A stretch of DNA of 64,000 bases. It comes from an uncultured delta proteobacterium (lineage in GTDB: Bacteria > Myxococcota > Myxococcia > Myxococcales > Anaeromyxobacteraceae). The notes under the pieces are model-generated. The model was not told the origin of the DNA. It worked only from the letters and a program-made list of their open reading frames with translations, and made no database searches. A program made the position numbers and the translations under genes. Below, piece by piece: positions 1 through 64,000 of the stretch (position 1 is the first letter of the stretch; every line of letters begins with the position of its first letter). Location: the NCBI GenBank assembly GCA_963828255.1, contig CAWHDZ010000031.1, positions 82,659 through 146,658 of the forward strand, given 5' to 3'.

Positions 1-2611
<2,611 letters not shown>

Positions 2612-2674
2612 GTCCACCGGGGAGCGCATCACGCACGGGCGGAGCGCTCCACACAGGGGCGCTCTGCTCCATTT

Positions 2675-2703
2675 TTGACGCTGTCCCGTCCTTCGACGAC
2701 AAT
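2675..2703 (+). promoter_or_regulatory. Sigma70-like promoter for the transpeptidase gene
   Basis: TTGACG-17 nt-GACAAT, ending 12 nt before the ATG at 2716. Confidence 0.55.
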
Positions 2704-2715
2704 GGCGATATCTCG

Positions 2716-4023
2716 ATGACCAGCCCCCGACTCGCCTCCTGGCTGCTCGCCGCCTTCGGGGCCTTCCTCCTCTTCCTCGCTCTCCCCTGGCCGGCGCCCG
2801 CCGCCGGCATCGACGCGCCGCCCGGAGCGCTCATCCTCGCGGGAGGGCACGAGGCCGAGCCCGCGCCGCTGCCCGGCTCCCCCCCGCGGGTCGCGCCGGT
2901 GATGACGCCCGTCCCCTCCTCCGAGCTCCGCCTCGCCGAGGCCACCCTGGATCGGGTCGCCAACCGGTACGTGGCGCCGCTCGGCTCCGGGAGCGCGGTG
3001 CTGACCACGGTCCCGCGCCTGCAGGAGCGCATCGAGAAGGTGCTCGCCGACCACCGGGTTCCCTGGGCCGCGGCCGTGATGCTCGAGCCCTCCACCGGCC
3101 GCGTGCTCGCCATGGCCGAGCACTCGCAGCGCGAACCCGGCCGCCGCGGCCTGTCGCTCGAGGCCCGCGCGCCTGCCGCCAGCGTCTTCAAGATCGTCAC
3201 CAGCTCGGCGCTGCTCCGGCGCGGCTTCGAGCCGGGCGCCGAGGTCTGCTTCCACGGGGGGCAGCACCGGGTGAAGCCCGCCCTCCTCGCCGACGATCCG
3301 CGGCGCGACCGGCGCTGCCTCTCGCTCTCCTCGGCGCTCGGCAAGAGCGCCAACGTGGTGTTCGCCAAGCTCGCCGACCGTGCGCTCAACGCCACGCTCC
3401 TGCGCGCCGAGGCCGACCGCTTCCTCTTCAACCAGCCCATCCCCTTCGCCCAGCGGGTCGAGACCTCGCGCGCCGAGATCCCCGAGGAGCCCTTCGCGCT
3501 GGCCACCACCGCCGCCGGCTTCGGCCCGGTGCGCCTGTCGCCGCTCCACGGCGCGATCGTGGCCGCCATCATCGCCAACGGCGGGGTCTTCGTGCCGCCC
3601 GACGTCGTGGCCTCGTCCTCGGGGGCCGTGCCGCACCTCTCCGAGGGGCCGCACCGCGTCCTCGATGCCCAGGTCGCCGCCGAGCTCTCCGCCATGATGC
3701 GGACCACCGTCACCGAGGGCACCGGGCGGCGCGCCTTCAAGGCGCCCCGCTCCCGGCAGTCGTCGATGCAGGGGCTCACCGTGGCCGGCAAGACCGGATC
3801 GCTCTCCGAGCCCGACCCCTTCCGCGACTACTCCTGGTTCGTGGGCTTCGCCCCCGCCGACAACCCGCGCGTCGCCTTCGCGGTGGTGGTGGTGAACGAC
3901 CGCAACTGGAGGGTCAAGGCTCCCTGGGTGGCGCGCGCCGCGGTCGAGGCCTGGGCCGACTGGGAGGGGGGACGTCCCGAGGCGGTCACGCCGGTCAAGC
4001 GGGCCCGGGCCCGCAAGCCGTAG
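2716..4023 (+). CDS. Penicillin-binding protein, transpeptidase domain
   Basis: N-terminal hydrophobic anchor, then SxxK (ASVFK), SxN (KSANV) and KTG (GKTGS) motifs plus SWFVGFAP. The start is taken at ATG 2716 inside the over-extended ORF 937..4023. Confidence 0.9.
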   Translation: MTSPRLASWLLAAFGAFLLFLALPWPAPAAGIDAPPGALILAGGHEAEPAPLPGSPPRVAPVMTPVPSSELRLAEATLDRVANRYVAPLGSGSAVLTTVPRLQERIEKVLADHRVPWAAAVMLEPSTGRVLAMAEHSQREPGRRGLSLEARAPAASVFKIVTSSALLRRGFEPGAEVCFHGGQHRVKPALLADDPRRDRRCLSLSSALGKSANVVFAKLADRALNATLLRAEADRFLFNQPIPFAQRVETSRAEIPEEPFALATTAAGFGPVRLSPLHGAIVAAIIANGGVFVPPDVVASSSGAVPHLSEGPHRVLDAQVAAELSAMMRTTVTEGTGRRAFKAPRSRQSSMQGLTVAGKTGSLSEPDPFRDYSWFVGFAPADNPRVAFAVVVVNDRNWRVKAPWVARAAVEAWADWEGGRPEAVTPVKRARARKP

Positions 4024-4034
4024 CCGGCGGTCCG

Positions 4035-5159
4035 TCAGGCCGCCCGCAACTCCACCACGCCCCGCTCGACGAAGCCGCGGAAGGCCTTCAGCACCTCCAG
4101 CTCGTCGAGGGGAGCGACCTGGGCGATCTGCCCGAGCGCGCGACGCCCGTCGCAGCGGGAGAGCAGGTACTTCTGCGAGGCGTCGAGGCCGAGGCCTGCG
4201 ATCTCGCCCGCGGAGAGCCGGACCACCGGGATGGCCCGCCGGTCGAGCGAGGCGCGGAGGGACGCCCCCAGCGCCTCCCGCGCCGAAGAGAGCGCCTTGC
4301 GCGCGTCGTCGGAGGAGGGCGCCGCGCCCAGCGCCCGCGCCGCCGCCAGCTCCGCCTCGGCCGGGCGACCCTCGGCGAGCAGCCGCGCCGATTCCTCGAG
4401 CACCGCGCCCACCTGCTCGGCGTCCTCCAGGACCGCGTCCTCGATGATCTCGATGTCGGCGGCGGTCACGACCCCCTGGCGCGCCAGGGCGTAGAGCCGC
4501 TGGTAGAGGTGGAACTCGGTGGCGTGGAGCGCGAGACCGATCTCGTCGATGGTGCGGCCGCTTGAGGCCAGCATGAGGAGCTTGCCGTCGATGGTGCCCT
4601 CGCCTGCGCTGGCGGGGATCCGCGACTCGTCCACGATCAGGGTGGCGCCGCTGCTGGGGAACTGGGACAGGAAGGCGTCCCAGGCCGTGGCCCGGAACTC
4701 GGCCTCCTTGAGGATGTCGGGGAGCGGCACCGAGACGGCCAGCTCGTCCTCGGTGGCGGCGGGAGGCTCCTCGTCCACGCGGAACACGCCCGACTCCCAG
4801 CGGAAGACGTCGAGCAGCGTCTCGCGGATCTTGATGGAGAGCGATTCGCGGAGGACCCGCGGCTGGACGAGCCCCACCATGGCGAGCACCTTGCCGAGCC
4901 GGATGCGGGTCTCCTGCTGGGTGCGGAAGGCCTTGGCGAGCTGCTCCTCGTCGATGTGGCCGAAGTTGATGAGCAGCTGCCCCAGGAACTCGCGCGGGTC
5001 GGTGGAGGCCGCGCCGACCGCGTTTCCTTCGCGCAGGTAGACGGTCTTGCGGACCGCGCCGCGCTCGCAGGTCAGGGAGCCGGTCACCGTGCGGCGCCCC
5101 AGGAACTCCACGAGCTCCGGGAGCGGCATGAACGACAGGCTGCCCGCGAGGCCACGCAC
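4035..5159 (-). CDS. DUF4388 (PatA_N-like) domain protein
   Basis: N-terminal [24 protein letters not shown] and [11 protein letters not shown]...RLGKVL pattern typical of myxobacterial DUF4388 proteins. Start taken at GTG 5159. Confidence 0.75.
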
Positions 5160-5224
5160 GCGGACGAGTTTCCCCGGAAAGAGCCGTGGCGGCAAGGAAC
5201 GGACCGGGGTATGACCGGCGGCGC

Positions 5225-5860
5225 ATGGACGCCGCCGAGCAGAAGACCCCCGGGAAGAGCGGGAAGCGCACACCCGTCGTCGCCGCCGTCGCCCTCTTCG
5301 TCGCGGTGGCTGCCGGCTGGACCGGCTGGCAGCTCTGGGTCGAGGGACCGCGCCAGGCCGCGCTGGCCCGGGAGAAGGCCTTCGCCGTGACGCCGGTCGC
5401 CCGCCCGGCGCCCGCGCCGCCCGTCCTCGGCACGACCGCAGACGGCACGCCGTTCACCCTGGCCGAGGCGCGAGGCCAGGTGGTCTTCGTGAACTTCTGG
5501 GCCACCTGGTGCCCACCCTGCCGGGAGGAGATGCCCTCCATGCTCCAGCTCGGGCGCGACCTCTCGGCGCGCCACCCCGGGAAGTTCCGGATGGTGGCGG
5601 TCACGGTGGACGACGGCTGGCCGGAGGTGATGCAGTTCTTCGGCGGTCGCCTCCCCTCCGGGATCGACGTCGTCCACGACCCCGAACAGAAGGCGACCCG
5701 GGATTACTTCTGCCTGGCGCGGGGCGCCTGCCCGGATTCCTTCAAGTTCCCGGAGACCTACGTCGTGGACGCTTCCGGGAAGCTCGTCTCCTACGTCGTC
5801 GGCCCCCGGGACTGGAACGATCCCGCCGCGCGGGCCTTCCTGGAGCGGCTGATTCCCTAG
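5225..5860 (+). CDS. TlpA/ResA-family thiol-disulfide oxidoreductase, membrane anchored
   Basis: N-terminal TM segment, [19 protein letters not shown], and cis-Pro FPETYVVD. Confidence 0.92.
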
Positions 5861-5937
5861 GGACATCGCCGGGCCAGGCCGGACGGCTCCGACGCCCCAC
5901 CAGGGTCTGGCGCTGCGGCGCCGGAAACGCTTCTCTG

Positions 5938-5950
5938 TAAATGTTTGATT
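5938..5950 (-). promoter_or_regulatory. IHF consensus site in an AT-rich promoter region
   Basis: The reverse complement AATCAAACATTTA matches WATCAANNNNTTR exactly, and TATAAT follows at 5955-5960. Confidence 0.4.
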
Positions 5951-6113
5951 TCGCTATAATTTTCCAGATACGCGCATCCGCTGTCCTGCTCGGCCCGCCG
6001 GAAATTCACCCCCCGCGAACCGATCCTGTTGAAGGCTCTTGGAGTGATGCCATATAACTATCTGGATTTCCGTGAAATCTCGGCATTCCGGACCTGTGGA
6101 ACGCGGAGGGAAC

Positions 6114-7100
6114 GTGGCGAAGGAAGCGACGGGCATCCCGGTCGTTGTGGCGGGCCTCGGCGAGGTCGGCCGCGCCATCGTGCGCGCGGTCCTCTCCTCC
6201 GCCGACCTGACGCTGGTCGGGGCGGTCGATCCCTCCTTCGCGAGGCAGGAGCTCGACGCGCTCGTCGGGCTGCCCACCGGTCTCGAGGTCGAGGCCGACC
6301 CGGCCCGGTCCTTCCGCGCCGCCCGCGGAGGGGTCCTCCTCCTCGCCACCTCCTCCCGGTTCCTCGAGGTGCTCCCGGCCATCGAGCAGGCGGTCCGCGC
6401 GGGACTCTCGGTCGTCTCCACGTGCGAGGAGCTCGGCTACCCCTGGCTCGCGCACGAGGCTGAGGCCGACGCCCTCGACGCGCTCTGCGAGAAGAACGAC
6501 GTGGCCGTGGTCGCCGCCGGCGTGAACCCGGGGCTGGCGCTCGACCGGCTGCCGGCGCTCCTCTCCCAGGGCACCGGTGCGGTGCGCCGCCTCGAGGCCA
6601 GGCGCGTCGTCGATCTCTCCGGCGGGCGCGAGGCGCTCTGGCGGAAGGCCGGCGTCGGCCTCACCCCGGCCGAGTTCCAGAGGGCCGTGGAGGTGGACGC
6701 CATCGGCCACGTCGGGCTTGCCGAGTCGGCGACGCTGGCGGCGCTGGGCTGCGGCCTCGACCTCGACGAGCTCGAGGAGGAGGCCGAGCCGGTGCTGGCG
6801 ACCCGCGACCTGGCCGGCGCGATGCTGGTGCAGAAGGGCGGCGTGGCGGGCATCCGGCAGGTCGCCCGCGGCTGGCAGGAGGGGCGCGAGGTGGTCCGGC
6901 TGGAGGTGGTGCTGGCGGTCGGCGCGGAGGACCCGCGCGACGAGGTCCGGATCGAGGCCGACCCGCCGCTCCGGCTCGTCGTCCCCGGCGGCTTCCCCGG
7001 CGAGGCCTCGACCGCCTGGTCGGTGGTCCACGCGGCCGCCGCCATTCCCCTGCTGCAGGGGCTCGTCACGGTGCTCGACCTCCCCCCGGGGCGGTCCTGA
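6114..7100 (+). CDS. NAD(P)-dependent amine dehydrogenase (DapB-like / 2,4-diaminopentanoate dehydrogenase family)
   Basis: Rossmann GLGEVGR, VVSTCEELGYPW, GVNPG, GHVGLAES and C-terminal GFPGEASTA. SD GGAGGG precedes GTG 6114. Confidence 0.8.
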   Translation: MAKEATGIPVVVAGLGEVGRAIVRAVLSSADLTLVGAVDPSFARQELDALVGLPTGLEVEADPARSFRAARGGVLLLATSSRFLEVLPAIEQAVRAGLSVVSTCEELGYPWLAHEAEADALDALCEKNDVAVVAAGVNPGLALDRLPALLSQGTGAVRRLEARRVVDLSGGREALWRKAGVGLTPAEFQRAVEVDAIGHVGLAESATLAALGCGLDLDELEEEAEPVLATRDLAGAMLVQKGGVAGIRQVARGWQEGREVVRLEVVLAVGAEDPRDEVRIEADPPLRLVVPGGFPGEASTAWSVVHAAAAIPLLQGLVTVLDLPPGRS

Positions 7101-7111
7101 GCGAGGTGCGC

Positions 7112-7549
7112 ATGCTCGACAAGACCCTCATCGGACGGGAGAGCGAGTCCACCATGGTCGAGGTGGAGAGGGGCGCCATCCGGCGCCTCGCCGACGCCGT
7201 CGGCGACGCCAACCCCATCCACACCGACGAGGCGGCGGCCCGGTCGGCCGGCTTCGCCTCCCTGGTGGCGCCGCTGACCTTCCCGGGGGTGCTCGCCCAG
7301 AACGAGCGCTTCCGCCACTCCCTCGACCTGGGCACGCGGTCGCTCCTGCTCGGCGAGGAGTCCATCGAGTACGGGCGCCCCATCGTCGCCGGTGATCGAC
7401 TCACGGTGAAAACGAAGGTGGCCGACGTCCAGGAGCGCGCCGGGACCAGCGGCGCCACCGACGTCCTGATCCTCGAGACCGAGGGGCGCGGAGCCGAGGG
7501 CGAGTTCGTCTTCCGCACGCGCGAGACCTACATCCTGCGGCGCGGCTAG
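7112..7549 (+). CDS. MaoC-like hotdog dehydratase, N-terminal type (HadA-like)
   Basis: VERGAIRRLADAVGDANPIHTDE and LLLGEESIEYGRPIVAGD. Confidence 0.85.
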   Translation: MLDKTLIGRESESTMVEVERGAIRRLADAVGDANPIHTDEAAARSAGFASLVAPLTFPGVLAQNERFRHSLDLGTRSLLLGEESIEYGRPIVAGDRLTVKTKVADVQERAGTSGATDVLILETEGRGAEGEFVFRTRETYILRRG

Positions 7550-7562
7550 GAAGGGGAACCCT

Positions 7563-8390
7563 GTGCTCCTGGCACGGCAGCTCTACTTCGAGGCGGTCAA
7601 GGTCGGCGACGAGCTCCCGCCGCTGGTGAAGCCGCCGGTGGATCGCTCACAGGTCGCCCGCTTCTGCGGGGCCGCCGGGGACTACGGCCCGCTCCACGTG
7701 GACGAGCCCTTCGCGCGGAACGCCGGCTTCCCCAGCGTCCTCGTCCCGGGGATGCTCGCCATGGGCTTCCTGGGCGAGCTGGTGACCGACTGGCTGCGCG
7801 GGGCGCGGGTCCGGCGCTTCGGTGCACGGTTCGTGAAGATCGTCTGGCCCGGCGACGTGGTGACGGTGCGCGGCCGCGTGGTCGACCGGCGCTTCGAGGC
7901 CGGGGGGCGCTACGCGGTGGACATCGAGGTCTGGGGCGAGAACCAGCGCGGGGAGCTGGTGGTGCGGGGCGCGGTGACGGCCCAGCTCTTCTACAGCGGC
8001 GACGACGAGACGCGGCAGCGCGGCGGCCAGCCGCCCCTCGTGGTGACTCCGGCCGAGGAGGAGGAGCGGCTCGCCAAGCTCTCCCGCAGCACCGCGCCGG
8101 CGCGACCGGCGGTGGGAACGCGCCCGGCCGCCGCCCCGGCGAAGGTCCAGCCAGCGAAGGTCCAGCCGGCGAAGCCCGCGGCCGTGGCGCAGAAGAGCGC
8201 GCCCCCGGGGCCGGCGCAGCAGAAGGTCCCGCCCCGGCCGGAGCCGGGGCCCGTCGCGAAGGCGGCACCGAAGGCGGCACCGAAGGCCGTCGCGAAGCCC
8301 ACGAAGAAGGCACCCGTCAAGAAGGCTCCGGCGGGGAATCCCGCCCCGAAGAAGGCCGTCGCGAAGACGAAGGCCGGCAAGCGGCGCTGA
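7563..8390 (+). CDS. MaoC-family dehydratase (HadB-like) with a Pro/Ala/Lys-rich C-terminal tail
   Basis: Hydratase motif GDYGPLHVDEPFA...GFPSVLVPGM, followed by about 100 aa of low-complexity basic tail. Confidence 0.85.
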   Translation: MLLARQLYFEAVKVGDELPPLVKPPVDRSQVARFCGAAGDYGPLHVDEPFARNAGFPSVLVPGMLAMGFLGELVTDWLRGARVRRFGARFVKIVWPGDVVTVRGRVVDRRFEAGGRYAVDIEVWGENQRGELVVRGAVTAQLFYSGDDETRQRGGQPPLVVTPAEEEERLAKLSRSTAPARPAVGTRPAAAPAKVQPAKVQPAKPAAVAQKSAPPGPAQQKVPPRPEPGPVAKAAPKAAPKAVAKPTKKAPVKKAPAGNPAPKKAVAKTKAGKRR

Positions 8391-9211
8391 TGCTGCTCCT
8401 CGCGCTCGCCCTGCTCGGCGCGACCGCTGCGCCCGCGCCCCCGCAGCCCCACGGCGCCACCAGCCGGGCCGCCCGGATCGCGCGGGGAGACCTTGCGTTC
8501 GCCGAGCGCGGAGACCCGTCGCGCCTCGCCGAGGCCATCGCCGAGTGGACCGGCGCCGCCGAGCCCCACCGGCCGGACGACCCCGCCGTCGAGCTCCGCC
8601 TGGCCCGGGCCGAGGCCTTCCGGGCCCTGGCGGATCCCGCCTCGGCCGGCGCCGCCTGGGTCGCCTCCTCGCGCGCGGCCGAGCGTGCCCTGCGCCGCCT
8701 CTCGCCCGCATGGGTCGAGGCCGTGGAGAAGGGGGACCTCGTCGGCGCGCCCTCCCGTGTCGGGACGGAGGGGGCCGAGGCCCTCTACTGGCTGGCGCTC
8801 GCCACCTGGTCCTCGGCGCGCGAGAAGGGGCTCCCGGCGCTGCTCGCCGTGAAGGACCCGGCGCTCGCCGCGATGGAACGCGCCGCCTCGCTCGCCGGGG
8901 CGGTGGACTGCGGGGGCCCGCACCGTGCGCTGGGCGCCTGGGCCGCGTCGCTGCCGGCGGCGGTGGGTGGCGGCGTGGCCCGCTCGCGACGCCACCTCGA
9001 GCAGGCCCGCGCGCTCGGCCCGGGCTGCCTCCTCACCCCGGTCGCCGAGGCCGGTTCGCTCCTCGTCCTGCTCCAGGACAGGGCCGCCTTCGAACGGATG
9101 CTCGCCGAGGTGGAGGGGGCAGGGGACGCCGATCCGCGCTGGGCGCCCGAGAACGAGGTGGCGCGTCGCCAGGCCAGGGAACTCCGGGCGCGCGCCGCCC
9201 GGCTATTCTGA
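8390..9211 (+). CDS. Exported TPR-like protein (TatT-like)
   Basis: Signal peptide, helical repeats, ALYW...GGPHRALG...P..GG motif and PENEVARRQA. Start overlaps the upstream stop (TGATG). Confidence 0.6.
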   Translation: MLLLALALLGATAAPAPPQPHGATSRAARIARGDLAFAERGDPSRLAEAIAEWTGAAEPHRPDDPAVELRLARAEAFRALADPASAGAAWVASSRAAERALRRLSPAWVEAVEKGDLVGAPSRVGTEGAEALYWLALATWSSAREKGLPALLAVKDPALAAMERAASLAGAVDCGGPHRALGAWAASLPAAVGGGVARSRRHLEQARALGPGCLLTPVAEAGSLLVLLQDRAAFERMLAEVEGAGDADPRWAPENEVARRQARELRARAARLF

Positions 9212-9232
9212 ACCACGAGAGGGAGAAGGCAC

Positions 9233-9604
9233 ATGGCAGACCAGATCCGGGACAGCGAGAAGAGCCCGTCCGCGGCGCCCCCGACGCCCAGGGCGGACAA
9301 GGGGGGGCTCGCGGCGGCGATGGTGTGGATGCTCGTGCTCTCGCTGCTCCTCTTCTGGGTGCCGGTGCTGGGGATGTTCATCGCCGGACTGATCGGAGGG
9401 CGGAAGGCCGGGAGCGTGGGCACCGCCATCGCCGCGGTCCTGTTGCCGGCGCTGGTGGTGGCGGTGGTGATGTTCTTCATGGCGACCGCGCTCACCGGGA
9501 TGCCCGTCCTGGGCGCCATCGCGGGGTTCGGGGCAGGGGTGCTCGTGGTGGCGAACGTGGTGCCGCTCCTCGTCGGGGCGGTCGTGGGCGGCATCCTGGC
9601 GTAG
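9233..9604 (+). CDS. Small integral membrane protein of unknown function
   Basis: Four hydrophobic segments, SD GGAG upstream, operonic position. Confidence 0.75.
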   Translation: MADQIRDSEKSPSAAPPTPRADKGGLAAAMVWMLVLSLLLFWVPVLGMFIAGLIGGRKAGSVGTAIAAVLLPALVVAVVMFFMATALTGMPVLGAIAGFGAGVLVVANVVPLLVGAVVGGILA

Positions 9605-9613
9605 GGTGTCGCC

Positions 9614-10789
9614 ATGAGCGAGCCGAAGCTGGGGACGCTGGCGGTCCACGCCGGCGAGGGCGAGACCCTCTCCGTCCCCTCCACCACCACCCCCGTCTAC
9701 CAGGCCACCACCTACCGCTTCGAGAGCGCCGCCGACGCCGCCGCCTACCTCGACGCCCCGGAGGGGCGCTGGCTCTACGCGCGCCTGGAGAACCCCACCG
9801 TGGTCGCGGCCGAGCGGAAGATCGCCGCCCTCGAGGGGGCCGAGGCCGCGGCCTGCTTCTCCTCCGGGATGGCCGCCCTCACCGCGGCGCTCCTCTCCTC
9901 GCTGCGGGCCGGGGACGCGCTGCTCCTCTGCGACACCATCTACGGGCAGACCACGCGGCTGGCGCGGGACGTGCTCGAGCGCTTCGGCGTCGAGATCCGC
10001 GTCGTCCCCTTCGACGGGCTGGCCGCGGCGGTGGCGGCCGCGCCGGGGAACGCCCGGGCGCTGGTCTTCGAGAGCCCCACCAACCCCATGCTGCGCGTCG
10101 CCGACGTCCCGGCCGTGGCGGCGGCCTGCCGGGCGCGCGGGATCCGCACCGTCTTCGACGCCACCTTCGCCTCGCCCGTGAACCTCCGTGCCATTTCACT
10201 CGGAGTGGACCTGGTGGTCCACAGCACCACCAAGTTCCTGAACGGCCACTCCGACCACCTGGGCGGGGTGGTGGCCGGGTCGCGCGCGCTCCTGGCCGGG
10301 GTCCTCGCCATGCGCCGCTCCACCGGCGGGAACCTGGACGCCGCGGCGGCCTACGACCTGCTGCGCGGCCTGAAGACCCTGGAGATCCGGGTCCTGCGCC
10401 AGAACGACACCGCGCTGCGCCTGGCCCGGGCGCTGGAAGGGCACCCCCGGGTGGAACGGGTGGACTACCCGTTCCTGGAGTCCCACCCCGATCACGCCAT
10501 GGCCCGGCGGCTCCTGCGCGGCGGGGGCGGGGTCCTGTCTTTCACCGTCCGTGGAGGGTACGAGGCCGTGGCCCGGGTGCACGACGCGCTGCGGCTGGTG
10601 GCCCGGGCCAGCTCGCTGGGCGGGGTGGAGAGCCTGGCCTCCATCCCCGTCATCTCCTCCCACCGCAACGCCACCGACGCCGAGCTCCTCGCCCAGCGGA
10701 TCGGGCGTGGCACGCTCCGGGTCTCGGTCGGCCTGGAGGACCCGGACGACCTCCTGGCCGACCTGCTCCAGGCGCTGGAGCGGGCGTGA
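9614..10789 (+). CDS. PLP-dependent trans-sulfuration enzyme (cystathionine gamma-synthase/lyase or methionine gamma-lyase family)
   Basis: YARLENPT, FSSGMAA, FESPTNP, PLP-lysine HSTTKFLNGHSD, SSLGGVESL and LRVSVGLED. Confidence 0.93.
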   Translation: MSEPKLGTLAVHAGEGETLSVPSTTTPVYQATTYRFESAADAAAYLDAPEGRWLYARLENPTVVAAERKIAALEGAEAAACFSSGMAALTAALLSSLRAGDALLLCDTIYGQTTRLARDVLERFGVEIRVVPFDGLAAAVAAAPGNARALVFESPTNPMLRVADVPAVAAACRARGIRTVFDATFASPVNLRAISLGVDLVVHSTTKFLNGHSDHLGGVVAGSRALLAGVLAMRRSTGGNLDAAAAYDLLRGLKTLEIRVLRQNDTALRLARALEGHPRVERVDYPFLESHPDHAMARRLLRGGGGVLSFTVRGGYEAVARVHDALRLVARASSLGGVESLASIPVISSHRNATDAELLAQRIGRGTLRVSVGLEDPDDLLADLLQALERA

Positions 10790-11619
10790 CCAGGAGACCC
10801 CTCCTGGCGGCGGGGGTGGCCGTTGCCGCCGCCGCGCTCCTCACGGGCTGCGTCCGGGCGCCGCCCCCCGACCTCTCCCGCGACCCCGCCCCGCTCCTCG
10901 CGCAGGTCCGGGCGGCACAGGAGCGCGTCACCTCCTGCCGCGGCTCGGCGCGCCTCTCGATCTCCTCGCCCGACCTCTCCGGCTCGCTCGATGCCTGGGT
11001 CGCCGCCGAGAGCCCTGGCCGGCTCCGGGTGGAGGTCTTCGACTTCTTCGGGAACCCGGCGGCGGTGCTGGTCGCCGGCGGCGGCCGCTTCGCCCTGCTC
11101 GACGCGCGGGCCGGGACGCTTCACCGCGGCGCGGACACGCCCGAGAACCTGTCGCGGCTCCTCCCGGTGCCGCTCGGCGCCCGCGAGCTGGCCCGCGTGG
11201 TCTGCGGCAGCGTGCCCCTCCTCGACGGGCGGGCGGTGGCCGCCGAGCCGGGGGACGGCGTGGTGCTGCTCGAGATCGCCGGTGCCGGTGGGCGGCAGGT
11301 CCTGGCGGTGGGCGACGGCGCCTCGATCGTCACCGCGAGCCAGCTGCCCGGCGTCCGGGGCGGGACTCCCTGGAGGGCCGCCTTCTCCGTCTTCCGGCAC
11401 CCGGGCGGCCGCCGCTTCCCCACCGAGGTGGAACTGCGCGGCGGCGGCGCGGAGATCGGGCTGCGCTGGAGGGACGATCTCGAGGTGAACGGCGCGCCCG
11501 ACGAGCCCCTCTTCACGCTCGATCCCCCGCGCGGCGTCCGGGTGATCGACCTCGAGCCGGGAGCGCCTCCGCCCCCGCTCGCGTTGCCGATCCGTCCCGC
11601 GCCCCCTGGCCAGCGATGA
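10786..11619 (+). CDS. Lipoprotein, LolA/LolB-like fold (DUF4292-like)
   Basis: GTG overlaps the upstream TGA. Lipobox LTGC and RLRVEVFDFFGNP motif. Confidence 0.7.
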   Translation: MTRRPLLAAGVAVAAAALLTGCVRAPPPDLSRDPAPLLAQVRAAQERVTSCRGSARLSISSPDLSGSLDAWVAAESPGRLRVEVFDFFGNPAAVLVAGGGRFALLDARAGTLHRGADTPENLSRLLPVPLGARELARVVCGSVPLLDGRAVAAEPGDGVVLLEIAGAGGRQVLAVGDGASIVTASQLPGVRGGTPWRAAFSVFRHPGGRRFPTEVELRGGGAEIGLRWRDDLEVNGAPDEPLFTLDPPRGVRVIDLEPGAPPPPLALPIRPAPPGQR

Positions 11620-11722
11620 CCCGGGGATCCGGGAACACCGGGGCCCCCCGGGCGGTTCGCCTTGAATCCACCGGGAAATCGGCTAGCTTTTCCCCTCCCC
11701 GGACCCCGAAAGGCGCGCAGAC

Positions 11723-12382
11723 GTGAACATGGAACTCCTCACGGTCCTCAAGACCGGTGGTGTCGCGATGTGGATCATCGCGCTCTTCTCGGTCCTGGCC
11801 GTGGCCGTCGCGGTCGAGCGGGTCCTCGCGCTCTGGCGCTTCACCGACAACGCCCGCAGCCTGGCCGACGCGGTGACCCGCTCGCTTCTCCGCGGCGACG
11901 CCGAGGACGCCCGCGCCCAGGCCGAGCGCTCCACCTCGCCCGCCGCGGAGGTCTTCCTGGCCGCCCTCGTGCCCACGCCTCCGGGCAAGCGGCCGGCCAC
12001 CGACGCCCGGATCGAGGCCGCGGTGGAGAGGCAGCGGCAGGAGGCCAACCAGAAGCTCAGGGCCCGACTCTGGATCCTCGGGACCATCGGCGCCACCGCC
12101 CCCTTCATCGGCCTCTTCGGAACCGTGGTCGGCATCATGCGCGCCTTCCACCAGATGGGCGTGACCGGCCAGGGCGGCTTCAGCGTGGTCGCCGCCGGCA
12201 TCTCCGAGGCCCTCATCACCACCGCCGGCGGCATCGCGGTGGCCATCGAGGCGGTCATCCTCTACAACATGCTGAACGTCCTTGCCGGACGGCTGCAGCT
12301 CCAGCTCAAGCTCCTCACCGAGGAGTTCCTGGAGATCGTGAAGGAAGTCCGCGCCGGTCCCGCCGGAACCCAGGAGCCCTGA
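11723..12382 (+). CDS. MotA/TolQ/ExbB proton-channel protein
   Basis: LGTIGATAPFIGLFGTVVGIMRAF and AGISEALITTAGG. A possible promoter TTGAAT-16-TAGCTT lies at 11662-11689. Confidence 0.95.
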   Translation: MNMELLTVLKTGGVAMWIIALFSVLAVAVAVERVLALWRFTDNARSLADAVTRSLLRGDAEDARAQAERSTSPAAEVFLAALVPTPPGKRPATDARIEAAVERQRQEANQKLRARLWILGTIGATAPFIGLFGTVVGIMRAFHQMGVTGQGGFSVVAAGISEALITTAGGIAVAIEAVILYNMLNVLAGRLQLQLKLLTEEFLEIVKEVRAGPAGTQEP

Positions 12383-12383
12383 C

Positions 12384-12833
12384 ATGTCGATGAACACACC
12401 CGAGGACGAGGGCGGCACCGGGACGGGCGCGGGGATCTTCGCCGACATCAACATCACCCCGCTCACCGACATCTTCCTCGTCCTCCTCATCATCTTCATG
12501 GTGACCACCACCGCCATCGCCGAGGCGGGCGGGCAGAACGGCGGGATCAAGGTCAGCCTCCCCAAGGGAGGCCAGGCCAACGCCGTGAAGGAGGTCCACG
12601 ACCTCGCCATCGCCGTCCTCTCCGACGGCCGGGTCGTGGTGCAGGGCAAGGTGGTGGATCAGGACGCGCTGAAGAAGGTCCTCGAGAAGGCCCGCGCCGA
12701 GAACCCGGAGACCCTGGTGCTCGTGCAGGCCGACGAAGGGGTGGCCCACGGCAAGGTCGTGGCCGTGATGGACATGGCCCGGCGCGAGGGGCTGCCGCGC
12801 CTGGCCATCGCCACCCGCGCCGACGCACCCTGA
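12384..12833 (+). CDS. ExbD/TolR biopolymer transport protein
   Basis: DINITPLTDIFLVLLIIFMVT and VQADEGVAHGKVVAVMD. Confidence 0.95.
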   Translation: MSMNTPEDEGGTGTGAGIFADINITPLTDIFLVLLIIFMVTTTAIAEAGGQNGGIKVSLPKGGQANAVKEVHDLAIAVLSDGRVVVQGKVVDQDALKKVLEKARAENPETLVLVQADEGVAHGKVVAVMDMARREGLPRLAIATRADAP

Positions 12834-12901
12834 TCGGTCGGACGGACTCCCCGTGGGGGCGGCGGCTCGACCCGGGCCGCGCGTCCGGGTACAGTCCAAG
12901 C

Positions 12902-13849
12902 GTGGCGAATCCACAGAGAAAGCGCCTCGGCGAGATCCTGCTCGAAGCCGGGACCATCGACGGCACGCAGCTCCAGGCGGCCCTCGGCCACCAGCGCCGG
13001 TGGGGTGGAAGGCTCGGCCAGGCGCTCATCGACCTCAAGATGGCCAGCGAGGAGCAGATCGTCTCCACGCTGGCCGCCAAGATGGGGTTCGAGCGGGCCC
13101 CGGTCGAGTCGATCGAGTTCGGCCCCGGGCTCGAGCTGGCGCTGCGCCTCGTGCCCCACGAGTTCGCCGAGCGCAACCAGCTCCTCCCCTTCGCAGCCGA
13201 CGCGGCGAGCCTGTGGGTCGCCATGGCCGACCCCACCAACATGGGGGTCATCGACGAGCTGGCCTTCCGCACCGGCCGCAACGTCAAGCTCTCCATCGCC
13301 GGCGACCGCGAGATCGCGCGCGCCATCCGCCGCCTCTACCTGGGCGACAAGAGGGGCGTGGAGGCCATCGCGCTCGACGAGCTGGACGACGGACCGGTGG
13401 AGATGGTCGGGCCGCTCGACCCGGGGTACACGCAGGGTCTAGACGACTACTTCACCCGGAGGCCTGCACCCGGGGCGCTCCCCGCCATGCCTCCCCGTCC
13501 CGAGCCCCCCGCCACCGGCCCGGAGGCGCGCCTCGCCGCCGCGGTCCGCGGGCTGCGGGGCGAGGAGGAGATCCCGCCGCCGGTCCGCACCGCGCTGCCC
13601 GCTGATCCCCCGGAGCTCATCGTCGAGGTGACGCCCGAGGACGAAGGCGACGGCGATTTCGCGCCGCGGGTCGAGGCCATCCTCGACGGACTGGAGCGCA
13701 TCGGCAACGACACCACCACGCCGGAGCTGGCCCGCCTGTCCCGCTTCTCCGCGGCGCTGGTCCGGATCCTGGTGAAGAAGAGGCTGGTGACCGAGGACGA
13801 GCTCGCGAACGCCTTCATGAAGGCGGAGCGCCGCGCCAAGCAGCGATAG
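12902..13849 (+). CDS. MshEN/GspE N-terminal domain protein (likely c-di-GMP binding), without ATPase domain
   Basis: RLGEILLEAGTIDGTQLQAALGHQ...GGRLGQAL and VAMADP. No Walker A motif. Confidence 0.85.
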   Translation: MANPQRKRLGEILLEAGTIDGTQLQAALGHQRRWGGRLGQALIDLKMASEEQIVSTLAAKMGFERAPVESIEFGPGLELALRLVPHEFAERNQLLPFAADAASLWVAMADPTNMGVIDELAFRTGRNVKLSIAGDREIARAIRRLYLGDKRGVEAIALDELDDGPVEMVGPLDPGYTQGLDDYFTRRPAPGALPAMPPRPEPPATGPEARLAAAVRGLRGEEEIPPPVRTALPADPPELIVEVTPEDEGDGDFAPRVEAILDGLERIGNDTTTPELARLSRFSAALVRILVKKRLVTEDELANAFMKAERRAKQR

Positions 13850-13909
13850 GGCGTCTCTCGCAGGCGGGAATGCTTCGCCGCAGTAGGCTGCGGGGTTGTG
13901 GGATGCGCT

Positions 13910-14293
13910 TTAGTTGAGCGCGGCCGGCACGGCCAGCGCGAAGGGCGCGATCTCCGCCTCGAAGGTGTTCCCGTCCTCGCGCGCCATCGTGTAGGTCCCG
14001 CGCATCTGGCCGAGCGGCGTGCGCAGGATGCAGAAGCTCGTGTACTGGAAGGACTGGCCGGGCGCGAGGTCCGGCTGCTGGCCGACCACGCCGTCGCCAC
14101 GCACCTCCTCCCGTTCGCCGCGGGCGTCGGTGATGATCCAGTGTCGGGAGACGAGTCGGGCGCTCGACGGGCCGCCGTTCAGGATGCGGACGGTGTAGGT
14201 GAAGAGGAAGCGCGACTGGGCCGGGAAGGACCGGTCGGGCCGGAACTCGCTCTGCACGGAGACCTCGATGCCGTCGGTGGTTGCGCGGGACAC
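13910..14293 (-). CDS. apaG: ApaG protein
   Basis: RLVSRHWIITDA, VRGDGVVGQQP and FQYTSFCILRTPLGQMRGTY. Confidence 0.95.
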   Translation of the reverse strand: MSRATTDGIEVSVQSEFRPDRSFPAQSRFLFTYTVRILNGGPSSARLVSRHWIITDARGEREEVRGDGVVGQQPDLAPGQSFQYTSFCILRTPLGQMRGTYTMAREDGNTFEAEIAPFALAVPAALN

Positions 14294-14338
14294 GGGAGAG
14301 GGTTAACCGCCGGAGGGGGCGCGTGCCACAATGGCCGG

Positions 14339-15163
14339 ATGGCACTCGAGCCCCGTCTGCGGGAGATCCTGGACGAGGTGCGGGGCTCCGGAGGGCGCGT
14401 GGTGGCGCTCACCGGCGCCGGCATCTCCGCCGAGAGCGGCATCCCCACCTTCCGCGGCAAGGAAGGGTACTGGGTGGTCGGTTCCCGGAACCACATGCCG
14501 CAGGAGATGGCCACCCACGCCATGTTCCTGATGGAGCCCGGGGAGGTGTGGCGCTGGTACCTCTACCGGTTCGGGGTGGTCCGCCACGCCGCTCCCAACG
14601 CCGGCCACGAGGCGCTGGTCCGTCTCGAGCGCGCGCTGGGCGACCGCTTCACGCTGGTCACCCAGAACATCGACGGCCTGCACCGGCGCGCCGGGGCCTC
14701 GGAGTCGCGGACCTACTGCATCCACGGCGACGCGGCCTGGGTGCGCTGCAGCAACGACTGCGGCGTGGGGCTGCTCCCGCTCCCCGACCTGGGACCGCGC
14801 GACGCCGGGACCCCGCTCTCCGCCGGGGACCGCGCCCGGCTCACCTGCGCCCGGTGCAGGGGCTGGCTCCGCCCCCACGTCCTCTGGTTCGACGAGTGCT
14901 ACGACGAGGAGAACTACCGCTTCGAGTCCACGCTGCGGGCCGCCGCCGAGGCCGACCTGCTGCTCGTGGTGGGGACGAGCGGCGCCACCAACCTGCCCAT
15001 GCGGGTGGGGCAGCTCTGCTTCTCCGGCGGTTCGGCGCTGGTGGACGTGAACCCCGAGGAGAACCCGTTCTCCGAGCTGGCGGAGCGCAGCGCACGCGGG
15101 TTCTTCGCCCGGGGCTCGGCCAGCGCCCGGCTGCCCGGGATCGTGGAAGCCCTGGCGGGTTAG
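14339..15163 (+). CDS. Sir2-family NAD-dependent protein deacylase (CobB-like)
   Basis: LTGAGISAESGIPTFRG, VTQNIDGLH, IHG, zinc Cys pairs, LRPHVLWFDE and VGTS. Confidence 0.93.
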   Translation: MALEPRLREILDEVRGSGGRVVALTGAGISAESGIPTFRGKEGYWVVGSRNHMPQEMATHAMFLMEPGEVWRWYLYRFGVVRHAAPNAGHEALVRLERALGDRFTLVTQNIDGLHRRAGASESRTYCIHGDAAWVRCSNDCGVGLLPLPDLGPRDAGTPLSAGDRARLTCARCRGWLRPHVLWFDECYDEENYRFESTLRAAAEADLLLVVGTSGATNLPMRVGQLCFSGGSALVDVNPEENPFSELAERSARGFFARGSASARLPGIVEALAG

Positions 15164-15178
15164 GGTCCGCCCGGCCGG

Positions 15179-15703
15179 TCAGCGACGCAGCGCCTCGAGC
15201 CGGGCGATCCAGGCCGGCGAGAGCCCGCAGGCACGGGCGCCGCGGATCATCACGTCGAGGTAGGCCGGGGACGGGGGACCGTCCCCGGCGAGCCGGCGCG
15301 CCGCCGCCACCCGGAAGGCCAGCGCCGGGGCCGGGCCGCCGGCGGTCTCGAGGGTCACGGCCACGGCCTCGTAGAGCCCGGACACCGCACCCTCCTTGTG
15401 ATCCACCAGGCCGCGGGCCTCCCCGGGCATGGGCGCCGCGAGCCCCTCCACCTCGTCCGCCGGCGCCTCGGTGAGGCTCGCCACCGGGCCGCCCCACATC
15501 CGGCTGGGGGCGTCGAAGGTGAGGCGCCAGCCGGGGAGCCGCGCCGGCCGGGCCGCCGAGAAGTCGGGGACGCGGTAGCCGTGGTCGCGCGCCCAGCCGG
15601 CGAAGGCCTCGGCGTCGAGCGAGGAGCCGTAGACGAACCACGTGAATCCGGGGCCTGCCCCGGCCTGGTGGGCCCGGCCGACGACGTTCAGGGGATTGGA
15701 CAT
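15179..15703 (-). CDS. Gamma-glutamylcyclotransferase family protein
   Basis: FVYGSSL, LPGWRLTF, VDHKEG and PSPAYLDVMIRGA. Confidence 0.85.
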   Translation of the reverse strand: MSNPLNVVGRAHQAGAGPGFTWFVYGSSLDAEAFAGWARDHGYRVPDFSAARPARLPGWRLTFDAPSRMWGGPVASLTEAPADEVEGLAAPMPGEARGLVDHKEGAVSGLYEAVAVTLETAGGPAPALAFRVAAARRLAGDGPPSPAYLDVMIRGARACGLSPAWIARLEALRR

Positions 15704-15728
15704 GCGGGCTCCGGCGCCGCGGCGGCGC

Positions 15729-16928
<1,200 letters not shown>

Positions 16929-16950
16929 GGAGGAGAGCTAACCGGGAAGA

Positions 16951-16985
16951 CCCCCCTCCGCCACGTGGGGCATGGCGGAAGGGGG
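16951..16985. terminator. GC-rich intergenic hairpin, possible terminator
   Basis: CCCCCCTCCGCCA...TGGCGGAAGGGGG inverted repeat downstream of the 17007..17417 gene. No clear U-tract. Confidence 0.35.
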
Positions 16986-17006
16986 CAGCGGCCGGGGGGA
17001 GCCGCT

Positions 17007-17417
17007 TCAGTCGTCGTGGCCGCGGCCCCAGCCGTTCCCGTAGCCATGCCCGCGCCCGTTCCCGTCGCGGCGGGCCCAGGCGACGGGGCCGCGGGGGGCG
17101 TACCGGGCGTCCAGCCCGGCCCGGTAGGCGCCGTACCAGGCGTCGTAGCGGGCCACCCGCCAGGGGTTCCAGCCCCAGCGGGCCAGGTAGGCGGCGCGGT
17201 TCGCGTCGAGCCACCGGTAGTGCACGGCGGGTGAGGGTCCGCCCCATGCCCTGGGCGGGGGCAGCACGGCGGCCACCCAGGGCGGCGGGAGCGGCGGGAG
17301 CGCCACCGAGACCGCGAAGCCCGGGGCAGGAGCGCGGTCGTGGGCGGAGGCGGGACGGGGAGCGGCGGCGGCGAGGGCGACGAGGACGGCGGCGAAGGCG
17401 ACGGGACGGTGGCTCAT
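17007..17417 (-). CDS. Secreted hypothetical protein rich in Pro, Trp, Arg and Gly
   Basis: SD GGAGG before ATG 17417. Signal peptide ends ASA, and the C-terminus reads GRGHGYGNGWGRGHDD. Confidence 0.7.
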   Translation of the reverse strand: MSHRPVAFAAVLVALAAAAPRPASAHDRAPAPGFAVSVALPPLPPPWVAAVLPPPRAWGGPSPAVHYRWLDANRAAYLARWGWNPWRVARYDAWYGAYRAGLDARYAPRGPVAWARRDGNGRGHGYGNGWGRGHDD

Positions 17418-17483
17418 GGATTCCTCCGGTCTGGTCTCTGGAGGAAGGACGGGGCGGGGAGCCCCGGAATTCACGGTGGGTCG

Positions 17484-17819
17484 TCAGGAGGGCAACGGCC
17501 CCGGGATCCGGTCGATCTTCGCCGCCAGGATGAAGTCGTTCTCGGTGAGCCCGCCCACGGCGTGGGTCCAGATCTCCACGTCCACCGTGGAATAGTGGAC
17601 CGAGAAGTCGGGGTGGTGTCCCTCCGCCTCGGCGACGTCGGCCACCGCGTTCAGGAAGGCCATGGCGGCGCGGAAATCGCGGAACCGCAGCTGCTTGCGG
17701 ATGCGGTCGCCGGCCAGGCCCCAGCCCTGCACGGAGGCGAGGAGCGTCTCGAGCGCGGCGCCCTCCACGCGCGGGACGCCGCCCTCGCAGGGGACGCACT
17801 TCTTCCGGGAGAGGTCCAT
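17484..17819 (-). CDS. Pterin-4-alpha-carbinolamine dehydratase
   Basis: KKCVPCEGG, AEAEGHHPD and WTHAVGGLTENDFILAAKID. Confidence 0.93.
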   Translation of the reverse strand: MDLSRKKCVPCEGGVPRVEGAALETLLASVQGWGLAGDRIRKQLRFRDFRAAMAFLNAVADVAEAEGHHPDFSVHYSTVDVEIWTHAVGGLTENDFILAAKIDRIPGPLPS

Positions 17820-17880
17820 GGCGAACCGATAACCCGGGGCGCGGCGCTGCGCCGCCCCGCCCGCTAGATCCCCGACCACC

Positions 17881-18249
17881 ATGGAAAGAACCTTTTTCGC
17901 GCTGGGAGCGATCTCGGCCTGCATCGCGGTGGGGACCGGCGCCTTCGGGGCCCACGGGCTGAAGACGCGGGTCACGCCGGAGATGGTCGCGGTCTTCGAC
18001 ACCGGCGCGCGCTACCAGATGTACCACGCGCTGGCGCTCATCGCGGCCGCATGGGCCGCCGCGCGCTGGCCCGGACCGGCAGTCACATGGGCCGGATGGC
18101 TCTTCGTGGCCGGCACGGTGATCTTCTCGGGGAGCCTCTACGCGCTCGTGCTCACCGGGGTGAAGGGGCTGGGGGCGGTCACGCCGGTGGGCGGGTTGCT
18201 CTTCCTGGCCGGCTGGCTCGCGCTGGCCTGGGGCGCGCTGCGCGCCTGA
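17881..18249 (+). CDS. DUF423 (YgdD/TMEM256) membrane protein
   Basis: GAFGAHGL, YQMYHALAL, IFSGSLY and LGAVTPVGG. Confidence 0.93.
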   Translation: MERTFFALGAISACIAVGTGAFGAHGLKTRVTPEMVAVFDTGARYQMYHALALIAAAWAAARWPGPAVTWAGWLFVAGTVIFSGSLYALVLTGVKGLGAVTPVGGLLFLAGWLALAWGALRA

Positions 18250-18264
18250 GGCGGGCCGGGGCGG

Positions 18265-18588
18265 CTAGCCTCGCTCGATGGGCAACCCGGCGTCGGCCCA
18301 CGCCACCACGCCGCCGTCGAGGCTGTAGGCCTTCTCGCACCCGCGCTGCGACGCCGCGGCGGCCGCGGTGAGGCTGCGGATGCCGTGGGCGCAGACGAAG
18401 ATGGCCCGCTCTCGCCCGCTGCGCAGCCCGCGCTGCGGGTCGCGCAGGAGCGATCCCAGCGGCAGGTGTCGCGCGCCCGGGATGTGGCCCGAGTCCCATT
18501 CGTGCGGCTCCCGCACGTCCACCAGGTCCACGTCGTCGTGCGCGAGGAGGTGGACCGCCTCCTCGGGGGTGATGCGGTGTACCGGCAT
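18265..18588 (-). CDS. Single-domain rhodanese
   Basis: LVDVREPHEWDSGHIPGA, active-site CAHGIRS and SLDGGVVAW. Confidence 0.9.
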   Translation of the reverse strand: MPVHRITPEEAVHLLAHDDVDLVDVREPHEWDSGHIPGARHLPLGSLLRDPQRGLRSGRERAIFVCAHGIRSLTAAAAASQRGCEKAYSLDGGVVAWADAGLPIERG

Positions 18589-18672
18589 GTGGGTGGATGC
18601 ATAATCGGCCCCGCGCGCCTCCTCCCGCGAATCTGCGTGGGACGTCCTTCCGGGCTAGACTGTGCCCCGCCC

Positions 18673-20058
18673 ATGAGCCGACCGCCGCAGGACCGCTTCC
18701 CACCGCAGATCCGGTACCTGGCCTGGAACGAGGGATGCGAGCGCTTCTCGTTCTACGGGATGACCTCGATCCTCACCATCTACATGGTGCAGTTCCTGGG
18801 AGTCCGCGAACCGGACGCCGAGGCCAACTACCACTTCTTCGTCTTCGCCGTGTACCTGACCCCGCTCGTGGGGGCCTGGATCGCCGACCGCTTCCTGGGG
18901 CGCTACCGGGTCATCCTCTGGCTGTCGCTGGGCTACGTCTTCGGCCACGCCGCCATCGCCATCTGGGACTCGCCGGCCGGGCTCGTGCTCGGCCTCGCGC
19001 TCATCGCCATCGGCGCCGGCGGGATCAAGCCCACCGCGGCGGCCTACGTGGGCGACCAGTTCGACGCCCGGAGCCAGCACCTGCTCGAGAAGGTCTACGA
19101 CCTCTACTACTGGATGATCAACCTGGGGTCGTTCACCGCGATGCTGGTCATCCCCGAGCTGCTGGCCCGCTTCGGCCCCTGGGTGGCCTTCTCGGTCCCG
19201 GGCGTGCTCATGGCCTTCGCGCTCGTCATCTTCTGGCGCGGCCGCAGGCTGTACGTGAACGTCCCGCCCACCGGCCCCAACCCGAACGGCTTCTTCCGGG
19301 TGGTGAGGCTGGCCCTCCAGAAGCTCGGGACCACGCGCCCCGGCGAGCACTGGCTCGACCCCGCCCGCGCCCAGTTCCCCGCCGAGGCGGTGGACGGGGC
19401 CAAGGCGGTCTTCCGCATCGTGGGGGTCTTCGCCCCCATCGCCGCCTTCTGGGCCCTCTTCTTCCAGTACGGGTCGTCCTGGGTGCTCCAGGCCGAGCGC
19501 ATGAACCGGGAGGTCCTCGGCTACACCGTGAAGGCCTCGCAGATGGGCTCGCTGAACGCCATCTTCGTGCTCACCACCATCCCCGTCTTCGCCGGCCTGG
19601 TCTACCCGGCCCTCCAGCGACGGGGAGTGAAGACGCTGGCGCTCCAGAAGATGCAGATCGGGATGTTCGTCACCGTGCTCTCGTTCCTGTGGATCATGGG
19701 GGTGCAGCTGGCGCTCGACGCGGGGCTGCGGCCCCACGTGGCCTGGCAGGTCCCCGCCTACCTGTTCCTCTCCATCGGCGAGGTGCTGGTGTCGGTGACC
19801 GCGCTGGAGTTCGCCTACACCCAGGCGCCCCCGTCGATGAAGAGCGTGATCATGAGCCTCTGGTACGTGACCATCGCCGCGGGGAGCCTCCTCACCGCCG
19901 GGGTGGCCAAGCTGAACCGCTTCCACGGGGTCTGGTACTTCGCCTTCTTCGCGGTGCTCATGCTCCTCGGCGCCATGGCCTTCGCCTGGGTGGCGCGGCG
20001 CTACCAGCCCACCTCGTTCGCGGTCGCCCCCGGCCCGGCGCCCGAGGGCTCGCCGTGA
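18673..20058 (+). CDS. POT/PTR-family proton-dependent oligopeptide transporter (copy 1)
   Basis: EGCERFSFYGM, GAGGIKP...GDQF, YYWMINLGS and LEFAYTQAP. Confidence 0.92.
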   Translation: MSRPPQDRFPPQIRYLAWNEGCERFSFYGMTSILTIYMVQFLGVREPDAEANYHFFVFAVYLTPLVGAWIADRFLGRYRVILWLSLGYVFGHAAIAIWDSPAGLVLGLALIAIGAGGIKPTAAAYVGDQFDARSQHLLEKVYDLYYWMINLGSFTAMLVIPELLARFGPWVAFSVPGVLMAFALVIFWRGRRLYVNVPPTGPNPNGFFRVVRLALQKLGTTRPGEHWLDPARAQFPAEAVDGAKAVFRIVGVFAPIAAFWALFFQYGSSWVLQAERMNREVLGYTVKASQMGSLNAIFVLTTIPVFAGLVYPALQRRGVKTLALQKMQIGMFVTVLSFLWIMGVQLALDAGLRPHVAWQVPAYLFLSIGEVLVSVTALEFAYTQAPPSMKSVIMSLWYVTIAAGSLLTAGVAKLNRFHGVWYFAFFAVLMLLGAMAFAWVARRYQPTSFAVAPGPAPEGSP

Positions 20059-21455
20059 GCGCTGCGGCCGCACCGGCCGCGCGCGACCGGTTCCCGCCGC
20101 AGGTCCGCTGGATCATGGCCTCCGAGGGGGCCGAGCGCTTCTCGTTCTACGGGATGCGCAACGTCCTCGTCATCTACATGGTCCAGTTCCTGCTGGTCTC
20201 GGCCGCCGATGCCAAGGCCAGCTACCACTACTTCGTGATGGCGAACTACCTCATGCCGCTCGTGGGCGGGTGGCTCGCCGACCGCTTTCTCGGGCGCTAC
20301 CGGGTCATCCTCTTCCTCTCCTTCGGTTACGTGATCGGGCACGCGGTGGTGGCCGCGGTGGAGACGCGGATGGGGCTCCTCGCCGGCTGCGCCCTCATCG
20401 CCATCGGGGCGGGCGGCATCAAGCCCTGCGTATCGGCCTACGTGGGCGACCAGTTCGCCGCCGACCAGAAGCACCTGCTCGCCAAGGTCTACGGCCTTTT
20501 CTACTGGATGGTGAACCTGGGGAGCGTGACGGCGTCGCTGCTCATCCCCTGGCTCCTCAAGGCGTACGGTCCCGCCGTCGCATTCGGCGTGCCCGGAGTG
20601 CTCATGGCGCTGGCGCTCGTCTTCTTCGTGGCCGGGAGGCGCCAGTACGTGAACGTGCCCCCCACCGGCCCCAATCCGCACTCGTTCGTGAAGGTCGTGG
20701 CCACCGCCCTGGCCCGCCGCGGCGCGCGCGCGCCCGGTGACGACTGGCTGGAGCCCGCGCGGGCGGTGCACCCGGCCGAGGCGGTGGACGGGGCCCGCGC
20801 CGTGGTCCGCATCTCCGGGGTCTTCGTGATGGTGGCCGGCTTCTGGGCGCTCTTCGACCAGAAGGGGGCGGCCTTCATCCTGCAGGCGAAGCAGATGAAC
20901 CTCGACGTGGGGACCTTCGACCTCCTGGGGATGAGGCTGGGCGGGTTCCGGCTGGCCGAGTCGCAGATGAACGCGGTGAACCCGTTCCTGGTGCTGATGA
21001 TCATCCCGCTCTTCCAGGGAGTGGTCTACCCAGGGCTCGTTCGACTGGGCGTGAAGGTGACGCCGCTCGGCCGGATGAGCGTGGGGATGTTCCTCACCAT
21101 GCTCTCCTTCGTCATCATGGCCGGCATCCAGGCCGTCATCGACGGCGGGGCCCGGCCCCACGTCTTCTGGCAGGTCATCCCCATCCTGGTCATCACCATG
21201 GGCGAGGTCATGGTGTCGGTCACCGGCCTCGAGTTCGCCTTCACCCAGGCCCCGAAGACCATGAAGAGCACGGTGATGAGCTTCTGGCTGCTCACCTCCG
21301 CGGTGGGGAACTTCATCGCCGCCGTGGTCTCCCAGTGGAACCGATTCCACGGCGCCGCCTACTTCCTCTTCTTCGCGGCGCTCATGCTGGTCGCGTCGGT
21401 GGCGTTCGTGATCCTGGCCAGGCGCTACCGGCCCGTCCAGTCCGTGTCCGGGTAG
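20055..21455 (+). CDS. POT/PTR-family proton-dependent oligopeptide transporter (copy 2)
   Basis: GTG overlaps the copy-1 TGA. EGAERFSFYGM, GAGGIKP, FYWMVNLGS and LEFAFTQAP. Confidence 0.92.
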   Translation: MSAAAAPAARDRFPPQVRWIMASEGAERFSFYGMRNVLVIYMVQFLLVSAADAKASYHYFVMANYLMPLVGGWLADRFLGRYRVILFLSFGYVIGHAVVAAVETRMGLLAGCALIAIGAGGIKPCVSAYVGDQFAADQKHLLAKVYGLFYWMVNLGSVTASLLIPWLLKAYGPAVAFGVPGVLMALALVFFVAGRRQYVNVPPTGPNPHSFVKVVATALARRGARAPGDDWLEPARAVHPAEAVDGARAVVRISGVFVMVAGFWALFDQKGAAFILQAKQMNLDVGTFDLLGMRLGGFRLAESQMNAVNPFLVLMIIPLFQGVVYPGLVRLGVKVTPLGRMSVGMFLTMLSFVIMAGIQAVIDGGARPHVFWQVIPILVITMGEVMVSVTGLEFAFTQAPKTMKSTVMSFWLLTSAVGNFIAAVVSQWNRFHGAAYFLFFAALMLVASVAFVILARRYRPVQSVSG

Positions 21456-21474
21456 CGCGGCCGCCATCCCCACG

Positions 21475-24400
21475 TCACCCGCCGTGAATGGCGGGGGCTG
21501 CCTCCACCGGCACCGGGATCCCGTCCACGTACGCCACCCGCGCGCCGAGCGTGGCCGGCACCCTCGCCCCCGGCAGGATCCCGCCCACCAGGTTGAGCGG
21601 GTCGGCCCCGGAGAGCTCCACCCGCTCGCCGCCACCGGGCGTGCGCCGCACCGCGCGCAGCGACTCGACCGCCGCGGGCAGCGCGTACTGCTCCCCCGAG
21701 AGCCCGGCCACGAAGCGCCCGCCGCGGATCTCACCGCGCGCCTCCAGCGCCCGGTAGACGGGGAGGAGCTCCCGCCACGGCGGAGCCAGCGGTTCGCGCC
21801 CGAGGAGGTCGCGGAAGACCACGCCCCACCGGGCCAGGAGCTGACGGGCCACCGGCTCGAGATGGGACGGCTCCGTTGCGCCCTCGGGGCGCGGGGGGCG
21901 CAGGAGCGCCCATCGGCCGCCGCCCTGTCCCGGGCGCCGGGGCCGGTGGCGCGGCGGAGGGTCGAGGAGCCCGCGCAGGCCGGCGAAGCCGTCGCAGGTG
22001 ACGAGCCCGGCGGAGACCAGTTCCCAGAGCGCGCCCTCCGCCTCGCCGGGAAGCCTCCCGGTCATGGCGGCGATGTCGGGGAGGAAGCAGGCCCCGCATC
22101 GCGCCAGAAGATCTACGAGCGCGCGTGCCGAGGCGCCGAGCGGCGGCGGATCGCCCTTCGCCGCCGAGAGGAGCCAGGGAAGGTCGGCGCGCAGCGCCAG
22201 CGTCACCGGAGCGTGGCGGGTGGGCGCGGCCCGTCGGCGCACCTTCTCCTCCGGATCGGCGGTGACGGCGAGCCTTCCCCAGGCCACCTCCCCGGAGAGG
22301 CAGAGCGCGTCGAGGAGCCCCGGCTCGTAGCCGGCCACGCGCGAAGGCAGGATCTGCCGCTCCCAGGCCCCGGCCGCGGCGTGGAATCCCTGCAGCTGCC
22401 CCACCACGTCGGCGAGCCCGCGCGCGCCGTGGAGCCGCACCCCCGGCGCGGCATGCTGCCAGCGGAGCAGGAAGCGCACCAGGTCGGCGCCGGAGACCGG
22501 CTCGATCTCGCGCCGCAGCCGGCCCAGCGTGAGCCGGTGGATGCGGGCGAGCAGGCCCCGGTCGCACCAGTCTTCGCCAGGCTCGCCGCCGGGGAGGAAG
22601 GAGCCGCGGAGCACGACTCCCTCCGACTCGAGCCGGTGGAGCGCCGCGACGACCAGCGGCTTGGGCAGGCCGAGCCTCCCCGCCAGCGCCGGAGCGGTGA
22701 CCGGCCCGGCCCGCGCCAGGAAGCCGCGCAGCGCCCGCGCCGCCGCCTCGTCGGGGGAGGCGGGGACGTCCTCGCCGGCGAGCCCCGCGAGCGGAGGGTC
22801 GAGCGGCGAGGCGTCGATGCCCGGCTCGGCGCGGAGCACCCGCCAGGCCTGGGCCCGCTCGGCCGCCACCCAGGCTTCCCTTCCCCCGATCCGGGCGCGC
22901 GCGGCGCGGCCGGACGCCGCGAGCGCGTCGAGGAATCCCCGCCAGGGCTCCCCCTCCGCCGCCGGCAGGAAGCCCACGTCGAGGAGCAGGTCGTGCAGCT
23001 CGTCGGCGTCGCGCGGCTCGGGTCGCGCCTGATCGATCACCTCGCGGATCGCCTCCGGGTCGAGCGCGCCCATCCCCGTCGCCTCGGTGGCGGGCAGCGA
23101 GCGGCGCAGCACCACCGCGCGGGCCCTCCGCTCCTCGAGGGGCGCGTCGTCGAGGAAGGCCCAGGGCTTCGCCCCCAGGATCTCATGGGCGAACGGCGAG
23201 GGTTCGGCGAGGTCGCGGGCCACGAGACGGACCTCTCCCGCCTCGATCCTCCGCAGCAGGCGCTCGAGCCCCGGCGCGTCCATGGCCTCGGTCAGGCAGT
23301 CGCGGAGCGCCTCGGCCACGAGCGGGTGGTCGGGCGGCTCGATCGGCCCCGCGTGCTGGTCGGCGTTGTCCTGGCAGGCCACCGCCATGGGGAAGACCGC
23401 GGCGAGCAGGTCGTCCGCGCGCATTCGGGCGATGGGGGGCGGCACCTTGCGCCCGCCCAGCACGCGGGGCAGCGCCAGCGCCCGGGTGGCGTCCCAGCGC
23501 CAGCGGATGGGGAACATGGGGGACTGGAGCGCGGCCTGGGTGAGCACCTCCACGACCCGCTCCGACGAGAGCATCTCGAAGATCGAGGCCAGCGGGAAGG
23601 AGTGCTGTGGCCCGAGCGAGAGCAGCACCCCGTCGTCGTTGGCGGCGGCCTGCAGCTCGAAGTCGAAGGCCCGGCAGAAGCGCTTGCGGAGCGCCAGCCC
23701 CAGCGCCCGGTTCTGCCGGGCGCCGAACGGCGCGTGCAGGACGAGCTGCATCCCCCCTGCCTCGTCGAAGAAGCGCTCGGCGACCAGAGTCTCCTGGGTG
23801 GGGAGCACCGAGAGCACGCCGCGCCCGGCGGCGAGGTAGTCCACCGCCTGCCGCGCGCCGGCCTCCGGCATCGCCCCCTCGGCCACGAGCCACGCGATGG
23901 CCCCGTCCCGGTCGGCGAGGCGCGGCTCGATCTCCGCCCGCAGCCGCGACACCTCCGCCGACAGGGCCCCGCTCCGACCCGGTGCCTCGCCGTTCCAGAA
24001 GGGGATGCCCGGGGCCGCGCCGCCCGCGTCCTCGACCCGGACCACGCCGGACTCGATGCGCCGGATGCGCCAGGCGGTGTTGCCGAGCAGGAACACGTCG
24101 CCGGCCATGCTCTCGACGGCGTAGTCCTCGTCCAGCTGGCCGACCACCACGCCCTCGGGCTCGGCGACCACCTGGTACTGGGCGTTGTCGGGGATGGCGC
24201 CGCCGCCGGTGAGCGCGGCGATCCGCGCCCCGCGCCGGCCGCGGACGACGTGGTTCACCTGGTCCCGGTGGAGGAGCGCGCCCGAGCGCCCCCGGCGCGT
24301 GGCCACCCCCTCCGAGAGCATCCCCACGATGGCGTCGAACTCGGCACGGGGAAGATCGCGGTACGGCCAGGCACGGCGAAACAGCGCGAAGAGGTCGTCC

Positions 24401-25692
24401 TCGCCGAGGGGGCGCGAGGCCGCCTCGGCCACGATCTGCTGCGACAGCACGTCGCGCGGCCAGGGCGGGGGAGCGACGGTCTCGAGCCGTCCGGCCTGGA
24501 GGCCGCGGACGAGCGCCGCGCACTCGAGGAGCTCGTCGCGGCTCATGGGGAAGAAGCGGGCCTTCGGCGTCGCGCCCCTCCAGTGGCCGGAGCGTCCGGC
24601 TCGCTGCAGCGCCACGTGCAGCGCGCCGGGGCTTCCGAGCTGGGCCACCAGATCCACGGTGCCGATGTCGATGCCCAGCTCCAGCGAGGCGGTGGCGACG
24701 ATGGCCTTGAGCGTCCCCGCCTTGAGCCGATCCTCGGCGTCGAGCCGCCGCGCCCGGGAGAGGCTCCCGTGGTGGGCGGCCACCAGCCCCTCGCCGAGCC
24801 TCTCGGAGAGGGCGTGGGCGGCTCGCTCGGCCATCTTGCGGGTGTTCACGAAGACGAGCGTGGTCCGGTTCTCGCGGGAGAGCTCCGCGAGCCGGTCGTA
24901 GGTCTCGGCCCACTGCTCCTTCGAGGCCACCGAGGAGAGCTCGTCCCTCGGGATCTCCACGCCCAGGTCGAGGACGCGGCCCCGCCCCACCTCGACCACC
25001 GCGCACTCCGCCGTCCCGTGCCGGACCCGACCGGCCCCCACCAGGAAGCGGGCAATCTCCTCGACCGGGCTCACGGTCGCCGAGAGCCCGATGCGCTGCG
25101 GCCTCCGGGTGCAGAGCGCCTCGAGCCGCTCGAGCGAGAGCGCGAGGTGGCTGCCCCGCTTGTCGCGGGCCACCGCGTGGATCTCGTCCACGATCACCTT
25201 GCGGACCGTGGCGAGCGACCGCCGCCCCTTCTCGCTCGTGAGGAGGAGGTAGAGCGACTCGGGCGTGGTGACGAGGACGTGGGGCGGCCGCCGCATCATG
25301 GCCTGGCGGCGCGAGGAGGGCGTGTCGCCGGTGCGGACCTCGGCCCGGATGGCCGGGGGGCGAAGGCCCGCCGCGCGGGCCTCCTCCCGCAGCGCGAGGA
25401 GCGGCTCGCGCAGGTTCTTCTCGATGTCGTTCGAGAGCGCCTTGAGGGGCGAGACGTAGAGGATGCGGGTCTCGTCGGGAAGCTCGCCGTCGAGCCCCTC
25501 GCGGAAGAGCGAGTCGAGACCGGAGAGGAAGGCGGCGAAGGTCTTGCCAGAGCCGGTGGGCGCGGAGAGGAGCACGTCCCTGCCCGCCTGGATCTCCGGC
25601 CAGCCCGCCGCCTGGGGCTCGGTGGGGGAGCCGAAGCGGGACTCGAACCAGTCCGAGACCAGCGGGTGGAAGCCGGGGAGCACCCCGTTCAT
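21475..25692 (-). CDS. lhr: Lhr-family ATP-dependent helicase, long form with C-terminal winged-helix/glycosylase-like region
   Basis: APTGSGKT, SPLKAL, DEIH, GLSAT, HHGSLS, SLELGID, QRAGRSGH and C-terminal RGEIRGGRFV. The true start may be GTG 25683. Confidence 0.92.
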   Translation of the reverse strand: MNGVLPGFHPLVSDWFESRFGSPTEPQAAGWPEIQAGRDVLLSAPTGSGKTFAAFLSGLDSLFREGLDGELPDETRILYVSPLKALSNDIEKNLREPLLALREEARAAGLRPPAIRAEVRTGDTPSSRRQAMMRRPPHVLVTTPESLYLLLTSEKGRRSLATVRKVIVDEIHAVARDKRGSHLALSLERLEALCTRRPQRIGLSATVSPVEEIARFLVGAGRVRHGTAECAVVEVGRGRVLDLGVEIPRDELSSVASKEQWAETYDRLAELSRENRTTLVFVNTRKMAERAAHALSERLGEGLVAAHHGSLSRARRLDAEDRLKAGTLKAIVATASLELGIDIGTVDLVAQLGSPGALHVALQRAGRSGHWRGATPKARFFPMSRDELLECAALVRGLQAGRLETVAPPPWPRDVLSQQIVAEAASRPLGEDDLFALFRRAWPYRDLPRAEFDAIVGMLSEGVATRRGRSGALLHRDQVNHVVRGRRGARIAALTGGGAIPDNAQYQVVAEPEGVVVGQLDEDYAVESMAGDVFLLGNTAWRIRRIESGVVRVEDAGGAAPGIPFWNGEAPGRSGALSAEVSRLRAEIEPRLADRDGAIAWLVAEGAMPEAGARQAVDYLAAGRGVLSVLPTQETLVAERFFDEAGGMQLVLHAPFGARQNRALGLALRKRFCRAFDFELQAAANDDGVLLSLGPQHSFPLASIFEMLSSERVVEVLTQAALQSPMFPIRWRWDATRALALPRVLGGRKVPPPIARMRADDLLAAVFPMAVACQDNADQHAGPIEPPDHPLVAEALRDCLTEAMDAPGLERLLRRIEAGEVRLVARDLAEPSPFAHEILGAKPWAFLDDAPLEERRARAVVLRRSLPATEATGMGALDPEAIREVIDQARPEPRDADELHDLLLDVGFLPAAEGEPWRGFLDALAASGRAARARIGGREAWVAAERAQAWRVLRAEPGIDASPLDPPLAGLAGEDVPASPDEAAARALRGFLARAGPVTAPALAGRLGLPKPLVVAALHRLESEGVVLRGSFLPGGEPGEDWCDRGLLARIHRLTLGRLRREIEPVSGADLVRFLLRWQHAAPGVRLHGARGLADVVGQLQGFHAAAGAWERQILPSRVAGYEPGLLDALCLSGEVAWGRLAVTADPEEKVRRRAAPTRHAPVTLALRADLPWLLSAAKGDPPPLGASARALVDLLARCGACFLPDIAAMTGRLPGEAEGALWELVSAGLVTCDGFAGLRGLLDPPPRHRPRRPGQGGGRWALLRPPRPEGATEPSHLEPVARQLLARWGVVFRDLLGREPLAPPWRELLPVYRALEARGEIRGGRFVAGLSGEQYALPAAVESLRAVRRTPGGGERVELSGADPLNLVGGILPGARVPATLGARVAYVDGIPVPVEAAPAIHGG

Positions 25693-26005
25693 CTACCGCG
25701 GGAGGCGTCCGGGCGCACCTTGCGCCGGTCGCAGCACGAAACCCGGTGGAGCGTCTCGCCGAACGTCCGTTCCGCGGCCCATGCGGCCAGCTGGGGCGTA
25801 AGGAAACGCTGCATTGACAGGTATTTTGGGAGATTCGCGTTCCGTGAAGCGGTCGTCGCGGGAATGCCCCTGTCGCTTCGCCAGGGGCTCATGCGTGCCC
25901 TTCAGGAATTCCTGGCGAGGTTCGAGATCACCCGGTGAATGGACGCGGTGGCGAGGATCCTCGCGCGTTCCAGGAGGCCCGAAGATCACGTGAGACAGTA
26001 TTTTC

Positions 26006-27271
26006 ATGAACAACGACACACTTCTCGAGGCCCGCTCCTTCCACTCCCGGCTCATCGACCTCCTCCGGGTCGAGTTCGTCTCGCTGGGCGCCTTCCTCGA
26101 GGCCCTGGCCGAATTCGACCGGCAAAAGCTCTTCCGCACCCTCGGCCACGCGGACCTCTTCGCGTATCTCCACAGGGGGTTGAAGCTCTCCCGCGCCGCG
26201 GCTCATCACCGGCGCGCCGCCGCCTGGCTCGTCCAGCGATTCCCCGAGGTGCTGGAACCGATCCGCGAAGGGAAGCTGTGCTTCACCACCGCGTCGGTGC
26301 TGGCCTCGGTTGCGACGGAGGAGAACCTGACCGCGGTGCTTCCGCGATTCTACGGCCTCTCCAAGCAGGAGGCGCTGGAACTGGCGGCGGAGTTGAGGCC
26401 CCGGACGGTGGTCCCGACGAGGACTGTGGTCACCCGTGTGCAACCGTCGCGGCCGGTGGGCCCGGCCGCGGACGTGAACCAGCCGGATCCGGAAATTCGC
26501 CCAGGCGAACTTTGGGCGCCCCGGACGGGGGTGGATCGAACGAAGGTGGAGCGGACGGTCGTCGAGCCGATGACCGCCGCGTCGAGCCGGATGCACGTCA
26601 CGGTCTCGCGGGAGTTCCTGGCTCTCTTGAAGAAGGCAAAGGCGGGGGACTCCCACCGGAGGCCAGGAGCGAGCGACGAGGAAGTGCTCACGGCGGCGCT
26701 GCACTTGCTCATCGAGAAGCAGGCGAAGAGGAAGGCCTGCGTGCCGGCCAGGGTGAAGCGGGAGGTCGTGAAGCGGGACGGTGGGAGGTGCCAATGGCCC
26801 GTGGCCTCGGGGGGCGTCTGCGGCTCGACGGTGCGGCTGGAGGTGGACCACGTGGTCCCGCGCGGGAAGGGCGGACCGTCGACGGTCGAGAACTGCAGAT
26901 TGCTCTGCAAGGGGCACAACCTCGAGGCAGCTCGCCAGGCCTACGGCGACGCGCACATGGGCTTATTCACCAGCGGTGTACTCAAGGACGGCGCCCCCCT
27001 GGCGCGGGAGGACGTCGCGCCTTACGGGGCGGGTCGCCGGTCGCTGCCTGGCGACCGCCACAATCCGATCGCGCCCACGCCCGCCGCCGGGGTAGGTTGC
27101 CCGCCATGCTCTGGAAGGAAACCGCCGCGGTCCGGCTCCTCAGCCTGCGGATCCCGCTCCTCCTCTTCGTCGGCCCCCGGGTCCTCGAGCTCGACGACGA
27201 CGGCGCGGCCGTGGGGGTGCCGCTCGGCTGGCGCACGAGGAACCACGTGGGGTCGATGTACGTGGGGGTGA
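26006..27271 (+). CDS. HNH endonuclease with a long N-terminal domain; the 3' end runs into the next gene
   Basis: RDGGRCQW...CGS...LEVDHVVPRGKGGPSTVENCRLLCKGHN. Codon usage is less GC3-biased than the flanks. Confidence 0.85.
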   Translation: MNNDTLLEARSFHSRLIDLLRVEFVSLGAFLEALAEFDRQKLFRTLGHADLFAYLHRGLKLSRAAAHHRRAAAWLVQRFPEVLEPIREGKLCFTTASVLASVATEENLTAVLPRFYGLSKQEALELAAELRPRTVVPTRTVVTRVQPSRPVGPAADVNQPDPEIRPGELWAPRTGVDRTKVERTVVEPMTAASSRMHVTVSREFLALLKKAKAGDSHRRPGASDEEVLTAALHLLIEKQAKRKACVPARVKREVVKRDGGRCQWPVASGGVCGSTVRLEVDHVVPRGKGGPSTVENCRLLCKGHNLEAARQAYGDAHMGLFTSGVLKDGAPLAREDVAPYGAGRRSLPGDRHNPIAPTPAAGVGCPPCSGRKPPRSGSSACGSRSSSSSAPGSSSSTTTARPWGCRSAGARGTTWGRCTWG

Positions 27272-27573
27272 TGGCCGCCGCCGCGGACCTGGCCAGCGGG
27301 ATGAACGCCTTCTCGCTCATCCGCTCCCGGTACCGGAGGGTCGTGCCGGTCTTCAAGTACGCCAGCATGGAGTTCCTGAAGCGCGCCGACGGCTACACGG
27401 TCTTCCGCACCCGGCAGGGCCGGCGCATCGCCGAGGCCATGGAGGAGACCGTTCGCACCGGGCAGCGGGTCACGCTCCCGGTGGAGGTGGTGGCGACCGT
27501 GCCGGACCGCTACGGGGACGAGCCGGTGGCCCGGTTCACCATGGGACTGTCGGTGAAGGAGCGGAAGGGGTAG
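27106..27573 (+). CDS. Hotdog-fold thioesterase-like protein (DUF4442/PaaI-like)
   Basis: PLGWRTRNHVGSMYVG and EFLKRADG. ATG 27106. Confidence 0.8.
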   Translation: MLWKETAAVRLLSLRIPLLLFVGPRVLELDDDGAAVGVPLGWRTRNHVGSMYVGVMAAAADLASGMNAFSLIRSRYRRVVPVFKYASMEFLKRADGYTVFRTRQGRRIAEAMEETVRTGQRVTLPVEVVATVPDRYGDEPVARFTMGLSVKERKG

Positions 27574-28762
27574 CCACGGCGGCGCCGGCCGCGGCGCCTC
27601 CGATGCGGACCGGCGACGCGTCCGGGAAGGCGTGGCAACCCCGGGTGCGCAGCCGTGCGATGGCCTCGCCCAGCCCGCCCCCCAGCGCGGATCCGGCCGG
27701 AGCGCGGCAGAACGGGCAGGCGTGGACGGCGCCCTCCGCGTCCACGAACAGGTACCGGTCCCCCGCCCCGAAGCAGCCCACCGTTCGCTGGCTCCGCGCC
27801 GGGAACTCGACGAGGGGGAGGTACGAGGCCCCGGCGCTGGAGGTCCGGGCGAACCGCAGCAGGAGCTCCACCTGCTCCGGCCGGAGGGAGACGTCCTGGC
27901 CGGCCCAGCGACCGACTGCGCGAGGCTCGAGGATCCGCAGGAATCCCGCCCCGAGATCCCGGCCCAGCCGGGCCACGCGCTCCAGGTCGTCGGTCGTGGT
28001 CTCGCGCGTCGCCGTGAACGAGAGCCCCACGACCAGCCCGGCCTCGGCTGCGGCCCGCGCGCCCCCGACCACACGCTCGAACGTCCCCTTCACTCCCCGG
28101 AATGCATCGTGGCGGGCCGGGTCCCAGTGGTCGAGGCTGACCAGGGTCCCGACGACGCCTGCCTCCCGCAGCCGACCGGCGGAACGCGGGTCGAGGCCGA
28201 CGCCGCTCGTCAGCACCCAGACGTCCACCCGGGGTCCGAGGGCGCGGGCCACCGCCTCGACCGCGTCGGGTCGCAGCATCGGCTCGCCGCCGGTCAGCTC
28301 CAGGTGACAGACCCCGAGCCCGCAGAGCGCCTCGGCGATCCCGACGATCTCTCCGACTGGCAGCGCCTCCTCGGCGCGAAGCAGGTCCCAGTCGGAGCAG
28401 TGCTGGCATCGCAGGGGGCAGCGGCGTGTCACCGCCAGGATCGCCAGGTGCAGCGGCGGCGGGCCGGGCCGGGTGGGCGAGATGCGTTCGAGCTCCCCCT
28501 CGAGAAACCGGTCCAGGGCCGGGGAGGGCCAGCCCGGGATCGTCGGGTCGAGGAAGGCGCGTCCCCCGGCGCGGACCCATCGTGCCGGGAGCGGGAAGCC
28601 CCTGCGCCGCTCGACGGAGAAGGCCAGTTCGCGGGCCGCCAGGGCCGCCGAAACCGGGCCCCGGTCCCGGAGGGCGAGGCGCGCCGCGCGCAGTGCGGTT
28701 GCGCCCCGGGCCGCCCAGACCGGGGGGCCCCACACCATCGGGGATCGGACCGGAGGGTTCAC
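27536..28762 (-). CDS. Radical SAM protein with a Twitch/SPASM-like C-terminus
   Basis: CPLRCQHC, LTGGEP, VSLDH and GCFGAG...HACPFC...GCH. GTG overlaps the upstream TGA. Confidence 0.88.
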   Translation of the reverse strand: MNPPVRSPMVWGPPVWAARGATALRAARLALRDRGPVSAALAARELAFSVERRRGFPLPARWVRAGGRAFLDPTIPGWPSPALDRFLEGELERISPTRPGPPPLHLAILAVTRRCPLRCQHCSDWDLLRAEEALPVGEIVGIAEALCGLGVCHLELTGGEPMLRPDAVEAVARALGPRVDVWVLTSGVGLDPRSAGRLREAGVVGTLVSLDHWDPARHDAFRGVKGTFERVVGGARAAAEAGLVVGLSFTATRETTTDDLERVARLGRDLGAGFLRILEPRAVGRWAGQDVSLRPEQVELLLRFARTSSAGASYLPLVEFPARSQRTVGCFGAGDRYLFVDAEGAVHACPFCRAPAGSALGGGLGEAIARLRTRGCHAFPDASPVRIGGAAAGAAVATPSAPSPTVPW

Positions 28763-30300
28763 GGGACCGCCGCCACCGGCCTGGACATGACCTCCAGGGT
28801 CCGGCGGTAGAGCTCCACCGAGAAGAGCGAGAGGCTGCCCGGATCGTCGCGCAGCGTGTAGAGGGTGCCCACCGAGAGCTCGGACTGGGGTGGCGTGTGG
28901 ACGCGGTAGTAGCCGGAGGTGTGGAGGAAGGCGTCGCGGACCAGGCCGGGCGCCGGGGGCGGGATCTCGAACGCCAGGTCGGCCCGCTCGCCCCGGACGG
29001 CGAGCACCTGGTAGTTCCCGTCGGTTGCCCAGAGCTGGCGGCGGACGTCCTCGCCGTCCAGCTGCACCGCCCGCGTCGGCGCGAACCGCCGGCTCGGGGG
29101 ATCGGCCGCCGCGACGGGCGCGAGGGCGACCCGGTCGGCGACGAGGAACCCGACCCCGCCGCTCAGCCGGACCCGGGTCGACGGGGCACTCGTCACCGGG
29201 AGTGGAACGGCGAACCGGCGGAGGGATGCAGGCCCCACCGTCGGCACCACGGCGACCCGTTCCCAGCTCCCGTTCCGCTCCACCTCGACGCGCAGATCAA
29301 CCCCCTCGCGCTCGCGCCAGGCCAGGGAGAACGCGCGCGACTCGGGCCGGTCCTCCTCGTCGAGGTACGTCTCGAGCTCCTCGCCCAGCAGCGCGAAGAA
29401 GCGACCGAAGACCACGTCCAGCCAGGGGGTGTTCCCGGCGTCGAGCTCGAGCGCCATCGGGCCTCCGCCCGGCGGCGTGGGGAAGGTCAGGACCAGCCCC
29501 TCGCGCACCGGCGGGGACGGGCGGCGGGAAACCTCGTCGAGGTCGGTCTGCCAGGCCTGGCCGTCGGCGTCGCGGAGCAGCGGAAGGACGTCGCGTCCCT
29601 CGAGATCGGTGGCCGAGAGCGGGGGCCTGGAGTCTCCGACGAGGAGCAGCCGGGCGTCGTGGGTGGCCAGGGTCCGCCGTCCCGGGGCCCTGTCGACCAG
29701 GACGAGCTCGGCGAGGTCGGTGAACTGCGTCTCCCGGGCCTCGTTGGAGAGGATGACCTTCGGGCGGGCCCCGAGCGCCGGCAGGGGCAGGAGGTCGTCC
29801 CGCTGGGTGGCCCGGGAGGTCGCGCCGGAGTAGGCCTCCCCCACGAAGCGGAGACCGTCGCCGCCGTCCACGTAGACGAACGGGCAGGAGGTCTTGGTCG
29901 TCGCCACGACCACGGCCGCGATCCCTGCCACCAGGAGGAGCGTCCCCAGGACGATGCCGGTGACCAGGAAGGCCGTGCGCCAGCCATCGAGCGACCGGAC
30001 CTCCACCTGGGTGACCTCCCGGAGGTCCAGGGTGACGACGTTCGGCTCTCCCTCCGGAGCGTCGACCAGGATCCCGGTGACCGTGGGGAGATCGACCTTC
30101 CTCACGTCGATGGTGACGGGCGCGCCGCCGTCCTTGGGATGCACGCGGATGCGCGTCGACCCGTCCACGACCTCTCCGGTCTCGATCTCCTTGAGGGGGA
30201 CGACGGACCAGGAATGGCAGGCCGAGGAGAAGGCCAGGAGGGTGGCGACGGCGACGAGACGGAACCAGACGGGTCGGTTCGAGGAGGAACGGCACGGCAT
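28759..30300 (-). CDS. Hypothetical lipoprotein with an internal TM segment and a large C-terminal beta-rich domain
   Basis: SD GGAGG, lipobox-like FSSAC, hydrophobic stretch before TSCPFVY, and C-terminal LHTSGYY. Confidence 0.75.
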   Translation of the reverse strand: MPCRSSSNRPVWFRLVAVATLLAFSSACHSWSVVPLKEIETGEVVDGSTRIRVHPKDGGAPVTIDVRKVDLPTVTGILVDAPEGEPNVVTLDLREVTQVEVRSLDGWRTAFLVTGIVLGTLLLVAGIAAVVVATTKTSCPFVYVDGGDGLRFVGEAYSGATSRATQRDDLLPLPALGARPKVILSNEARETQFTDLAELVLVDRAPGRRTLATHDARLLLVGDSRPPLSATDLEGRDVLPLLRDADGQAWQTDLDEVSRRPSPPVREGLVLTFPTPPGGGPMALELDAGNTPWLDVVFGRFFALLGEELETYLDEEDRPESRAFSLAWREREGVDLRVEVERNGSWERVAVVPTVGPASLRRFAVPLPVTSAPSTRVRLSGGVGFLVADRVALAPVAAADPPSRRFAPTRAVQLDGEDVRRQLWATDGNYQVLAVRGERADLAFEIPPPAPGLVRDAFLHTSGYYRVHTPPQSELSVGTLYTLRDDPGSLSLFSVELYRRTLEVMSRPVAAVP

Positions 30301-30533
30301 GGTGGCCTCCGGGGAAGGAAGGCGAACGGGCGCCTCGCGTCTTCCAGACCGTCCTCGGAGCCCCCTGTGACATCATCCGCCTCCGGGAAGCGGGCGGCAT
30401 GGTGCTTCGGGGAGAGCCCGTACGGGGAGTCACCAGGAGGGCGTGACCGTGTTCACGGGGGGTTGAGGGAGTCGACCGGGGAGGTCGACGTTGCGTTCTT
30501 GCGCGGGCATTGCGCCGGCTGAAGCCGGCGCCG

Positions 30534-31709
30534 TCAGCGGAACGCGCCGATCCCCGTGACCGCCTCGCCGATCACCAGCATGTGCATCTCGTGGGTCCCC
30601 TCGTAGGTGTAGACGCTCTCGAGGTTCGCCATGTGGCGCATGATCGGGTACTCGCCGAGGATGCCGCTCGCGCCCAGGATGGTCCGGGCCCGCGCGCAGA
30701 TCTCCCGGGCCACAGAGACGTTGTTCATCTTGGCCATGGAGATCTGGGCCGGCGTCACCGTGCCGACGTCCTTGCGCCGGGCCACGTGGAGCGCCAGCAG
30801 CTGCCCCTTGGCCAGCTCGGTCACCATCCAGGCGAGCTTCTCCTGGGTGAGCTGGAATCCGGCGATGGGGCGGTCGAACTGGACGCGGGACCTGGCGTGA
30901 TCGAGCGCGCACTGGTAGCAGGCCTCGGCCGCGCCGAGCACCCCCCAGGCGATGCCGAAGCGGGCCTGGTTGAGGCAAGAGAGCGGCCCCTTCAGGCTCT
31001 TCACTCCGGGCAAAAGGCTCCGCTCCTCGTCCACCAGCACGTCGTCGAGGACCAGCTCGGAGGTCACCGACGCCCGCAGCGACCACTTCCCCTTCATCTC
31101 CGGCGCCGTGAAGCCGGGAGTCCCCTTCTCGACCAGGAACCCCCGGATGCCATCGTCGGTGCGGGCCCACACCACCGCCACGTCGGCCACCGAGCCGTTC
31201 GTGATCCACATCTTGGAGCCGTTCAAGCGCCAGCGGCCCCCCTCGCGGACGGCCCGGGTGCGCATGCCGGATGGGTTCGACCCGAAGTCGGGCTCGGTGA
31301 GGCCGAAGCAGCCGATGGCCTCGCCGGAGGCGAGGAGCGGAAGCCAGTGGTCCTTCTGCGCGTCCGACCCGTAGGCGAAGATCGGGTACATGACGAGCGA
31401 GCCCTGCACCGAGGCGAAGCTGCGCAGCGCCGAGTCGCCCCGCTCCAGCTCGTACATGAGCAGGCCGTAGGCCGCGCTGGAAAGCCCGGCGCAGCCGTAG
31501 CGCGCGGGGAGGGTGGGGCCGAGGAACCCCAGCTCCCCCATGGGGCGCACCAGCGCCGAGGGGAAGGTCTGGTCCTGCGCGTGGCGCTCGATCACCGGGA
31601 GCACCCGCTCGTTGACGAACTGGCGGGCCTGGGCCTGGACCATCCGCTCCTCGTCGGTGAGGAGCTCGCGGACCTCCAGGAAGTCGGTCATCTGGCTCGA
31701 GCCGCTCAT
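30534..31709 (-). CDS. gcdH: Acyl-CoA dehydrogenase, glutaryl-CoA dehydrogenase-like
   Basis: ELERGDSALRSFASVQGSLVM, CFGLTEPDFGSNP, CLNQARFGIAWG and MANLESVYTYEGTH. Confidence 0.8.
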   Translation of the reverse strand: MSGSSQMTDFLEVRELLTDEERMVQAQARQFVNERVLPVIERHAQDQTFPSALVRPMGELGFLGPTLPARYGCAGLSSAAYGLLMYELERGDSALRSFASVQGSLVMYPIFAYGSDAQKDHWLPLLASGEAIGCFGLTEPDFGSNPSGMRTRAVREGGRWRLNGSKMWITNGSVADVAVVWARTDDGIRGFLVEKGTPGFTAPEMKGKWSLRASVTSELVLDDVLVDEERSLLPGVKSLKGPLSCLNQARFGIAWGVLGAAEACYQCALDHARSRVQFDRPIAGFQLTQEKLAWMVTELAKGQLLALHVARRKDVGTVTPAQISMAKMNNVSVAREICARARTILGASGILGEYPIMRHMANLESVYTYEGTHEMHMLVIGEAVTGIGAFR

Positions 31710-32506
31710 CCGCCCTCCACCTCCCGGTCGGGTGAGAGCCCGGATCTCACGTTTCCGAGCAACGCCAGGAGCCGCGGCCCCACGTCCCGCTTGAGCAACT
31801 CGGGCTCGAGCTGGAAGGCCGCGCCGGAGACCCCCACCACGATGGGGCCGGCTCCGTCCGGCAAGAGGAGCGGCGCCGCCACCGCGTTGATCTCGCGCCG
31901 CCAGTCGCCCAGGCCGAAGCAGAAGCCGTGCGCGTCGAAGTCGCGGAAGGCCTGCTCCATGCGCTTCCGGTTCACCGGCCAGTCGGCCGGGCGGGCCACC
32001 CGCATGGCCTCGAGGATGCGCTTGCGCTCCGGTGCGGGGAGCGACGAGACCCAGGCCCGCCCCAGCGAGGTGGTGGCCACCGGGACGCGGGAGCCGATGT
32101 CGATGACGAAGGAGGCGCTGTTCCAGTAGGTGTCCACCACCTGCATGGAGAGCCGGTCGTTCACCGCCAGGTGGACCGAGGCCTTGGTGTACTGGGAGAG
32201 CTCCTGCAGGAAGGGGCGGGCCACGCGCCGCACGTCCATCTGCCCCAGGGCCGCGAAGCCCAGGCCGATGGCGGCGCTGCCCAGCGCGTACTTGCTGGTG
32301 GACTCGGAGGCCCGCAGGTACCCGAGCCGGGTCAGCGTGTAGGCCAGGCGGGAGACGGTGGGCTTGGCGAGCCCGGTGCGCCGGGCGATCTCCTGGTTGG
32401 CGAGCCAGCGGTCGCGCGGGCCGAAGCAGCGCAGCACCTCCAGCCCGCGCGAGAGCGCGGTCACGAACTTCCGGTCCGAGGGGGACCTGCGCTTCGCCGC
32501 GGCCAC
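31706..32506 (-). CDS. IclR-family transcriptional regulator
   Basis: FVTALSRGLEVLRCF, HTH EIARRTGLAKPTVSRL, GSRVP...TSLGRA and INAVAAP. Confidence 0.95.
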   Translation of the reverse strand: MAAAKRRSPSDRKFVTALSRGLEVLRCFGPRDRWLANQEIARRTGLAKPTVSRLAYTLTRLGYLRASESTSKYALGSAAIGLGFAALGQMDVRRVARPFLQELSQYTKASVHLAVNDRLSMQVVDTYWNSASFVIDIGSRVPVATTSLGRAWVSSLPAPERKRILEAMRVARPADWPVNRKRMEQAFRDFDAHGFCFGLGDWRREINAVAAPLLLPDGAGPIVVGVSGAAFQLEPELLKRDVGPRLLALLGNVRSGLSPDREVEGG

Positions 32507-32536
32507 GCCGGCACCCTAGCAGAACGCGCGACCCAC

Positions 32537-32573
32537 GTGCTACGGTGCGGCACCTCGTTTCGTACCGCGAAAC
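32537..32573. promoter_or_regulatory. Putative IclR operator 1 (17-bp palindrome plus degenerate partner)
   Basis: GTTTCGTACCGCGAAAC at 32557-32573, with GTGCTACGGTGCGGCAC 20 nt upstream, between the divergent iclR and qor genes. Confidence 0.65.
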
Positions 32574-32576
32574 CCC

Positions 32577-33560
32577 GTGCGCGCCCTCCTCTGCAAGGAA
32601 TTCGGTCCGGTCCCGGGCCTCCAGGTCGCCGAGGTCCCCGACCCGGTTGCCGGCGACGGTGAGGTGCTGGTCCGCGTCGAGGCGGCCGGCCTCAACTACC
32701 CGGACGGCCTCATGGTCCAGGGCAAGTACCAGGTCCGGCCGCCGCTCCCCTTCGTGCCCGGCATGGAGCTGGCCGGGGTGGTCGATGCGGTCGGCAAGGG
32801 GGTGGACGCCTTCGCCCCCGGTGACCCGGTCATGGCCACCACCGGCACCGGCGCCTTCGCCGAGCGCTGCGCGGTCCCCGTCGAGCAGGTCCTCCCGCGC
32901 CCCGCCTCGCTCCCCGCCGACGTGGCGGCCGCCGCGCTGCTCACGTACGGCACCACCCTCCACGCCCTCGAGGACCGGGCCCGGCTCCGCCCCGGCGAGA
33001 CGCTGCTCGTCCTCGGCGCCGCCGGTGGAGTGGGCACCGCCGCGGTGGGGATCGGCAAGATCCTCGGGGCCCGGGTCATCGCCGGCGCCTCGTCGCCGGA
33101 GCGGCTGGAGCTGTGCCGGCGGCTCGGGGCCGACCTCACCGTGGACTACGCCGCCGAGGATCTCCGGGAGCGGGTCAAGGCCCTCACCCAGGGGCGCGGC
33201 GTGGACGTGGTCTACGACCCGGTGGGCGGCGCCCTCTCCGAGGCGGCGCTGCGCTCCACCGGCTGGGGCGGCCGCTTCCTGGTGGTGGGCTTCGCCACCG
33301 GCGAGATCCCGCGCATCCCCCTCAACCTGGTCTTGCTCAACGCCCGCTCCATCCTGGGCGTCTACTGGGGCGACTGGTCGCGCCGCGAGCCGCGCAAGTC
33401 CGCCGACGCCCTCTCCCGCATCGCCGCCTGGATCTGCGAGAAGCGCCTGTCACCCGTGGTGACGGCCCGCCTGGGCCTGGCCGAGGTCCCGGCCGCCCTC
33501 GAGGACCTGCTCTCCCGCCGGGCCCACGGCAAGCTCGTGGTCCTGCCCGGCAAGCCGTGA
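32577..33560 (+). CDS. NADPH:quinone oxidoreductase (zeta-crystallin/MDR family)
   Basis: GLNYPD...GKYQ, PFVPGMELAG, VLGAAGGVG and GVDVVYDPVGG. Confidence 0.92.
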   Translation: MRALLCKEFGPVPGLQVAEVPDPVAGDGEVLVRVEAAGLNYPDGLMVQGKYQVRPPLPFVPGMELAGVVDAVGKGVDAFAPGDPVMATTGTGAFAERCAVPVEQVLPRPASLPADVAAAALLTYGTTLHALEDRARLRPGETLLVLGAAGGVGTAAVGIGKILGARVIAGASSPERLELCRRLGADLTVDYAAEDLRERVKALTQGRGVDVVYDPVGGALSEAALRSTGWGGRFLVVGFATGEIPRIPLNLVLLNARSILGVYWGDWSRREPRKSADALSRIAAWICEKRLSPVVTARLGLAEVPAALEDLLSRRAHGKLVVLPGKP

Positions 33561-33946
33561 CCCTCTCCGAGCTCATCGGCCGGCCGGTCCCCTTCGCCGA
33601 GTTCCTGGGGATCCAGATCGTCGGGAACGAGCCCGGGAACGCCCGGCTCGAGCTGGCGCTGCGCCCCGAGCTCATGAACAGCTTCCACGACGCCCACGGG
33701 GGCGTGGTGATGGCGCTCGCCGACGTGGCGCTGGCCGTGGCGGCCATCACCCGGGACGGCTCGGCCCGGGGGGCCATCACCGTGGACCTGTCGGTGAGCT
33801 TCCTCGGCCCCGGCAAGGGGACGCTGCGGGCCGAGGCGCGCTGCCTGCGGGCCGGAAGGTCGCTGGCCTTCTCGGAGGGGGAGATCCTCGACGCCAGGGG
33901 AAACCTGGTCGCGAAGGCGCTGGGGACCTTCAAGCTGCGGCGTTGA
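33557..33946 (+). CDS. PaaI-family thioesterase
   Basis: MNSFHDAHGGVVMALAD and TVDLSVSFL. GTG overlaps the upstream stop. Confidence 0.9.
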   Translation: MTLSELIGRPVPFAEFLGIQIVGNEPGNARLELALRPELMNSFHDAHGGVVMALADVALAVAAITRDGSARGAITVDLSVSFLGPGKGTLRAEARCLRAGRSLAFSEGEILDARGNLVAKALGTFKLRR

Positions 33947-34652
33947 CGAGCCGCCCCCCGCGCAGCTCCGGCACCACCGGCGTGTGGTCCTTCCGCGCCG
34001 CCCACTCCACGTCCTCCCGGAGCCCGCGCGCGATCATCATCCGCCCCACCCGGCTCAGGGACAGGCAGTCGAGCGCCTGGCTCCCATCGTGGAGGATGAG
34101 GGCCGCCAGCGCCGTGTCGGAGAGCTCGATCCCCGCGTCTCGCCGGGTGAACAGCGAGACCAGGTGGCCGGCGCCGTAGAAGTCCTCCAGGTTGAAGGAG
34201 TCCACCGATCCGGAGCAGACGACGAGCACGGTCTCCCCCCGGGACGTCCGGCAGACGTGCTCGACCACCGCCGCCCCGTTGGAGAGCGCGGCGGTGAAGA
34301 CCCGGGTCGCACCGGCGGCCTTGTGGATGGCCACCGTGCCGTTCGTCGTGGAGTAGACGAGCGCCCGTCCGTGGAGCGGCTCCTGGATGAGCGCCATGGG
34401 GGTGGGGTGGGCGAAGCCGGGGAGGGTCTCGGCGCCGTACTCCCCGGCCAGCACGAAGGACCCGGCCGGAAGCCCCGCCGCGACGGCCCGCGCGGCGTCG
34501 CCGTCCAGGGTGGGGATCACCGCGGTGGCCCCGTGGGAGAGCGCCGCGGCGATGCTGGTGGTGGCGAAGAGCACGTCGAGGACCACCACCACCTTTCCCG
34601 GCAGGCGCTGCCCGTCGAGCTCCTCCTTCTTCACGAGGACGTGGAGCTTCAT
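33930..34652 (-). CDS. 2-phosphosulfolactate phosphatase (ComB) family protein
   Basis: VVVVLDVLFATTSI, LAGEYG, STTNGT and VCSG...FNLEDFYGAG. Confidence 0.85.
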   Translation of the reverse strand: MKLHVLVKKEELDGQRLPGKVVVVLDVLFATTSIAAALSHGATAVIPTLDGDAARAVAAGLPAGSFVLAGEYGAETLPGFAHPTPMALIQEPLHGRALVYSTTNGTVAIHKAAGATRVFTAALSNGAAVVEHVCRTSRGETVLVVCSGSVDSFNLEDFYGAGHLVSLFTRRDAGIELSDTALAALILHDGSQALDCLSLSRVGRMMIARGLREDVEWAARKDHTPVVPELRGGRLVNAAA

Positions 34653-35743
34653 CCCAGGCCGTGGATGCGCCGGCGGTCGAGGGCTCGGCTGGCCTGGGTG
34701 CCGAGGATCCGCACCATGTGGATGAGCGGGGCGAAGCGGGGGTCGCTGGTGTGGCCGTCCCGGTAGCGCCGGTAGATCTGCTGGACGATGACGGCCAGCT
34801 TGAAGAGGGCGAACACGTAGTGGAAGAGCACGTCGTCCACGGCCCTCCCCGACCGCTCCCCGTAGCGTTCCAGCACCTCGCGCCGCGAGAGCCCGCCCGG
34901 CAGGTGGGTGGGGCCGAAGGCGCTGGCCCGCAGGGGCTCCGGGTCGTCCGGGTCGGTCCAGTAGCCGAGCGCCGTGCCCAGGTCCATGAGCGGGTCGCCG
35001 ATGGTGGCCATCTCCCAGTCGAGCACCGCCACCACCCGCGACGGGTCGACGGGGTCGAGGACCACGTTGTCGTACTTGTAGTCGTTGTGGACCAGGGTCA
35101 CGCCGCTCTCCGCCGGCATGTGGGCCGCGGCCCAGGCCGCCGCCGCCTCGATCTCCGGCACCTCGTCGGTCCTGGCCGCGAAGTAGCGCTCGGTCCAGCC
35201 CTTCACCTGCCGTGCAACGTAGCCGGCCGGCTTCCCCAGCGCGGCCAGCGGGGTGCCCGCGACCGGGACCGCGTGGAGGTCCACCAGGTTGTCCACCAGC
35301 GCGGTGGAGGTGGCGCGCAGGACCCCGGGGGTGAGCGAGAGGCCCGCGCTCGATCCGTCGCCGCGCAGGATGAGCCCCTGCACCCGCTCCATGAGGTAGA
35401 AGCGGGCGCCCAGGACGGATTCGTCGTCGCAGAAGGCCAGCGGACGGGGGGCGCGCGCGTAGACCCCTCGCAGCGCCGAGAGCAGGTTCCACTCCCGGGC
35501 CATGTCGTGGGCGCTCTTCACCCTGGCGCCGAAGGGGGCCCGCCGGAGCACCGCCTCGTGGTCGCCGATGGCCACCAGGTAGGTGAGGTTGGAGTGCCCC
35601 TTGCGGAACTGCCGGGCCAGGATGGGCCCCTCCGACCCCGGGAAGGCCTGGACCAGCCAGGGGCGGATGCGCTCCGGGTCGAAGCGCTCCTCCTCCCGGA
35701 CCTCGTCGGCCTCGTCGAGGCGCGGTGGGGGCCCCTCGCTCAC
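34649..35743 (-). CDS. APH-family phosphotransferase (ACAD10/11-associated)
   Basis: GHSNLTY, SAHDMARE, LVHNDYKYDN and VLDWEMATIGDPLMDL. Confidence 0.9.
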   Translation of the reverse strand: MSEGPPPRLDEADEVREEERFDPERIRPWLVQAFPGSEGPILARQFRKGHSNLTYLVAIGDHEAVLRRAPFGARVKSAHDMAREWNLLSALRGVYARAPRPLAFCDDESVLGARFYLMERVQGLILRGDGSSAGLSLTPGVLRATSTALVDNLVDLHAVPVAGTPLAALGKPAGYVARQVKGWTERYFAARTDEVPEIEAAAAWAAAHMPAESGVTLVHNDYKYDNVVLDPVDPSRVVAVLDWEMATIGDPLMDLGTALGYWTDPDDPEPLRASAFGPTHLPGGLSRREVLERYGERSGRAVDDVLFHYVFALFKLAVIVQQIYRRYRDGHTSDPRFAPLIHMVRILGTQASRALDRRRIHGLG

Positions 35744-36951
35744 GCGTCGCCCCGTGCCTTGGCGTACCCGGCCAGGATGCGCTTGGCCACGCTCGCGATG
35801 TGCACCTCGTCGGCGCCGTCGTAGATGCGCCCGGCCCGCTCGTGGGCGAACCAGAAGGCCAGCGGCGTGTCGTCGGTCATGCCCAGCGCGCCCAGGGCCT
35901 GGATGGCCCGGTCGAGGACCCGCTGCAGGGTGCGGGCCACGGTGAACTTGATGATGGAGATCTCCTGGCGGGCCGCCGGCGCCCCCTCCCGCTCGATCTT
36001 CCACGCGGCGTGGAGGACGAGCAGGCGGGCCTGGTCGATCTCGGCGCGGCTCTCGGCGATCCACTGCTGGACCATCTGCCGGCTGCCCAGCAGGTCGCCG
36101 GGCGCGAGCTGCCGGGTGGAGGCGTGGGTGCAGAGGATGTCGAAGGCACGCTCGCAGATGCCGATCCAGCGCATGCAGTGGTGGATGCGCCCGGGCCCGA
36201 GCCGGTGCTGGGCCAGCACGAAGCCGCCGCCCTCCGGGCCGAGCAGGTTGGCGAGCGGGACGCGGGCCCCGTGGTACATGACCTCGCCGTGGCTCTGCCA
36301 GTCGGAGCCGCGGTGCCCCATCACCGAGATGTTGCCGACCAGCTCGAAGCCCGGCGTCCCGGTGGGCACGATGATCATGCTGGCGCGCTTGTAGGGATCC
36401 TTCTCGGCGGGGTTGGTCACCGCCATGCACACCGCGAAGGCTGCGCCGTCGGCCGAGGAAGCGAACCACTTGTGGCCGCGGATGACGTACTCCCCGCCGT
36501 CCTTCAGGGCGCTGGTCCCCATCCAGACCGGGTTCGACCCGGCGAACTCCGGCTCGGTCATGGTGAAGCAGCTGCGGATCTCGCCGCGGGAGAGCGGCCC
36601 GAGCCAGCGCTCCTTCTGCTCCCCGGTGCCGTGCTCGAGGATGAGCTCCATGTTGCCGATGTCCGGCGCCTGCACGTTGAAGCAGTAGTGGCCGAGCGGG
36701 CTCTTCCCCAGCTCCTCGGAGAGGTGGGCGAACTCGGTGAGCGGCAGGTGGGCGCCGCCGTATTCGGGAGGCATGTGGGCGGCGAAGAGGCCCGTCTCCC
36801 GCGCCTTCTCCCGCACCCGGCGCAGCTCGGGCAGGATGGCCGCGAACCCGCCGTGCCGGAAGCGCTGCTCGAGCGGGTGGACCTCCCTGCGCATGAACTC
36901 GCGGACCAGCCCCTGGAAGCTCTTCACCCGCTCCGACGTCGAGAAGTCCAT
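35740..36951 (-). CDS. Acyl-CoA dehydrogenase (ACAD10/11-like)
   Basis: APDIGNME, CFTMTEP, RLGPGRIHHCMR and RIYDGADEVH. Confidence 0.93.
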   Translation of the reverse strand: MDFSTSERVKSFQGLVREFMRREVHPLEQRFRHGGFAAILPELRRVREKARETGLFAAHMPPEYGGAHLPLTEFAHLSEELGKSPLGHYCFNVQAPDIGNMELILEHGTGEQKERWLGPLSRGEIRSCFTMTEPEFAGSNPVWMGTSALKDGGEYVIRGHKWFASSADGAAFAVCMAVTNPAEKDPYKRASMIIVPTGTPGFELVGNISVMGHRGSDWQSHGEVMYHGARVPLANLLGPEGGGFVLAQHRLGPGRIHHCMRWIGICERAFDILCTHASTRQLAPGDLLGSRQMVQQWIAESRAEIDQARLLVLHAAWKIEREGAPAARQEISIIKFTVARTLQRVLDRAIQALGALGMTDDTPLAFWFAHERAGRIYDGADEVHIASVAKRILAGYAKARGDA

Positions 36952-36963
36952 GGGGTTCTCCGC

Positions 36964-37737
36964 TCAGTAGGAGGTGGCGCCGCCGTCCACCACCAGGCAC
37001 TGCCCGGTGACGTGGCGGGAGGCCTCGCTGGCCAGGAAGGCCACCGCGCCCTTCAGGTCCTCGTCCCCGCCCAGCCTCCCGAGGGGAGTGGCGGCGAGCA
37101 CCATGTCTCCGATGACGCCGAGCAGGGCGTGGGTCATCTTGGTGGGGAAGAAGCCGGGGCAGACGGCGTTCACGTTGATGCCGTGCCTGCCCCATTCCAC
37201 CGCGAGTGCGCGGGTCAGGTTCACCGCGGCGCCCTTGCTGGCGTTGTAGGCGATGGTGTTCATGCCGGGCGGGTTGCCCCCGAGCCCCGACACCGAGGCC
37301 ACGTTCACGATCTTCCCGGAGCGGCGCGGGATCATGAAGCGGCGCCCCACCTCCTGGGAGAGGAAGAACATGGCGTCGACGTTGAGCCGCATCACCTTGT
37401 CCCAGGCCTCGGCCGGGTGATCCTCGGCGGGCGCGCCCCAGGTGGTGCCGGCGTTGTTGACCAGGATGTCCACGGTCCCGAAGCGGGCCGCCACCGCGTC
37501 CACGGTGCCGGGGATGTTCTCGCGCCTTCCCAGATCGACCGGGACGGCCATGGCCTCCACGCCCAGTGCGGCCAGGTGCTTCACCGCCAGGTCCAGCTCG
37601 GCGGCCTTGCGGGCGGTGAGGGCCACCCGCGCACCCAGCTCGCCGAGGGCCTCGGCCGCCTGCAGCCCCAGGCCGCGGGAGCCGCCGGTCACGAGGGCCA
37701 CCTTTCCCGAGAGGTCGAGCAGTTTCTTGAGGCTCAT
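36964..37737 (-). CDS. Short-chain dehydrogenase/reductase
   Basis: TGGSRGLG, NNAG and catalytic YNASK. Confidence 0.93.
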   Translation of the reverse strand: MSLKKLLDLSGKVALVTGGSRGLGLQAAEALGELGARVALTARKAAELDLAVKHLAALGVEAMAVPVDLGRRENIPGTVDAVAARFGTVDILVNNAGTTWGAPAEDHPAEAWDKVMRLNVDAMFFLSQEVGRRFMIPRRSGKIVNVASVSGLGGNPPGMNTIAYNASKGAAVNLTRALAVEWGRHGINVNAVCPGFFPTKMTHALLGVIGDMVLAATPLGRLGGDEDLKGAVAFLASEASRHVTGQCLVVDGGATSY

Positions 37738-37863
37738 CGGGGGGGTCTCCTCCGGGTAGGCGCTGGGTTTCGAGAAGGGCTATTCTCCACCGCTGCGAGG
37801 CCCGGGATCCTGGCACCGCCGCCTTGCCAGCGTCAACAGCCTCGTGTTACGGGGTGGTTCTCG

Positions 37864-37900
37864 GTTACGCTAGTCGGACCATTGTTTCGCAGAGCGAAAC
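37864..37900. promoter_or_regulatory. Putative IclR operator 2
   Basis: GTTTCGCAGAGCGAAAC at 37884-37900, with degenerate GTTACGCTAGTCGGACC 20 nt upstream, in the divergent SDR/ACAD intergenic region. Confidence 0.7.
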
Positions 37901-37936
37901 GACGATCGGGGCCGCCGGACCCCCGATGGAGGGCCC

Positions 37937-39133
37937 ATGGACCTCACCTTCACAGAGGAGGAGCGGCGCTTCCGCGACGAGGTGCGGGCCTTCCTGGACG
38001 AGAGCCTCCCCGCCGCCATGCGCCACACGGTGCTGGAGGGGCTGCACATCCCGCCGGAGGACACGGTGGAGTGGCAGCGCATCCTCTTCCGCAAGGGCTG
38101 GGGCGGGCCCAACTGGCCGGCCGCGTTCGGCGGCACCGGCTGGGACCCGGTGCGGCAGTTCATCTTCGAGGAGGAGTGCGCCGCCGCCGGCACCCCGCGC
38201 CTGCTCCCCTTCGGCCTCAAGATGGTCGGGCCGGTGATCCAGCGCTTCGGCAACGCCGCCCAGCACGCCCGCTTCCTGCCCCGCATCCTCTCCGGCGAGG
38301 ACTGGTGGTGCCAGGGCTACTCCGAGCCCGAGTCGGGCTCCGACCTGGCCTCGCTGCGGACGCTGGCCGTCCGGCAGGGGGACCAATATCTGGTATCCGG
38401 CCAGAAGACCTGGATCACGCTGGCCCAGCACGCCGACTGGATCTTCTGCCTGGTCCGCACCGACCGCACCGGCAAGGCCCAGGCCGGCATCTCCTTCCTG
38501 CTCATCGACATGAAGTCACCAGGAGTGGAGGTCCGCCCCATCACCATGCTCGACGGCGGCCACGAGGTGAACGAGGTCTGGTTCGAGGACGTCGAGGTGC
38601 CGGTGGAGAACCTGGTGGGAGAGGAGAACAAGGGCTGGACCTACGCCAAGTTCCTCCTCGGCCACGAGCGGGCCAACATCGCCGGCATCGGCGGGTCGAA
38701 GCGCGAGCTCATCCGGCTGAAGCGCATCGCCGCGGAGGAGCGCAAGCACGGCCGCCCGCTCTCCGAGGACCCGCTCTTCGCGGCGCGCCTGGCCCAGGTG
38801 GAGATCGACCTCATGGCCCTCGAGATCACCAACCTCCGGGTGCTCTCCGCCGAGGCCGAGAAGCGGGCCCCCGGGCCGGAGGCCTCGCTGCTCAAGATCA
38901 AGGGCACCGAGATCCAGCAGGCCCTGACCGAGCTCATGGTCCAGGCCGTGGGGCCCTACGCGCTGCCCTTCCGGATCGAGGCCCTCTCCGACGGGTTCGC
39001 CGGGCCCCCGGTGGGGCCGGAGTACGCGGCGCCGCTGGCCGCCACCTACTGCAACATGCGCAAGGCCTCGATCTACGGCGGCTCGAACGAGATCCAGAAG
39101 AACATCATCACCCAGATGATCCTGGGGCTCTAG
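37937..39133 (+). CDS. Acyl-CoA dehydrogenase, large subunit (pimeloyl-CoA dehydrogenase PimC-like)
   Basis: WCQGYSEPESGSDLASL, GQKTWIT and KASIYGGSNEIQKNII. Confidence 0.9.
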   Translation: MDLTFTEEERRFRDEVRAFLDESLPAAMRHTVLEGLHIPPEDTVEWQRILFRKGWGGPNWPAAFGGTGWDPVRQFIFEEECAAAGTPRLLPFGLKMVGPVIQRFGNAAQHARFLPRILSGEDWWCQGYSEPESGSDLASLRTLAVRQGDQYLVSGQKTWITLAQHADWIFCLVRTDRTGKAQAGISFLLIDMKSPGVEVRPITMLDGGHEVNEVWFEDVEVPVENLVGEENKGWTYAKFLLGHERANIAGIGGSKRELIRLKRIAAEERKHGRPLSEDPLFAARLAQVEIDLMALEITNLRVLSAEAEKRAPGPEASLLKIKGTEIQQALTELMVQAVGPYALPFRIEALSDGFAGPPVGPEYAAPLAATYCNMRKASIYGGSNEIQKNIITQMILGL

Positions 39134-39144
39134 GGGCCGACGCC

Positions 39145-40277
39145 ATGCACTTCAACCTCACCGACGAGCAGCGCGCCCTCTCCGACATGGTCCAGCGCTT
39201 CCTTTCGCAGGAGTACGCCTTCGACGCGCGCAGGAAGATCCTGCGGTCCCCCGAGGGGTGGAGCCGGGAGATCTGGGGAAAGCTGGGCGAGATGGGGCTC
39301 ATGGCCCTGCAAGTTCCCGAGGAGCAGGGCGGGATGGCGCCGGCCACGGTGGAGACCCTCCTCACCATGGGTGCAATGGGGAAGGCGCTGGTCGTCGAGC
39401 CCTACCTCTCCTCCGCCGTCATCGGGACCGCGCTGGTGCGCGGGCTCGGGACCCCGGCCCAGCGCGACGCGCTGCTCCCCGCCATGGCCACCGGCGAACG
39501 CATCGCCGTCCCGGCCCACGGCGAGGCCGGCTCCCGCCACGACCTCTCCCGCGTCGCCACCACGGCGCGCCGGGGCGGGTCCGGTTGGATCCTCGACGGG
39601 CGGAAGGCGGTGGTGCTCCACGCGCCCGCCGCCGACCTGCTCCTCGTCACCGCCCGCACCTCCGGCGCCGGGGACGCAGAGACCGGCCTCTCGGTCCTCG
39701 TGGTCCCCGCGGCTGCACCAGGGGTGAAGCTCATCCCCTACCCGACCATCGACGGGCAGCGCGGCGCCGACGTCGTCCTCTCCGGGGTGGAGCTCCCCGC
39801 CGATGCGCTGCTGGGGCAGGAGGGGCAGGCCTACGAGGGGATCTCGGCGGCATTCGACCTGGGCGTGGCCGCCCTCTGCGCCGAGGCGGTCGGGGTGCTG
39901 CAGGCCACCCTCGACGCCACCACCGAGTACACCCGCACCCGCAAGCAGTTCGGGGTTCCCATCGCCCGCTTCCAGGCCCTGCAGCACCGCATGGCCGACA
40001 TGCTCATGCACGTCGAGCAGGCCCGCTCGATGAGCTACCTGGCCGCCATGCACGCCTCCTCGGCCGACCCGAGGGAACGGCGCCGGATGGTCTCGGCGGC
40101 CAAGGTCACGGTGGGTCAGGCCTGCCGCTACGTGGGGCAGCAGGCGGTCCAGCTCCACGGCGGCATGGGCGTCACCGACGAGGTCGCGGTGAGCCACTGC
40201 TTCAAGCGGCTCTTCGCCATCGAGCTGTCGCTCGGCGACACCGAGCACCACCTGGAGCGCTTCATCACGGAGAGCAA

Positions 40278-40281
<4 letters not shown>
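39145..40281 (+). CDS. Acyl-CoA dehydrogenase, small subunit (PimD-like)
   Basis: RKQFGVPIARFQALQHRMADM and AVQLHGGMGVTDE. Follows the PimC-like gene. Confidence 0.88.
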
Positions 40282-42368
<2,087 letters not shown>

Positions 42369-42380
42369 ACGGAGATCGCC

Positions 42381-43559
42381 ATGTCCGACGCCGTCATCGT
42401 CTCCACCGCCCGAACCGGCCTCGCCAAGTCGTGGCGGGGAGCCCTCAACATGACCCACGGCGCCACCCTGGGCGGCCACGTGGTCAAGGCCGCGGTGGAG
42501 CGCGCCCGCATCGACCCCGCCGAGGTGGAGGACGTGATCATCGGCTGCGGGCTGCCCGAGGGCACCACCGGCGGCAACGTGGCGCGGCAGATCGCGCTGC
42601 GGGCCGGACTCCCGGTCACCACCGCGGGTCACACGGTGAACCGATTCTGCTCGTCCGGGCTGCAGTCCATCGCCATGGCCGCCCACCGGGTCATCGTCGA
42701 CAAGGTGCCGGTGCTGGTGGCCGGCGGCATCGAGCAGATCTCCTGCGTCCAGCAGGAGCTGAACCAGCACATGTTCGCCGACCCCTGGCTCGTCGAGAGC
42801 AAGCCGGCCATCTACATGAACATGCTGGAGACCGCCGAGGTGGTGGCCAAGCGCTACGGGATCCCGCGCGAGAAGCAGGACGAGTACGGGGTGCGCAGCC
42901 AGGCGCTTGCCGCCGCCGCCCAGGCCGAGGGAAAGTTCAAGGACGAGATCGTCCCCTTCAAGACGGTGATGGGGGTGGGCGACAAGGCCACCGGGCGCCT
43001 CTCCATGAAGGAGGTCACCCTCGACGCAGACGAGGGCATCCGCGCCGATACGACCTACGAGGGCGTGGCGAAGATCAAGCCGGTCGTCCCCGGTGGCACC
43101 ATCGCCGCCGGAAACGCCAGCCAGTTCTCCGACGGGGCCTCGGCCGTGGTGGTCATGGACGCGAAGCTGGCCGGGAAGAAGGGGCTCGCGCCGCTGGGCA
43201 TCTTCCGCGGCTTCGCGGTGGCCGGCTGCGAGCCGGACGAGATGGGCATCGGCCCGGTCTTCGCGGTGCCGCGGCTCCTCGAGCGCGCCGGCGTGAAGAT
43301 GGCCGACGTCGGGCTCTGGGAGCTCAACGAGGCCTTCGCGGTGCAGGTCATCTACTGCCGCGACCGGCTGGGCATCCCCGACGATCGACTGAACGTGAAC
43401 GGCGGCGCCATCGCCGTGGGGCACCCCTACGGGATGTCCGGCGCGCGGCTGGTGGGGCACGCCCTCATCGAGGGGAAGCGGCGCGGCGTGAAGCTCGTGG
43501 TGGTCACCATGTGCATCGGCGGCGGGATGGGCGCGGCGGGGCTCTTCGAGGTCGCCTGA
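42381..43559 (+). CDS. Acetyl-CoA C-acyltransferase (thiolase, PimB-like)
   Basis: [23 protein letters not shown] and MCIGGGMG. Confidence 0.95.
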
Positions 43560-43577
43560 CCGGGGCCGGGGCCACTC

Positions 43578-44777
43578 GTGCTCGACGCCTACCTCCACGA
43601 CGGGCTGCGCACCCCCTTCGGCCGCCACGCCGGGGCGCTCGCCCCGGTACGGCCCGACGACCTGGCCGCCGGCGTGATGCGGGCGCTCCTGGCCCGCTCG
43701 CCCTGGAGGCCGGAGGAGCTCGAGGACGTCTACCTGGGATGCACCAACCAGGCCGGCGAGGACTCCCGCAACGTGGCCCGCCACGCGGCGCTGCTGGCGG
43801 GGATCCCGGCCACCATCCCCGCCCAGACCCTCAACCGGCTCTGCGCCAGCGGCCTCGCGGCCGTCGTCGAGGCGGCGCGCGCTATCACCGTGGGTGACGG
43901 TGACCTGTACCTGGCCGGCGGGGTGGAGAGCATGAGCCGGGCCCCCTTCGCCATGGCCAAGGCCGAGACCCCGTACTCCCGGGAGGCCCGGGTCTTCGAC
44001 ACCACGCTCGGCGCCCGCTTCCCCAATCCACGCCTGGTGAAGCTGTACGGCTCGGACAGCATGCCCGAGACCGGGGACAACGTGGCGCGGGAGCAGGGCG
44101 TCTCACGCGAGGAGTGCGACCGCTTCGCGCTGCGGTCGCAGGAGCGCTGCGAGAGGGCCCGGGCCACGGGATTCCTGGCCGGGGAGATCGCGCCGGTGGA
44201 GGTGCCCGGCCCCGGCAAGGGAACGACGGTGGTGCGCGAGGACGAGCACCCCCGCCCCAAGACGACGCTCGAGGCGCTCTCGCGCCTCCCGCCCCTCTTC
44301 ACGGGCGGCGTGGTCACCGCGGGGAACGCCTCCGGCGTGAACGACGGCGCCGCCGCGCTGCTCGTCGGCTCGCGCGCCGCCGGCGAGCGGGCCGGGGTCC
44401 GGCCGATGGCGCGGATCCTCTCCTCCGCCGCGGTGGGGGTGGAGCCGCGGGTGATGGGGATCGGCCCGGCCTTCGCCATCCCCAAGGCCCTCTCCCGCGC
44501 CGGCCTCACGCTGGCGCAGATGGACGTCATCGAGGTGAACGAGGCCTTCGCGAGCCAGGTGCTGGCCTGCCTCGCGATCCTCGGCCTCCCCTTCGACGAC
44601 CCGCGCGTGAACCCGAACGGCGGGGCCATCGCGCTCGGCCACCCGCTCGGTGCGTCCGGGGCGCGGCTGGCGCTGACCGCGGCCCGCGAGCTCCGGCGGC
44701 GCGGGGGCGGGCGCGCGGTGGTGAGCCTGTGCATCGGGGTGGGGCAGGGACTGGCGATGGTCATGGAGGCAGACTGA
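43578..44777 (+). CDS. Thiolase, 3-oxoadipyl-CoA thiolase (PcaF/PaaJ/DcaF)-like
   Basis: VRPDDL, NQAGEDSRNVAR, NRLCASG, GHPLGASG and LCIGVGQG. Confidence 0.9.
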   Translation: MLDAYLHDGLRTPFGRHAGALAPVRPDDLAAGVMRALLARSPWRPEELEDVYLGCTNQAGEDSRNVARHAALLAGIPATIPAQTLNRLCASGLAAVVEAARAITVGDGDLYLAGGVESMSRAPFAMAKAETPYSREARVFDTTLGARFPNPRLVKLYGSDSMPETGDNVAREQGVSREECDRFALRSQERCERARATGFLAGEIAPVEVPGPGKGTTVVREDEHPRPKTTLEALSRLPPLFTGGVVTAGNASGVNDGAAALLVGSRAAGERAGVRPMARILSSAAVGVEPRVMGIGPAFAIPKALSRAGLTLAQMDVIEVNEAFASQVLACLAILGLPFDDPRVNPNGGAIALGHPLGASGARLALTAARELRRRGGGRAVVSLCIGVGQGLAMVMEAD

Positions 44778-45532
44778 TGTCCTCGAACGTGAAGACGACC
44801 ACCGCCGACCGGGTGGTGGAGATCGAGATCCACCGGCCGGAGAAGAAGAACGCCCTCACCGGCGAGATGTACGACGCCATGTCGGCCGCCTTCGACCGGG
44901 CCGACGCGGACCCGTCGGTCCACGTGATCTTCCTGCACGGCCAGGCCGACTGCTTCACCGCGGGGAACGACCTCGCCGACTTCCTCTCGGCCGGGCGCGG
45001 CGAGGGGGTGGCCTCGCCCGCGGCCAACTTCCTCGCGGCGATCCGCACCGCCCGGAAGCCCGTCGTCGCCGCGGTGGGGGGCGTGGCGGTGGGCATCGGC
45101 ACGACCATGCTGCTCCACTTCGAGCTGGTCTTCGCCGCGCCCCACTCCCGCTTCCAGATGCCCTTCGTGCCGCTGGGGCTGGCGCCGGAGGGCGGGTCGA
45201 GCCTGCTGCTCCCCATGCTGGCCGGATACCAGCGCGCCGCCGAGCTGCTGCTGCTCGGCCGCCCCTTCGGCGCCGAAAAGGCGATGGCCGCCGGGCTCGT
45301 GAACGACGTGATCCCGGCGGAGCGGCTGCTCACCCACGCGCGGGAGGCGGCGCTCGCCGTGGCCGCGCTGCCGGTGGAGTCGGTGCGCATCACCAAGGAG
45401 CTGCTCCGGCGGCCGCACGCCCGGGCCCTGGAGGAGCGCATGGCCGAGGAGCTGCGCATCTTCGGGGAGCGGCTGCACTCCCCGGAGGCCAAGGCGGCGA
45501 TGGGGGCCTTCTTCGAGAGGAAGAAGGCATAG
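44777..45532 (+). CDS. Enoyl-CoA hydratase/isomerase (crotonase family)
   Basis: RPEKKNAL, FTAGNDL, AVGIGTTML and LGLAPEGGSS. Confidence 0.92.
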   Translation: MSSNVKTTTADRVVEIEIHRPEKKNALTGEMYDAMSAAFDRADADPSVHVIFLHGQADCFTAGNDLADFLSAGRGEGVASPAANFLAAIRTARKPVVAAVGGVAVGIGTTMLLHFELVFAAPHSRFQMPFVPLGLAPEGGSSLLLPMLAGYQRAAELLLLGRPFGAEKAMAAGLVNDVIPAERLLTHAREAALAVAALPVESVRITKELLRRPHARALEERMAEELRIFGERLHSPEAKAAMGAFFERKKA

Positions 45533-45641
45533 GGCGATCCGGCGACCGCTCCTGGTAACCCCAAGGAGGGGTTCAACTGGCTGAACCGCGACACGGATGT
45601 CGTGTTTCGTCCGGGTGAAACTCGCCCGCTGACGTGCGCGA

Positions 45642-45737
45642 ATTCGTTCTCAATTCATTTCACATTCGTTTCATATAGAAAACAAAAAGATAACTAGTTC
45701 AGATAATTGACGCCAATCATTTCATTCCTTATTTCAT
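45642..45737 (+). promoter_or_regulatory. AT-rich promoter region with five ATTCRTTTCA-like direct repeats
   Basis: ATTCGTTCTCA/ATTCATTTCAC/ATTCGTTTCAT at 11-nt period (45642-45674). AATCATTTCAT and CTTATTTCAT overlap TTGACG-17-TATTTC (45707-45735). Confidence 0.6.
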
Positions 45738-47049
45738 GTCATGTATGACGGCGGCCAGGGAACTCCTCACCATCCTCGGGACGAAGGGCCCATCAGGCCC
45801 GGCCGCACTTCGCGCCGAGCTCGGGGTCTCTCCGAAGGTGCTCGCAGAGCTCGTCCATGAGGCCGGCGACGAGGTCTTCCGCATCGGAAGGACGCGCGCC
45901 ATTCAGTACGCAAGGACCCGGGCCATCGAGGGGCTCGGACGCACGCTGCCCGTGTTCCGCGTCGACGAGGCGGGCACCGTGGCTTCGGACGGCACGCTCC
46001 GGATGCTCTGGGGCCACCGGACCTTCTGGGACCGCGGCGGATCGGGCACTCTCTTCGAAGGGCTGCCCCCTGCCCTCGTGGACATGGCGCCGCAGGGGTT
46101 CATCGGACGGTCCTTTCCCATCCGGTTCCCGGAACTCCGCCTTCCGTCGAGCATCTCCGACTGGTCGGACGATCACCGGCTCGTCGCGCTGGCCACCCGG
46201 GGCGACGACTGCGTGGGGGATCTCGTCGTTGGCGACGAGTCCCTGCGGCGCTTCGTGAGCCGGAGCCCCGTGGAGGTCGATCAGCGCGACTTCCCCTCCC
46301 TGGCGATCGGTTCGGCATCCGAGGCGGTGGGCTCATCCGCCGGCGGGGAACGCCCCAAGTTCGGCGCGTTCTCCGGAGGCCGGCACGTGCTCGTGAAGTA
46401 CGCACCGCCAGGCGACGGCGGCGCCGTCCGCCGCTGGCGAGACCTGCTCTGGTGCGAGTGGAAGGCCCTCCAGACGGTGGCCGCGGCGGGCCGGCCGGCG
46501 TCCCGCGCGCGGCTCATGGGCGTGGACGGATGGAGGTTCCTCGAGGTCGAGCGATTCGACCGCTTGGGCGCCCGTGGCCGGCGCGCCGTCCTCTCCCTGG
46601 CTGCGCTCGACGTCGAGCACCTGGGCGCTCCCCGCACCTGGACGGAGGCGGCCAGGCTCCTGGAAGCGAAGCCCTTCTCCCTTCCGGCGCAGGACGCGGC
46701 CCACGTTCGATGGCTCGACCTCTTCGGACAGCTCGTCGGCAACACCGACCGTCACTTCGGGAACCTCGGGTTCCTGCCGGCGCCCGACGGCACGCTGCGC
46801 GTCGCGCCGTCCTACGACATGCTCCCCATGATCCTGGCGCCCTCGGGCGACGTCGTGACGCCCCGCTCCTTCGAGCCGGCGGCGCCGGTCGGGGGTTCCG
46901 TGGACGTCTGGCGCGACGCCGCGCGCTGGGCGGAGGGGTTCTGGCGCGAGGTGACGGCCTGCGACGAGCTGGAAGGCGATGTGCGCGCCTTCGCGGGGCG
47001 AGCAGCCGACGCGATCGCCGCGATGGGGCGCCGGCTGGGTCCGGGCTGA
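45736..47049 (+). CDS. YjjJ/HipA-family Ser/Thr kinase toxin with N-terminal HTH
   Basis: N-terminal LRAELGVSP...IGRTRAIQY, DMAPQGFIGR, P-loop GSSAGGERPKF, catalytic GNTDRHFGN and APSYDMLP. The start could be ATG 45745. Confidence 0.88.
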   Translation: MSCMTAARELLTILGTKGPSGPAALRAELGVSPKVLAELVHEAGDEVFRIGRTRAIQYARTRAIEGLGRTLPVFRVDEAGTVASDGTLRMLWGHRTFWDRGGSGTLFEGLPPALVDMAPQGFIGRSFPIRFPELRLPSSISDWSDDHRLVALATRGDDCVGDLVVGDESLRRFVSRSPVEVDQRDFPSLAIGSASEAVGSSAGGERPKFGAFSGGRHVLVKYAPPGDGGAVRRWRDLLWCEWKALQTVAAAGRPASRARLMGVDGWRFLEVERFDRLGARGRRAVLSLAALDVEHLGAPRTWTEAARLLEAKPFSLPAQDAAHVRWLDLFGQLVGNTDRHFGNLGFLPAPDGTLRVAPSYDMLPMILAPSGDVVTPRSFEPAAPVGGSVDVWRDAARWAEGFWREVTACDELEGDVRAFAGRAADAIAAMGRRLGPG

Positions 47050-47060
47050 CGCCCGCCCCC

Positions 47061-47942
47061 CTACACCCGCTCCTGGAACTCCTTGCCGAGCAGCCCCTCC
47101 GGCCGCGCCAGCAGAACGACCACGATCAGGATGAACGCCAGCGAGGTCTTGAACTCGAGCGATACGTAGGCCCCACCCAGGCTCTCGGCCACGCCCAGGA
47201 TGAGCCCGCCCAGCACCGCGCCGGGGAGGCTGTTCAAGCCCCCCAGGACGGCGGCTGCGAGCCCCTTGAACATGGCGTCGAGCATGAAGAATGGATCGAG
47301 CAGGAGGACCGGCGCGAGGAAGACACCCGCCACCACGGCGAGCGCGGCGGCCACACCCCACGCGAAGGCCAGCACGCCGCGGGTGGGGATGCCCAGCGTC
47401 TGGGCCGCCTGGAGGTTCTCGGAGGTGGCCCGCATGGCCAGGCCGAGCCGGGTCTTCTGGGTGATGAGGTAGAGGATGAGGCTCGCCGCCGCCGCCGCGG
47501 CGAGCGTTCCCAGCGAGAGCTCCGAGACGTAGACCAGGCCGACCTTCCACACCTTGGTGTCGGAGAGCGGGAAGGGAAGCCGGTCGGGCTCCGCGCCCCA
47601 GCGGTAAACGGTGAGTCCTTGCAGGATGAGCGCCAGGCCGAGCGTGAGGATCACCTGGCCGAGGTGGTTCGCCCCCTTCCGCTGCGCAGGCACGAGCGCT
47701 CCGAAGTAGAAGACCACCGCGATCACCGAACCGGCCAGGACGGCCATCGCAAAGGCCATCCAGAAGGGCAGGCCGCTGGTGATCATCGAGAAGGCGATGA
47801 AGGTCCCCACCGTGGCGATGTCGGCGTGGGCGAAGTTGAGCACCCGGGTGGATCGGTAGATGAGGACGAGCCCCAGCGCCACCAGCGCGTAGAGGCTCCC
47901 CGCGGAGAGGCCGGCCAGCAGGTACTGGAGGAATCGCTCCAT
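47061..47942 (-). CDS. HAAT-family ABC transporter permease (LivH-like)
   Basis: GSLYALVALGLVLIY...VLNFAH and AAVLGGLNSLPGA. Confidence 0.93.
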   Translation of the reverse strand: MERFLQYLLAGLSAGSLYALVALGLVLIYRSTRVLNFAHADIATVGTFIAFSMITSGLPFWMAFAMAVLAGSVIAVVFYFGALVPAQRKGANHLGQVILTLGLALILQGLTVYRWGAEPDRLPFPLSDTKVWKVGLVYVSELSLGTLAAAAAASLILYLITQKTRLGLAMRATSENLQAAQTLGIPTRGVLAFAWGVAAALAVVAGVFLAPVLLLDPFFMLDAMFKGLAAAVLGGLNSLPGAVLGGLILGVAESLGGAYVSLEFKTSLAFILIVVVLLARPEGLLGKEFQERV

Positions 47943-47948
47943 GTGCAC

Positions 47949-48929
47949 CTACCGGAAGGGCCAGAGACGGAAGTAGAGACGGGTCTTGAGCCACATCCCG
48001 GAGAGGCCGAGGGGCTCGAAGATGAGCACCGCGAGGATGGCGACCCCGAAGAGAACCGGCACCGCCCAGCGAAGCCCGCCGAAGAGGGCTGGCACCAGGA
48101 CCACGAAGGCCGCCCCGAAGACCGAGCCCTCGATGGAGGCCAGCCCCCCCACGATCACCGCGACGAAGAAGTTCATCGACTCGGAGATGTTGAAGGCCTG
48201 CGGCTCCAGGTGCCCGAGGTACTGGGCCATGAGCGCCCCGCTCACCCCCGTGTAGAAGGAGGAGACGGCGAAGGCGAGCAGCTTGTAGCGCGAGAGGTTC
48301 ACCCCCATCGACTCGGCGGCGATGTCGCTGTCGCGAACCGCGACGAAGGCCCGTCCCACGTAGGAGGAGATGAGGTTGTAGCCGGCCCCGGTGAACAGCA
48401 GGAAGATGCCGTAGTAGACCAGGTAGACCCAGACGTCCCGGGACATGCCGAAGGGCGGCTGGAGCGCCGGGATGGAGAGGCCCGCGCGCCCGCCGGAGAG
48501 CAACTCCACGTTGGCGAAGATCTGGTAGGTCGCCGTGCCGAAGCCCAGGGTGGCGATGGCCAGGTAGGGCCCCTTGAGGCGCAAGGACGGGAAGCCCACC
48601 AGCCATCCGGCCAGGCCCGCCGCCGCTCCGGAGGCGGCCAGCGCGACCGAGAAGGGCACCCCGGCGATGCGCAGGTGGCCGAAGGCGTAGGCCCCGATGG
48701 CCAGGAAGCCGGCCTGGCCGAAGGAGATGAGGCCGGAGTATCCGATGAGCAGGTTCTGGCCCAGGACACCCACCGCCAGCAGCCAGATCATGCTGGCGCG
48801 GGAGAGCCAGGCCCGCGGCCCCCACCAGGGAAGCAGCGCCAGCGCCACCAGCAGCAGGATGAGCAGCGTCCTGCCCAGCGGCTTACGGGCGAAGCGGAGT
48901 TCCTCCCGGTAGGTCTCGACGAGATCCAT
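47949..48929 (-). CDS. HAAT-family ABC transporter permease (LivM-like)
   Basis: NLLIGYSGLISFGQAGF, LRLKGPYLAIATL and AVRDSDIAAESMGVN. Confidence 0.93.
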   Translation of the reverse strand: MDLVETYREELRFARKPLGRTLLILLLVALALLPWWGPRAWLSRASMIWLLAVGVLGQNLLIGYSGLISFGQAGFLAIGAYAFGHLRIAGVPFSVALAASGAAAGLAGWLVGFPSLRLKGPYLAIATLGFGTATYQIFANVELLSGGRAGLSIPALQPPFGMSRDVWVYLVYYGIFLLFTGAGYNLISSYVGRAFVAVRDSDIAAESMGVNLSRYKLLAFAVSSFYTGVSGALMAQYLGHLEPQAFNISESMNFFVAVIVGGLASIEGSVFGAAFVVLVPALFGGLRWAVPVLFGVAILAVLIFEPLGLSGMWLKTRLYFRLWPFR

Positions 48930-48932
48930 GCG

Positions 48933-50732
48933 TCAGCCCCGGTACAGCGACTCGATGAGCTCTGCGTAGCGGACTTCCAGGTTGCGCCTCTTCACCTTCT
49001 TGGTGGGCGTCACGTCCCCCTCCTCCTCGTAGAAGCGGCGGGGAAGCAGCGCGAACTTCTTGATCGACTCGACCTGGGAGAGCGTCCGGTTCACCTGGTC
49101 CACCTCCTGGGCGATGAGCTTCTGGATCTCCGGCGCCTGGGTGAGCTCGGCGAAGGTGGCGAAGGGAAGACGGTTGTCCTGGGCGAACTTGGTGACGTTG
49201 TCCTCGTCGATGAGGACCAGCGCCACCACGAACTTGCGCCGGTCCCCGATGACGATGGCGTCCTGGATGTAGGAGCTGAACTTGAGCTTGTTCTCCAGGT
49301 ACGCCGGGGCGATGTTCTTTCCACCCGCGGTGATGATGAGGTCCTTCTTGCGGTCGATGATCTGGAGCCGGCCATCCACCCATTTGCCCACGTCACCGGT
49401 GTGCAGCCAGCCCTCCGGATCGACGGTCCGGGCGGTCTGCTCCGGGTCCTTGAAGTAGCCCTTGAAGACGTGGGGGCCGCGGGTGAGGATCTCGCCGTCC
49501 TCGGCCAGCGTGACCTCGACACCCGGCAGCGGCTCGCCCACCGTGCCCACCAGCGGCCGGTCGGGGCGGTTCACCGCGATGACGCCGGTGGACTCCGTCA
49601 TCCCGTAGCCCTCGACGAGCGGGATCCCCAGCGCCTGGAAGTAGCCGAAGAGCTCGGGCGAGGCCGGGGCCGCGCCGCTGAAGGCGAGGCGGGCCCGGTC
49701 GAAGCCGATGCGCCGCTTGAGCGGCTCGAAGACGGTCCAGTAGGTGAGGAAGCGGGCCAGGCGCAACCCGGCCGGCACCGGCCCCTTGCCGCGGGCCTCC
49801 TCCCAGCGGCGCCCCACCTTCACGGCGAGGCGATAGAGGACGCGCTTCAGCAAGGTGGCGTCGGCCATCCGGAGCTCGATGGTCGAGGCCAGCTTCTCCC
49901 AGATGCGCGGCACGCTGGCGAAGTAGGTCGGGGAGACCTCGCGCAGGTTCTGGAAGAGCGTGTCCAGGCTCTCCACGAAGTTCACGATGAAGCCCACCTG
50001 CAGGTGCAGGAGGAGCGAGCCCAGGTTCTCGTAGATGTGGGCCAGCGGCAGGTAGGAGATGACGTCGTCGTCCCGCCGGGCCCCGTAGGCCTGGACCAGC
50101 GCCTGCGACATGAAGAGGGAGCTGCCGTGGGAGAGCATGGCGCCCTTGGGATTCCCGGTGGTGCCGGAGGTGTAGATGATCATCGCCGTGTCCTCCGGCG
50201 CGACCCCGGCCAGCACCCGGTCGAGCCGTCCGGGCTCGGCGGCGCGCAGCGCGTCCCCCTCCTTCTCGAAGTCCTCGTGGAGGACCACGCGGGGGTCCTT
50301 GAAGCCCCACAGCCCCTTGGCGTCCCAGACCACCATCCGCTCGACCTTGGTCTGCGGCAGGATGGGCAGCACCTTCTCGAGCTGCTCCTCGTTCTCCACG
50401 AAGATCACCCGGGCCTCGGAGTGATCGAGGAGGTAGAGGACCTGCTCGGGCGACGAGGTCGGGTAGACGCCGGTGGTGGCCCCGCCCGCGGCCATGATGC
50501 CGAGCGAGGTGTAGAGCCACTCCGGGCGGTTCTCGCCCAGGACCGCCACGTTCTCCTGGTGGCGCAGCCCGAAGGCGGCGAGGCTGGCCGCCACCTTGCG
50601 GACGTTCTCGGCGTACTCGTTCCAGGTGACCCGGTGCCAGATGCCCAGCGCCTTGTAGCGCATGGCCACGGCGTCGCCGCTGCGGGTAGCCTGGTCGAAG
50701 AGCAGGCCAGGGAGGCTGCGGACGGTGCTCAC
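48933..50732 (-). CDS. Long-chain acyl-CoA synthetase (AMP-binding)
   Basis: IIYTSGTTGNPKG, EGYGMTE, WLHTGDVG and DRKKDLIITAGGKNIAP. GTG 50732 overlaps the upstream stop. Confidence 0.94.
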   Translation of the reverse strand: MSTVRSLPGLLFDQATRSGDAVAMRYKALGIWHRVTWNEYAENVRKVAASLAAFGLRHQENVAVLGENRPEWLYTSLGIMAAGGATTGVYPTSSPEQVLYLLDHSEARVIFVENEEQLEKVLPILPQTKVERMVVWDAKGLWGFKDPRVVLHEDFEKEGDALRAAEPGRLDRVLAGVAPEDTAMIIYTSGTTGNPKGAMLSHGSSLFMSQALVQAYGARRDDDVISYLPLAHIYENLGSLLLHLQVGFIVNFVESLDTLFQNLREVSPTYFASVPRIWEKLASTIELRMADATLLKRVLYRLAVKVGRRWEEARGKGPVPAGLRLARFLTYWTVFEPLKRRIGFDRARLAFSGAAPASPELFGYFQALGIPLVEGYGMTESTGVIAVNRPDRPLVGTVGEPLPGVEVTLAEDGEILTRGPHVFKGYFKDPEQTARTVDPEGWLHTGDVGKWVDGRLQIIDRKKDLIITAGGKNIAPAYLENKLKFSSYIQDAIVIGDRRKFVVALVLIDEDNVTKFAQDNRLPFATFAELTQAPEIQKLIAQEVDQVNRTLSQVESIKKFALLPRRFYEEEGDVTPTKKVKRRNLEVRYAELIESLYRG

Positions 50733-51523
50733 CAGCGTCTCCTCTTCCGGTAGAGCCGGAAGCTCTTGCCCTCGGTGGCGTCGGCGCCGCCGATGCCCAG
50801 GTAGACGTCGCGGACGTCGGGGTGCTCGGAGAGCTCCTGCGGCGTTCCGGTGATGACGATGCGCCCGGTCTCGAGGATCGCCGCGCGGTTGGAGATTCGA
50901 AGGGCCATCCGGGCGTTCTGCTCCACGAGCAGGATGGTGGTGCCGGCCTGGCTGATCTGGACCAGCGCGTCGAAGACGATCTTCGACATCTCCGGCGTGA
51001 GCCCGAGCGAGGGCTCGTCGAGGAGCAGCAACCGCGGCCGGCGCAGGAGCGAGCGCCCGATGGCCAGCATCTGCTGCTCGCCGCCGGAGAGGGTGTCGGC
51101 CTGCTGCTGCATCCTCTCCCGCAGCCGCGGGAAGAGGACGTGAACCCGCTCCAGATCCTCGCGGGCCTGCTTGCGGGGCTTGCCCCACATGCCCAGCTCG
51201 AGGTTCTCGGAGACGGTCAGCTCGCGGAAGAGGCCGCGGTCCTCGGCCACGAAGACCACGCCCGCGTCGGCCACGTCCTCCGGCTGCTGCCGCTCGATGC
51301 GCTGGCCGTCGAGCCGGATGGTGCCCTTCTTGGGCTGGTCGCGCAGGAGGCCGGCGATGGACTTGAGGAGCGTGGTCTTGCCGGCGCCGTTGGGCCCCAG
51401 CACCGCGAAGATCTCCCGCTCGCGGAGCTCGAGCGACACGCCGGAGAGCGCGTAGATGCGGTCGTGGTAGAGGGTCTCGATGGAGGAGACCGCCAGCACG
51501 GGGGGCGCCGGGGACTCGGTCAC
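50729..51523 (-). CDS. ABC transporter ATP-binding protein (LivF-like)
   Basis: GPNGAGKT, LSGGEQQ and LLLDEPSLGL. Confidence 0.95.
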   Translation of the reverse strand: MTESPAPPVLAVSSIETLYHDRIYALSGVSLELREREIFAVLGPNGAGKTTLLKSIAGLLRDQPKKGTIRLDGQRIERQQPEDVADAGVVFVAEDRGLFRELTVSENLELGMWGKPRKQAREDLERVHVLFPRLRERMQQQADTLSGGEQQMLAIGRSLLRRPRLLLLDEPSLGLTPEMSKIVFDALVQISQAGTTILLVEQNARMALRISNRAAILETGRIVITGTPQELSEHPDVRDVYLGIGGADATEGKSFRLYRKRRRW

Positions 51524-52278
51524 TGGTCCCCCAGGTAGGCGCGGATGACGCCGGGGTGGCGCTGCACCTCCGCGGGCGGGCCCTCGGTGAGCTTGAGCCC
51601 CCGGTCGAGCACCACCATGCGCTCGCAGAGGCGGGAGGCGACGCGGAGGTCGTGCTCGACGAGGAGCACGGTGACGTGGAAGCGCCCGCGGATCTCGTGG
51701 ATCCAGTAGGAGACCTCCTCCTTCTCCTCGGCGGTGAGCCCGGAGACCGGCTCGTCGAGGAGCAGCAGGCGCGGCTCGGTGCAGAGCGCCCGCCCCATCT
51801 CGACCCGCTTCTGCACGCCGTAGGCGCAGCCGCCCACGCGGGAGTCACGCCAGGCCTCCAGGTCGAGGAACTCGATGATCTCCTCCACCTTGGCCCGGTG
51901 CCGGATCTCCTCGCCGCGCATCCGCGCCGCCGCGGCCAGGATGTTCTTCTTGAAGTGGAGGTGGCGCCCGAGCATCAGGTTGTCGAGCACCGTCATGTGC
52001 AGGAAGAGGCGCAGGTTCTGGAAGGTGCGCGCCACGCCGCGCGCGGTGACGCGGTCGGGGGAGAGGCCGAGCAGGCTCTCCCCCCCGAGCGCGATGCTGC
52101 CCGAAGTGGGGCGGTAGAGGCCGGTGACGCAGTTGAAGAGCGAGGTCTTCCCCGAGCCGTTCGGCCCGATGACCGCGAGCGTCTCCCCCTCGGCGATGGA
52201 CAGGTCGATCCCGCCCAGCGCCGTGATTCCACCGAACTTCAGAGTGAGGTCGCGGACCTCGAGCAGCGATTCCCCCAC
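51520..52278 (-). CDS. ABC transporter ATP-binding protein (LivG-like)
   Basis: GPNGSGKT, ARTFQNLRLF, LLLDEP and VIRAYLG. Confidence 0.95.
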   Translation of the reverse strand: MGESLLEVRDLTLKFGGITALGGIDLSIAEGETLAVIGPNGSGKTSLFNCVTGLYRPTSGSIALGGESLLGLSPDRVTARGVARTFQNLRLFLHMTVLDNLMLGRHLHFKKNILAAAARMRGEEIRHRAKVEEIIEFLDLEAWRDSRVGGCAYGVQKRVEMGRALCTEPRLLLLDEPVSGLTAEEKEEVSYWIHEIRGRFHVTVLLVEHDLRVASRLCERMVVLDRGLKLTEGPPAEVQRHPGVIRAYLGDQ

Positions 52279-52288
52279 CGACCGTTTC

Positions 52289-53479
52289 CTAGAAGAGCGG
52301 CTTGAAGGTCTGCCAGGGGGTGATCTGGTTCGGCGTGGCGTCGGTGGCCTTCCCGGCGCGCATGAGGCGGACGGCGTTCAGCCCGTGGTGGCGGTCCGGG
52401 CCGAAGGTGACGCCGGGCACGAGCCCTTCCTCGGTGTAGTCCTTGATGGTCGCCATGGCGGCCAGGAACTTCTCGCGGGTGAGGTCCTTGCCGGCACGCT
52501 TGAGCCCCTCGACCAGGATGAGGACGTTGGCCGCGCCCTGCACGCAGAAGCCCTCGCGCCCCTTCAGCTTGGGGTCGTTCTTGATGACGATCTCGATGAC
52601 CTTGTCTGCGGCGGCCTCGCCGCGGAGCGCCAGCGCCGAGTCGTAGTAGGCGCCTTCCCAGAGGTCGCCGAGGAGCCGGAACATGGTGTCGCGATCGTAG
52701 AGGGTGAAGGAGGCGAAGATCTTCGGACGGTAGCCGACCTTGGCCATCTCCTTGATGAGGCCGGCCGCGTGGGTGGCGGTGGAGTAGATGAGCACCGCCT
52801 CCGCGCCCGACTCCTTCATCTTGAGAGCCTGGGTGCCCAGTTCACGGTCGGTGACCTCGTAGAAGACCTCGCCCACGATGGCGATGCCGGGGTTCTTGGC
52901 GACGCCGCGCTTGGCGCCGTCCAGTCCCTGCTTGCCGTAGTCGTCGTTCTGGCCGAAGAAGCCCAGCTTCTTCACCTTCTCGAGCTTGGCGGCCTGCCCG
53001 ACCAGGAACTCGGCCTCGTCGGCGTAGTCCGGGTAGACCTGGAACACCGTGCGGACCTTCTCCCGGGGCTGCTTGGCGAAGACCTGCACGTTGCCGAGCG
53101 GGTAGATGAGCGGCAGGCCGGCCTCGGCCACCAGGTCCTTGTTGGCGTTCAGGACCGCCGTGCCCACGGTGCCGATCACCGCGAAGACCGAGTCCTTCAT
53201 CTCGTTGAAGTTTGCCACCGCGCGCCCCGGGTTGTAGCCGTCGTCCTTGAGGACGATCTTGAGCTTGCGGCCGTGGATGCCGCCCTGGGCGTTGACGTGG
53301 GTCGCGTAGGCCTCCGAGGCCATCGCGATGGTTCCCCATGCGGCGGCCGGGCCGGAGAGCGGGCCGGTGATGCCGATGGTGATCTCGGTGTCGGTGACTC
53401 CGGGCACGGCGGCCGCGCGGGCCTCGCCGACGCCGAGGAGGAGGGAGAGGAATGCTGCCGAGAGGATCCGGAGCGCCAT
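52289..53479 (-). CDS. HAAT-family ABC transporter substrate-binding protein
   Basis: Signal peptide, PGVTDTEITIG, PLSGPAA, GGIHGRKL...DDGYNP and QNDDYG. Confidence 0.92.
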   Translation of the reverse strand: MALRILSAAFLSLLLGVGEARAAAVPGVTDTEITIGITGPLSGPAAAWGTIAMASEAYATHVNAQGGIHGRKLKIVLKDDGYNPGRAVANFNEMKDSVFAVIGTVGTAVLNANKDLVAEAGLPLIYPLGNVQVFAKQPREKVRTVFQVYPDYADEAEFLVGQAAKLEKVKKLGFFGQNDDYGKQGLDGAKRGVAKNPGIAIVGEVFYEVTDRELGTQALKMKESGAEAVLIYSTATHAAGLIKEMAKVGYRPKIFASFTLYDRDTMFRLLGDLWEGAYYDSALALRGEAAADKVIEIVIKNDPKLKGREGFCVQGAANVLILVEGLKRAGKDLTREKFLAAMATIKDYTEEGLVPGVTFGPDRHHGLNAVRLMRAGKATDATPNQITPWQTFKPLF

Positions 53480-53575
53480 GGGCACCTCCACTGCTGTGGG
53501 TTCGAGTGTCACGCCGTCCGGGCGGGTGGGCGGCGAGCGGAGACCTTATAACTGCAAGACGTTCCGGAGCATTGC

Positions 53576-53612
53576 GCACTGCGTCGCGGCACGTCGTTCC
53601 GCGGTGCGGAAT
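53576..53612. promoter_or_regulatory. Putative IclR operator 3
   Basis: GTTCCGCGGTGCGGAAT at 53596-53612, preceded by GCGGCACGTC as at operator 1 (GCGGCACCTC), upstream of the ABC operon. Confidence 0.6.
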
Positions 53613-53620
53613 GACCTCGC

Positions 53621-56990
<3,370 letters not shown>

Positions 56991-56994
<4 letters not shown>

Positions 56995-57764
56995 AAGGCG
57001 AAGCCCACCTGCCCCACCGCCGAGGTGGCGCCGAAGGGCGCCCACTCCACGAGGAGGTCGATGCCGAACGGCAGGCTGGCCGCCACGCCGAAGGCCACCT
57101 GCCAGTGGGCCACGTCGGTGCCGGTGACGGAGGCGCCGCCGAGCTGCCAGAAGACCGGACCGCCGAAGACCTTGGCGCCCACGTAGGGGGCGACGATCCC
57201 CGCGATGGACTTCCCCGCGCTCGCCGAGAGGCCGGCGTCGAGGGAGGTGAGCGGGGCCTTCACCCCGCCAGGCCCGGTGGTGTTCACGCCGGAGGCGGCC
57301 AGGCTGGCCGACAGAGCCACGAAGGGCCACGGACCGCTGCCGTCCAGCGCCATCCAGGTCGCGCCGAGTCGCACGAGCCACCCGGGGTCCATCACGTAGG
57401 TGGCCCCGCCGGCGTCGATGCTCCCCGAGATCACGGCGCCCGCGCCGGCGGTCACCGACCAGGCCCGATCGAGCTGCCGGGTGACCGACGCGGCCACGCT
57501 GCGCTGGACGAACGGGGCGCTGACGTCGCCGAAGCGCAGCTCCGATGCCAGCCAGCCGTAGGCGGCGGCCACCCGCCAGACCGGCGCGGGCGCAGTCGCG
57601 GTACCCGCCGGGTCGGCGCCGTCGTCGGCGTCGCACACCCTCCTCGCCATCGCCGTGGGACCCACGGGCGCGGAGACGCCTCAGCCGAAGGCGTCGCGCG
57701 GGAAGGCGAGGGCCAGCGCGGCCACCCCGAGGAGGGCCGCGGTCCGTACCGGGGGGACGCGCAT
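56991..57764 (-). CDS. Outer-membrane beta-barrel protein, candidate selenoprotein (Sec at codon 28, first residue after signal peptide), 257 aa
   Basis: ATG 57764 lies 2 nt after the upstream gene's TAG. MRVPPVRTAALLGVAALALAFPRDAFG-TGA(57683-57681)-GVSAPVGPTAMARRVC continues in frame into ORF 56991..57665, with amphipathic beta-strands and C-terminal GQVGFAF. Confidence 0.75.
57640..57675 (-). promoter_or_regulatory. Candidate bacterial SECIS hairpin for the beta-barrel gene
   Basis: mRNA UGA-GGCGUCUCCGCGC-CCGUGG-GUC-CCACGG-CG. The perfect 6-bp stem spans 57653-57667, with GGUC at positions 22-25 counting U of UGA as 1. Confidence 0.65.
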
Positions 57765-57766
57765 CC

Positions 57767-58390
57767 CTACTTCACCAGGATCTGCGCCTTCACGAGGTCG
57801 GCCACCAGCTGCGCCGACAGCGACTGGGCGGCGCTCTGGGCGTCCTGGACGTTGAAGGTGTTGGACTGGCCGCTCCACACCAGCGACTCGGGGAGGGCGT
57901 GGGTGGAGTAGACGTTGGTCTCGGCGAGCACGTTGGTCTGCTCGGTGATGTAGCCCGGGGAGTAGACCGCGCCGTAGCCGTAGCCGTACGCGCCGTAGTA
58001 GCCGCCGTAATAGGGCGCGGCCGGCACGTAGGTCATGCTGGGCGGCACGTACTCCTCGGTGGTCTTCTTGGTGAGCCGCTGCACGATGACCAGGTCGACC
58101 TTGTTCTCGGCCACGTACTGCTTCACCTTCTCCTTGTCGAGCTGGCCAGGCGGGAAGACGCTGGCCGAGGTGGAGGCCTGGAAGCCCTTGTTGATCAGCG
58201 CCTGGGCGAGGCCGTTCTCGAACTGGACCCGGTACATGTCGTTCGGCATCACCCCGATGATGAAGATGCGGCTCACCGGCTGCGCCCGGTAGTTGGGATC
58301 GCGCCAGGTCTGGACCAGGTTGGTGGTGGTGCAGGAGGAGATCACCAGGACGGCCAGGGCGGGAACGATGGCGCGGAGCAACGTCTTCAT
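57767..58390 (-). CDS. Lipoprotein of unknown function (DUF4136-like)
   Basis: Lipobox ISSC, Tyr/Gly-rich loop YYGGYYGAYGYGYG, and ETNVY...LVWSG. Confidence 0.8.
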   Translation of the reverse strand: MKTLLRAIVPALAVLVISSCTTTNLVQTWRDPNYRAQPVSRIFIIGVMPNDMYRVQFENGLAQALINKGFQASTSASVFPPGQLDKEKVKQYVAENKVDLVIVQRLTKKTTEEYVPPSMTYVPAAPYYGGYYGAYGYGYGAVYSPGYITEQTNVLAETNVYSTHALPESLVWSGQSNTFNVQDAQSAAQSLSAQLVADLVKAQILVK

Positions 58391-58488
58391 GTGAGACCCT
58401 TTCTGGAAACCGCCGGGGGGACCCGAGGGGCAAGGCGTTCCATCGAATCCTAACCGAGGGAGCAGCCCGGACACCGGGAAAGTTGGAG

Positions 58489-59616
58489 CTACGGGACGCG
58501 GCAGCGGACCAGGTTCACCTCGAGCGGTCCGTTCCAGAGCCGGTGGGTCCATTCGGGACGCATTCCGAGATTTCGCTCCAGCAGCGGGTTGCCGGAGAGC
58601 ACGAGGACGCTCCACCCGTGGAAGCGCTGGAAGGCCTCGGCGAGCCCCCGGTAGAACCCGGCCAGTTGCAGGGGCTGGCCGCCGATCCGCTCCCCGTAGG
58701 GGGGGTTGGTGCAGATGGTGCCGCCCTCGCCGAAGGGCTCCACGGTGCGGGCCTCGGCGAGCAGGACCTCGATGTCCGCCTCGACCCCCGCCGCCCGCGC
58801 GTTCCGCCGGGCCGCGTCGAGCGCCTCCTCGTCGCGGTCGCTGGCGCGGATGGGGGCCGGGGCGCGGGGGAGGATCGCGCCCCTCGCCTCCTCCTTCATG
58901 CGGTCCCAGGACGACTGCCACTCCCCCCGGTAGCGCGGCCAGCGCTGGAAGCCGAAGACGCGTCCCAGCCCCGGCGCGATCCGGCGTGCCGAGAGCGCCT
59001 GCTCGATCGGGAGCGTCCCCGAGCCGCAGAGCGGGTCGAGGAAGGGGCGGTCGGCCGCCACCTCGCCGAGCGCCAGCATGGAGGCGGCCAGCGTCTCCTT
59101 GAGCGGAGCCTCGGTCACCGTGTTCCGCCAGCCGCGCCGGTAGAGGGGGGCGCCGGAGAGGTCGAGGGAGAGCTCGGCCTGCCCGCGCGAGAGGTGGAGC
59201 ACGATGCGGACGTCGGGGTCGCGGGTGTCCACGTCGGGGCGACCGCCCAGCGCGTCGCGCAGCGAGTCCACGATGCCGTCCTTCACCTTGAGCGCAACGA
59301 AGCCGGTGTGGTGCAGCCCCGGGGCGGTCCCGGTGGCGTCGACCGCCAGGGTGGTCTTCACGTTCAGCCACTCGGTCCAGTCGACGGTGCGGACGCCGTC
59401 GTAGAGCGCCTTGGCGTCGGGGCAGGGGAAGGAGGCGAGCGGTGCGAGCACCCGCATGGCGGTGCGGGACCAGAGGCAGGCCCGCATGCCGGCCTCCATG
59501 CGCCCCTCGAAGGTGACCGCGCCGCGGGACCCCCTCAGGTGCTTCATCCCCAGCGAGGCGAGCTCCCCGCGCACCGCGCCCTCGGTGCCCCGGGCGCAGG
59601 TGGCGACGAGCTTCAC
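58489..59616 (-). CDS. THUMP-domain SAM-dependent RNA methyltransferase (RlmL-like)
   Basis: LSLDLSGAPLYRRGW, APLKETLAA, LDPLCGSGT and TNPPYGER. GTG 59616 overlaps the GGDEF gene's TGA. Confidence 0.9.
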   Translation of the reverse strand: MKLVATCARGTEGAVRGELASLGMKHLRGSRGAVTFEGRMEAGMRACLWSRTAMRVLAPLASFPCPDAKALYDGVRTVDWTEWLNVKTTLAVDATGTAPGLHHTGFVALKVKDGIVDSLRDALGGRPDVDTRDPDVRIVLHLSRGQAELSLDLSGAPLYRRGWRNTVTEAPLKETLAASMLALGEVAADRPFLDPLCGSGTLPIEQALSARRIAPGLGRVFGFQRWPRYRGEWQSSWDRMKEEARGAILPRAPAPIRASDRDEEALDAARRNARAAGVEADIEVLLAEARTVEPFGEGGTICTNPPYGERIGGQPLQLAGFYRGLAEAFQRFHGWSVLVLSGNPLLERNLGMRPEWTHRLWNGPLEVNLVRCRVP

Positions 59617-60557
59617 GTACCGGACTCCGTCGCGTCCCACGACCCGGCCTGCCAGCGGTCCTTGCCGGATTGCTTGGCCTTGTACATGAGCTCGTCGGCG
59701 CGGAGGATCATCTCGTCCACCGAGGCCGGAGGACGGAGGAAGGTGGCCACCCCGATGCTGAAGGTCACCGCGTCCGCCCTCCCGGCCAGGGCCTCGCGGA
59801 GCTGGACCCGGAGCCGGTCGGCCAGCGCGACGGCGCCGGCGCGGTCCACCTCGGGGAGGAGCACGCCGAACTCGTCGCCGCCCAGCCGGGCCACCGTGTC
59901 GAGTCCGCGCACCGCCTGCCGGAGCGTGACCCCCACGGCCGAGAGCACGGCGTCCCCGGCCACGTGCCCGAGCCGGTCGTTGACCAGCTTGAAGTCGTCG
60001 CAGTCGATGTAGAGCAGCGAGAGCGGCCGGCCGTGCCGGCGGCCGCGCTCCAGCTCCAGCCAGGCGGCCTCGACGAAGGCGCGCCGGTTGGAGAGGGAGG
60101 TGAGCGGGTCGGTGCGGGCCGCCTGCTGCTCGTGCATGAGCCGCTTCTTGAAGGCGTCGAGCACCACGGCGAGGAGCAGGAAGACCCCGAGCTGCTGGGC
60201 GGCGTTCCAGGTCAGCACCGGCAGCGCCAGCTGCTCCCCGGAGAGGCGGGAGCTCTCGACCCCGCAGACCGCGGCGAGCAGCGCGAGCCCGATGCCCGGG
60301 CCCAGGCCGGCGAAGAAGGTCCCGAAGCCGACGGGGCCGAGGTAGAGGAGCGTCACGTCCACGCCTGGGCCGGTGTAGACGTCGGCGGCGGCCACCGAGA
60401 CCACGGCGGCGGCGGCCATCGCGGTGGTGGCTGCCGGAGTGAACCCCTGGGTCCAGGGTTTCAGGTCACGACGGATCCCGGGGGCGGGTGTCGTCACCCC
60501 GCCCTGCGCGTCGCCACGCGCGCCGTTTTCCCCGAGTTTCGTGACTGCCCCCTCCAT
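59613..60557 (-). CDS. Membrane-bound diguanylate cyclase
   Basis: N-terminal TM segments, TDPLTSLSNRR, DDFKLVND, I-site RGLD and RLGGDEF. Start uncertain (60557 or 60590). Confidence 0.92.
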   Translation of the reverse strand: MEGAVTKLGENGARGDAQGGVTTPAPGIRRDLKPWTQGFTPAATTAMAAAAVVSVAAADVYTGPGVDVTLLYLGPVGFGTFFAGLGPGIGLALLAAVCGVESSRLSGEQLALPVLTWNAAQQLGVFLLLAVVLDAFKKRLMHEQQAARTDPLTSLSNRRAFVEAAWLELERGRRHGRPLSLLYIDCDDFKLVNDRLGHVAGDAVLSAVGVTLRQAVRGLDTVARLGGDEFGVLLPEVDRAGAVALADRLRVQLREALAGRADAVTFSIGVATFLRPPASVDEMILRADELMYKAKQSGKDRWQAGSWDATESGT

Positions 60558-60654
60558 CGCGCGACCCCGTGCCGGTTCCGAGGGCACCATGCTAGCCCCA
60601 AACCCCAAAACCGGGGACAAGATGCCAACCACCTGGAATGAGAAGCACCTTTCC

Positions 60655-60719
60655 TGACACCCCGGATGGGTGTCAAGAGGCGTCACCCGAATGTCCCGGG
60701 GCCGACGCGGGATCGTCAC
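60655..60719 (+). promoter_or_regulatory. Pho-box-like repeats and palindrome upstream of the phoB-like gene
   Basis: YGTCA-like units at 60671, 60681, 60692 and 60714 (10/11/22-nt spacing). Perfect inverted repeat TGACACCC-N5-GGGTGTCA at 60655-60675. Confidence 0.45.
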
Positions 60720-60743
60720 GTCGCCGCGGGTTAAGAGGGAACC

Positions 60744-61436
60744 GTGCCAAACGTACTCGTGGTCGACGACGAGCGAGACCTCGTCAGCCTGCTCGACTTC
60801 AACCTCCGCCAGTCCGGGTTCGAGACCACGCTCGCCTACGCCGGGGAGGAGGCCCTGAACGCGGCCCGCCGCCGGCCGCCCGACCTGGTGCTCCTCGACC
60901 TCATGCTCCCCGACATGTCGGGGACCGAGGTGTGCCGCCAGCTCAAGTCCGACCCGCGCACACGCGCCGTTCCGGTCATCGTGCTCACCGCCCGCGGGGA
61001 GGAGCTCGACCGGGTGGTGGGGTTCGAGCTGGGCGCCGACGACTACGTGGTGAAGCCCTTCAGCGTGCGCGAGCTTGTACTCCGGGTGAAGGCAGTCCTG
61101 CGGCGCGCCGGGCAGCAGCGGAGCGACAAGCCGGTCACCGAGGTGGGACCCGTCCGCATCGACGTGGACGCGCACCGGGCCTGGGTTCGCGGTGAGGCCC
61201 TCGACCTCACCCCGCTCGAGTTCAAGCTGCTCTCCACCCTGGTCACCCGGGCCGGCCGCGTCCAGTCGCGGGAGCGGTTGCTCGCCGACGTGTGGGAGAT
61301 GTCGAGCGAGCTCGAGACCCGGACGGTGGACACCCACGTGAAGCGGCTGCGCGAGAAGCTGGGGCCGGCCCGCGACCTGCTCGAGACGGTCCGCGGCGTG
61401 GGATACCGGCTGCTCGACCCGGCCGACGGGGAGTGA
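60744..61436 (+). CDS. phoB: OmpR/PhoB-family response regulator (PhoB-like)
   Basis: VVDDE, LLDLMLPDMSG, LTARGEELDRVVGFELGADDYVVKPFS, RTVDTHVKRLREKL and TVRGVGYR. Confidence 0.85.
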   Translation: MPNVLVVDDERDLVSLLDFNLRQSGFETTLAYAGEEALNAARRRPPDLVLLDLMLPDMSGTEVCRQLKSDPRTRAVPVIVLTARGEELDRVVGFELGADDYVVKPFSVRELVLRVKAVLRRAGQQRSDKPVTEVGPVRIDVDAHRAWVRGEALDLTPLEFKLLSTLVTRAGRVQSRERLLADVWEMSSELETRTVDTHVKRLREKLGPARDLLETVRGVGYRLLDPADGE

Positions 61437-61439
61437 GCG

Positions 61440-62615
61440 GTGTCGGTCTTTCGCGATCCCGTGCAGGCGGCCATCCGCGCCCTCGAGGCGGAGCTGGGCG
61501 GCGGGCCCCGCGCCGACCTCCCTCCCGGCGTGGACCGGCTCGCCTCCCTCCTCCTGCAGCGCGAGGAGCGGCTCCGCGCCATCGAGAAGGCCCAGCCGGA
61601 ACGCGAACTGCTCGCGGCCATGCCCGACGCGGCCGGCCTCATCGCCGCCGACGGCAGGCTCCGCGCCTGCAACGCCGCGCTCGACGGGATGGCGCCGGGG
61701 GGGCGCGCCATCGGGCTCACACTCCTCGAGATCACCCGCCAGGCCGAGCTGGCCGACGCAGCCCAGCGCGCGCTGGAGGGCACGCCCAAGCGGCTCGAGA
61801 TCAAGCTCGGTGCACGAACCTGGATCGCCAACGTGACGCCGCTCCTGCGGGGCGAGGTGCTGGCGCTGCTCCGGGACGTGACCGAGGCCCGCATGGCCGA
61901 GTCCACCCGGCGTGACTTCGTCGCCAACGCCAGCCACGAGCTGCGAACGCCCGTCTCGGCCATCGCCGGCGCCGCCGAGACCCTCCTCTCCGGCGCCATG
62001 GACGACCCGGCCCAGGCCCGCTCCTTCGTGGAGATGATCGCCCGCAACGCCGAGCGGCTGGCCCGGCTCACCAACGACCTGCTCGACCTCTCGCGCATCG
62101 AGTCGCGCCAGTGGCCGGTGAAGCTCGAGCCGGTGTCGGTGGGAGGGACGGCGCAGCGCGCGGTGGAGGTCTGCTCCGAGCCGGCCCGCCGCAAGCGCAT
62201 CGAGCTCCGCGTCGATGTGCCGGAGGGCACCGCGGTGCTCGCCGACGCCCGCGCCCTCGAGCAGGTGCTGGTGAACCTGCTCGACAACGCGGTGAAGTAC
62301 ACACCCGACGGAGGCAGGGCCACGGTGACGGCATCCGTCGTCGCCGGCGACCGGATCGAGGTGGTGGTCGCCGACACCGGTCCGGGCATCGAGCGCCACC
62401 ACCTCCCTCGCCTGTTCGAGCGCTTCTACCGGGTCGATCCGGGCCGCTCCCGCGGGGCGGGAGGGACCGGCCTGGGGCTCGCCATCGTGAAGCACCTCGT
62501 GCAGATGCAGGCGGGCGACATCGGCGTGGACACCGGCTCGGGGGGGACCTTCTTCCGCGTGCGGCTTCCGCGCGCCGTGGCCCCCGCCGCGCCTGCTGCT
62601 CCTGCGCCGCCCTGA
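61440..62615 (+). CDS. phoR: Sensor histidine kinase, PhoR-like, lacking TM segments
   Basis: PAS-like region, RRDFVANASHELRTP, NLLDNAVKY, HLPRLFERFYRVD and GGTGLGLAIVKH. Confidence 0.82.
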   Translation: MSVFRDPVQAAIRALEAELGGGPRADLPPGVDRLASLLLQREERLRAIEKAQPERELLAAMPDAAGLIAADGRLRACNAALDGMAPGGRAIGLTLLEITRQAELADAAQRALEGTPKRLEIKLGARTWIANVTPLLRGEVLALLRDVTEARMAESTRRDFVANASHELRTPVSAIAGAAETLLSGAMDDPAQARSFVEMIARNAERLARLTNDLLDLSRIESRQWPVKLEPVSVGGTAQRAVEVCSEPARRKRIELRVDVPEGTAVLADARALEQVLVNLLDNAVKYTPDGGRATVTASVVAGDRIEVVVADTGPGIERHHLPRLFERFYRVDPGRSRGAGGTGLGLAIVKHLVQMQAGDIGVDTGSGGTFFRVRLPRAVAPAAPAAPAPP

Positions 62616-62627
62616 TTCGACTCCATC

Positions 62628-62649
62628 CCGTCACCGAGGCTTCACGGTG
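62628..62649 (+). promoter_or_regulatory. Pho-box-like direct repeat upstream of the porin gene
   Basis: CGTCACC-GAGG-CTTCACG, with GTCAC at 62630 and TTCAC at 62641 (11-nt period). Confidence 0.5.
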
Positions 62650-62733
62650 GATGCGGTCCGGACGTCGTAGATCCCTGCCGCCTCCTGCCGAGGCACCCGG
62701 GCGACCCCCGCCCGCCATGAGGGAGCCATACAG

Positions 62734-64000
62734 ATGAGAAGGATTTCCGTCCTCGGAGCCGCGGCGCTGCTCGCCGTGCTCCCCGCAGCAGCCCACGCCC
62801 AGTCCGCGACCTCCGCCGACGTGGTGGTCCGGGAGAGCACCACCGTCGTCGTGAAGGAGGCGCCGAAGCCGTCGCCGGTCACCTTCACTCCGTACGGCTT
62901 CTTCCTCTTCAACGCCTTCTTCAACGACTCCATCGGGCGCAACTACCCGCTCCCGAGCCGCTGCAATGGCGGCGCCATCTGCGAGGGCAACGTCCTCTTC
63001 GACGTGCGCCAGACCCGTCTCGGGTCGCGCCTCTCCTTCAACGACACGGCCGGCTGGACCGGCGCCGTCCTCTCGGCGCTCGTGGAGGTCGACTTCAACG
63101 GCGGCTACACCGGCGCGGTCCCGACCGGCTCGGCCGCCTTCTACAACCCGGCCATCCGGCTCCGGAAGGCCTACACGGACGCCGCCTGGGGCTCCGAGTC
63201 GAAGTTCACGCTCCGCGTCGGCCAGGACGACCGGCTCATCTCCCCGCTGCGCCCGGTCAGCCTCGCCTACGTGGCGAACCCGCTCTTCCAGAACGCCGGC
63301 CTCCAGCACGGCCGCGCTCCCATGATCCAGGTGCGCTGGGATCTCGCGCCGAAGGACGGCCTCGCCGTCAGCGTCGCCGCCGCGGCCCTCAATCCCCAGG
63401 ACAACACCGCCACCGACAACGGGGTCTCTCCGTCCTCCGCGGTGGACCTCGGCGCCGGCAACCGGTCGCGCGTCCCCGACTTCGAGGGGCGCATCGGCGC
63501 GGGCCTCCGCAGCGGCGGCAAGACCGTCGTCGGCGTGGGCGCCTGGGCTGGCTGGCAGAAGAACCGCTTCGTGAGCCCTGCCACCGACACCAACGTCGAC
63601 GTGAACTCGTACATCTACGGCGCCGACCTGACCCTGAACCTCTGGTTCATCCAGGTTCTCGGCGGGATCTCCAGGGCTACGGCTACGACCGCCCGGCACG
63701 CTCGGCGCGACCCAGGGCATCGCCCTCACCGTCACGCGGGCCACCCCCACGAGCCCCTTCGCCATCACCGGCACCAACGCCGTGCCGCGCCAAGAACGGC
63801 TGGTTCCAGGTCTCGGCCCGGCCCATCGAGCCCCTCGAAGATCTACGGCGGCTGGGGCGGCACGCAGAGCCCGTTCAGCGCCTACGAGGGCAGCGTCCTC
63901 GCCGTGGCCGGCACCCGGGTCCAGAACTTCATGTGGGCCGCCGGCATCGTCGGATACGCCGGCAAGAACTGGCGCATGTCGGCGGAGTACGGCCGGGCCA
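62734..64000 (+). CDS. Outer-membrane porin (DcaP-like), 3'-truncated by the window edge; apparent compensating frameshifts at 63670-63840
   Basis: Not in the ORF track because there is no stop in the window. SD GAGGGAG, signal peptide ending AHA, TPYGF, RQTRLG, VEVDF, RLRKAY, LRVGQ and PDFEGR. Confidence 0.8.
   Translation, partial: MRRISVLGAAALLAVLPAAAHAQSATSADVVVRESTTVVVKEAPKPSPVTFTPYGFFLFNAFFNDSIGRNYPLPSRCNGGAICEGNVLFDVRQTRLGSRLSFNDTAGWTGAVLSALVEVDFNGGYTGAVPTGSAAFYNPAIRLRKAYTDAAWGSESKFTLRVGQDDRLISPLRPVSLAYVANPLFQNAGLQHGRAPMIQVRWDLAPKDGLAVSVAAAALNPQDNTATDNGVSPSSAVDLGAGNRSRVPDFEGRIGAGLRSGGKTVVGVGAWAGWQKNRFVSPATDTNVDVNSYIYGADLTLNLWFIQVLGGISRATATTARHARRDPGHRPHRHAGHPHEPLRHHRHQRRAAPRTAGSRSRPGPSSPSKIYGGWGGTQSPFSAYEGSVLAVAGTRVQNFMWAAGIVGYAGKNWRMSAEYGRA

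Follow-up and report, generated by a model that had tools for sequence, protein, structure and literature searches.

Predicted selenocysteine at the mature N terminus of a family of small outer-membrane beta-barrel proteins from Myxococcota

INTRODUCTION

When a TGA codon separates a signal peptide from a beta-barrel in the same reading frame, does it terminate a short leader, or does it specify selenocysteine (Sec) as the first residue of an exported protein? This question is raised by a locus in the window analyzed here (the whole stretch of DNA, 64,000 nucleotides), for which a first-pass annotation, made from the sequence, had proposed one read-through gene for a previously undescribed selenoprotein. 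The features of the gene are as follows.

56991 to 57764, minus strand: gene for the candidate barrel selenoprotein, 257 amino acids (aa) with the TGA read as Sec, 230 aa in the predicted mature form
57684 to 57764, minus strand: predicted signal peptide of 27 aa, ending in A-F-G, of the signal peptidase I (SPase I) type and without a lipobox, as judged from the sequence and family statistics
57681 to 57683, minus strand: in-frame TGA, putative Sec28, which would be mature residue 1 (TGA in 72 and TGC or TGT in 32 of 107 distinct genes)
57633 to 57635, minus strand: Cys44 (mature Cys17), the putative partner of Sec (a second Cys is conserved across the family)
56994 to 57578, minus strand: predicted 10-stranded beta-barrel, residues 63 to 257, with a C-terminal Phe (models with pLDDT of 90 to 98, fold searches, and conservation)

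RESULTS

The reading frame and its internal TGA

Translation of positions 57764 to 56991 of the minus strand gives MRVPPVRTAALLGVAALALAFPRDAFG*GVSAPVGPT...GFAF*, an uninterrupted frame of 257 codons except for a single TGA at codon 28 (57683-57681), directly after A-F-G. The first-pass annotation had described the frame correctly in its other details as well: the signal peptide lies in frame upstream of the barrel, its ATG follows the TAG of the preceding gene (57769-57767) by 2 nt, and Cys44 is the only other Cys in the protein. A plain open reading frame (ORF) caller starts the gene at GTG 57665, without the signal peptide. Genes of this family are routinely truncated by gene callers; 65 of the 66 database proteins of the window's clade cover no more than 89% of the read-through query and begin 3' of the TGA. 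The TGA is spanned by contigs from three DNA sequencing runs; 40 of the differences were listed (206 more exist), all of them at other positions. One RNA run covered part of the gene.

Searches for homologs yielded 16 matches in 61 related genomes: 14 full-length genes with TGA, one with GGA (in genome G017), and one fragment. A profile search of 401 genomes of the phylum produced 76 matches, comprising 67 with TGA inside the match (its position was checked for the retrieved loci), 4 that were full-length without TGA, 2 partial, and 3 marginal. A further 73 named loci came from the scan of a collection. Genome G215 entered the 401-genome tallies only, and the search of the class of genome G065 covered one genome. 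Removal of duplicates and of 4 loci whose match did not include the N terminus left 107 distinct genes, with the first mature codon being TGA in 72, TGC in 24, TGT in 8, ACC in 2, and GGA in 1. The TGA forms are present in the Anaeromyxobacteraceae, Myxococcaceae, Polyangiaceae, and Kofleriaceae and in one Krumholzibacteria genome; the family as a whole amounts to 394 representatives at 50% identity, from the Myxococcia, Polyangia, and at least one genome of the Krumholzibacteriota. Representatives of the full-length database proteins (31 in all) carry Cys (28) or Ser (3) at the Sec site. The Cys homologs anticipated in the first-pass annotation thus exist, and its expectation of either Cys or TGA at this position held in 104 of the 107 genes; residues of the kind that it had counted against Sec do occur, albeit rarely, with Gly in G017 (TGA replaced by GGA) and Thr in two genes. 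Since 14 of the 15 full-length homologs from the related genomes, and 72 distinct genes in total, share the TGA at this position, it is neither a chance occurrence nor an error. The comparative data make it very likely that codon 28 is decoded as Sec.

The second Cys follows the site by 11 to 16 residues in 71 of the 72 TGA genes and by 10 to 14 residues in all 32 Cys genes, and exactly one further Cys is present in 95 of 102 mature chains (the figure of 99% obtained from alignment A3 is inflated, because its database rows were partly picked for the second Cys). The second Cys is also absent in 4 of the 6 members that lack Sec or Cys at position +1, while G017 and P0115 retain it with the first one absent. 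L104, a divergent second paralog, begins its mature chain with U-G-C and lacks the Cys at +10 to +16.

Several loci deserve separate mention. In L027, the G017 gene that lost Sec (TGA to GGA), the hairpin described below is still intact and the genome keeps selA. Sec has also been lost in L059 and L060 (G214 and G217), which have Thr and no second Cys in genomes that keep selA; an msrA gene adjoins L059. In L028 (G007:C475), an apparent internal deletion joins the start to the last three strands, representing either a true deletion or a misassembly.

A SECIS-type hairpin behind the TGA

The first-pass annotation had assumed a selenocysteine insertion element (SECIS) without locating it. A candidate was found downstream of the TGA.

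57653 to 57667, minus strand: predicted apical hairpin of the SECIS, CCGUGG-GUC-CCACGG, with -7.9 kcal/mol and its loop 19 nt behind the TGA, at +20 to +22 (57661-57659)

The bacterial (bSECIS) consensus, as given in the Fig. 2 legend of PMC13188914, comprises a loop of 3 to 9 nt with G in one of its first two positions, a stem of 4 to 16 bp, a spacing of 16 to 37 nt, and a minimum free energy of -7.5 or lower. The hairpin in the window, with its 3-nt GUC loop starting with G, 6 bp, a distance of 19 nt, and -7.9 kcal/mol, agrees with it in every respect. The GU loop and all 6 stem pairs are present in 70 of the 72 TGA genes versus 1 of the 32 Cys genes; as these genes were themselves the source of the pattern, the count for the TGA genes is partly circular, and the Cys contrast and the genomic background serve as the controls. 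The only Cys gene with an intact hairpin, L150, comes from a genome in which tRNA-Sec and a partial match to selA are present. In the source genome, the hairpin stands behind just 31 of 70,117 TGA triplets, and among those 31 a long gene-like frame is found only at the two copies of the barrel gene. Compensatory changes are seen at pair 18-24, formed by the third positions of a Val and a Pro codon, which is C-G in 51, G-C in 20, and T-A in 1 of the TGA genes. GGT encodes the loop Gly in 71 of the 72 TGA genes and accounts for 8.8% of the other Gly codons in the same genes. Part of the conservation of P-V-G-P-T may be due to the SECIS and not to protein function. The region 3' of the TGA showed no excess folding stability over shuffled sequences (z from -0.58 to +1.27); in DNA with 72% GC, the shuffle folding gave no signal, and only the comparative test is informative.

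Co-occurrence with the Sec machinery

The source genome (4.3 Mb, 99% complete, 6.6% contamination) encodes the complete set of Sec genes: selA, selB, and selD, all above the curated cutoffs, and selC (tRNA-Sec, 78 bits); selD itself contains an in-frame TGA. ARAGORN reports a second tRNA-SeC at G000:C30:93412-93504, for which Rfam RF01852 gives no confirmation at E values of 1e-6 or lower.

The expectation that TGA versions would reside in genomes with the Sec machinery was borne out. In the 401-genome set, selA was found in 64 of the 67 TGA genomes, and the other three have selB and tRNA-Sec. Because selA is present in 305 of the 401 genomes anyway, its co-occurrence within the order is a weak test, and the contrast between Cys and TGA genomes was used instead. 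It covered 61 of the 73 named loci, namely those that included the site, each counted once: selB was detected in 26 of the 29 genomes with TGA and in 3 of the 32 with Cys, a difference for which no statistical test is claimed, as these genomes are incomplete and related (that is, non-independent samples) and some overlap the earlier set. The 3 TGA genomes without a selB match have selA or tRNA-Sec.

The opposite reading, in which the TGA terminates translation or is itself erroneous and the gene is either a pseudogene or encodes a leader of 27 aa followed by a new start at GTG 57665, draws on the database proteins of the window's clade that start 3' of the TGA and on the unremarkable overall stability of the hairpin region, but it is hardly credible given that 72 distinct genes, spread over two phyla and several families, share the codon, that the Cys orthologs are single ORFs with signal peptides, that the SECIS and selB track the TGA, and that a barrel without a signal peptide would not be exportable.

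The predicted cleavage site

All 104 genes with Sec or Cys have an open, hydrophobic leader ahead of the site, in line with the conserved upstream peptide that the first-pass annotation required. Residues typical of SPase I sites at -3 and -1 are found in 103 of these 104 genes (Ala at -3 in 93, Ala or Gly at -1 in 103). This pattern of the leader implies that the Sec or Cys would be the free N terminus. Cleavage after A-x-A/G by SPase I, following the predicted export, can therefore be expected with good confidence to expose an N-terminal amino-selenol. A Sec lipoprotein, in which residue 28 would be lipidated like the Cys of a lipobox, would explain why Sec or Cys directly follows the signal peptide but is highly improbable, as the lipobox [LVI][ASTVIG][GAS] precedes the site in 0 of the 104 genes, the -2 residue is R, K, H, D, E, or Q in 60, and Pro occurs at -8 to -4 in 81.

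The barrel and its nearest folds

Structure models bear out the suggested beta-barrel. AlphaFold2 runs on the mature chain with 122 sequences gave a mean pLDDT of 92 and a pTM of 0.86, with a 10-stranded barrel at 91 to 98 and the N-terminal residues 1 to 30 (the segment from Sec to Cys) at 57 to 67; the precursor was modeled as a barrel as well. The predictions combine the signal peptide with amphipathic strands that close a barrel and an aromatic or hydrophobic C-terminal residue, which is Phe in 85 and Leu in 25 of the 122 alignment rows. Polar residues are well conserved: in alignment A3, Asp176 and Asp217 are invariant, and Tyr194 (98%), His220 (97%), and Gln222 (94%) are nearly so; Glu240 is conserved as well. 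These six residues could hold an N-terminal stopper or form a site.

The best fold match is the designed barrel TMB10 (Z score of 17.3). It is followed by natural 10-stranded barrels, namely OpcA (1k24; Z of 14.6, rmsd of 3.7, 187 aligned residues), the omptins (OmpT, 7xw0/1i78), including pOmpT (Z of 14.5, rmsd of 3.7, 195 aligned residues), and the Legionella Dot/Icm porin I (9nh1; Z of 14.2). As a group, these have Z scores of 14.2 to 14.6 and rmsd values of 3.6 to 4.3 over 183 to 195 residues, at 7 to 10% identity to the barrel selenoprotein. None of them is known to have an N-terminal Sec/Cys pair. A profile search of the PDB sequences returned one unrelated hit (E value of 1.2) and no omptin or other solved enzyme. 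The COG4313 (PF13557) channels are more distant, with a Z score of just 8.5 to 8.8 for 4rl8 and no match to PF13557 in 60 family members at E values up to 0.5; the barrel family differs from them in its U-x10-16-C spacing. Alignments to autotransporter barrels begin at residue 1, a weak hint that the N terminus of the model might lie inside the barrel lumen.

In the ESM Atlas structure search, Myxococcota clusters came first, followed by Chlam_OMP-type clusters at TM scores of 0.76 to 0.77. [quoted passage not shown] The 10 strands, the putative N-terminal periplasmic stopper, and the periplasmic cysteines make this an analogy and not a case of family membership: MOMP is far longer than the barrel selenoprotein, which has only two Sec/Cys residues, and PF01308 (Chlam_OMP) matched 0 of 60 members. 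The fold searches returned no MOMP entry, although a likeness may still exist.

Gene neighborhoods

The barrel gene is flanked by the following two genes.

55687 to 56994, plus strand: convergent (tail-to-tail) gene for a second candidate hidden selenoprotein of 435 aa, with a signal peptide, a thioredoxin fold with W-U-K-T-C (TGA at 55846-55848), and TPR repeats; overlaps the barrel stop codon by 4 nt
57767 to 58390, minus strand: upstream co-oriented gene for a putative 207-aa lipoprotein with a weak match to DUF4136 (E value of 0.011, below the cutoff)

In the thioredoxin-TPR gene, the TGA is present in all 10 genomes where the start fell on the locus and in most of the matches listed from the window's family; in the large sister family the residue is mostly Cys. 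No NCBIfam model reached its cutoff for this protein. A dedicated partnership between it and the barrel was considered and rejected: homologs occur in 268 of the 401 genomes, mostly without the barrel, which marks a general envelope protein. The lipoprotein gene is probably cotranscribed with the barrel gene and adjoins it in the window's clade only.

Among the 651 ORFs that flank the gene at 85 loci, no neighbor is conserved family-wide. Of the 111 nearest neighbors (67 loci), 9 are thiol or peroxide redox proteins, in approximately four clades, with different kinds recurring in separate clades: the seleno-thioredoxin in the window's family, a TlpA-like redoxin, a di-heme protein of the CCP/MauG type, and MsrA. 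At 5 loci of the Kofleriaceae-type clade, the adjoining gene encodes a TlpA-like lipoprotein (divergent at 3, downstream at 2). Genes of the mer, cus, cop, and czc types were absent from the 111 nearest neighbors and from the recurrent clusters of the 651 flanking ORFs; a search of these neighborhoods for a metal-resistance operon gave none. Metal-type matches were scattered: TerC at two places, a MopE motif, a cupredoxin, and a hemerythrin at one each, and one doubtful ArsR.

One subclade, consisting of L145, L147, L150, and L132 and containing a pair of Sec and Cys sisters, is found beside genes for a cysteine synthase-like (PALP) protein and a uroporphyrinogen methyltransferase (siroheme type), with a probable role in sulfur assimilation.

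DISCUSSION

A possible selenium-sulfur redox center

The following sequence of events can be proposed for the barrel protein. SelB, the SECIS, and tRNA-Sec would insert Sec at codon 28; after export, the SPase I cut would leave it as residue 1, and the mature chain would fold into a 10-stranded outer-membrane barrel, as confidently modeled. The N-terminal 30 residues would serve as a lumenal stopper at the periplasmic mouth of the barrel, an arrangement that the model slightly favors. Sec1 would then attack as the nucleophile, and Cys17 would provide the thiol that resolves a reversible Se-S bond, reset by periplasmic thioredoxin-type proteins, and the barrel could act as an envelope redox catalyst or a redox-gated pore. 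If Sec is inserted and the signal peptide cleaved as predicted, the chances of such a redox center, with its resetting and its catalytic or gating role, appear evenly balanced; much the same can be said of the complete picture of a Sec-first barrel with a reversible Sec1-Cys17 center on an N-terminal segment at the periplasmic mouth.

A redox role is favored over metal binding, a structural bond, and acyl transfer because there is a single partner Cys in 95 of 102 chains, because both residues are lost together in 4 of the 6 degenerate members, because redox and not metal genes recur nearby, and because most of the characterized Sec residues are redox active, as stated in PMC13188914. Unlike in the catalytic CxxC motif, the spacing from Sec to Cys is variable (10 to 16).

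The alternative that fares best is a soft-metal site, which the first-pass annotation had named beside a redox function and in which the N-terminal amino-selenol and Cys17 would bind Cu(I), Ag, Hg, or Ni in order to capture or sense metal crossing the barrel. A processed N-terminal metal hook is known from the Ni-containing superoxide dismutase, the Sec/Cys pair comes with a free alpha-amine, and the conserved Asp217, His220, and Glu240 could supply further ligands. Given that the loci lack mer, cus, cop, or czc neighbors and show only scattered matches to metal-type proteins, this function seems rather unlikely.

Alternatively, the bond between Sec (or Cys) and Cys could be purely structural, locking the stopper for folding or cross-linking barrels as in the chlamydial MOMP. 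This would fit the Chlam_OMP-type clusters in the Atlas search, the stopper and cross-linking cysteines described for MOMP in the text of PMC13254160, and the fact that a whole clade manages with Cys. Yet the costly Sec and its SECIS have been kept in 72 genes down to ∼27 to 30% protein identity, for which a static bond would seem to offer little reason, and a structural role is considered improbable.

Slightly less probable still is an outer-membrane enzyme in which the Sec nucleophile, activated by its own amine, would carry out acyl transfer or hydrolysis in a lumen lined by Asp, His, Gln, and Tyr. Such self-activation is familiar from the N-terminal nucleophile (Ntn) hydrolases. The strict +1 position in 104 genes, the conservation of Asp176, Asp217, His220, Tyr194, and Gln222, and the presence of omptin proteases among the nearest natural folds are compatible with this idea; however, there was no sequence match to solved enzymes, and the conserved second Cys better suits a resolving thiol.

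Relation to known selenoproteins

The barrel proteins constitute a real, uncatalogued family that very probably contains Sec in an unusual position. They share with the 119 selenoprotein families of Table 1 in PMC13188914 the in-frame UGA, Cys orthologs, a hairpin conforming to the bSECIS, and co-occurrence with selAB and tRNA-Sec, and differ from the families catalogued there in having Sec at mature position 1, outside a UxxC or CxxU motif. No entry of that table, dated 2026, fits the barrel family, which agrees with the initial impression that it had not been described as a selenoprotein. The outer-membrane selenoproteins listed in PMC13188914 are the GSU2204 family (NF041027, MtrB/PioB type) and a TonB-dependent receptor of the FCYXU type (NF049945). 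They resemble the barrel family in being outer membrane-associated Sec proteins of the former Deltaproteobacteria; the barrel family differs in its small 10-stranded barrel and the absence of a CXXCH or FCYXU motif, and none of the 10 barrel sequences scanned matched either model. No Pfam or NCBIfam family corresponds to the barrel protein, for which there were weak matches to OMP_b-brl in 6 and to Autotransporter in 3 of 60 members. A literature search found no paper on the family, which could be contained in supplementary candidate lists or subscription journals.

Sec and Cys in the evolution of the family

A tree was built from 105 barrel domains, trimmed of the first 30 residues of the mature chain (on account of their length, L021 and L151 were excluded). 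All 31 Cys forms fall into one branch (support of 98/85), which also holds a single Sec form, L145; it has A-H-A-U-G-V-S-T-A-D-G-L-S-A-C at the site, where L150 has the same sequence with C, and the two are identical at 191 of 222 positions. At least three changes are required for the Sec label. Midpoint rooting makes Sec the ancestral state, with a single origin of Cys and one return to Sec; this direction depends on the root, since the tree lacks an outgroup. The change from Sec to Cys is described as rare in bacteria in PMC13188914; compared to the known bacterial selenoproteins, the Cys forms of the barrel family look like one clade among Sec forms. A combined scenario can be offered only tentatively: signal peptidase would unmask Sec as residue 1, the amino-selenol would be a catalytic or gating center inside the barrel, resolved by the single Cys, and the family would be ancestrally Sec-containing, with one Cys clade in lineages losing selB and Sec regained at least once.

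If correct, these predictions would place selenium redox chemistry in the myxobacterial outer membrane and add to the selenoproteome a widespread family that gene callers truncate. Sec as the first residue is chemically distinct, since metal chelation, reaction with carbonyls or thioesters, and action as a self-activated nucleophile are all open to a free amino-selenol. The natural variants with U, C, S, T, and G, together with a compact SECIS with compensatory changes, provide a system in which to test why bacteria employ Sec in the cell envelope and in which direction Sec and Cys have evolved.

Additional observations

The locus is present twice in the source assembly: G000:C32:1-10704 matches the end of C31 at 97.5% identity over 10.7 kb, with an identical barrel gene, and 10 other contig pairs share more than 3 kb at 99% identity or higher. 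This second copy is probably due to assembly redundancy or a strain mixture and not to a true duplication. Elsewhere in the window, a 437-aa ORF (45736 to 47049, plus strand) is inserted with a fatty acid degradation gene on one side and a cluster for a branched-chain ABC transporter on the other; judging by eye, we take it to resemble a HipA-like kinase of the YjjJ type.
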